In this document: one piece after another, positions 1-32,000 of the stretch
Position numbering within the stretch: the first letter of the stretch is position 1
Layout: every line of letters begins with the position of its first letter
Source of the DNA: Chlamydiales bacterium
GTDB lineage: Bacteria > Chlamydiota > Chlamydiia > Chlamydiales > JAAKFR01
Direction of reading: 5' to 3'
Length of the DNA: 32,000 nt
Assembly: GCA_041395025.1 (NCBI GenBank)
Contig: JAWLBH010000001.1
Location: 990,001-1,022,000, forward strand
The notes under the pieces: model-generated
Databases searched by the model: none
Seen by the model: the letters and a program-made list of their open reading frames with translations, nothing else
Told to the model about the DNA's origin: nothing
Position numbers and translations under genes: made by a program

Positions 1-2
1 CA

Positions 3-446
3 CAGTCTTTTTCCAGGCAGCTAAACTCTGAAGAATGGATACTATGTAATTTTAGAGCTTATCCAAGAATTAGGATTTTTGTGGCTTATGCTGATAATGA
101 AATTGTTGGCTATATTCAGTGGACGGAAAAAAGTGGTTTTAGAAAAGAGGTTGTGTTGGAACTTGAGCAAATTGCGGTTTTACCTGAATCGAGAAATCAG
201 GGGATAGGCTCCAATCTGATTAACTCTTCCCTATCTCTAGTCAAAGAAGAATTAGCTACAAGAGAGGCTGTTTTGAAACATATCATCGTTACTACTAGGA
301 CAGATAACAGCGCGCAAAAAATTTATCGAGAGACTTTAAACGCTTCAGCTGAAACGACCATCTCAGATTTATTTTCAGCAGATGAAGTCATCATGATAGT
401 AAGAGATATTTCAAAGCAAAAGGAATCGAAACAGTGGAATCAATAA
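3..446 (+). CDS. GNAT-family N-acetyltransferase, 5'-partial (frame is open to the window edge)
   Basis: The frame of the 81..446 ORF stays open back to nt 3. It carries acetyl-CoA motif A 'QIAVLPESRNQGIGSNLI' (Q/R-x-x-G-x-G/A). Confidence 0.7.
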   Translation, partial: QSFSRQLNSEEWILCNFRAYPRIRIFVAYADNEIVGYIQWTEKSGFRKEVVLELEQIAVLPESRNQGIGSNLINSSLSLVKEELATREAVLKHIIVTTRTDNSAQKIYRETLNASAETTISDLFSADEVIMIVRDISKQKESKQWNQ

Positions 447-1249
447 ACTCATCTCAATATTCATATGATTCTAATCATGTGAGATATGAATTGTACTCAA
501 TGAACGATAAAGAAAGCTACAACTGGATTTTCCTTCCCGGTGGACCAGGAGCTGATTCTAGCTATTATCGTAGCTTGGTTGATATGCCTGGAAATGGGAC
601 TAACGTAGAAGACGGTGTTTCGTATGATTATGATGAGTGGTTTGGGATATTTCCATCTATCATTCAAAAATTTGAGAACCCAATTTTAGTTGGGCATTCA
701 TTTGGGGGAATGTTTCCTTTGCTTTTTCCTGAGCTTGAGAGTCAATTGAAAGGATTTGTAATTCTTAGTTCTGCCCCTTCCCTTTGGCTAGAGGCAGCTG
801 TTGAATATGCCAAGCAATTTGATTTACCCGATGTGCGTAAAGAAATAAAAGAACTGGCATTAAATCCTTCACAGAGTACATTTGAAATTGCTATAGATGC
901 CTGCATGCCCTACTATTTTCCGAAAGAGACTTTAGAGGAAGGTCGAGCCCTAGTTTCAAAGCTAAAGTTTCAGTATTTGCCTGCAGGATGGTGGCAAAAA
1001 AAGGCTGTGGAAATAAACTTTACAGCAGAATGGATACCCCAAAATGTTCCTACGCTTATTTTTGGTTCAAAATATGATTGTATCTGTCCTTTTTCGCTAT
1101 TTGAAAATGACGAAAGATTTGGGCGTGATAATATTGAATTAATTTACGTTGAAAATGCAGGTCATTTTATTTGGGTAGAAAACCCTCAAATAATGGTAAA
1201 GAAGTTCGGCGAATATATTTCAAAACTGAATGCAACGTCTCATCAATAG
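434..1249 (+). CDS. alpha/beta-fold hydrolase (proline iminopeptidase-like)
   Basis: Has the nucleophile elbow 'GHSFGG', an 'FLPGGPG' oxyanion-region motif and a C-terminal 'NAGHF' His region. GTG start at 434 overlaps the GNAT end; in-frame ATG alternative at 500. Confidence 0.7.
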   Translation: MESINSSQYSYDSNHVRYELYSMNDKESYNWIFLPGGPGADSSYYRSLVDMPGNGTNVEDGVSYDYDEWFGIFPSIIQKFENPILVGHSFGGMFPLLFPELESQLKGFVILSSAPSLWLEAAVEYAKQFDLPDVRKEIKELALNPSQSTFEIAIDACMPYYFPKETLEEGRALVSKLKFQYLPAGWWQKKAVEINFTAEWIPQNVPTLIFGSKYDCICPFSLFENDERFGRDNIELIYVENAGHFIWVENPQIMVKKFGEYISKLNATSHQ

Positions 1250-1389
1250 ACGTATTCACTATTACGTTCCAAATCTGAATCTATAGACTGAACGATTTTA
1301 AGTTGTTATTCCTTAAAGAGTTTGTTATATCAGAACATTTTCTCACTTAAGATGTTGCGCCAATATCATAAAAATTATAACATTGGTGT

Positions 1390-1989
1390 ATGAAAAGCCA
1401 AGACCAACTCTTTGAGATAGCAGACCGACAACAAGGCTTTTTTACTGCAAAACAAGCGGAAGAATGTGGCTATGCGCGGTCTAACTTTCATTTAAGACTT
1501 GCTTCAGGAGAATGGACTCAGGAGGGCAGGGGTATTTATCGATTAGCGAGATACCCCGTGACCGACCGGTCCGAACTTGTATTATGGAGTCTCTGGAGTA
1601 GGAATTTAAAGGATATTCCCCAAGGCGTATGGTCACATGAGACCGCTCTCGATATTCAGGAGCTGTCAGATGTGATGCCATCTAAAATGCATATGACGGT
1701 TCCTCGTGGCTTTCGAAGACGCATTGAAATCCCAAAAGTTCTATGCCTGCATTATGCGAATTTGGGCCAATCCGAGATAGAGCAAAGGCAAGGCTACCGG
1801 GTAACGGCTCCTTTTAGGACACTGCTGGATGTCTTTGAAGCAGAAACAGTAGCCGACAATTTTCTCGCTCAGGCTGTGCATCAAGCGTTAGAGAGGGGAC
1901 TTGTTGCCGAAGAAGAACTGCATTCTCTCGAAAAGACACATCCCAATATCCACTTTAAAATGAAGAGATTATTGAATGACAAGTTTTAA
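1390..1989 (+). CDS. abiEi: AbiEi-family type IV toxin-antitoxin antitoxin / transcriptional regulator
   Basis: N-terminal 'FFTAKQAEECGYARSNFHLRLASGEWTQEGRGIYRL' matches the AbiEi_4-type wHTH pattern. It overlaps the downstream DUF1814 gene by 14 nt. Confidence 0.75.
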   Translation: MKSQDQLFEIADRQQGFFTAKQAEECGYARSNFHLRLASGEWTQEGRGIYRLARYPVTDRSELVLWSLWSRNLKDIPQGVWSHETALDIQELSDVMPSKMHMTVPRGFRRRIEIPKVLCLHYANLGQSEIEQRQGYRVTAPFRTLLDVFEAETVADNFLAQAVHQALERGLVAEEELHSLEKTHPNIHFKMKRLLNDKF

Positions 1990-2836
1990 AACACCGACCG
2001 ATTTCCGCAGAAGCTTGGAAGCTCGCTTAAAGAGCATCGCGACTAACAGTAATCAAGATTTGCAACGTCTTAGACGGAAAGTTGCCTTTGAGAGGCTTTT
2101 AGCTAGAATATTTCATCAAGGCTCGGATAGTTTCGTTCTTAAGGGGGGATATGCCATGGAATTGCGCTTTGCTACGGCACGGGCAACGAAAGATATTGAT
2201 TTGACTTGCTTGCGCAGAATCAATGCATTTGATGTAGCGATTGAACATGTCATTGCTCGAGAGTTGCGCAATTTAGTGAAAGTGGACCTAAAAGATTATT
2301 TTACCTTTGAGGTTGGACCTGCCCAAATGGACTTGGATAATGCACCCTATGGAGGGGCGCGCTATTCTGTGTCTTCCTTTATCGACAGGCGACTTTTTGT
2401 AAGGTTCCAGCTCGATGTGGGGGCCGATGTCGTGGTTGACGAAATAGAGCAAGTAGAGGGGTTAGACTGGCTGAAATATTGTGGCATCGATGCGCCTAAG
2501 ATGTGGATGATTTCGATTGAACAGCAGTTCGCAGAAAAGCTACATGCCTATACCCTTCCCCGAGAGCAAAAACAAAACTCTCGCGTGAAAGATTTAATTG
2601 ACATGCTGTTGCTCAAGGAATATCGCCCCATTGATGGAAGGCGTTTCAAAGATACTTTGCAAAAAGTGTATGGTGCGCGTGGCACACATGCTTTACCCGA
2701 AAATCTTGGTCCTCCGCCCTCTGAATGGCTTCCATTATTTGAAAGCCTTGCGTCTGAATGTGGTTTATCTCTATCGATGCAAGAAGCTTACCTTGAGTTG
2801 CTGAAATTTTTTCAAAATCATGTGTTGGAAATATGA
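1976..2836 (+). CDS. abiEii: AbiEii/AbiGii-family nucleotidyltransferase toxin (DUF1814)
   Basis: 'LKGGYAMELRF...ATKDIDL' is an NTase-fold motif (G-x-x-...-D-x-D). Size is about 286 aa, with the typical position downstream of and overlapping AbiEi. Confidence 0.8.
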   Translation: MTSFKTPTDFRRSLEARLKSIATNSNQDLQRLRRKVAFERLLARIFHQGSDSFVLKGGYAMELRFATARATKDIDLTCLRRINAFDVAIEHVIARELRNLVKVDLKDYFTFEVGPAQMDLDNAPYGGARYSVSSFIDRRLFVRFQLDVGADVVVDEIEQVEGLDWLKYCGIDAPKMWMISIEQQFAEKLHAYTLPREQKQNSRVKDLIDMLLLKEYRPIDGRRFKDTLQKVYGARGTHALPENLGPPPSEWLPLFESLASECGLSLSMQEAYLELLKFFQNHVLEI

Positions 2837-3414
2837 AAAGTTATCCCAAACAATCCGAAGAAGAGAAAGAATTTAAAGGCAAAGATTTTTCAAATATCTC
2901 ATTTTCAGGATGTTCCTTTACACACTGTGTTTTTATAAGCTGTCGTTTTTCTGGATGCAATTTCCGCAATGCCAGTTTTTCAGAGTGTGCTTTTAAAAAT
3001 TGTAGTATGGATTCGACCAACATTGAGGGTTGCCGTTTTCAAGATGTATTCTTTGAGGAGAGCAAAATTGTGGGAGCTGAATTTCATAAATGTGACAGAA
3101 CCTTTTTCTCCATTCGCTTTGAGAAAAGCATCGTAATGGCCTGTAATTTTTCTGAATTGAAGATGAGGAAAACACGTTTTTGCGGGAGCAAGGTCAAGGA
3201 GTGCTATTTCAATGACACGCAGTTGTCGGAATCTGATTTTCAGCAAACTGACTTAGAGGGGACTATTTTTCATCATTGTGAGCTCTCCAAAGCCGATTTT
3301 AGAGGTGCTGTCAATTACTCCATCAATCCTCAAGCTAATATCTTGAAGAAAGCGACTTTCTCACCACCAGAAGTACTCGCATTGCTAAGTTTTTTTGATA
3401 TTAAAATTGAATAA
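2833..3414 (+). CDS. pentapeptide-repeat protein (Qnr/MfpA-like beta-helix)
   Basis: Almost the whole protein is A(D/N)(L/F)xx-type pentads ('CSFTHCVFISCRFSGCNFRNASFSECAFKNCSM...', 'ADFRGA'). Its ATG (2833-2835) overlaps the abiEii TGA (2834-2836) as ATGA. Confidence 0.85.
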   Translation: MKSYPKQSEEEKEFKGKDFSNISFSGCSFTHCVFISCRFSGCNFRNASFSECAFKNCSMDSTNIEGCRFQDVFFEESKIVGAEFHKCDRTFFSIRFEKSIVMACNFSELKMRKTRFCGSKVKECYFNDTQLSESDFQQTDLEGTIFHHCELSKADFRGAVNYSINPQANILKKATFSPPEVLALLSFFDIKIE

Positions 3415-3423
3415 TCTTTTGGA

Positions 3424-4011
3424 TTATAAATACTTGTTCAATGTACTCCAAACTATTTCGACTTGTTTGCCACGTTCGCGTTCCCATGCTGCGGTTATCT
3501 CTTTCTGAGAGGCTTTTGGGTATTTGTCGCTGTATTTTTGCATAAAATTGAGGTAAGCCCATTCTTGCTTTGGGTTAGCTTTTCTTTGTTGTCTATTGAG
3601 GTGTTCATTTTGCCAAAATTGGGCGAACTCTGCATAAGTGGGAGGGTTACCTTCTATCCATCGATTTTTAATCCAATCTTGTCCAAATGCCGTAAAGTGA
3701 AAATGGTTTCCTACAAGACTCTTCATGAATTTTCGGGTCTTCTCATCATTTTTGTAGTTGCCATGCAAAATAAGAGTTGATGGTGCTAAAGGATAGCGTG
3801 TATTTTTCTGAGCTTTTGAAGCTGAAGGGATTTGAGGCTGCTTGAGTACGGTTCCATCTTCCAAATAGCAACAAATTCTTTGAATAATTTCTCCCTTTTT
3901 GCCCCTCTCGGGGAGAGCCAATTTTTGGCATAGCTCTTTTAGCTCGCTCATGTGCATATAATGCAGGGCATTTTTTAACATGCCCACCTTGGAAGCCGAT
4001 AGTGTCTTCAT
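3424..4011 (-). CDS. SAP-motif / DUF6434-like protein
   Basis: N-terminal 'MSELKELCQKLALPERGKKGEIIQRICCYL' is a SAP-like helix-extended-helix. The C-terminal 'FHFTAFGQDWIKNRW...YAEFAQFW' resembles the DUF6434 family as I recall it. Its ATG overlaps the upstream kinase stop as ATGA (4008-4011). Confidence 0.55.
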   Translation of the reverse strand: MKTLSASKVGMLKNALHYMHMSELKELCQKLALPERGKKGEIIQRICCYLEDGTVLKQPQIPSASKAQKNTRYPLAPSTLILHGNYKNDEKTRKFMKSLVGNHFHFTAFGQDWIKNRWIEGNPPTYAEFAQFWQNEHLNRQQRKANPKQEWAYLNFMQKYSDKYPKASQKEITAAWERERGKQVEIVWSTLNKYL

Positions 4012-4619
4012 GATGGCTCATTGGGTTTTGACTTTTCGGCAAGTGCTCTTTTGATTTTTGCGACATTTTCTTCCAGTGAATGGGCGTGGCTGTCTATTTC
4101 AAGGTCATAGGCAACGTTTTCATGAACCTTGTAGTATTGAGCCCGTGCTGAGCCAACACATCGGTCTCCTCGAGTACGTTCCCTTTCTTCCAGAATTCCT
4201 AGAGGGGTGACAACGCCGACATACAGCACATTATAATCTTTTAACACCTGCTTCCACTCTTCAACTTCAACCGTTCCGAACGCTACATCATCGATAATCA
4301 GGTTGTAATGTTGAGAGGTCAGGAGGATGGCAATATCTTTAAGGGTGCGCACAATGCGTTTTGCAAAGGGGCCAGCTCTTACATGAAAAATGCGATGTCC
4401 TTCTGGGTCAGTATCGGCCTCCCAGGAAAACCCAAGAGGCGCAGAGCCTCCTTCCCAATTGTTTATCTTAGCGGGCATGAAACCAATAATTTTATCGATG
4501 CCAAGATGGAGAAAGGGTTCTTCAAAAGAATTTTGTAAAGCCTTGGCCAATGTCGTTTTTCCTGAGCTTGAAGGGCCGTTTAAGTAAATTATTTTTTCCA
4601 TAGGTAACTCGTTTGCCAA
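4008..4619 (-). CDS. chloramphenicol-phosphotransferase-like (CPT family) P-loop kinase
   Basis: Walker A 'GPSSSGKTT' lies near the N-terminus. 'LHLGIDKIIGFMP' and 'LIIDDV' (Walker B-like) are typical of the CPT/AAA_33 kinase family. About 200 aa. Confidence 0.7.
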   Translation of the reverse strand: MANELPMEKIIYLNGPSSSGKTTLAKALQNSFEEPFLHLGIDKIIGFMPAKINNWEGGSAPLGFSWEADTDPEGHRIFHVRAGPFAKRIVRTLKDIAILLTSQHYNLIIDDVAFGTVEVEEWKQVLKDYNVLYVGVVTPLGILEERERTRGDRCVGSARAQYYKVHENVAYDLEIDSHAHSLEENVAKIKRALAEKSKPNEPS

Positions 4620-4745
4620 CAGATGATAACAGAATAGAAAATAGATTAAAAAGATGAGTAAAAATTTCTTGATTGTGCCACTAGTGTGCCAAATCAGCAG
4701 CGTTTGATTTTTTTGTCTCTGACATTACCGATTTTATCCTAGTTT

Positions 4746-4770
4746 TGCAAGGGATTTCTTATCCCTTGCA
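4746..4770. repeat. perfect 9-bp inverted repeat with 7-nt spacer (TGCAAGGGA-TTTCTTA-TCCCTTGCA), 48 nt upstream of int
   Basis: Read directly from the sequence. The two-arm, 7-nt-spacer architecture is that of a tyrosine-recombinase core site, and the arms mimic a tRNA-Leu anticodon stem. Confidence 0.6.
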
Positions 4771-4818
4771 GGCTTATCATGACTTATGTTATGGTGTCCT
4801 CAATTATCATGAGGATAC

Positions 4819-5886
4819 ATGGCTAACATTCAAGAGCGTACTTCCAAAGATGGCAAAACCACCTACCGAGTCCAGGTTCGCCTTAAAGGCTATCCATCCC
4901 AAACAGCTACTTTTGCAAGGAAAACAGATGCAAGGCGATGGGCTCAACAAATTGAAACCGCAATTCGTGAAGGACGTCATTTTAAAACAGCAGAAGCTAA
5001 AAAGCGAACTCTTGCTGAATTAATCGATAGATACATCGAGCAAGTATTGCCGAGTAAACCAAAAAGCTTTGATAAGCAACAGGCACAGCTTCTTTGGTGG
5101 AAAGAAAAGTTGGGTGCATATGCACTTGCTGATATTACACCAGCTCTCGTGGCTGAATACCGAGATTTGCTTTTGGGTGAAGTAACTTGCAGAGGGAAGA
5201 AGCGCTCTAATTCTACTGTAGTTAGGTATTTAGCTGCACTTTCCCATGCATTTACTGTAGCTATGAGGGAGTGGGGTTGGATTGAAGATTCGCCATTGCG
5301 AAAGGTCTCTAAGCCAAAAGAGCCTGGAGGGAGGGTCCGCTTTTTAGACACAGATGAACGTACTCGTCTTTTAGAAGCGTGCAAGGAGAGTAGGAACCCA
5401 TTTTTATATCCCATAGTTACGCTTGCTCTAGCGACAGGAATGCGGCGGGCAGAAATTTTGAATCTCACCTGGGGAAATGTGGACTTTGAAAGAAATAAAA
5501 TTGTTCTTTTGGAAACCAAAAATGGCGACAAGCGCATTGTGCCTCTTTCGAGTCATACTAAGGCAATTCTTTTATCAATCAGAGAGCAAAGCGATGACCC
5601 TTCATTCTTTGTTTTTCCAAGACAAAAAGGACAAAAGCCACAAAAACCAATCGATATTAGAACTGCATGGGAGGTTTCTTTAGAAAAGGCGCAGATTCGA
5701 AATTTTCGATTTCATGATTTGCGCCATTGCTGCGCTTCATATCTCTTGATGAATGGAGCTTCTCTTGCTGAGATTTCTGAAGTGCTAGGGCATCGGACTC
5801 TAGCGATGGTTAAGAGGTATGCGCATATGTCCGAAGGGCATGCTGCAAACATTGTATCAAAAATGAATGAAAATATTTTTGGGTAG
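4819..5886 (+). CDS. int: tyrosine-type site-specific integrase
   Basis: Catalytic motifs 'GMRRAEI' (Arg I), 'HDLRHCCAS' (H-x-x-R) and 'LGHRTLAMVKRYAH' (His/Tyr). The N-terminal SAM-like arm 'TYRVQVRLKGY...' is typical of phage integrases. Confidence 0.9.
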   Translation: MANIQERTSKDGKTTYRVQVRLKGYPSQTATFARKTDARRWAQQIETAIREGRHFKTAEAKKRTLAELIDRYIEQVLPSKPKSFDKQQAQLLWWKEKLGAYALADITPALVAEYRDLLLGEVTCRGKKRSNSTVVRYLAALSHAFTVAMREWGWIEDSPLRKVSKPKEPGGRVRFLDTDERTRLLEACKESRNPFLYPIVTLALATGMRRAEILNLTWGNVDFERNKIVLLETKNGDKRIVPLSSHTKAILLSIREQSDDPSFFVFPRQKGQKPQKPIDIRTAWEVSLEKAQIRNFRFHDLRHCCASYLLMNGASLAEISEVLGHRTLAMVKRYAHMSEGHAANIVSKMNENIFG

Positions 5887-5889
5887 GTT

Positions 5890-6501
5890 ATGAAAGAAAT
5901 TGAATTAAAGAGGATGTATCTTGAGCAGGAAAGAAAAATTACTCCACTGAAGCCTCATTGGTTGCAGAAGGATTTTATGCAACCATGTGAGGCTGTCTTG
6001 GTGTATTATCAAATAGAACCCGCTATGGAGCAACTTAAAGAGCGAGATATGCAAATCATAAAAGCTATCGATTATCTCGGTATCTATGATGTTTTGATGT
6101 CCTCAGAATTTATTGTGAAGTCTCCTCCCTCTATTAAGTTTGTCGATTTTGTCCAATGGGCTATCAGTAAAGGATTTGGCCTTCCAGAGCATCTGAAGCA
6201 TGTCCAACAGGGGCATGAAAGTAATCAATCTGAAGAAGAAGGTTCGGATGAGGAGGGAGTGTCCTTAAATTTATCCTCCGTCAAATTGCCTCTTCTTCTT
6301 ACGGAGTTGGCTAAACGATTGATGAAAAAAATATCACCGGAATCAAAGTATGCTTCTCTCCCTGCAAACGAAATTGTTAAATTTTCTGATGAGTTCAAGT
6401 CGTTGCGGGCGGTTGTTAGGGCTATAAGGGATGGTAAGGACTATGAGGATGAGTGGTATCAGCGTAAAACTAGCTCTGTAGGACCTCGTAAGCGTAAATA
6501 A
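5890..6501 (+). CDS. hypothetical protein (element cargo; acidic Ser/Glu-rich linker)
   Basis: A 203-aa ORF that starts 4 nt after the int stop. No motif recognised. Confidence 0.45.
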   Translation: MKEIELKRMYLEQERKITPLKPHWLQKDFMQPCEAVLVYYQIEPAMEQLKERDMQIIKAIDYLGIYDVLMSSEFIVKSPPSIKFVDFVQWAISKGFGLPEHLKHVQQGHESNQSEEEGSDEEGVSLNLSSVKLPLLLTELAKRLMKKISPESKYASLPANEIVKFSDEFKSLRAVVRAIRDGKDYEDEWYQRKTSSVGPRKRK

Positions 6502-6563
6502 ATTAATTCGACAACGTAGTTTTCAACTTTCTTTGTTGTTTTTTCTCTCAAAAACATCTTTGC

Positions 6564-6599
6564 GAATGTCATTTTCGTCTAAAATGAATGTCTTTTTCG
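6564..6599. repeat. 14-nt direct repeat pair GAATGTC(A/T)TTTTCG (6564-6577, 6586-6599), 22-nt phasing
   Basis: Read directly. Lies in the 264-nt AT-rich intergenic region upstream of the rightward element genes. Confidence 0.45.
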
Positions 6600-6644
6600 A
6601 TTTTTCTCGGCAGTGTTCTTTAGCTGTCTTCTTCTGAATCTTTG

Positions 6645-6664
6645 TGTATTTGAATATAAATACA
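6645..6664. promoter_or_regulatory. 7-bp inverted repeat TGTATTT-GAATAT-AAATACA (candidate operator)
   Basis: Read directly. Sits in the intergenic control region of the element. The ATACAATT motif recurs at 6660 and 6715, with an inverted ATTGTA at 6726. Confidence 0.35.
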
Positions 6665-6765
6665 ATTGAATCTGAACTAACAGTTCATAAATTATACTTG
6701 TAATTTCATTTTTCATACAATTCGGATTGTAAATGTTTGAAAACTAATTCAACCGTAAGGAGGTA

Positions 6766-7029
6766 GTGATGTCAAACATAGCAAACGAACTGCATGAGCG
6801 TATTTCAGTGAGAAATCTACTCACAGTTCCTCAGCTTTCTCAGAAACACCCAGCATTTAGCCAAGCTGCTTTAAGGCATTTGATATTTGATGCCAATAAC
6901 AATGGCTTCTGTTGCGTTGTAAAGAGAGTTGGCAAGAGAAAAATTTTACTGGATGAGCAAGCGTTTTTCCATTGGATAGACAAACAACAAAGTGAAAAGG
7001 GAGAAAAGAACCATGAATCCAAGAAATAA
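6766..7029 (+). CDS. excisionase/AlpA-like helix-turn-helix DNA-binding protein
   Basis: 'LLTVPQLSQKHPAFSQAALRHLI...VVKRVGKRKILLDEQAFFHWI' follows the HTH_17/excisionase pattern (LLT-x-x-E/Q...G-R/K-x-x-I/L-x-x-x-x-x-x-x-W). 'AAGGAGG' lies 6 nt upstream. Confidence 0.55.
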   Translation: MMSNIANELHERISVRNLLTVPQLSQKHPAFSQAALRHLIFDANNNGFCCVVKRVGKRKILLDEQAFFHWIDKQQSEKGEKNHESKK

Positions 7030-7041
7030 ACGCCTCTTGGA

Positions 7042-7374
7042 GTGCTAAGCAAACGGGATAGAGTATTTGTCAGCGAACTCCTCAAGTTGATAGGAGCTTT
7101 GAACCCAGCTCAAAATACACATGACCTGAGACAGGCTGGGTGGAAAATTCATACAGGGAGGGTTATAACAAAGGACCGTGACGGAAGGGTCTGTCATCCT
7201 GGATTCTATTTGTTAGAACCTGATGAAAAAGCTAGGGCATTGGAGTTCCTTCAAAAGGCTGATGGAGCGGCTGGCACCGCTCCGTCAGCGGGTGATAATT
7301 CCAAGCATCTAAACTCTAAATCATCAGATAAAGCTAATGATAGCATAGGAGGTGAAAATGACAACCTCTTATGA
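7042..7374 (+). CDS. hypothetical protein (possible small winged-helix protein)
   Basis: GTG-initiated 110-aa ORF between the HTH gene and the DUF3987 gene, overlapping the latter. No motif recognised. Confidence 0.35.
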   Translation: MLSKRDRVFVSELLKLIGALNPAQNTHDLRQAGWKIHTGRVITKDRDGRVCHPGFYLLEPDEKARALEFLQKADGAAGTAPSAGDNSKHLNSKSSDKANDSIGGENDNLL

Positions 7375-8830
7375 TTGGCAAGCCCCCATTCCTTTGGGGG
7401 CAATTGATTCACCTTCTTTCCCTGAAGGAGTCTTTCCAGATGCGATTGAAAAGTTTGTTGGGGAATTGTCTCGGTCTACAGAAACCCCGCGTGATTTAGC
7501 AGGGCTTACTATATTGGCAGCCCTAGCGACAGCCTCACACAATAAATACGTCGTTCAGGTCAAATCGGACTATCGTGAGCCGGTGAATCTTTGGACAGCA
7601 GTTGCGCTTCCTCCTGGAAGCCGAAAATCGGCTGTTTTAGCGGCTGCTATCAAACCTATCGAGAAGTATGAGAAGCAGAAGCAGAAGTTAATTGAACCCT
7701 TGATAAAAGAAATTACCTCCAGGAATAAAAGCTTGGAGGTGCGCATCAGGGAATTGCGAAATATGGTTGCCAAGGCTAAAGAGTGCGATTTTGAGGCACT
7801 TCAACAAGAAATTTTTACTCTTGAGGAGAAGATTGAGGAACCTCCTGCTTTTCCCCAGCTATGGACAAGCGATGTGACACCAGAAAATTTGGGAACACTC
7901 ATGGTCTTAAATCATGAGTGTATGGCTGTCTTAAGCGATGAGGCTGGAATTTTTGACATATTGGCTGGTAGGTATTCATCAGGCATTCCTAATTTAGATT
8001 TATTTTTAAAGAGTCACACGGGAAGTCCTGCGAGAGTAAATCGGATGGGAAGACCCCCCGATTTACTGGAGCGGGCGATTCTGACAATGGGACTGACCCC
8101 GCAACCAGATGTTTTGAAAGGGCTAGGAAAAAATCGAACCTTTAGAGGGAGGGGGTTGCTCGGAAGGTTTCTTTATGCGATGCCACGTTCAAACTTGGGG
8201 AAGCGTGATTTAAACGCATCTCCAATGTTGCCAGAAGTAGAAGCCGGCTATCATCGGGTGCTCGAAGCGATTTTAGAGCATGAAATGAGCGGTGATGCTC
8301 AATATGCCTTGAATCTTTCCCCAGAGGCATATGAAAAGTGGTTTGGTTATTCTCGTGCTATTGAGATTCAAATGGATGAGGGGGGTCCCCTTGCATTCAT
8401 GACTGATTGGGCGGGCAAGCTTGCAGGTCAAATTGCTAGAATAGGGGCTCTTATTCACATCGCAAGATATGCATCTGAAAAGCCGTGGATGCAAGCAATT
8501 TCCATGGAGGATATGGGTGCAGCTATCAAAATAGGGCACTACCTATCAAAGCATGCACAAGCTGTTTTTGACTTGATGGGGGCAGACCCAGCACTTGAGG
8601 GAGCCAAAGCTGTTCTACGCTGGGTTGCAGCGAATCGATATGAGAGCTTTACGTTCAGGGATTGCCAATATGCACATAAGAGTCGATTTAAGAAGGCTAA
8701 GGAGCTGCAAGACTCGATTGAAGTGCTTTTAGACAACTACTTCATCATCGAAGCAGAACAGGAGAAAAAGACGGGAAGACCGAGTCGGGTTCTTTATGTG
8801 AATCCATACATTTTTTGTGAGGACAAGTAG
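7358..8830 (+). CDS. DUF3987 (YfjI-like) protein of integrative elements
   Basis: N-terminal 'WQAPIPL...FPEGVFPDAIEKFVGELSRSTETPRDLAGLTILAALATA...EPVNLWTAVALPPGSRKS' matches the DUF3987 pattern. AGGAGG (7347-7352) sits 5 nt before the ATG at 7358; the track ORF starts at GTG 7352. Confidence 0.75.
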   Translation: MTTSYDWQAPIPLGAIDSPSFPEGVFPDAIEKFVGELSRSTETPRDLAGLTILAALATASHNKYVVQVKSDYREPVNLWTAVALPPGSRKSAVLAAAIKPIEKYEKQKQKLIEPLIKEITSRNKSLEVRIRELRNMVAKAKECDFEALQQEIFTLEEKIEEPPAFPQLWTSDVTPENLGTLMVLNHECMAVLSDEAGIFDILAGRYSSGIPNLDLFLKSHTGSPARVNRMGRPPDLLERAILTMGLTPQPDVLKGLGKNRTFRGRGLLGRFLYAMPRSNLGKRDLNASPMLPEVEAGYHRVLEAILEHEMSGDAQYALNLSPEAYEKWFGYSRAIEIQMDEGGPLAFMTDWAGKLAGQIARIGALIHIARYASEKPWMQAISMEDMGAAIKIGHYLSKHAQAVFDLMGADPALEGAKAVLRWVAANRYESFTFRDCQYAHKSRFKKAKELQDSIEVLLDNYFIIEAEQEKKTGRPSRVLYVNPYIFCEDK

Positions 8831-8875
8831 CCTTTTTGTGGTTTTTGTCCTTTTTGACCATAAGGAGAAGAAAAT

Positions 8876-9472
8876 ATGACCCAGAGTGTATCAAAAAATT
8901 TACCTGCTCAAGAGAAGGTAGAGGAAGTTTTTTTGAGGTATCAGTTTAGAGATAATCCTGAAACAGGGCGCAGAGAGGTATGTGGGATTGAGCTGTCGGA
9001 TAAGACAAAACCAGACTCTCCCGAATTTATTGAAAAATTGAAACTCGCTCTTAAAGGAATGACCGGCAGCAGGAACCCTGAAATAGCCGAGCGCATTGTT
9101 TCCAAGATTGCCTGGGCAATGTCTGCAGAGGACAATGAGCATCGCCTAAAAGAAGTCACGACCTTGCTTCATACTCTAGAGCCTCAAAATGAAACAGAGG
9201 CGCTGTTGTTAGGGCAATTTCTTGCTTTGCAAGATTCTGGCATACAATGCTTACACAATGCGAATTACAATGAAATGTTTTATCATAAGAAGGAACTCTT
9301 TCAGCTTTCGGTGAAGCTGTTTCGTTGTGCCAATGAGACGATGCAAACGCTATTGAAATATCGCTCTGGGGGTAAGCAGCAGATTCAGGTCATTCATGTA
9401 TCTGGGGAGGGAAAAGCAGTCATAGCAAATGAAATGAAGACGGGTGGGGTAGTGGATAAAAAAGTTACGTAA
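8876..9472 (+). CDS. hypothetical protein (element cargo)
   Basis: A 198-aa ORF with 'AAGGAGAAG' upstream of its ATG. No motif recognised. Confidence 0.5.
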   Translation: MTQSVSKNLPAQEKVEEVFLRYQFRDNPETGRREVCGIELSDKTKPDSPEFIEKLKLALKGMTGSRNPEIAERIVSKIAWAMSAEDNEHRLKEVTTLLHTLEPQNETEALLLGQFLALQDSGIQCLHNANYNEMFYHKKELFQLSVKLFRCANETMQTLLKYRSGGKQQIQVIHVSGEGKAVIANEMKTGGVVDKKVT

Positions 9473-9571
9473 GACCCCATGTATCATTGAGAGGAACTAA
9501 ACCCACAAAAGCCACAAAACTATGGGAAGATGCACAGCTAAATCGAAACGTTCAGGTGAACGGTGTAAGAA

Positions 9572-10030
9572 TTGGGCGATACAAAAGAAAGCAACGTGCC
9601 GTTTTTAGCATCCTTCATTGCTAAGAATTTACTCCCTTATAGAGGGCTAGGGACTGGTATCCGCCGTGCCCTTCAACATTGGTCGCACATTGATTTTGTC
9701 GAGGATAGAGAGGGCTGCCTCTTCACCTCAATTATTCACAGAATAAAGGTGCACTCCTCTCCAGGTAATGCTAAAAAATCAAGAAATAAAGGTGCAATAA
9801 AGGTGCAAAATACACCTATAAAAGCACCTAAAAATGCACCTTTATCTCCTCTACAAAAACAAATAATAGATCTTTTAATTGGGAATGCAAAGGCTTCGTA
9901 CGATGATATAGCCCAAGCCATAGGGAAAGACCGCAGCACAGTCATGAGGAATGTCCAGAAATTAAAGCAAGATGGGATAGTGCGCCGAATGGGGTCTAAA
10001 AAAACGGGGACTTGGGAAGTGGATATATAA
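9572..10030 (+). pseudogene. gene fragment: C-terminal part of an AlbA_2/HATPase_c_4-type putative DNA-binding regulator plus winged HTH; the N-terminal part is missing
   Basis: 'LPYRGLGTGIRRALQHWSHIDFVEDREG..F' resembles the C-terminal end of HATPase_c_4 regulators. 'LSPLQKQIIDLL..ASYDDIAQAIGKDRSTVMRNVQKLKQDGIVRR' is a MarR/AsnC-like wHTH. Only a TTG start is available and no upstream domain is present. Confidence 0.45.
9743..9845. repeat. iteron-like array of the 11-mer ATAAAGGTGCA: three direct copies, one perfect inverted copy and two degenerate inverted copies
   Basis: Direct copies lie at 9743-9753, 9786-9796 and 9797-9807. The perfect inverted copy TGCACCTTTAT lies at 9835-9845. Degenerate inverted cores are TACACCT (9811) and AGCACCT (9823), with 11-12 nt phasing. 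Confidence 0.6.
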
Positions 10031-10148
10031 ATGTCCCATTTTGTCCCTTGCTAACACAAACATCTTCTGTCAATGTAGATCATAATCCCTTGTTGTCAAT
10101 TATTCCAGGCTTTTGTAGAGTGTTCGCTTTCACAAGCATGAGTTGAGA

Positions 10149-10575
10149 ATGGCTACAATTGAAGAGCGACCTACCAAAGATGGGAAAACGCATTATCGTG
10201 CGAAAGTGCAGCTGCGGGTATCCGCCACAAAATCGTACGTTTGAAAGGAAAACCGACGCGAAGCGTTGGATTCAGCAGATGGAAGCAGCAATGCGTGAAG
10301 GACGCCATTTTAAGCATATCGAATCGCGTAAACATACTTTGTGTGATTTGGTGGATCGATTGGCTCACCAGCAGAGCAGCCCCTCTTCTTACACTTTCCC
10401 TTCCGAAAAGGGACAAAAGATACAAAAGCCCGCTGATATTCGGAGCGCCTGGGAACAAGTTCTTAAAAAGGCTGCAATCGAAGACTTCCGTTTTCATGAT
10501 CTTCACCATTCTGCAAATCACCATGAAACAGTCGTTGCCAACATGAATGAGAAGGTGTTTGGTTGGGTGCAATAA
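10149..10575 (+). pseudogene. tyrosine integrase pseudogene (frameshift plus large internal deletions)
   Basis: ATG at 10149 encodes 'MATIEERPTKDGKTHYRAKVQLR', parallel to 'MANIQERTSKDGKTTYRVQVRL' of int, then stops. Homology continues in the 10159 frame ('RKTDAKRWIQQMEAAMREGRHF', 'KGQKIQKPADIRSAWE', 'FRFHDLHHS', 'NMNEKVFG'). Most of the catalytic core is missing, with no Arg I and no Tyr region. Confidence 0.8.
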
Positions 10576-10970
10576 ATGGACGACGAAGCGATAGAACAAC
10601 GGCACTACGCCACACAAACCCGAAACCGAAAATTTAGATATGAAGAGATCAAGAACCCTTCTCTTGACATAAAATATCCAAAAATAAGGACATTATTTGC
10701 AAAAACAATCAGTTATTTCTACCCCATTTTTTGTGACAAATGCTTTACAAGATCAATTTCTACATGCAGGAAAATCTCAGCCTTCCATGTATCTAGATCC
10801 AGCAATTCGAGCGGGGATTTCCAGTTTTGCCCGCCCTGGATTTGAAGGAGAGGTCTCAGAAGGTTTAGAGGCTTTAAAAAGAGATATTGAGACAAAAAAA
10901 ATCGATCACATTATTCAACAATATGAAAGCAATTGTGGAGATTATTTATACATTAGCGCTCTAAAGGATC

Positions 10971-11606
10971 ATGATGTTGTCTCCCGATAATCCGTATCCA
11001 ATTGAAAAAGTGACTAAAGCTGTTGTCTTCCTCAAGAATTTTATTACGAACCCAAATATTCGCGTTGGAGATTATACCTATTATGATGGAAGGGACCATC
11101 CTGAAAGCTTTGAAATCGACAATGTCATTTTTGCTCGTTCGTGCAATCTAATTATTGGTAAGTTTTGTCAGCTTGCTTATGGAACAAAATTCATTTTAAG
11201 CGATGCTAATCATCAAATGAGTGGTTTCTCCACATTCCCTTTTTTTATTTTTGGCAAAATGGGAGAAGGCTGTCCTGAATGGGAAGATTATGATCTTGAT
11301 CTTCCAAATAAAGGGGATACGCAAGTTGGAAATGATGTATGGTTTGGGTATGAGTCGACCATCATGCCAGCTGTGAAGATTGGAGATGGGGCGATTATTG
11401 CTGCGAAAGCGGTGGTAACGAAGGATGTGTCCCCCTATACCATTGTAGGAGGCAACCCTGCTAGGGCGATTCGAAACAGGTTTTCTGATGAAGTCATTCA
11501 ACAGCTCCTTGCTATACAGTGGTGGGAATGGGACTATGAAAAGATCACACGCAATATTTCTGCTATTGTGGGGGCAAATATACAAGAACTCCTGCATGCA
11601 AAATGA
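10971..11606 (+). CDS. Vat-family streptogramin A O-acetyltransferase (xenobiotic acetyltransferase, hexapeptide-repeat)
   Basis: 'PYPIE...VGDYTYYD', 'IGKFCQLAYGTKFIL..ANHQMSGFSTFPF', 'KGDTQVGNDVWFGYESTIMPAVKIGDGAIIAAKAVVTKDVSPYTIVGGNPA..IR.RF' and 'IQWWEW' align closely with Vat(D)/SatA-type proteins as I recall them. Confidence 0.85.
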   Translation: MMLSPDNPYPIEKVTKAVVFLKNFITNPNIRVGDYTYYDGRDHPESFEIDNVIFARSCNLIIGKFCQLAYGTKFILSDANHQMSGFSTFPFFIFGKMGEGCPEWEDYDLDLPNKGDTQVGNDVWFGYESTIMPAVKIGDGAIIAAKAVVTKDVSPYTIVGGNPARAIRNRFSDEVIQQLLAIQWWEWDYEKITRNISAIVGANIQELLHAK

Positions 11607-11785
11607 GGTGTATCCAGAGACGCGAATTCGCAAACATGACAAGTGTTTATGGAACAAAAATGGGACATTTTTTGGCAAAAAATGAGAATGAATAGCAAAG
11701 AATGACAGCTGCAAAGTTTTCAGAAGTTTCTGTTGGATAAGTTGTTATGTATTGTGAATCGTTGGTCAGTTTTTAAAACGGAAGA

Positions 11786-11837
11786 CTTAAAATCCCTTGG
11801 GCTTTTGCCTGTGCGGGTTCGAGTCCCGCTCTGAGCA
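11786..11837 (+). other. 3' fragment of tRNA-Leu(UAA), anticodon loop to discriminator base; no 5' half (att-site remnant)
   Basis: Contains loop CTTAAAA, stem strand TCCCT, long variable arm GGGC-TTTT-GCCT, T-arm GCGGG-TTCGAGT-CCCGC, acceptor strand TCTGAGC and discriminator A. No complementary GCTCAGA and no D-arm occur upstream. Confidence 0.75.
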
Positions 11838-12377
11838 AATTTATCTTCAGGTGTTTAGGTTAAATATTTATATTCAAGAGTTTCAAATGTTTGTGGCAAA
11901 CTGATGGCACAAATTCAGATGAAAAACAATGAAAATTTTAAATTCTCTGGGGTAGTATATGGTGTTGCAATTTGTTGCCCTACCTTTGGAGGTTTTTATG
12001 CGAAAGGTACTCTTGACTCTCAAAACAGTGGAACACTCCGATTAATAAGAGTTTCTCTTAGTTCAGAACCACAGATCGAAAGTGCTCCTCTGAGATAACT
12101 GTAGTCCAGGCAATAGTCTATCTGTGGTATCTATTCTAGGAAGACAAGAAATTGAGCTAGTGAAGTTGCACAGTCTTTTAAATCAGCAATATTCATCTGA
12201 ATACGAAAAACAGTTATGTTAAATACCTATCTAGGTTTTCAAAAACTCACCCCCATTTCTTTTAGAGGAATGAAGAGGTTAAAGCGCCTTGATGATGAAT
12301 GTTTAAGATTTTTTATTGACTATAGATGATTATATATTTAGAATTTGCGAGAAAATTTTTCAAAAATAGGTCGTATC

Positions 12378-13658
12378 ATGTTTGTTCAACCATCAGAGGT
12401 CCATTTTGTTGTTTGTGACACAAATCCAGCTAAACATTTTGAAGTGTTTGCTAAAGAATTAACAACACGAGGTTATCCTGTCCAGATTCATGCAACAGGG
12501 GCTGCTTTGAAAACATTGGAGGGGTGTGGTTTTGAAAAACTCAATCCTTTTTCACTAGGCAAGAAGTCTGATGACATAGTTGCAGAAGAGCTTGTGAAAA
12601 AATGCAATGAGGTGGCTAGAATTGTTATCACTGATATTGGAAATCAATTTAATGTTATCTTGCAGAAAAAATTTAAAGATAAATCATCACCTATATGTCG
12701 TATGGTTTATTATGATAACCCTGAGCCTTATGTACCTGGTGGCTATTCTGAAACTGTTAGTCAAATCTTGTGGGAGACTAATAGTATCTTATTTGCCAAT
12801 AAAAATCTTAATACAAGTAATCTTTGGCGAACACCTAGAGACAAGATGAGAACTTACCAAGTCTTTGATGATGGCATTGGTATTGGATACTATTCTTTCG
12901 ATCAAGCAAATCGGATTAAAGAGAGAAGAGAAAAAGATTCTAGTCAGGCACGTAACCAGTTATTCACACATTATCAAATACAAGATAAGGGGCAAAAGGT
13001 CCTTGCCTATATCGGGGGGAGTAGTGAAGAACCTTATCAGGCATTTGCTCGTTTTCTACTGGATCTAAATAAAGATAAGGATGTATCTAATGTAATTATT
13101 TTAATACAAGCGCATCCTAATACCAAAAGCGACAATTTAGGTTTTCGGCATCTTAATCTCTTGGTAGAACGTCATAAACAAGAAGATTATCCGAAGTTTC
13201 CTAAAATTTTAATTTCAGATACGGAGACAGAGGATCTTTTAGTGGCTGCCGATGGGGTCTTGTATTATCAAACAAGTATGGCTGCACAATTTGCTCTTGC
13301 ACGTATTCCAACCGCCCAAGTCGGTAATAAACCTTATGAAGATATTCTTGTAAAAAATAAACTATGTCAATTAGTCAATTCTTCAGAAGCTCTTTCTGCT
13401 GTTTTAGAGAGTCTAGAATTACAAGAATCAGATGAGAATCTCATCAAAGAAGCATTAGGATATTCTCCTGACTGGGCAGAAAAATTAGAAAACTTCATCA
13501 AAGCTAAGGAATTATGTCCGGGAAAAATTGAAGATTCGCAACAAAATCAGGATGTGCAACAAAGTGGGAACTCAATTTTTAAATTTGCGTTTGGCATAAC
13601 TGCTGCTATAGTTGTTACTTATGCAGGATACAAATTGTTGAGATATATGAGAGCTTAA
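12378..13658 (+). CDS. hypothetical protein, two-Rossmann (GT-B / capsule-synthesis-like) architecture with a C-terminal tail anchor
   Basis: The alternating beta-alpha pattern, 'ILIQAHPNT' and 'AADGVLYYQTSMAAQFALARIPTAQVG' are reminiscent of GT-B nucleotide-sugar-binding halves. The last 30 aa form one hydrophobic helix 'IFKFAFGITAAIVVTYAGY' followed by a basic tail 'KLLRYMRA'. ATG is at 12378; the track ORF starts at TTG 12345. Confidence 0.45.
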   Translation: MFVQPSEVHFVVCDTNPAKHFEVFAKELTTRGYPVQIHATGAALKTLEGCGFEKLNPFSLGKKSDDIVAEELVKKCNEVARIVITDIGNQFNVILQKKFKDKSSPICRMVYYDNPEPYVPGGYSETVSQILWETNSILFANKNLNTSNLWRTPRDKMRTYQVFDDGIGIGYYSFDQANRIKERREKDSSQARNQLFTHYQIQDKGQKVLAYIGGSSEEPYQAFARFLLDLNKDKDVSNVIILIQAHPNTKSDNLGFRHLNLLVERHKQEDYPKFPKILISDTETEDLLVAADGVLYYQTSMAAQFALARIPTAQVGNKPYEDILVKNKLCQLVNSSEALSAVLESLELQESDENLIKEALGYSPDWAEKLENFIKAKELCPGKIEDSQQNQDVQQSGNSIFKFAFGITAAIVVTYAGYKLLRYMRA

Positions 13659-13762
13659 GTGCTCTATTTTTCAAATGGAGATAGGATTTTTCTTTGCTGA
13701 TTGGTCATTTTAAGAAGAGGGTTTATGTTTAAGAATGGCTCTTTATTTTTATTTAAACCCCT

Positions 13763-14077
13763 TTAAGATTCTCTAATTTTATGATGAAGGTATCCCCAAC
13801 CAGATAAGCTCATAATGAAAAGGATCGTGCTTCCAGACAACATAAGAGAGCTATTTAACAAACCAATTTGACCCAAATGGGTGAATGCATTCAGCCCAAG
13901 GGCTGTTTGCATCAATCCCTTAGAAGCCATTAGGGCGAAGAACCCTATGATCATGGATATAGCGCTTGTAAAAATAAGAAAAATGATAAATCCCTTTAAA
14001 GGCATTTTACTAGATTTTTGAGGCAGTGGATCTTGGACTCGATAAGAAGGAGGAGCTGATGATTGAATGAAACTCAT
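13763..14077 (-). CDS. small membrane protein with paired hydrophobic segments (Inc-like topology)
   Basis: Hydrophobic segments 'GFIIFLIFTSAISMIIGFFALMA' and 'LLNSSLMLSGSTILFIMSLSGWGYL' follow a polar N-terminus. ATG is at 14077; the track ORF starts at TTG 14095. Confidence 0.45.
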   Translation of the reverse strand: MSFIQSSAPPSYRVQDPLPQKSSKMPLKGFIIFLIFTSAISMIIGFFALMASKGLMQTALGLNAFTHLGQIGLLNSSLMLSGSTILFIMSLSGWGYLHHKIRES

Positions 14078-14212
14078 GGTACTTTTTAAAAGCAAAACAA
14101 GATTTTGCCTTATCCTTGCTTTTTAAAGCGACCGATTTATTAGATGATCTCAATTTGTGTTCTTTGAGAAAGATCAGAATTTGAATAGAGTCATGAAGTT
14201 TTTTTATTTAAA

Positions 14213-15259
14213 CTACGCTAAGTTTTTTTTAGTAAGAGCAACTAAGATACGCCTGTTACCTTTATAGGAATTTCGTCCATGCATAGTGAGGAGATTATCT
14301 AAAACCATCACATCTCCTTTCTTCCAGCGAAAATAGACGGTCTTGTTATCTAAAATATCCATAATATGATAAAGATCATGTCTTGGAATAGGTGTATTAT
14401 CTCCATAATACATTTCGTGCATGATGGTATTTTTTTTCGCATAGACAATCCTTGTTGCAAACCAATTAAACCACCCAATTAGGCGAGGATTGTAATCATA
14501 AAGATGCGCTTGATTAAACCAGATTTTTTCTCCAGATTCTCTATGTTCTATTATGGCAGGACGGTTGTAGCTGACTTGTAGCCAATTTTTTTTATTCCAT
14601 CGATATCCAAAATCATTTTCTTTGCATAAGCGGATCACTTCTTCTTTACTCTCCGTTTCGAAGGCATCCATCCAAGTTTTATGGGCTTTTTGGAAATAAT
14701 TAATCGTATCGAGAAGCCAGCTTGTACCATAGAAATTCGAAATATATTTAAGCTTTTTTTCTTCAAACTGGATACGCACTTTGGGGTCGATAGCACGATA
14801 AATTGCACGTGCATCTCCAATAATGGTTTCGCCTCCTATTTTAGAAGGAGTCATACAATGAAAGTAGATATGACTAGGATAATTTTTGATATAACTCATT
14901 TCGTTATGAAGAGGAATTTTGAGGGAAGGAGGAGCTTCTGTAGAGGTATAGATCTTGCCTTGGATTTTATTACGAGGAGTATCTCCTCCTATATATTTAA
15001 TTGGCTTTCCTAAACCTAATTTGTCAATGACAAGATTGAATTGGTCAGCTCCATGAATGGGGAAGTTGCGAAAAAGGACTCCTCCATATTTCAGGAGGTC
15101 GCGATGGATGTTTTCATGATCATCATTTAACCATTTTAAAAAATCATCGAATGTAACCTGTGTTTTGGGCTCTATGACTAAAGGTAATTGTTCTTGGGTG
15201 ATAAATGTTCTTCTCATGGCTAAATACAAGTTTGTTGATACATGACTCTTATCAATCAC
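14213..15259 (-). CDS. TauD/TfdA-family Fe(II)/2-oxoglutarate-dependent dioxygenase (SyrP-like)
   Basis: 'PLHNEMSY' is the H-x-D/E facial-triad region, 'YFHC' follows it, and 'LTMHGRNSY' is the distal His/Arg region. GTG start at 15259; in-frame ATG alternative at 15217. Confidence 0.75.
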   Translation of the reverse strand: MIDKSHVSTNLYLAMRRTFITQEQLPLVIEPKTQVTFDDFLKWLNDDHENIHRDLLKYGGVLFRNFPIHGADQFNLVIDKLGLGKPIKYIGGDTPRNKIQGKIYTSTEAPPSLKIPLHNEMSYIKNYPSHIYFHCMTPSKIGGETIIGDARAIYRAIDPKVRIQFEEKKLKYISNFYGTSWLLDTINYFQKAHKTWMDAFETESKEEVIRLCKENDFGYRWNKKNWLQVSYNRPAIIEHRESGEKIWFNQAHLYDYNPRLIGWFNWFATRIVYAKKNTIMHEMYYGDNTPIPRHDLYHIMDILDNKTVYFRWKKGDVMVLDNLLTMHGRNSYKGNRRILVALTKKNLA

Positions 15260-15402
15260 AAAGATTGATGAAGGATTTACATACTAGCTTTTTTATGGAT
15301 AAAATTGCGAATTCTCGCAAGGAAAAGGTTTAATCAAAAACTGGCATTTAATAAAATCTTAAGGGACGGACAGAAATAATCAGCTGTGGTAATTCTTTTT
15401 GG

Positions 15403-15963
15403 ATGATGATGGATGCTAATCACGCTCTTGACCTTTTAAAAGCAGGAAACGCGCGTTTTGTTAACGAACAGCCATCTAATCCTCGTCAAAATATTGCCTA
15501 TCGTAAGAGTCAGATTTTAGAGCAAAATCCTTTCTGTGCTGTTTTGACTTGCTCTGACTCACGTATCCCAGTTGAAATTTTATTCGATCAGGGAATTGGA
15601 GATCTTTTTGTTGTCCGTCTTGCAGGAAATATCGCCAGTGCCACTGCGATAGAAAGTCTTGATTTTGCAGTTCATCAATTCGATATTTCTTTGATTGTAG
15701 TGATGGGACATCAAAATTGTGGTGCAGTCCAATCTGTAATTGAGGGGGCTACAGGACAACATTTAGAAAAAATAGGAGCTTATATTTCTCAGGCAGTTGA
15801 AGGGAAAAAAAACACTATAAAAGCCGCTGTGATTGCAAATGTAGATGCTCAATTAAAAATTGTGAGAGATCGTCTTTTGATTGAGAGGCGTTTGGTGAAT
15901 CAGTTAACCATCTGCGGAGCTTATTATGATTTTGAAACAGGTTATGTGAATTTTCTGCCATAA
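15403..15963 (+). CDS. beta-class carbonic anhydrase
   Basis: Zinc-ligand motifs 'CSDSR' and 'GHQNCGA'. About 186 aa. Confidence 0.85.
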   Translation: MMMDANHALDLLKAGNARFVNEQPSNPRQNIAYRKSQILEQNPFCAVLTCSDSRIPVEILFDQGIGDLFVVRLAGNIASATAIESLDFAVHQFDISLIVVMGHQNCGAVQSVIEGATGQHLEKIGAYISQAVEGKKNTIKAAVIANVDAQLKIVRDRLLIERRLVNQLTICGAYYDFETGYVNFLP

Positions 15964-16035
15964 ACATTTAAAACTAGATTTTCTTAAAAATTTGTAGAGC
16001 GATTGATACTAGCTTTTTGAATTATTTCTCTTTTT

Positions 16036-17124
16036 TTACTTTTTGACCGTTCCACAGATAAATCGATAGACAAAACATCGATCTTCTTTTTCTAATTGTT
16101 GTTCCAGCAAAGAATCTCTTTCAAAATGAGAAGCAATATCTAAAGGAATTTGATAATTTGAGAGAAATTGTCGGATGCAAAAACGCCCTCTTGGTTTTGA
16201 GGTACGGAGAATCCCTCTCATCATAGAGTCAAAATTCTCCTTCTTGATATAAGAAGCAATGTCAGAACAGGAGAAGCAATCAATGGAGCTCTCTTCTGTC
16301 TTGTCTAAAAAAAAATTTATGTCTTTTGTTTCAAAAGCAATTTTATTGATTTGAGATTTAATTTTTTCAAAATCCATTTTATTCAGATAAGGGGGCAGCA
16401 TCTCTTTATGGATATCTCCCTTAAAAAGCAAAGAGAGGAGAAGGCTTTCTTTCACTAAAAAGCGATTTAAGGAGTCATAAAATTTTGTATAGAGATGAAT
16501 CCCAATATTGATATTTTTATCAACATAAGCATAGAGACCAGGGTCATTAAAAAAGAGACGAGCCATCGATGGAGATAGAATTAATCGCATCACTCGCTTC
16601 CATAAACGGTGATTCCAGAAGGTTTTTAGGTAGGCTTTTTGTTCATCTAGGTCATCAAAAGAGAATAGTTTATCAATCTTTTTCCTACTCATTAAGCGTA
16701 GTATCTTTGAGATCATTCTTAGTCGCTTCTCCATTAATCCTTGATACAAGACACCTTTTGAAATTTTTTGTTTTTGATGATTCCAAAATCTTGCTGAATG
16801 AGGAGAAAGGTCATCTTTAATCTGGGAATAGATTTCCAGACGATTGGATGGAGATTGAGTTTCAAGACCGAGAAAAGAAATATAATCTGAATAGTTAAGA
16901 TTTTTAATCGCAGCGCGTTTCAAATCAAAAAGAGCATTTTGTATGGGATTGGTATCAATAGATAGGATATTCCCTACCTCTGTTGATAAGAGATTAAGAG
17001 GACGGTCACCACTTGCAGTAATGCAGATAATTTGATCACTTGACTGAATTTTCAGTGCTTTTTTCTCAGTGATCCAATCTTCATTTCCTAAACTATAGCT
17101 TAGACGTGAATAAAAGCGTTCCAT
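16036..17124 (-). CDS. DUF3419 / BtaA-like (S-adenosylmethionine:diacylglycerol 3-amino-3-carboxypropyl transferase-like) protein
   Basis: N-terminal 'LSYSLGNEDWITEKKALKI..SDQIICITASGDRPLNLL' follows the DUF3419 pattern (Y-x-Q/x-x-W/N-ED...AL...I-x-S-x-G). Distal 'FSCSDIASYI' motif. About 360 aa. Confidence 0.55.
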   Translation of the reverse strand: MERFYSRLSYSLGNEDWITEKKALKIQSSDQIICITASGDRPLNLLSTEVGNILSIDTNPIQNALFDLKRAAIKNLNYSDYISFLGLETQSPSNRLEIYSQIKDDLSPHSARFWNHQKQKISKGVLYQGLMEKRLRMISKILRLMSRKKIDKLFSFDDLDEQKAYLKTFWNHRLWKRVMRLILSPSMARLFFNDPGLYAYVDKNINIGIHLYTKFYDSLNRFLVKESLLLSLLFKGDIHKEMLPPYLNKMDFEKIKSQINKIAFETKDINFFLDKTEESSIDCFSCSDIASYIKKENFDSMMRGILRTSKPRGRFCIRQFLSNYQIPLDIASHFERDSLLEQQLEKEDRCFVYRFICGTVKK

Positions 17125-17131
17125 ACCTTTT

Positions 17132-17887
17132 TTAAAATTGATGTTTTAATAAGATTTGTAATCCAATTAGATGAAACTTTGTGTTTTTGAAGTTAAAGGG
17201 ATAACCCTCTCTTTCTCCAAAATGGCGAAACCCATAAAGCGGCACAATTTGCCCACTAAACTTGTATAAAGGACTAGGCATAATGGTAAAAGGAATTTCC
17301 AAAAGGTAGAGAGTTTCATCTCCTATCGCGAGGACTGTTTCCCCATAAAGTGGATCATTAGTTATTTTGGATTTTGCATTTTCCATAAATCTGACCTTAA
17401 AATCAATTCCCATGGTCAGCGAAGAAGAAAAATGTGTGCCAGACAAGAAACCTACAGTAATGAAATTAAATGCATCTGTAAATCTCCAAGTGAGTAGTGA
17501 AGGGGGGTGAAAGTTGTTGATCTCTTTGAAATATCCCCAGCCAACGAAAGGAGTAATAAAAGGAGACCTCGCGGTGTTTTGCTGAAGCCTATATCCAAAT
17601 CTTGCTTCAAAGATTTGATCAGTTAATGTAGATAGGAGAGGGTGAGTTTTTCCTGTTTTTCCTTTCAAAGGACCCACTGCATACAAATATTCTGTTCCAA
17701 AGTACCAGCACTCTTGTTTTAAATAATCAATTTTAATTTTTATTCCATTGAGCAATCCTTCTTGTTTAGTTCCATTATCGCGAAAACGCCATAAATAGTA
17801 ACTTTCTTCCCCTATGTAAGCTCGTACATGACTTTGGCAAGTTTGCTGATACATTACTAGGGTCAAAATCAGAAGGAAGATTTTCAT
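17132..17887 (-). CDS. putative outer-membrane beta-barrel protein
   Basis: Signal peptide 'MKIFLLILTLVMYQQTCQS', aromatic-rich alternating segments and a C-terminal '...LLKHQF' ending in Phe. Ends 7 nt upstream of the DUF3419 gene. Confidence 0.5.
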   Translation of the reverse strand: MKIFLLILTLVMYQQTCQSHVRAYIGEESYYLWRFRDNGTKQEGLLNGIKIKIDYLKQECWYFGTEYLYAVGPLKGKTGKTHPLLSTLTDQIFEARFGYRLQQNTARSPFITPFVGWGYFKEINNFHPPSLLTWRFTDAFNFITVGFLSGTHFSSSLTMGIDFKVRFMENAKSKITNDPLYGETVLAIGDETLYLLEIPFTIMPSPLYKFSGQIVPLYGFRHFGEREGYPFNFKNTKFHLIGLQILLKHQF

Positions 17888-17993
17888 AGATTTTTCAGTC
17901 TAGTCTATCTCACTTTATTCTTGAGATTATTTTTTTTAAGCCTCTATTTTGGGATCTTATTATTTTTTTAATATTCTAAATGAGGTGATAAGA

Positions 17994-18689
17994 ATGCGAT
18001 TAGAGAAATGGATACTGATTTTGATAATTGTATTGGGTTCAACATATGCGAATGAAATGGTTGTGAATACTCGAGATGGAAAGACTTTCCTATTCGAATT
18101 TGATCCTTCTGAAAGCTTAGCAGAGATCCAAGCTAGAATAACTTCTTTAACAAAAGAGGCTTATTTTTTCATGCTTTCATCAGAATCAGAGTTTTGGAAG
18201 ATGAAAACAGAAGAACACGGCAACTATCTTGGTTCTCCAAGGGACTATAGCTCTGCTGTCACTTTAGAAGAATGGAGTGACATTCATTATATCGTAAATT
18301 CTCTAGCAAATCAATCTCTGATTGCGATTGCATTTATGAAAACAGATTTAGAAGCTGCTGGCAATCGAATAGACCATATTCATCCTTTACGCTTTCTTAT
18401 GACAGTGTTTACTGATGAAGAATTAAAAGTAGGAATTCGCAATATCTTTGGTCGTGGATGGATTTGGCACCATTTTATCAATGGAGTGAAGGATTGCCTA
18501 GATACTGAAGCAAATATTGGGAATTTAAAAGATGAGTACGTCTATCATTTTGCTAGTATAGTAGCAATCCATCCACATAAAATTTTGGAGCCAATTCATG
18601 AACAGAATTGGGATCAATTAATTAAAATTCTTCTGGAAGAGATTCCACGCCAAGGGAATTGTGACCGGTATGGTGAATGCAGATATTAA
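17994..18689 (+). CDS. secreted hypothetical protein with an N-terminal ubiquitin-like segment
   Basis: ATG at 17994 is preceded by 'GAGGTGA' and gives signal peptide 'MRLEKWILILIIVLGSTYA'. The mature N-terminus 'MVVNTRDGKTFLFEFDPSESLAEIQARI' parallels ubiquitin '[28 protein letters not shown]'. Confidence 0.5.
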   Translation: MRLEKWILILIIVLGSTYANEMVVNTRDGKTFLFEFDPSESLAEIQARITSLTKEAYFFMLSSESEFWKMKTEEHGNYLGSPRDYSSAVTLEEWSDIHYIVNSLANQSLIAIAFMKTDLEAAGNRIDHIHPLRFLMTVFTDEELKVGIRNIFGRGWIWHHFINGVKDCLDTEANIGNLKDEYVYHFASIVAIHPHKILEPIHEQNWDQLIKILLEEIPRQGNCDRYGECRY

Positions 18690-18978
18690 TTATTTTTCGT
18701 GCTGCAATAGACAATGAAACCCTTTGCTAAAAGTCGCTTTAGTTATATATAAGTAGTTTTAGTTCTTAATTTTTCGCTTCAAACCAAAAAGTCTCTTTAT
18801 CGAGAGAGTGAAAATATTTTTTTTATTTAGATAAAGATTTTTTCTCTATTTAAATAAATGATTTTTGAATAAAAACATTGTTTTTTGATTACTGTTTTTT
18901 TTTAAATCCTACATTGTAATTTAAGTTAAAAATCTTTAAAATAATTTAAAATTAATATATGGAGTTCAAATCAGTATT

Positions 18979-20307
18979 TTGTTAGCACATTTTAACGAAT
19001 TAATTACGGCTTATTTTGTATTGCCTTTGATTCTACTGACCGGGCTATATTTTACTTTTCGTCTTAAATGCCTACAGTTAACTAAATTGAAAATGGGATT
19101 TTCCTATCTCTTTAAGAAAAAAGATTCAAGGATGGAGGGGGAGATCTCTCACTATCAGGCAATCGCTTCAGTATTAGCAGGAAATTTTGGTACAGGAAAC
19201 ATATCTGGTATGGCCATTGCTCTTTCCACAGGAGGCATAGGGGCTTTGGTATGGATGTGGGTCATGACTTTTCTAGGCTCTATTATTCAATATGCGAATT
19301 GTTTATTGGGAGTCAAGTATCGATCTAAAAATCCCAAAGGAGAGTTTGTAGGAGGGCCGATGTATTATCTTAGCGAAGGGCTAAGAATCAAGTCAGTCGC
19401 ATCTATATTTTCAATTTTTTTGATTATTGGAGCCTTTACAGTTGGAAATTTTGTTCAGATGAATTCTCTCGTTTTACCTTTACAATCTATTGGGATTGAG
19501 CCTGGGACGATTAGTCTATTCATGACATTTTTCATTGGTTTAGTGATTTTTCAAGGGAGAAGCCATGTGGCAAAAGTCTCATCATCTATTGTTCCTATCA
19601 TGGGTTTGATCTATTTAGGCACGGCGACTTTTATTCTAGGGAACTATCCAGAAAAAACATTTTTTGCCATTTGTAATATGTTTAAAGCAGCTTGGAATGG
19701 AGATTCTGTTGTAGGGGGTACTTTTGGATTTGCTTTTATGACAGCACTATCAACTGGGTTTCATCGTGCAATTTTTGCGACAGATTTAGGAACGGGGATT
19801 GCTCCCATCTTGCAAGCTAATGCAAAAACTCACCATCCTGTGGTAGATGGTATTGTTGCATTGACAGCTCCGTTTGTAGTCATGATTGTTTGTACAGTGA
19901 CTGGACTGGTTTTAATCGTGACAGGTGCTTTCCAGACAGGTTTACAAAGCACGAATATGGTGGCAGCAGCTTTTAAAGAGGGGATTGGATCTTCTGGTCC
20001 TTTCATTGTAATGGCCTCACTTGTTCTATTTGGTTACACAACAGCACTTGCTTGGGCAAAATGCATGGAGAGAGGAGTGGAATTTTTAATCGGACAGAAG
20101 TTTGTTCGTCCTTTCCAACTTCTCTATGTGATATTAGTCCCAGTTGGGGCATTTTTACGTGTCGATTTTGTCTGGATTTTAGCAGATATTGTTCTCTCTG
20201 CGATGCTCGTCTTAAACCTAATTGGGATTGTAGGTCTTTCAAAAGAAGTGATTCATGAAAGTTATGGCTTTTTTCTAGTTGATCAAATAGAAAAGCAGAA
20301 TATTTAA
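18979..20307 (+). CDS. alanine/glycine:cation symporter (AGCS) family amino-acid carrier
   Basis: 'GNFGTGNISGMAIALSTGGIGALVWMWVMTFLG' is the AGCS signature region, and there are about 11 hydrophobic segments. TTG start; the N-terminus is uncertain. Confidence 0.8.
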   Translation: MLAHFNELITAYFVLPLILLTGLYFTFRLKCLQLTKLKMGFSYLFKKKDSRMEGEISHYQAIASVLAGNFGTGNISGMAIALSTGGIGALVWMWVMTFLGSIIQYANCLLGVKYRSKNPKGEFVGGPMYYLSEGLRIKSVASIFSIFLIIGAFTVGNFVQMNSLVLPLQSIGIEPGTISLFMTFFIGLVIFQGRSHVAKVSSSIVPIMGLIYLGTATFILGNYPEKTFFAICNMFKAAWNGDSVVGGTFGFAFMTALSTGFHRAIFATDLGTGIAPILQANAKTHHPVVDGIVALTAPFVVMIVCTVTGLVLIVTGAFQTGLQSTNMVAAAFKEGIGSSGPFIVMASLVLFGYTTALAWAKCMERGVEFLIGQKFVRPFQLLYVILVPVGAFLRVDFVWILADIVLSAMLVLNLIGIVGLSKEVIHESYGFFLVDQIEKQNI

Positions 20308-20346
20308 AAATCGTTAGGGAAGATAATTTTTTTAAAAAAGAAGGGT

Positions 20347-20380
20347 AGACGACTAAAAATTTATCGTCTTCTGTTTTTTT
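20347..20380 (+). terminator. candidate rho-independent terminator after the AGCS gene
   Basis: 6-bp stem AGACGA/TCGTCT (20347-20352 and 20364-20369) followed by TCTGTTTTTTT. The stem is short and the loop is 11 nt. Confidence 0.4.
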
Positions 20381-20395
20381 AGGAATTCCTTTCTA

Positions 20396-21391
20396 TCATC
20401 TGTAAATGTGTTGTACCTTAGCACACTGACAACCATGTTTACATGTACACTCCTTTGGAGGAGTACAGTGGATCACAAGAGGTACAGAAGATCTAAGGAT
20501 AGCTAACATCGTATCAAATTCATCATTCGAAAGATAAGAATGAAGATTAGAAAGATAAAGTGTATCGATAGGACAATTGAATTTGTTGAGATTTTTGACT
20601 AAATCTTTACAAGTTTCTAATTGACGAAAGTCTCCAGTAATTGGAACAATTTTTTCTTCTCTTGCTAATGTTTTAATATACTCAAATTTCCCTGTCTGAT
20701 CTTCTTTCCAAAGCCAGCTAGAAGGTCGGTCTATTTCAGCTTTCATTCTACATATTGGAGATGAATCACCTTGATAATGATTATATCTTTTAGGGTCTAG
20801 CTCCATATGTTTGCAAATTTTTTTTACGAAATCTTCATTCGTATTAGATTTATTTAAAATTTTTAAACATTCATTAATAAATTTCTTATTAAATGAATTA
20901 AAATCAATGATGACTGCATGATGAGATCGACGAGCAGCGATAATATCAAAATTATGTAATCCACTCAATCCAACATGACAAGAGAGTTGATTAGTCGGAG
21001 GAGGAGGTTCCTTTTCTATAAATTGAATGGTATTTTTTATTCCAGACTCATTGGATAGCACGTAGACACCGTGGATCTCTTGATGCATTTTTTCTTGACT
21101 CAACCTCTCTATGGTATCTTTAAAAGAAGTTGGTGTTTTTTTAGACAAGAGGGGAGAATGCCATGTTTTTTTCTTGCAAGATAGATACAATCCAATGATC
21201 AATTCAGAGGCCACGATTCCCATTGAAGAAGCTATCATTCCCATAGTTCCAACTCCCTTCAAAGATAGAGTGATGGTTGCTAAAATAGATAGCATTTGAA
21301 TACAGATCGCTGTAATCCTCGAGATTTTAAAGATGGTTTGTTTCTTTTCTATCTCCCTGTGATTATAATGAAAAATTAAATTCACAATCAT
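20396..21391 (-). CDS. membrane protein with a bilobed hydrophobic domain (Inc-like) and a Cys-rich C-terminus
   Basis: The 'ITAICIQMLSILATITLSL..GTMGMIASSMGIVASELIIGLYLSC' hairpin lies near the N-terminus. The soluble domain has 'AVIIDFNSFN' and 'LYLSNLHSYL' and ends 'CTPPKECTCKHGCQCAK'. Confidence 0.45.
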   Translation of the reverse strand: MIVNLIFHYNHREIEKKQTIFKISRITAICIQMLSILATITLSLKGVGTMGMIASSMGIVASELIIGLYLSCKKKTWHSPLLSKKTPTSFKDTIERLSQEKMHQEIHGVYVLSNESGIKNTIQFIEKEPPPPTNQLSCHVGLSGLHNFDIIAARRSHHAVIIDFNSFNKKFINECLKILNKSNTNEDFVKKICKHMELDPKRYNHYQGDSSPICRMKAEIDRPSSWLWKEDQTGKFEYIKTLAREEKIVPITGDFRQLETCKDLVKNLNKFNCPIDTLYLSNLHSYLSNDEFDTMLAILRSSVPLVIHCTPPKECTCKHGCQCAKVQHIYR

Positions 21392-21460
21392 AAATAAAGT
21401 GTTTAAAAAACGTGTTATCTTTTTTCCAATAAGAGATCTATTAAAAAGACATAGAGTTTC

Positions 21461-22138
21461 TTACAATCTCTTTCCTTGAAATTTTTTACGGTTTCTCCAA
21501 TATCCGTTTCCATAATCATAGGTTAACTCTTCACCTGATGAGATAGTTTTTATGGTGCGTAATAAGATGTGGAATAAACCTTGGCAATAAACTGCAATGG
21601 ATTCACAGTTAGGTGAATCATCATGATTAATAAAACGAGTATAATTGCCTTGTTTTTTACTATCAATCGTATAGGCATGGGTTGAGATCCACTCGCGTGG
21701 ATACATAAAACAATAGCGATTCGTATTAGGGAAAAACAGAGAACGTCGTCGTAAAACTCCAGTGTATTCACCAATGTATTGCCATTGTTTAAAGGGTTTT
21801 GTAGAAAAAAGCCCATAGCCGATCTCTTCATTGATCCATTGAATCGCTACGGGGGGAATCATGTGTTGAGTGAGCTCTTTAAAATGATAAGTTCCAAGCC
21901 ATCGAGAGAATGGATGAATTTTTCTTTTTTTTTCAGCAGATCTGCATTTTTTGCGTATCGACTGCTCAGTTCTCCAGTCAGAAAAGGTGAGTTGTTTTAG
22001 ATAGGTCAATCCAAAAAACTCTTCAAATTCTTGGATAGAGTATTCTTTTATTTTAGAGCTTTCTTTAGAAGAAATTTTTAGAGTCAAAAGAAGACACCTT
22101 GTCCGAGATGATCTTGTGGAGCTATTGTAATAGGACAA
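21461..22138 (-). CDS. SET-domain protein lysine methyltransferase (chlamydial NUE-like)
   Basis: 'YTRFINHDDSPNCE' matches R-F-I-N-H-S-C-x-P-N and 'GEELTYDYG' matches E-L-x-x-D-Y. The ATG at 22138 overlaps the yycJ end by 55 nt. An alternative TTG at 22087 forms TTGA with the yycJ stop. Confidence 0.8.
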   Translation of the reverse strand: MSYYNSSTRSSRTRCLLLTLKISSKESSKIKEYSIQEFEEFFGLTYLKQLTFSDWRTEQSIRKKCRSAEKKRKIHPFSRWLGTYHFKELTQHMIPPVAIQWINEEIGYGLFSTKPFKQWQYIGEYTGVLRRRSLFFPNTNRYCFMYPREWISTHAYTIDSKKQGNYTRFINHDDSPNCESIAVYCQGLFHILLRTIKTISSGEELTYDYGNGYWRNRKKFQGKRL

Positions 22139-22848
22139 GATGTTCCAATGTTGTCTTTTACCTTTTTTATTGCGACTTCAGGGACATTGCATTCTTGAGA
22201 GAGGTGAGCTAGATGGATATGCTTTAGATTATCGTGGTAGATTTCAGATAAGAGTTCTGCACAGGCCTCATTCGAAAGATGACCACTGCGTCCTAGAACG
22301 CGTTGTTTATAAGAGATGGGTCGTGGACAAGCATGTACCATGGAGGGTTCATGGTTAGACTCTATCACGAGAGAATCGCAATGTTTTAAATGTAACTTTA
22401 CCAAAGTTGTTGGGTAGCCTAAATCTGTGCAAATACCCACTTTATATCCATCAACTTTTAATGTAAACCCAACGGGATCAGTAGTGTCGTGTTGGATACT
22501 AAAAGGATGGATTTCAATGTCTCCAAAGGTAAAAGTTTCTCCTGTAGTAAAAATTTTGAATTGAGGACATTCACGTAATATTCCATAAATGCCTTTCGCT
22601 GTCTCAGTATTTGCTAAAATAGGGATTTTATGGCGTAAAGCAAGTGTTTTAAGTCCTGCAATATGGTCAGTATGTTCATGAGAGATTAAAATTGCTTGAA
22701 TTTCCTTAAGATCTACTCCAATTTCCGAGAGCCTATGCTGAGTGGCTCGCCCACTAATTCCTGCGTCAATAAGAATTTTTGTTTTTTTTGTTCCAAAGTA
22801 GAGAGAGTTGCCTTTTGATCCCGAAGCAAGAGGACAATAACCTTCCAT
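22084..22848 (-). CDS. yycJ: MBL-fold metallo-hydrolase, YycJ/WalJ-like
   Basis: 'LASGSKGNSLYFGT...ILIDAGISG', 'SHEHTDH' (H-x-H-x-D-H) and 'GHLSNEA' align along the full length with B. subtilis YycJ as I recall it. Confidence 0.8.
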   Translation of the reverse strand: MEGYCPLASGSKGNSLYFGTKKTKILIDAGISGRATQHRLSEIGVDLKEIQAILISHEHTDHIAGLKTLALRHKIPILANTETAKGIYGILRECPQFKIFTTGETFTFGDIEIHPFSIQHDTTDPVGFTLKVDGYKVGICTDLGYPTTLVKLHLKHCDSLVIESNHEPSMVHACPRPISYKQRVLGRSGHLSNEACAELLSEIYHDNLKHIHLAHLSQECNVPEVAIKKVKDNIGTSCPITIAPQDHLGQGVFF

Positions 22849-22854
22849 GTGATT

Positions 22855-25098
22855 TTAAGCTTCCTGTTTTGGATAGTAAATTTTGCGTGGTTTCGCTCCT
22901 TCTGATGGTCCAATCACTCCTTTTGCTTGGAGTTCATCCATCAAACCAGCAGCACGTGCATAACCGATTTTGAGCTTTCTTTGTAAGAAAGTTGTTGAAG
23001 CATTTCCTGTCTCAAAGATAAGAGCTTTTGCTTCTTCATACAAAGGAGTAGGTTGATAAACATCATCTCCCTCTTCTATTGAAGATTGTTGGTATGTTTC
23101 AAATGAGGGGATCAGGTAATTAGTTGAAGCTTGAGAACAAATATAGTGAATAATAGTGTTAATATCCTCGTCTCGTATAAATGCTCCTTGAGCACGCAAT
23201 AAGTTTGAAGTACCTGGAGGTAAAAAGAGCAAATCTCCATTCCCTAAAAGTGATTCAGCCCCATTTTCATCGATAATAATCTGACTGTTAATGCGACTAG
23301 AAACTTTGAAGGCAATACGACAGGGAAAATTGGCTTTGATCAAACCAGTGATTACTTCTCGTGAGGGGCGTTGTGTAGCAAGAATCATATGAATCCCAAC
23401 TGCCCGAGCCATTTGAGCAATACGAGCAATGGGTGTTTCGATATCACTAGAAGAAACCATCATTAGATCAGCTAACTCATCAATAATCACAACGATATAG
23501 GGAAGCTGATCAGGAATATCTAGATCTAGAGAATCTTCTAGCTGTCGATGAATTTTTCGTGTATTGAAGCCATGAATATTACGTATTCCCAATTGACGAA
23601 AAATTTCGTAACGTCTTTCCATCTCTTTGACAAGCCAATTGAGGGCAGCAGCCGATCCTCTCGGCTCAGTAATGACCGGAGCAAGCATATGAGGAAGATG
23701 GGTATAGGCTGTCAATTCAACTTTTTTTGGATCGATCATCACAATCTTAATTTCATTAGGATGAGCATTCATTACCAGTGACATGACAATCGTATTAATG
23801 CAGACAGATTTACCTGAACCCGTTGCCCCGGCAATAATTAAATGGGGCATTTTGGTGAGATCTGTCCAAATATCATTCCCATTGACAATTTTCCCAAGTA
23901 AAAGAGGAATATGGGCTTTTTTATGACTTCTTTGATAATTTTCAAGTAATTCACGAAAACTAACTTCCTGAGGTTTTGGACTAGGAATTTCAATCCCTAC
24001 AGCAGCTTTTCCAGGAATGGGAGCAATAATTCGAATGGATTTTGCTTCCATATTGAGTGCAATGTCATTCTCAAGAGTTTTAATTTTTTGGACTTTGACA
24101 CCAACTGCTGGATGAACTTCAAAAGAGGCAACAGTAGGTCCACAATGAATATCCCCTACTTTGGCTTCAATCCCAAAACTTAAAAGCGTCTCTTCTAAAA
24201 TCTCAGCCTGTCTTTTTAAATCGTTTTTAAGAGAAGAAGAATCGATAGGAGAAATCTCTGTGAGAAGGGAAGAAGGAGGTAGAAGATAGTTCTTTGAGGA
24301 CACTTCTTGTTTAGCTAAAGAGGGAAGGTGAGAGGAGGTATTGTTAGACTTTTCGGGAAGTCTAATACAAGTTTCTCGTTTCAATGGATCATCACGAATA
24401 AGGACCGGTTTATTGGTCTGTTGTAAATTCACCCGCGCAGGCTTTAAGGGTTTTTTGAATTGGAAGTGCCAGAAAGAAATAGATCTCCTATAGAGTCTTT
24501 TTATGATTCTAGCCAAATAAGAGATGGGCATTTCAATAAGCAGTATAGTCGCAGAAAAACACAGTAAGCAAGAGAGAATAAAGGTGCCAAAGCCTCCAAA
24601 TATATTTTTCAAATTCACAGCTGTTTCCGAATAGATATGATGAAAAGGTACTCCTCCAAGATAATGACAATACCTTTCTGAATCGTAAAAAGCTCCATGT
24701 GGATAGTAATCGGAGTAAATCCACCTTTGAAAAATAGACGCCATCCATGGATGAGAATAAGCAAGTTGTGCTAAAAGAGTCGCTGTAGCAATAAGCAAAA
24801 GAAAAAAATAACAGAGTTTATATCTTGGATGTCTGATAGGTTGTTTTCTCGTCATCTTCCAACCAAACCATCCGCAAAAAAAAGGAATAAGTAAACTCGC
24901 AAGACCAAAGAGATAATTCGCACACCATCCCATAATATGGCCCAAAAGACCCAGCCAGTTCTTGGTTGAGTCTCGATCATGATAGCTCAAAAGACTCAAA
25001 GCAAGCAAAAGAGAAAATATCAGTAAGAAAAAACCTTGAGTGGAATAGAAATATTCAAGATGAGGTGGTTTACGAGAGGATTTTTTTTCATTTTTCAT
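22855..25098 (-). CDS. ftsK: DNA translocase FtsK
   Basis: N-terminal TM segments, Walker A 'GATGSGKS', Walker B 'VVIIDELADLM', and the gamma wHTH 'STTFLQRKLKIGYARAAGLMDELQAKGVIG'. Confidence 0.92.
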   Translation of the reverse strand: MKNEKKSSRKPPHLEYFYSTQGFFLLIFSLLLALSLLSYHDRDSTKNWLGLLGHIMGWCANYLFGLASLLIPFFCGWFGWKMTRKQPIRHPRYKLCYFFLLLIATATLLAQLAYSHPWMASIFQRWIYSDYYPHGAFYDSERYCHYLGGVPFHHIYSETAVNLKNIFGGFGTFILSCLLCFSATILLIEMPISYLARIIKRLYRRSISFWHFQFKKPLKPARVNLQQTNKPVLIRDDPLKRETCIRLPEKSNNTSSHLPSLAKQEVSSKNYLLPPSSLLTEISPIDSSSLKNDLKRQAEILEETLLSFGIEAKVGDIHCGPTVASFEVHPAVGVKVQKIKTLENDIALNMEAKSIRIIAPIPGKAAVGIEIPSPKPQEVSFRELLENYQRSHKKAHIPLLLGKIVNGNDIWTDLTKMPHLIIAGATGSGKSVCINTIVMSLVMNAHPNEIKIVMIDPKKVELTAYTHLPHMLAPVITEPRGSAAALNWLVKEMERRYEIFRQLGIRNIHGFNTRKIHRQLEDSLDLDIPDQLPYIVVIIDELADLMMVSSSDIETPIARIAQMARAVGIHMILATQRPSREVITGLIKANFPCRIAFKVSSRINSQIIIDENGAESLLGNGDLLFLPPGTSNLLRAQGAFIRDEDINTIIHYICSQASTNYLIPSFETYQQSSIEEGDDVYQPTPLYEEAKALIFETGNASTTFLQRKLKIGYARAAGLMDELQAKGVIGPSEGAKPRKIYYPKQEA

Positions 25099-25257
25099 AT
25101 CTTTCCTTTTATATCAACCTCTTAAAATTTATGGAATCGCTCTTTTGTTTTTTAGTCTCGATAATGTTTTAAGATTAGGGGATAAAACATGATTGAAAAT
25201 CAAGGATAAGGAATAGAGATGGATATAAAATACTTCAATGACAATAGGAAAAGTGAG

Positions 25258-25332
<75 letters not shown>

Positions 25333-25583
25333 ATCTATGGAAGCATTTTGTGAAATCTAAGATAAAAAGTCAATTTCTCTGGGTCAATTAGGCTAAGGCA
25401 AGTCGTAATCTAGAATCAAGTTGAATAAAAGATATCGAAGATATTTTTTTTTGTGAAAAAATTAAATTGCTGAAAAAAAAGAGATTTGAGTATCGTATTG
25501 TCTTCTCATTAAAGAGACCTTCAAAAAAGGCAATGAGAATACCATCGTTATTAAGCGATGGATGCTAAAAAACAGCAATATAT

Positions 25584-25615
25584 CACTTGACAGCAAAAAT
25601 GAGACAAAATGCAGA
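25584..25615 (+). other. 5' strand of the 16S precursor processing stem
   Basis: CACTTGACAGCAAAAATGAGACAAAATGCAGA pairs with 27288-27319. 29 positions are Watson-Crick, with one G.U and two mismatches. Confidence 0.7.
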
Positions 25616-25689
25616 TCCAATCTTTATGGTTGGAAAGACTTATGAAAATCAAGCTTAAGCTTGGTTTCCGTTAATTTTAAATTTATTTT

Positions 25690-27240
<1,551 letters not shown>

Positions 27241-27287
27241 TAAGGACAAGATAGATCGGTTTTCCGATCGTCTAGGTTGAGAGTCAG

Positions 27288-27319
27288 TCTGTATTTTGTC
27301 TCTTTTTTGCTGTGAAGTG
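27288..27319 (+). other. 3' strand of the 16S precursor processing stem
   Basis: TCTGTATTTTGTCTCTTTTTTGCTGTGAAGTG is complementary to 25584-25615. Confidence 0.7.
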
Positions 27320-27357
27320 TTTCTGGATAGTTTAGTAATTCAAGCAAATAAACAATT

Positions 27358-27384
27358 TCACTTAGAATAAGTGGCGCTTGAAGA
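27358..27384 (+). other. 5' strand of the 23S precursor processing stem
   Basis: TCACTTAGAATAAGTGGCGCTTGAAGA pairs with 30472-30498. Both differences are G.U pairs. Confidence 0.7.
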
Positions 27385-27441
27385 ATATATCATATATACG
27401 TTGAAAAATTAAAATCTTAGCAATTTGCACAAAATTTTTGT

Positions 27442-30388
<2,947 letters not shown>

Positions 30389-30471
30389 TTTTTCATTGCA
30401 TTTGGCCGAGAAGGCTGAATAAGTGGTTTAAGTTTTCGCAAAAAGCGATTTTTCATTCTGTAGAATGAGTA

Positions 30472-30498
30472 TCTTCAAGCGTCATTTATTCTAAGTGA
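30472..30498 (+). other. 3' strand of the 23S precursor processing stem
   Basis: TCTTCAAGCGTCATTTATTCTAAGTGA is complementary to 27358-27384. Confidence 0.7.
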
Positions 30499-30526
30499 GT
30501 CTTTTGTTGATTTACTAAACAAATTT

Positions 30527-30642
30527 TCTTGGTGGCAATAGAGAAGGGGGTACACCTGATCCCATTCCGAACTCAGAAGTTAAGTCCTTCATCGCCGATG
30601 GTACTGCACACAAGAGTGTGGAAGAGTAGGACGCTGCCAAGT
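30527..30642 (+). rRNA. rrf: 5S ribosomal RNA
   Basis: Helix I forms between CTTGGTGGC and GCTGCCAAG. Conserved 'CCGAACTCAGAAGTTAAG' and 'GAGAGTAGG'-like 'GAAGAGTAGGAC' are present. Confidence 0.9.
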
Positions 30643-30649
30643 TTTCCTC

Positions 30650-30681
30650 AAGCCTATCTTGTAAAAAGATAGGCTTTTTTT
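30650..30681 (+). terminator. rho-independent terminator of the rRNA operon
   Basis: Perfect 11-bp stem AAGCCTATCTT / AAGATAGGCTT, 5-nt loop GTAAA, then a T-run. Confidence 0.8.
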
Positions 30682-30752
30682 ATTACTATAAAAATTATTT
30701 TAGTAACTTAAAATTAATCATATATTAATAGTTATTTTGTAATATTTTATAT

Positions 30753-31337
30753 ATGATTGAAAAAACAAATAATTTTAATTTAGTAGAAGAGAGTAAATCC
30801 TATCATTTAGCATGGGGGAAAAAAGAATATCTATGGATCACCTTGATTGTTTTAGCTGTCTTTGTAGCTGTAAATGGACTGGGTTTTTTTGGAGTTATGA
30901 AAGGATGGTGGGGTGGAGGTAATGCAGGATTATCGACTTCCTTAAATCAAACAGATTCCGTTATTATGATGAGTGTAGGAGGAGGAATCGCTCTTCTTGG
31001 TCTAATGTTTTTCCCAATATATCGTAAAAGACAGAGAATGCTTTTTGAAAAAAAAGTGAAGTATTTAGAGTCTAATTTAGGAGATAATTTTTCTTCTCTA
31101 GGAATGAATAAAGATAATTTCGACTTTTTAGAGAAAGAAAACTATCAGTTGAGAAAATTCGAAGATAATTTCAAAGAGGATAATAAGAGATATGCTCTCT
31201 TTGTGAAAGATGAAAATAATGAGGTCTATTGTACTCCAAATATGGTCTATAAAGAGATTGTGTTGATGGGGAAATTATTTAAAATCAAAGGATATCAACA
31301 AGATTGTACAGATGTTGATGATATTGATGAAAGCTAG
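30753..31337 (+). CDS. hypothetical membrane protein (two TM segments, charged C-terminal domain)
   Basis: TM segments 'YLWITLIVLAVFVAVNGLGFFGV' and 'VIMMSVGGGIALLGLMFFPI', followed by a Lys/Glu/Asn-rich soluble tail. No motif recognised. Confidence 0.45.
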   Translation: MIEKTNNFNLVEESKSYHLAWGKKEYLWITLIVLAVFVAVNGLGFFGVMKGWWGGGNAGLSTSLNQTDSVIMMSVGGGIALLGLMFFPIYRKRQRMLFEKKVKYLESNLGDNFSSLGMNKDNFDFLEKENYQLRKFEDNFKEDNKRYALFVKDENNEVYCTPNMVYKEIVLMGKLFKIKGYQQDCTDVDDIDES

Positions 31338-31933
31338 ACAATGCCAACCAATACAGAAATTGTTAATCCCATAATCATAAGAAGTGTAAAGAGTAAAATC
31401 CAACCGATAGCTAAAATCAAAAACCCTTTCGAGTTAGAAACATGGTGAGCCTCTCCAATGAGATTCACTAAAATGACAAAAGCCCAAATAATGATTAAAA
31501 CTGTGATTAGAGAAAAGAGCAGTTGGATTTGGGGAGTAAATATTGTCCACATTCCTAAATAACTGGTTAATTGCGCGATAATGAAAGGATAATTGCTCCA
31601 ACCGACTGCGCATTTTAAATCAATAAATGATCCATTTCCTCCTAACCAAGATCCTGTAATTTTATAGAGCCACCCTCCTAGATAAAGATGTGCTAAACCT
31701 AAAATTCCCCCTAAAATAAGTTGTTTAGTCAAAAAAAAGAGATAAAAAAACAGTTTTTTATCGAAAAAAACCATTTGCCAAGGAGAGGGAAAGATCGTTA
31801 AAGAACATAAGCCACCTTGAATTAAAGCAAGCCAAACAAGGGTTTTTTTTGAATGAGCCTTTAGCAGGCTTTGCATGGTTTTTCTTGGAGATATCCAGAC
31901 AGAATACCAGGGATGGAGATTGATTGATGGCAT
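31334..31933 (-). CDS. Yip1-domain (DUF1282-like) polytopic membrane protein
   Basis: N-terminal 'WYSVWISPRKTMQSLL' followed by about five hydrophobic segments, the usual layout of bacterial Yip1-family proteins. Confidence 0.55.
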   Translation of the reverse strand: MPSINLHPWYSVWISPRKTMQSLLKAHSKKTLVWLALIQGGLCSLTIFPSPWQMVFFDKKLFFYLFFLTKQLILGGILGLAHLYLGGWLYKITGSWLGGNGSFIDLKCAVGWSNYPFIIAQLTSYLGMWTIFTPQIQLLFSLITVLIIIWAFVILVNLIGEAHHVSNSKGFLILAIGWILLFTLLMIMGLTISVLVGIV

Positions 31934-32000
31934 ATGTTAGGTCTATATATTTTTTAATAAAAAATAAGCAAAACTCCTGCCAATTTAGTATCAAATTTAT

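Follow-up and report, generated by a model that had tools for sequence, protein, structure and literature searches.

A chlamydial AbiE pair carrying an AlbG-like pentapeptide-repeat gene at its 3' end, probably as a passenger

Introduction

Does the overlap of a third reading frame with a toxin gene mean that its product belongs to the toxin–antitoxin system? The question is raised by a locus of an environmental chlamydia, located in the 32,000-nucleotide stretch analysed here (hereafter the window). Three genes follow one another on the forward strand. The first, abiEi (1390-1989), encodes a predicted wHTH antitoxin and transcriptional repressor of 199 aa, the second, abiEii (1976-2836), a DUF1814 nucleotidyltransferase (NTase) toxin of 286 aa, and the third (2833-3414) a pentapeptide-repeat protein (PRP) of 193 aa. 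The first two genes overlap by 14 nt (1976-1989), and the ATGA at 2833-2836 is common to the TGA of abiEii (2834-2836) and the ATG of the PRP gene (2833-2835). The coordinates, the 14-nt overlap and the ATGA junction put forward in the original prediction were all confirmed. It was also right to place the third gene outside the described AbiE system, and it left two alternatives, namely an accessory of a three-gene defence cassette or a resistance-like passenger. A literature search on AbiEii and pentapeptide repeats established no link between them; two papers mention both, and the one listed is a comparative-genomics study of Bradyrhizobium in which each term occurs twice.

The AbiE pair

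AbiEi matches PF13338 (8.2e-12) over residues 5-53, its N-terminal wHTH (AbiEi_4 / COG5340), and a PADLOC AbiEi model (3.7e-67) over residues 2-188, as expected of an antitoxin in which a C-terminal antitoxicity domain follows the wHTH. AbiEii matches PF08843 (1.3e-27) and the PADLOC AbiEii model (1.3e-81), and the predicted identity of the module is thus supported by both collections of profiles. The abiEi gene has a dN/dS of 0.07-0.10 in comparison with the related loci L010 and L015. Four NTase motifs were defined for AbiEii proteins: hG[GS] (I), DhD (II), KLxAaxxR (III) and +DxxD (IV) (PMC3985639). All of them are present here, as KGG at 56-58, D73-I-D75, K188-LHAYTLP-R196 and K205-DLID209, and their positions are invariant in an alignment of 14 homologues. 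The phosphoacceptor threonine two residues before motif II, T71 (in T71-K-D73-I-D75), is invariant across the alignment as well; by position only, it would be the equivalent of T65 in AbiEii of Streptococcus agalactiae. Judged from their sequences, AbiEi and AbiEii are a canonical and complete AbiE toxin–antitoxin pair of the abortive-infection type.

According to a 2026 preprint, AbiEi induces the auto-phosphorylation of AbiEii at T65, which makes the system type VII, and the NTase is reported to be pyrimidine-specific with tRNAs as substrates (10.64898/2026.01.19.700257). The "type IV, GTP-specific" label attached to AbiE in the original prediction is therefore under revision.

The locus shares with AbiE of S. 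agalactiae and Lactococcus lactis and with MenA/MenT of Mycobacterium tuberculosis the antitoxin-first order with overlapping reading frames, the N-terminal wHTH of AbiEi, a DUF1814 NTase with motifs I-IV, the threonine two residues before DxD and a palindrome in the promoter region. It differs from them in having a third cistron, whose start overlaps the stop of the toxin gene (in most relatives, in effect, two genes are left), in the sequence of the palindrome and its end 1 nt before the ATG, and in its host, an environmental chlamydia.

The promoter and a candidate operator

A conserved promoter/operator block (1355-1389, forward strand) directly abuts the abiEi ATG. DNA homology of the window with all close relatives begins at 1349-1355. 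The block holds a possible -35 (TTGCGC, 1355-1360) and a possible -10 (TATAAC, 1376-1381), and a crude consensus promoter scan modelled on E. coli sigma-70 reported a promoter-like site at 1340-1369. Inside the block lies the palindrome CACCAAT-N17-ATTGGTG, which ends 1 nt before the ATG. Its left arm, which reads CGCCAAT in the window, occupies 1358-1364 and its right arm 1382-1388. Of 19 clade loci, 16 have the palindrome at a fixed distance of -32 from the abiEi ATG with no more than one mismatch, and distant loci carry compensatory changes in its arms. Owing to the mismatch in the left arm of the window copy, an exact repeat search with a 6-nt seed overlooked it, and a strict IUPAC pattern found three loci; a mismatch-tolerant script was used for the count. 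Binding of AbiEi to promoter inverted repeats and negative autoregulation have been described in S. agalactiae (PMC3985639). By analogy, the palindrome is a candidate site of AbiEi autoregulation.

A different operator, the motif TTAAG-N-TGTT, had been suggested from the sequence. Its two copies upstream of abiEi exist (1298-1307 and 1347-1356), but the proposed role did not hold up: when the window was dinucleotide-shuffled 100 times, 11 shuffles likewise gave two or more matches, and the motif was found upstream of abiEi in none of the 18 relatives examined. It was rejected as an AbiEi operator since its frequency is at chance level and it is unconserved; the palindrome is conserved instead.

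The pentapeptide-repeat protein

The PRP matches PF00805 (2.4e-25) and, in phmmer, AlbG (PDB 2xt4; 4.9e-23 over residues 10-192). Its predicted structure (AF2, pLDDT 92) includes a C-terminal helix at 178-185, and Foldseek placed AlbG first for this model (TM 0.78-0.85), followed by MfpA and QnrB1. Sequence and model together indicate that the PRP is a full-length right-handed quadrilateral beta-helix protein of the AlbG/McbG type. The likeness to AlbG and McbG extends over the full length, including the C-terminal NYSI...FS.PE..LL...DI region, and the sizes are similar (193 aa vs 194-200 aa). Nevertheless, the PRP is only about 28% identical to them, lies outside any toxin-biosynthesis cluster, has almost no net charge (about -1 for the whole protein, with a pI of 6.4) and is unusually rich in cysteine (12) and phenylalanine (25). 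AlbG of Xanthomonas albilineans and McbG are gyrase protectors, the poisons being albicidin and microcin B17.

With Qnr and MfpA, the PRP shares the predicted right-handed beta-helix and C-terminal helix, but it is structurally less similar to them than to AlbG. The curated NCBIfam cutoffs were not reached for Qnr (55 bits, cutoff 240), MfpA (41 bits, cutoff 360) or HalA (43 bits, cutoff 250). Membership in these three families was rejected as all scores fall far short, and the PRP is accordingly assigned to neither Qnr nor MfpA. The Qnr/MfpA-like beta-helix that had been proposed is thus borne out by the modelled fold, with AlbG/McbG as the closest relatives. No hydrophobic segment was detected in the PRP (maximum Kyte-Doolittle 19-residue mean 1.06), PADLOC gave no match for it, and no relatives were found on viral contigs. 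Its dN/dS while linked to AbiE is 0.11-0.16. This corresponds to purifying selection and, therefore, to a working gene.

Genomic context

The PRP gene faces a convergent SAP/DUF6434 gene (3424-4011, reverse strand; identified by Pfam matches) across a 9-nt gap. This gene, absent from the syntenic locus L014, overlaps by 4 nt the stop codon of a chloramphenicol-phosphotransferase-like (CPT) kinase gene (4008-4619, reverse strand; PF07931, 2.5e-38). A tyrosine integrase gene (4819-5886, forward strand; PF00589, 1.5e-33) starts an integrase/DUF3987 element that is syntenic in L014, with DUF3987 at 7352-8830 in the window. At 11784-11857 (forward strand) lies a 3' fragment of tRNA-Leu(TAA), an att-like remnant matching L014 (873-946) and L013 (6083-6137). 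ARAGORN called an intact tRNA-Leu(taa) at 844-926 in L014 and no tRNA at 11784-11857 of the window. The fragment is likely the right-hand end of a genomic island holding the AbiE-PRP cluster.

Several members of the PRP family occur without AbiE. They follow a CPT gene (L002, another chlamydial genome, in which it is directly upstream of the PRP orthologue), a CutA1 gene (L005), a tRNA-binding-domain gene (L007) and a beta-lactamase-family cluster (L175), and a further member, P0007, adjoins abhydrolase and GNAT genes. These copies are often packed as tightly as those behind AbiE: the gap is 6 nt in L002, and in L005 the genes overlap by 1 nt. In the PRP tree, copies with and without AbiE linkage are mixed, and the basal members are unlinked.

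Distribution and decay of the junction

The survey covered about 160 AbiEii loci. The AbiEii-PRP junction is confined to one Chlamydiota AbiE clade, defined by an AbiEii identity of at least 63%, and appears to have arisen once. The same ATGA junction was found in five further loci (L010, L012, L013, L014 and L015); therefore, the tight junction is not a chance trait of a single sequence. The overlapping junction takes two forms across the clade, ATGA and TTGAAAGCTTGTGA, while the flanking genes vary by locus. The linkage is kept across an AbiEii identity of 56-90%. In the same genome pairs, dS is 0.38-0.53 for the PRP gene and 0.35-0.76 for AbiE, and these comparable values fit co-inheritance. 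A recent insertion of AbiE upstream of a resident PRP gene was considered and rejected, as divergent linked loci (L053, L095 and L059) and relics (L017, L018 and L025) show that the junction is old.

All three genes are intact in the window locus only, that is, in 1 of about 13 junction-descended loci. Seven loci combine intact AbiEi and AbiEii (full length, all motifs) with a dead PRP gene. The lesion is a 1-nt deletion in L010, a cut at codon 87 in L015 and fragmentation with stops in L012. In L014, which is otherwise syntenic with the window, the first eight or so and the last 22 PRP codons are left, and L013, L017 and L018 retain relics of the PRP start. Conversely, four loci combine an intact PRP gene with damaged or deleted AbiE: AbiEii is truncated in L059, where motifs III and IV are missing, and split in L053, its start codon is changed from ATG to ACG in L095, and AbiE is deleted from L009 except for a 70-nt abiEii relic. 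The lesions in L053 and L009 (long-read assemblies) and in L010 (a single-base indel) could be assembly errors. A further eight clade loci carry no trace of a PRP gene.

In L095, AbiEii and the PRP form an apparent in-frame fusion. It was rejected as Rosetta-stone evidence because the T-to-C change that kills the AbiEii start codon destroys the AbiEi stop codon as well; the locus is decaying.

Outside the clade, a PRP gene adjoins abiEii in L041, on the opposite strand. Neither a full-length PRP gene coupled downstream of abiEii nor a clear relic of one was found in the remaining loci, some 140 in number, which come from Verrucomicrobiota, Acidobacteriota and further Chlamydiota. The co-occurrence of DUF1814 and pentapeptide-repeat genes, on which the original prediction would have had the matter turn, thus recurs by descent within one clade but does not extend to distant loci. 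Two loci of an unrelated soil lineage, L159 and L163, have an 89-aa gene that starts 2 nt after the AbiEii stop. The gene has a dN/dS of 0.11, and its product resembles a PRP weakly (hhalign probability 68%, E 4.6e-5), which hints at a possible recurrence of PRP-like AbiEii partners. Among 129 evaluable loci, no recurrent third gene was found after AbiEii besides the PRP gene and this mini-gene, and the downstream reading frames are heterogeneous. Judged by eye from the sequences, their products include an SDR-like protein, transposase-like proteins and others of no assigned family.

A passenger or a third component?

The PRP gene and AbiE decay independently of each other in the relatives. 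It is therefore most likely that the PRP is a passenger rather than a third defence component. Of the two alternatives left by the original prediction, the resistance-like passenger is favoured over the accessory of a three-gene cassette. We consider it fairly probable that the locus is a canonical AbiE pair with an AlbG/McbG-type PRP captured as a third cistron that takes no part in the AbiE mechanism. In the ancestor of the clade, a chlamydial PRP gene already in place would have gained the AbiE pair as its immediate upstream neighbour. By analogy with the characterised homologues, AbiEi would repress the operon, probably through the conserved palindrome abutting its own start codon, and neutralise AbiEii, a toxin that would presumably modify tRNA and so halt translation. 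The scan described above reported no promoter-like or terminator-like site on the forward strand between 2342 and 3414. No separate promoter was thus detected for the PRP gene, and its start codon overlaps the stop of abiEii; transcription from the abiE promoter and translation by termination-reinitiation are therefore probable. Like its solved relatives, the PRP is most likely a dimeric beta-helix that would bind a type II topoisomerase and shield it from a poison, independently of AbiE. The analysis thus establishes the gene identities, the overlaps, the restriction to one clade, the independent decay and the purifying selection, whereas co-transcription, the role of the operator and an action of the PRP on topoisomerase are inferred.

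Conserved gene order despite rearranged flanks is a classical sign of a functional link. The PRP could be a functional accessory of this AbiE lineage whose cassette often reverts to two genes. It might then act as a modulator of AbiEii or AbiEi, as a nucleic-acid-mimic sensor or decoy, or in topoisomerase protection during AbiE arrest. The junction is indeed conserved in two diverged subclades, each with an overlapping stop and start, and the PRP has diverged in step with AbiE while under purifying selection. Moreover, the window and L010 share the block 1355-3420 (85% identity) amid unrelated flanks, as if it were travelling as a unit, and the mini-gene of the soil loci and the weak HalA match of the PRP point in the same direction. 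Nevertheless, a promoterless downstream gene would give the same conserved linkage, because separated copies die. The three genes are seldom kept together: AbiE stands without the PRP in at least seven loci with relics and in eight without, and the PRP without working AbiE in at least four. PRP orthologues work in AbiE-free contexts, and the 140 or so other AbiEii loci have heterogeneous third reading frames and no full-length downstream PRP; nor does the decaying fusion of L095 lend support. A functional accessory is thus unlikely, though not negligibly so. Its fuller version, a Chlamydiota-specific three-gene AbiE variant in which the AlbG-like protein, as a facultative accessory, might tune the toxin or link AbiE to topoisomerase or DNA status, is distinctly unlikely.

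It is improbable that the two units are simply adjacent, with the 3' end of abiEii harbouring a promoter from which the PRP gene is transcribed independently, and with an incidental ATGA overlap. Chlamydial genomes are tightly packed, the PRP family elsewhere abuts unrelated upstream genes with gaps of 0-6 nt, and a scan as crude as the one used speaks for this reading to some extent. However, neither a promoter-like site nor a terminator after abiEii was reported, and an ATGA or 14-nt overlap junction is kept clade-wide, even as a relic after the loss of the PRP body.

Finally, a Hailong-like logic, in which the NTase makes a nucleic-acid signal sensed by a PRP-containing effector, is highly improbable and effectively refuted by the failed HalA membership tests: Hailong (HalB nucleotidyltransferase and HalA effector) also joins an NTase gene to a gene with a pentapeptide-like product, and the HalA match is there, if weak, but the PRP lies far below the HalA cutoff, lacks a membrane segment, an effector domain and a PADLOC match and has soluble gyrase-protecting proteins as its best homologues, while AbiEii comes from another NTase family and is paired with an antitoxin of its own. 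A literature search on Hailong returned nothing of use.

Significance

A well-supported operator candidate is now available for a large chlamydial AbiE clade, and a family of AlbG-like PRPs has been identified in environmental chlamydiae, where it accompanies genes resembling those for small-molecule resistance. If the three-gene reading were true, this would be the first system of the AbiE/MenT type to include a third protein, tying a tRNA-targeting toxin to a DNA-mimic fold. The distantly similar mini-PRP gene of the soil loci would then hint at a repeated origin of PRP-like partners of DUF1814 toxins. If, as seems likely, the PRP is a passenger, the locus would be a clean natural case of gene capture, in which an autoregulated toxin-antitoxin operon took up a gene at its 3' end and its descendants lost that gene many times. 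It would also be a useful warning that overlapping reading frames in one genome are no proof of a new component.

Gene organization and protein identities

The ORF call reproduced the three packed, same-strand (plus) genes of the original prediction: abiEi (1390-1989, 199 aa), abiEii (1976-2836, 286 aa), and a pentapeptide-repeat protein (PRP) gene (2833-3414, 193 aa). The abiEi and abiEii reading frames share 14 nt, and the ATGA at 2833-2836 is common to the abiEii stop and the PRP start. Profile searches upheld all three identities: AbiEi matched its wHTH family (PF13338, 8e-12; PADLOC AbiEi model, 3.7e-67 over residues 2-188), AbiEii matched AbiEii/DUF1814 (PF08843, 1.3e-27; PADLOC, 1.3e-81), and the PRP matched PF00805 (2.4e-25) with no PADLOC match.

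Motifs I (KGG, 56-58), II (D73-I-D75), III (K188...R196), and IV (K205-DLID) of AbiEii, as well as T71, two residues ahead of the DxD, are invariant across 14 aligned homologues. As judged by alignment, AbiEii has every feature required by S. agalactiae AbiEii in mutagenesis (PMC3985639). T71 is the positional equivalent of T65, described as the phosphoacceptor in a 2026 preprint (10.64898/2026.01.19.700257). According to this study, AbiEi binds AbiEii and triggers its auto-phosphorylation (type VII), and the nucleotidyltransferase targets tRNAs, with a preference for pyrimidines. The textbook description initially adopted (type IV, GTP-specific) is thereby revised.

At the sequence level, the PRP is a full-length AlbG homologue (phmmer 4.9e-23 over residues 10-192), the alignment taking in the conserved C-terminal NYSI...FS.PE..LL..DI region. 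AlbG is a 'McbG-like' gyrase protector from Xanthomonas. AlphaFold2 (pLDDT 92, pTM 0.87) predicts a beta-helix plus a C-terminal helix (178-185), and Foldseek ranked AlbG first (TM 0.78-0.85), followed by MfpA and QnrB1. With a pI of 6.4, this soluble protein is close to neutral; it contains 12 Cys and 25 Phe residues. Assignment as Qnr, MfpA, or the Hailong effector HalA was rejected, the NCBIfam scores (55, 41, and 43) falling far short of the cutoffs (240, 360, and 250, respectively).

Linkage of AbiEii and PRP among relatives

A total of 160 AbiEii loci (45-91% identity), several of them short contigs, were obtained from genome and metagenome collections, with one scan each, and all six-frame ORFs were screened by tblastn and a PRP-family HMM. 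The proposed recurrence of AbiEii-PRP adjacency was found in relatives, confined to a single clade of about 21 distinct loci; full-length PRPs or clear relics adjoin AbiEii only there. The sole exception, locus L041, carries a PRP of 41% identity on the opposite strand, 1.1 kb off. AbiEii of the clade is at least 63% identical to that of the window, and its members are Chlamydiota wherever the record is named. Named AbiEii homologues come from Chlamydiota MAGs (Waddliaceae, Simkaniaceae, Parachlamydiales).

Within the clade, the DNA just 3' of the AbiEii stop was searched sensitively, with ORF and motif checks, and only the window had all three genes intact. Several loci have full-length AbiEi and AbiEii with all motifs and a dead PRP: through a 1-nt deletion (L010), foreign DNA cutting at codon 87 (L015), reduction to N-terminal fragments with stop codons (L012), or reduction to start relics (L013, L017, L018). 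L014, where the rest of the locus is syntenic with the window, likewise retains just ~8 codons at the start of the PRP and 22 at its end. Elsewhere, the PRP is intact or nearly so and AbiE is broken. AbiEii is cut to 205 aa without motifs III and IV in L059, where a GrpB gene precedes the PRP; AbiEi is down to 180 aa and AbiEii is split in L053; one T-to-C change removes both the start codon of AbiEii and the stop codon of AbiEi in L095, where a 13-nt deletion joins the AbiEii and PRP frames; and all that is left of AbiE in L009 is 70 nt from the 3' end of abiEii. Contig names in the L053 and L009 assemblies are of long-read style, and single-base indels there may be errors; the L010 lesion, a single base, could be one too. 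Both parts are damaged in L025. The sensitive searches found no PRP trace 3' of AbiEii in L019, L097, L023, L100/101, L021, L024, L020, and L016.

Two homologous versions of the junction occur: the window subclade has ATGA, the L053 subclade TTGAAAGCTTGTGA. The PRP N-termini are recognisably alike between them (MKSYP..., IKSYEN..., LKACEDKRF...). Parsimony therefore favours one origin followed by many losses.

Other rearrangements were seen at AbiE loci. The foreign DNA of L015 (2160-2330) carries two tandem 41-nt repeats (2193-2274, TGCGCGAAAGGGGTTAATCGCGCAACATTGAGATGTTAAAT) and is absent from every other fetched locus. In L078 (3001-4250), where the fetched DNA ends within the locus, an AbiEii gene 91% identical to that of the window breaks off at codon 138 and is followed by two ORFs, which by eye we take to resemble Orf1 and Orf2 of the IS66 family. 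L012 has a second AbiEii-like fragment (10327-10648, 73% identical to window 2012-2334); it shares a 2.58-Mb chlamydial contig with the intact pair and lies 4.5 kb 3' of it.

Selection and PRP relatives outside AbiE

NG86 dN/dS values of AbiEi, AbiEii, and PRP were 0.07, 0.11, and 0.16 between the window and L010, and 0.10, 0.10, and 0.11 between the window and L015. For the PRP, they were 0.11, 0.14, and 0.16 against L009, L007, and L053. Such low values indicate that the PRP is a working gene which co-diverged with AbiE, and that the L010 and L015 lesions are recent.

Among 5.8 billion clustered proteins searched, only 10 were PRP homologues at E < 1e-10. In the neighbourhoods sampled (12 at most), the contexts of the distant homologues were AbiE-free. 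They lie 6 nt behind a CPT gene (P0008), in a 1-nt overlap with CutA1 (P0010), among abhydrolase, GNAT, and glyoxalase genes (P0007), or downstream of a beta-lactamase-family gene cluster (P0009). The L007 PRP, 78% identical to that of the window, immediately abuts a tRNA-binding-domain gene. AbiE-linked copies are scattered among unlinked ones in an unbootstrapped neighbour-joining PRP tree, whose basal members lack the linkage.

Expression signals

A plus-strand promoter-like site (1340-1369) lies right ahead of abiEi. The nearest one 5' of the PRP gene is at 2314-2341, ~490 nt before its start; the scan found none at 2342-3414 and nothing terminator-like separating abiEii from the PRP gene. 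The TTAAG-N-TGTT motif, initially suggested as an AbiEi operator, is indeed present twice, but 11 of 100 shuffles had at least two copies and none of 18 relatives had it, and the suggestion was dropped. DNA homology among relatives starts sharply at 1349-1355, and the conserved block ahead of abiEi reads TTGCACCAATATCATAAAAATTATAACATTGGTG(C/T)ATG. The palindrome CACCAAT-N17-ATTGGTG at -32 from the ATG is matched by 16 of 19 clade loci, each with no more than one mismatch; in more distant loci, the arms have changed in a compensatory way (CACAAAT...ATTTGTG, CACGAAT...ATTCGTG, CACCAAA...TTTGGTG). S. agalactiae AbiEi binds promoter inverted repeats (PMC3985639), and the palindrome is a credible candidate operator. 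It ends 1 nt short of the abiEi ATG (1355-1390), with no evident Shine-Dalgarno. A possible -35 (TTGCGC, 1355-1360) and -10 (TATAAC, 1376-1381) with a 15-nt spacer lie ahead of abiEi; from their placement, the transcript could be nearly leaderless.

Genomic island and flanks

GNAT and alpha/beta-hydrolase genes flank the cluster upstream. Downstream are a convergent SAP/DUF6434 gene, a CPT-like kinase gene, and a tyrosine integrase/DUF3987 element. The kinase and SAP/DUF6434 genes (3424-4619, minus) overlap by 4 nt (4008-4011), forming a coupled pair of their own that converges on the PRP gene; the syntenic L014 lacks the SAP/DUF6434 gene. In this stretch, an integrase (4819-5886) is followed by a gene for a 203-aa product with no assigned family, the DUF3987 gene (7352-8830), a gene for a wHTH protein (9572-10030), and another integrase copy, which is degraded (10159-10575). 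Both integrase copies contain a 98-nt direct repeat (4888-4985, 10216-10313; 76% identity), which suggests tandem or nested integrative elements at 4819-10575.

A 3' tRNA-Leu(TAA) fragment at 11784-11857, where ARAGORN called no tRNA, matches the intact tRNA-Leu bounding L014 (844-926), upstream of the syntenic abhydrolase-AbiE-CPT-integrase cluster. It also matches L013 6083-6137, 225 nt past AbiEii. The fragment looks like an att remnant at the island end; given the L014 match, the AbiE-PRP cluster probably sits within a tRNA-Leu-associated island. Further along are tRNA-His (25257-25331, minus) and a complete rRNA operon (16S, 25690-27240; 23S, 27442-30388; 5S, 30528-30642). ORFs 29288-29866 and 29886-30254, inside the 23S gene, were dismissed as spurious. 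A SET-domain protein gene (21461-22138, minus; PF00856, 3.8e-21) adjoins a metallo-beta-lactamase-fold gene and ftsK. The SET domain is eukaryote-like.

Passenger or accessory

The observations fit a single capture event in a chlamydial ancestor, in which a resident AlbG-type PRP gene joined the operon of a canonical AbiE pair. The PRP would probably rely on the abiE promoter and translational coupling, which alone would account for the lasting adjacency in loci where the PRP survives. No description of an abiEii-coupled PRP gene was found in the searchable literature.

Alternatively, the PRP could be a facultative accessory of AbiE. The coupling has persisted long, and the block 1355-3420 is common to the window and L010 amid unrelated flanks. 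Moreover, a soil-metagenome subclade (AbiEii 46-48% identical to the window's) has a conserved 89-aa gene 2 nt past the AbiEii stop (L159, 3872-4141; L163, 3391-3648), with a dN/dS of 0.108 and with relics in L174, L153, and L150. Its Pentapeptide_3 score is 21 bits, below the cutoff of 27, and hhalign matches it to the PRP N-terminus (residues 5-55; 68% probability, E 4.6e-5); it could represent a PRP-like third gene of independent origin. Nevertheless, AbiE and PRP were lost separately across the clade, and an accessory role is considered rather unlikely. As for the three-gene module originally envisaged, the coupling to abiEii stands, but the independent loss of AbiE and PRP, each working without the other, argues against an obligate third component.

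PRP family members and AbiE loci repeatedly lie amid small-molecule-resistance-like genes, namely CPT, beta-lactamase family, GNAT, glyoxalase, APH, and alpha/beta-hydrolase (L002, L175, the P0007 contig, L012, L014, and the window), which suggests that environmental chlamydiae have a 'resistance-like' neighbourhood that varies. The best-supported reading is an AbiE family locus with a passenger gene rather than a novel type of system.

Follow-up and report, generated by a model that had tools for sequence, protein, structure and literature searches.

Winged-helix (wHTH) proteins bind iterons and centromere-like arrays, among them plasmid Rep iterons and the 12-bp repeats of the TubR–tubC system. 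The array described here, located in a 32,000-nucleotide stretch of a Chlamydiales genome (hereafter the window, which means that whole stretch), resembles such sites in being composed of short words phased by 11–12 bp, in direct and inverted copies, beside a wHTH-coding segment. It differs from them in that the words, here only putative sites, are part of a gene's reading frame, where they encode a linker; moreover, the host gene is of a defence type and not a replicon or partition locus, and the homologue of the neighbouring island lacks the words. A second comparison is offered by the operators of autoregulatory MarR/ArsR-type repressors. Several homologues contain a palindromic core with a 3-nt spacer, e.g., AGGTGCA-AAA-TGCACCT in locus L003, and the fold of the encoded wHTH matches ArsR, MarR, and Fur-type proteins; unlike those operators, the site is not located at a promoter and there is no second site within 6 kb of the homologues.

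The gene in question is related to prokaryotic Schlafen (pSlfn) proteins of the HisKinase(GHKL/HATPase_c_4)-HTH type. This architecture is reported to account for 19.2% of pSlfn proteins and was not among the four chosen for phage-defence tests (Nat Microbiol 2026, PMC13056530); in its passages on linkers, tandem repeats, HTH, and HisKinase, that paper does not mention conserved linker-coding repeats. Alignment places the fragment in the window in the last third of proteins of this type, and, compared with an intact HisKinase-HTH protein, it keeps only the HATPase_c_4 end, the linker, and the wHTH. The surrounding region is like tRNA-targeting integrative islands coding for a DUF3987 protein and a tyrosine integrase: it comprises an integrase, a DUF3987 gene, an HGGxSTG gene, and 3′ repeats of tRNA-Leu(TAA), but the array is no part of the conserved content of such islands. 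Both this family of genes and this kind of island are known already; for the nucleotide-level, class-specific, covarying linker words, a search of the literature on AlbA_2/HATPase_c_4 proteins, intragenic binding sites, and linker repeats gave no earlier description.

The array comprises six copies of the word:

Word copy R1, 9743..9753, plus strand: ATAAAGGTGCA, read I-K-V-H; equivalent to 'RIKVQ', the family motif found where the HATPase_c_4 domain ends
Word copy R2, 9786..9796, plus strand: ATAAAGGTGCA in the other frame, read (N)-K-G-A; corresponds to the family motif 'NKGA'
Word copy R3, 9797..9807, plus strand: ATAAAGGTGCA, an 11-nt tandem with R2, read I-K-V-Q; corresponds to the family motif 'LKVQ'
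Decayed inverted word F1, 9811..9820, minus orientation: TACACCTATA, read T-P-I
Decayed inverted word F2, 9823..9832, minus orientation: AGCACCTAAA, read A-P-K; 12 nt after F1
Perfect inverted word F3, 9835..9845, minus orientation: TGCACCTTTAT, the exact reverse complement, read A-P-L-(S); 12 nt after F2

Direct reading of the 32-kb window confirmed every coordinate of the original prediction, including the three exact plus-strand copies and the inverted series, in which the partial copies TACACCT (9811) and AGCACCT (9823), 12 nt apart, are completed by the copy at 9835. The dyad and the phased direct copies, i.e., the geometry expected of a protein-binding array, are likewise present. There is no further exact copy of ATAAAGGTGCA in the window beyond the array. 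With at most one mismatch allowed, five matches are found in 32 kb against 0.74 expected, a count reached in none of 100 shuffles, and the sole match outside the array lies at 24578; a repeat-finding run on the window recovered the same repeat families (D1, I3, I10, and I11). In ORF 9572–10030 the direct copies use two reading frames (IKVH, NKGA, and IKVQ), and the inverted ones are read as TP, AP, and APL. Since the copies fall in different frames and orientations and encode different peptides, the repetition exists at the level of DNA and not of the peptide, as had been proposed. In the family the archetype of F1 is TGCACCTATA, read N-A-P-I and seen in L066 and others. Relative to the archetype, four of the words in the window are intact, whereas decay in two forward words amounts to three substitutions. 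The array of the window is a relic within a truncated gene, and any function here is probably vestigial; no stop has yet arisen in the 143 codons that are left, a state suggestive of recent truncation.

The gene carrying the array can be divided as follows:

3′ remnant of a Schlafen(AlbA_2)-HATPase_c_4-wHTH gene, 9599..10030, plus strand: about 143 codons, recognised by homology
HATPase_c_4 end, 9599–9740, plus strand: part of the remnant
Predicted disordered linker, about 9740–9847, plus strand: part of the remnant, containing the array
wHTH, about 9848–10027, plus strand: part of the remnant

The fragment has no start of its own, and its Schlafen and ATPase parts are gone; the first nine codons of ORF 9572–10030 are not derived from the family, i.e., the ORF is chimeric at its 5′ end. 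In the 152-aa ORF product, Pfam recognises the wHTH only (HTH_24, E 2.2e-10, residues 92–138). In homologues of the fragment PF13749 (HATPase_c_4) immediately precedes the wHTH, and the C-terminal end of this domain is present in the window (LPYRGLGTG...DDRxGCxF), alignment columns L21, P22, Y23, R24, G25, L26, and G27, together with others, being invariant. The SLFN_AlbA_2 domain is absent: when seven full-length homologues were compared with the window by tblastn, the only match was at 9581/9599–10021, corresponding to homologue residues of about 340–480, that is, the C-terminal third. As the N-terminal two thirds are missing, what the locus contains is the remnant of a family gene rather than a complete one. 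The homology and the HTH_24 match bear out the earlier placement of the array within part of a gene, shortly before the segment that codes for a wHTH. In an AlphaFold model the linker residues 60–85 have a pLDDT below 50 and the wHTH residues 93–150 a pLDDT above 90, with the recognition helix modelled at residues 121–133; by structure comparison the modelled wHTH matches DNA-binding wHTH proteins of the ArsR, MarR, Fur, and AspA types. When the protein encoded in the window (P0001) was looked up by exact identity, no record was returned, and a sequence search of the PDB returned a single, weak match, 3LMM. PADLOC gave matches at the domain level only for the full-length homologues (a pAgo-associated region and a CasR/Csa3-type wHTH) and no match for the island proteins.

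The island lying upstream of the remnant has a syntenic counterpart in a metagenome contig, L092:

Block syntenic with L092, 4054..9600, plus strand: 74% nucleotide identity, word absent; contains a CPT-like gene, the integrase (4819–5886), orf203, orf87, orf110, the DUF3987 protein (7352–8830), and orf198
Truncated last island gene, HGGxSTG-type small protein, 9522..9608, plus strand: 28 aa here versus 82 aa in L092

The original prediction had placed the array at the distal end of this DUF3987 element and proposed it as a candidate origin or operator of the element, in other words, an iteron-type origin, or an operator, recognised by the DUF3987 protein or by some other product of the island. 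Its adjacency to the island and its phased direct and inverted repeats speak for such a site. The synteny with L092 (window 4054–9577, extending to about 9600; 74% identity over 5.5 kb) leads elsewhere. Homology to L092 fades at about 9600–9607 and homology to the Schlafen family starts at 9599, a switch which implies that one deletion junction at about 9600 truncated the last gene of the island together with the gene of the Schlafen family; it is owing to this junction that the array adjoins the island at all. The array lies about 140 nt past the end of homology to the syntenic element, hence beyond the element and not at its distal end, and in a different, separately truncated gene past the junction. 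L092, the sole homologous island obtained, ends ahead of the fragment and contains neither GGTGCA nor TGCACC throughout its length. An iteron origin would be expected to be a non-coding site with an AT-rich unwinding region or a skew signature, whereas the array is coding, and the GC-skew profile is monotonic, with no switch or other feature at the array. Finally, homologues from many phyla contain the same words, and near their 80 loci the only relative of an island protein is a weak integrase match at L057 (27% identity), with neither DUF3987 nor orf198 found near any of them. A role as origin or operator of the island is therefore highly improbable, and a misleading clue, that of a satellite origin at this locus, is removed.

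When each species was represented by a single genome, the scan yielded 80 homologous loci with 36–58% identity to the fragment, from Chlamydiae, Desulfobacterota, Hydrogenedentota, Planctomycetota, Legionellales, Verrucomicrobia, archaea, and others. Most homologues are genes of about 470–520 aa, and the full-length examples comprise SLFN_AlbA_2, HATPase_c_4, and HTH_24. Many of the homologous loci are truncated or internally deleted with the C-terminus kept; the search was anchored on the C-terminus, hence this sample is biased.

The linker consensus of the family is RIKVQ...NKGALKVQ...NAPINAPLS, which at the DNA level is the word of the window in both orientations. Throughout the family, the DNA joining the HATPase_c_4 and wHTH segments is composed of a word of 10–12 nt. 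In the subfamily of the window the word takes the form TGCACCT(A/T)TA or its complement TA(A/T)AGGTGCA, with direct copies phased by 11–12 nt plus inverted ones. Homologous matches, 34 kb in total, contain the 9-mer GCACCTWTA or its complement 59 times; in 760 kb of flanking sequence it is found seven times, which is about chance level. Full-length homologues from many phyla thus have these words in the corresponding position, as ordinary coding sequence about 1.1 kb into the ORF, the very situation that the original prediction had named as its own refutation, and no second copy of the word, for instance at a promoter, is found within 6 kb of any homologue. The layout in L066 of Parachlamydiales is that of the window: three reverse words (RIKVQ, DKGA, and LKVQ) are followed by three forward ones (APINAPINAPL). 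In L036, where the word is read as KGAF, the array is inverted and reads KGAFKGAFKGAL. The same word is read in several frames, as NKGA, LKVQ, NAPI/NAPL, and KGAF, and in third-frame or other contexts as ACTF and INDLLN, so that within the family words occur across three frames and both strands. Scanning of viral contigs for the two-unit word GCACCTATAAATGCACCT gave 11 matches, and because all of these fall in unrelated ORFs or short frames and form no arrays, they provide no link to phages. The array is thus very probably an element intrinsic to the gene family and conserved at the nucleotide level, and not a part of the island.

The conservation of the words was assessed codon by codon in an alignment of 28 sequences, with the expectation drawn from each gene's own codon usage and the HATPase_c_4 and wHTH columns serving as an internal control. 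In the control columns the commonest codon occurs at about the expected frequency, which indicates that synonymous sites there are saturated. In the linker, by comparison with expectation, codons are nearly fixed: ATA in 15/15 (3.3 expected), CCT in 23/24 (10 expected), AAT in 21/21 (14.7 expected), TTA in 18/21 (5 expected), and AAG in 12/13 (4.1 expected). The per-motif test gives z values of 4.6–10.6, and the result holds also in genes of 55–60% GC; in all these codon statistics, as in those on covariation below, relatives are counted as if independent. Retrieval of the sequences did not bias the linker codons, since the patterns used in the search for loci lie outside the linker.

Fixed codons could also result from selection at the level of translation or of the peptide, acting on a tetrapeptide repeat (NAPI, KSSP, KGSE, etc.) and its codons (ATA, TTA, AGT, etc.) through ribosome pausing or tRNA-dependent feedback, for example if translation of the gene itself sensed tRNA cleavage by the Schlafen nuclease. 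The in-frame repeats with their 12-nt period and the rarity of the fixed codons in GC-rich hosts agree with this, as does the cleavage of tRNAs by Schlafen nucleases, reported in PMC13056530. It leaves unexplained the presence of the word in further frames and on the opposite strand (NKGA, LKVQ, KGAF, ACTF, and INDLLN) and the covariation of forward and reverse words; the codons are presumably not rare in AT-rich chlamydial hosts, judging by genome composition, and peptides differ radically from class to class (KSSP, KTLG, KMTV) while the nucleotides stay related. A translational or peptide-level constraint is thus considered quite unlikely.

The relatedness of nucleotides between classes is seen in distant subfamilies, which have other tetrapeptide linkers (KSSP, KSSQ, KGSE, KTPE, KTSG, KTLG, and KMTV) together with other wHTH sequences. 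Each has fixed words of its own, such as AAA AGT TCN, AAA GGT TCG GAG, and AAA ACG NCG GGG, and the codons are again held far above expectation: AGT in 33/33 (5.4 expected), AAA in 32/33 (13.3 expected), GGT in 16/16 (3.9 expected), and ACG in 12/12 (3.2 expected). Between classes the peptides diverge radically, yet the 12-mers stay related in nucleotides. Archaeal loci carry related class-specific words, and some of the other linker classes hold palindromes of the form GGTTC-N4-GAACC.

Within genes, the central triplets of the reverse (TAAAG-xxx-CA) and forward (TG-xxx-CTWTA) words are complementary, and four states can be distinguished. GTG/CAC is found in many genes, and ATG/CAT in L003 and L022. 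In the GTT/AAC state (L008, L011, L023, and L026) a synonymous change of Val is paired with a change of Ala to Glu, while in GGG/CCC (L007) a change of Val to Gly is paired with a synonymous change of Ala. A complement in the same gene is found by 18 of 42 reverse words against 8.8 expected from permutation of genes (P~0.0008, kinship being ignored in this test).

Complementary arms raise the possibility that the inverted words act by base pairing, as an mRNA hairpin or a DNA cruciform, the hairpin serving as an inter-domain translational pause, a signal for stability or processing, or a target of the Schlafen RNase in its own message. In the window the array does fold as a strong hairpin, both as DNA (9780–9850, −14.3 kcal/mol, z −7.6) and as RNA (9730–9860, −29.1 kcal/mol, z −4.9). 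Covariation keeps the arms complementary, L003 showing nested pairs and L012 a case compatible with G-U pairing, and linkers with z below −2 against synonymous recoding number 8/52 compared with 3/52 control regions. Nevertheless, there is no stable hairpin across the family, for which the mean z of linker folding is −0.25 when the null consists of synonymous sequences generated with the codon usage of the gene concerned. Strong structure is found only in arrays with words in both orientations, and many direct-only arrays, whose codons are equally fixed, fold worse than the null. L001 and L077 have A-C mismatches between the arms, and support from Rfam is lacking: for 9300–10300 its only match is a sub-threshold one to mir-268 (E 0.92). 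Action by base pairing is unlikely, and a hairpin does not serve as the general explanation. As for a structured regulatory RNA, considered as a separate candidate, the same family mean, the many unstructured arrays, and the sub-threshold Rfam match led to its rejection.

The array was also considered as a site of transcription initiation or its control. A scan for promoters and terminators found no such site inside the array, and the nearest match to a promoter consensus lies on the minus strand at 9891–9863, about 20 nt downstream of the array. An internal sigma-70 promoter, suggested by TATAAAT boxes, was rejected, the promoter scan being negative and other linker classes having no such box. 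A promoter-proximal autoregulatory operator does not fit either: the array is promoter-less and lies about 1.1 kb into the ORF in full-length homologues.

The conserved words suggest that something reads the DNA as such, probably the DNA-binding domain of the encoded protein. According to the explanation preferred here, the words would be sites in double-stranded DNA, each array being composed of a palindromic core flanked by phased half-sites, at which the wHTH encoded just after them binds. With its own gene as the target, the protein, a toxic nuclease on the fuller reading below, would be autoregulated or tethered in cis, and the linker peptide would be largely a by-product of the DNA site. 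Recognition of duplex DNA is preferred because it explains together the conservation in any frame, the occurrence of both orientations, and the covariation of the arms; it accounts for the two orientations better than base pairing does, since the hairpin is not family-wide. That the words are candidate binding sites of the wHTH is a serious possibility, to be put a little short of even odds. For the fuller reading, in which the linker would be primarily an array of class-specific 10–12 bp words bound by the adjoining wHTH, with recognition helix and word co-evolving and the peptide a tolerated by-product, we estimate a probability of roughly 40%. The part of the original prediction that saw in the array an operator for the wHTH product of ORF 9572–10030 comes close to this explanation.

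The proposed co-evolution of helix and word would match Met with an A:T pair and Lys or Arg with a C:G pair. Among words of the xAC/xAT type, Met is present in the recognition helix (T[IV]MRN) in 22/22, while with xCC words Lys or Arg is present in 14/15, the remaining one being Leu. This association is suggestive, but it could go back to one phylogenetic split; chemically it would make sense if Met contacted the methyl group of thymine and Lys or Arg contacted guanine. Several observations weigh against wHTH recognition sites. L077 keeps CAC-type words before a different C-terminal wHTH, an operator about 1 kb inside a gene would be unusual, and a phasing of 12 bp is not one helical turn. The single-copy location, with no second site within 6 kb of the homologues, also counts against binding.

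The replaced wHTH of L077 is open to another interpretation, namely, that the words are a substrate of recombination or slippage, marking the boundary of a swappable linker-wHTH module or allowing the linker to vary in length, with no role in binding. Tandemly duplicated linker-wHTH modules are indeed present in L025 and L040, the copy number of the word differs among homologues, and many loci have internal deletions which spare the C-terminus. Recombination driven by homology, however, needs no particular sequence, and the retention of the words across phyla, beside synonymous sites that are saturated, is left unexplained, so that this interpretation is regarded as very unlikely.

Whichever protein or process acts on the words, the DNA that codes for the linker in the second most common Schlafen architecture of prokaryotes is kept letter for letter across bacterial phyla, and such a constraint on synonymous sites needs explaining even under a different mechanism. 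If the words are cognate sites of the wHTH, they provide a testable handle on the regulation or positioning of nuclease-type defence proteins; if true, this would be an unusual array of binding sites doubling as the coding sequence of a protein linker.

The region downstream of the remnant contains traces of further island material:

Degraded, internally deleted integrase paralogue, 10159..10575, plus strand: older island remnant
Partial tRNA-Leu(TAA) gene (3′ part, anticodon loop through acceptor end), 11784..11837, plus strand: att-type remnant

The Schlafen-gene fragment belongs to the same older island remnant as the integrase paralogue, and the partial tRNA-Leu(TAA) gene at 11784..11837 is the right end of the composite island region. 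When the left end of the island was compared with 9380–10200, no att-type direct repeat longer than 10 nt was found; the assignment of att sites rests instead on the 3′ copies of tRNA-Leu. In L092 a complete tRNA-Leu(TAA) gene is accompanied by two partial 3′ copies flanking island segments. Taken with the integrase paralogue, the tRNA-Leu 3′ copies indicate that decaying tRNA-Leu islands together make up the part of the window between about 4000 and 11840.

The island characterized by its DUF3987 gene and the Schlafen-family gene remnant (9599-10030) meet in the window at a single deletion junction at ca. 9600, at which both the final gene of the island, coding for a HGGxSTG-type small protein, and the Schlafen-family gene are truncated. 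The small protein has 28 aa in the window vs. 82 aa in L092, a metagenome contig carrying a syntenic island. The features of this neighbourhood are as follows.

Features of the island, its surroundings and L092 (window coordinates unless stated)
4008-4619, minus strand: chloramphenicol-phosphotransferase-like (CPT) gene, within the block syntenic to L092
9496-9519: short integrase-like stretch
9522-9608 (L092, 8169-8417): HGGxSTG-type small protein gene
9736-9945, minus strand: ORF of 69 aa, antisense to and overlapping the repeat array
10159-10600: second integrase, internally deleted
11784-11837: 3' portion of tRNA-Leu(TAA), 54 nt, spanning the anticodon loop through the acceptor end
25258-30642: tRNA-His gene (minus strand), then a complete 16S-23S-5S rRNA operon (plus strand)
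L092, 964-1046, 8555-8600 and 10396-10449: tRNA-Leu(TAA), full gene and two partial copies

The second integrase shows 76% nucleotide identity to part of the island integrase (4819-5886), and this remnant, together with the integrase-like stretch at 9496-9519, suggests that the site has undergone repeated insertion and decay. In L092, island segments are bracketed by two partial 3' copies of tRNA-Leu(TAA), present besides the full gene. No complete tRNA-Leu gene is found in the 32,000 nt of the window. The partial copies in both sequences look like att repeats of islands targeting tRNA-Leu.

Many Schlafen-family loci (L030, L039, L047, L051, L054, L058, L059, L063, L069, L070, and L076) have a truncated N-terminus or internal deletions but, like the window, keep the last 150-210 codons, comprising the end of HATPase_c_4, the linker, and the wHTH. 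This may reflect a genuine keeping of the wHTH module, or it may be a bias of the search, which was anchored at the C-terminus. Two homologues each contain two linker-wHTH modules in tandem (L025, 2946-3620; L040, 6001-6639), each wHTH being preceded by its own repeat array, and in L077 a NAPL array is followed by a wHTH of an unrelated type. The DNA word of the array is also found in a third reading frame, within the HATPase_c_4 domain at +118 of the match, in seven loci (L006, L012, L019, L022, L023, L030, and L035) with identical codons in 7/7; there, the DDRxxCxF motif takes its variant form 'ACTF', encoded by GCA TGC ACC TTT A. On the opposite strand, the (AATGCACCTATA)n repeat carries a stop codon in one antisense frame.

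The CPT gene may be either cargo of the island or part of a conserved flank; a CPT homologue, 54% identical, lies ca. 2.4 kb away from the Schlafen pseudogene of locus L066. ARAGORN found no tRNA gene in the 16S-23S spacer (ca. 200 nt) of the rRNA operon, and the local genes have their nearest relatives in chlamydiae (Parachlamydiales, Rhabdochlamydiaceae).
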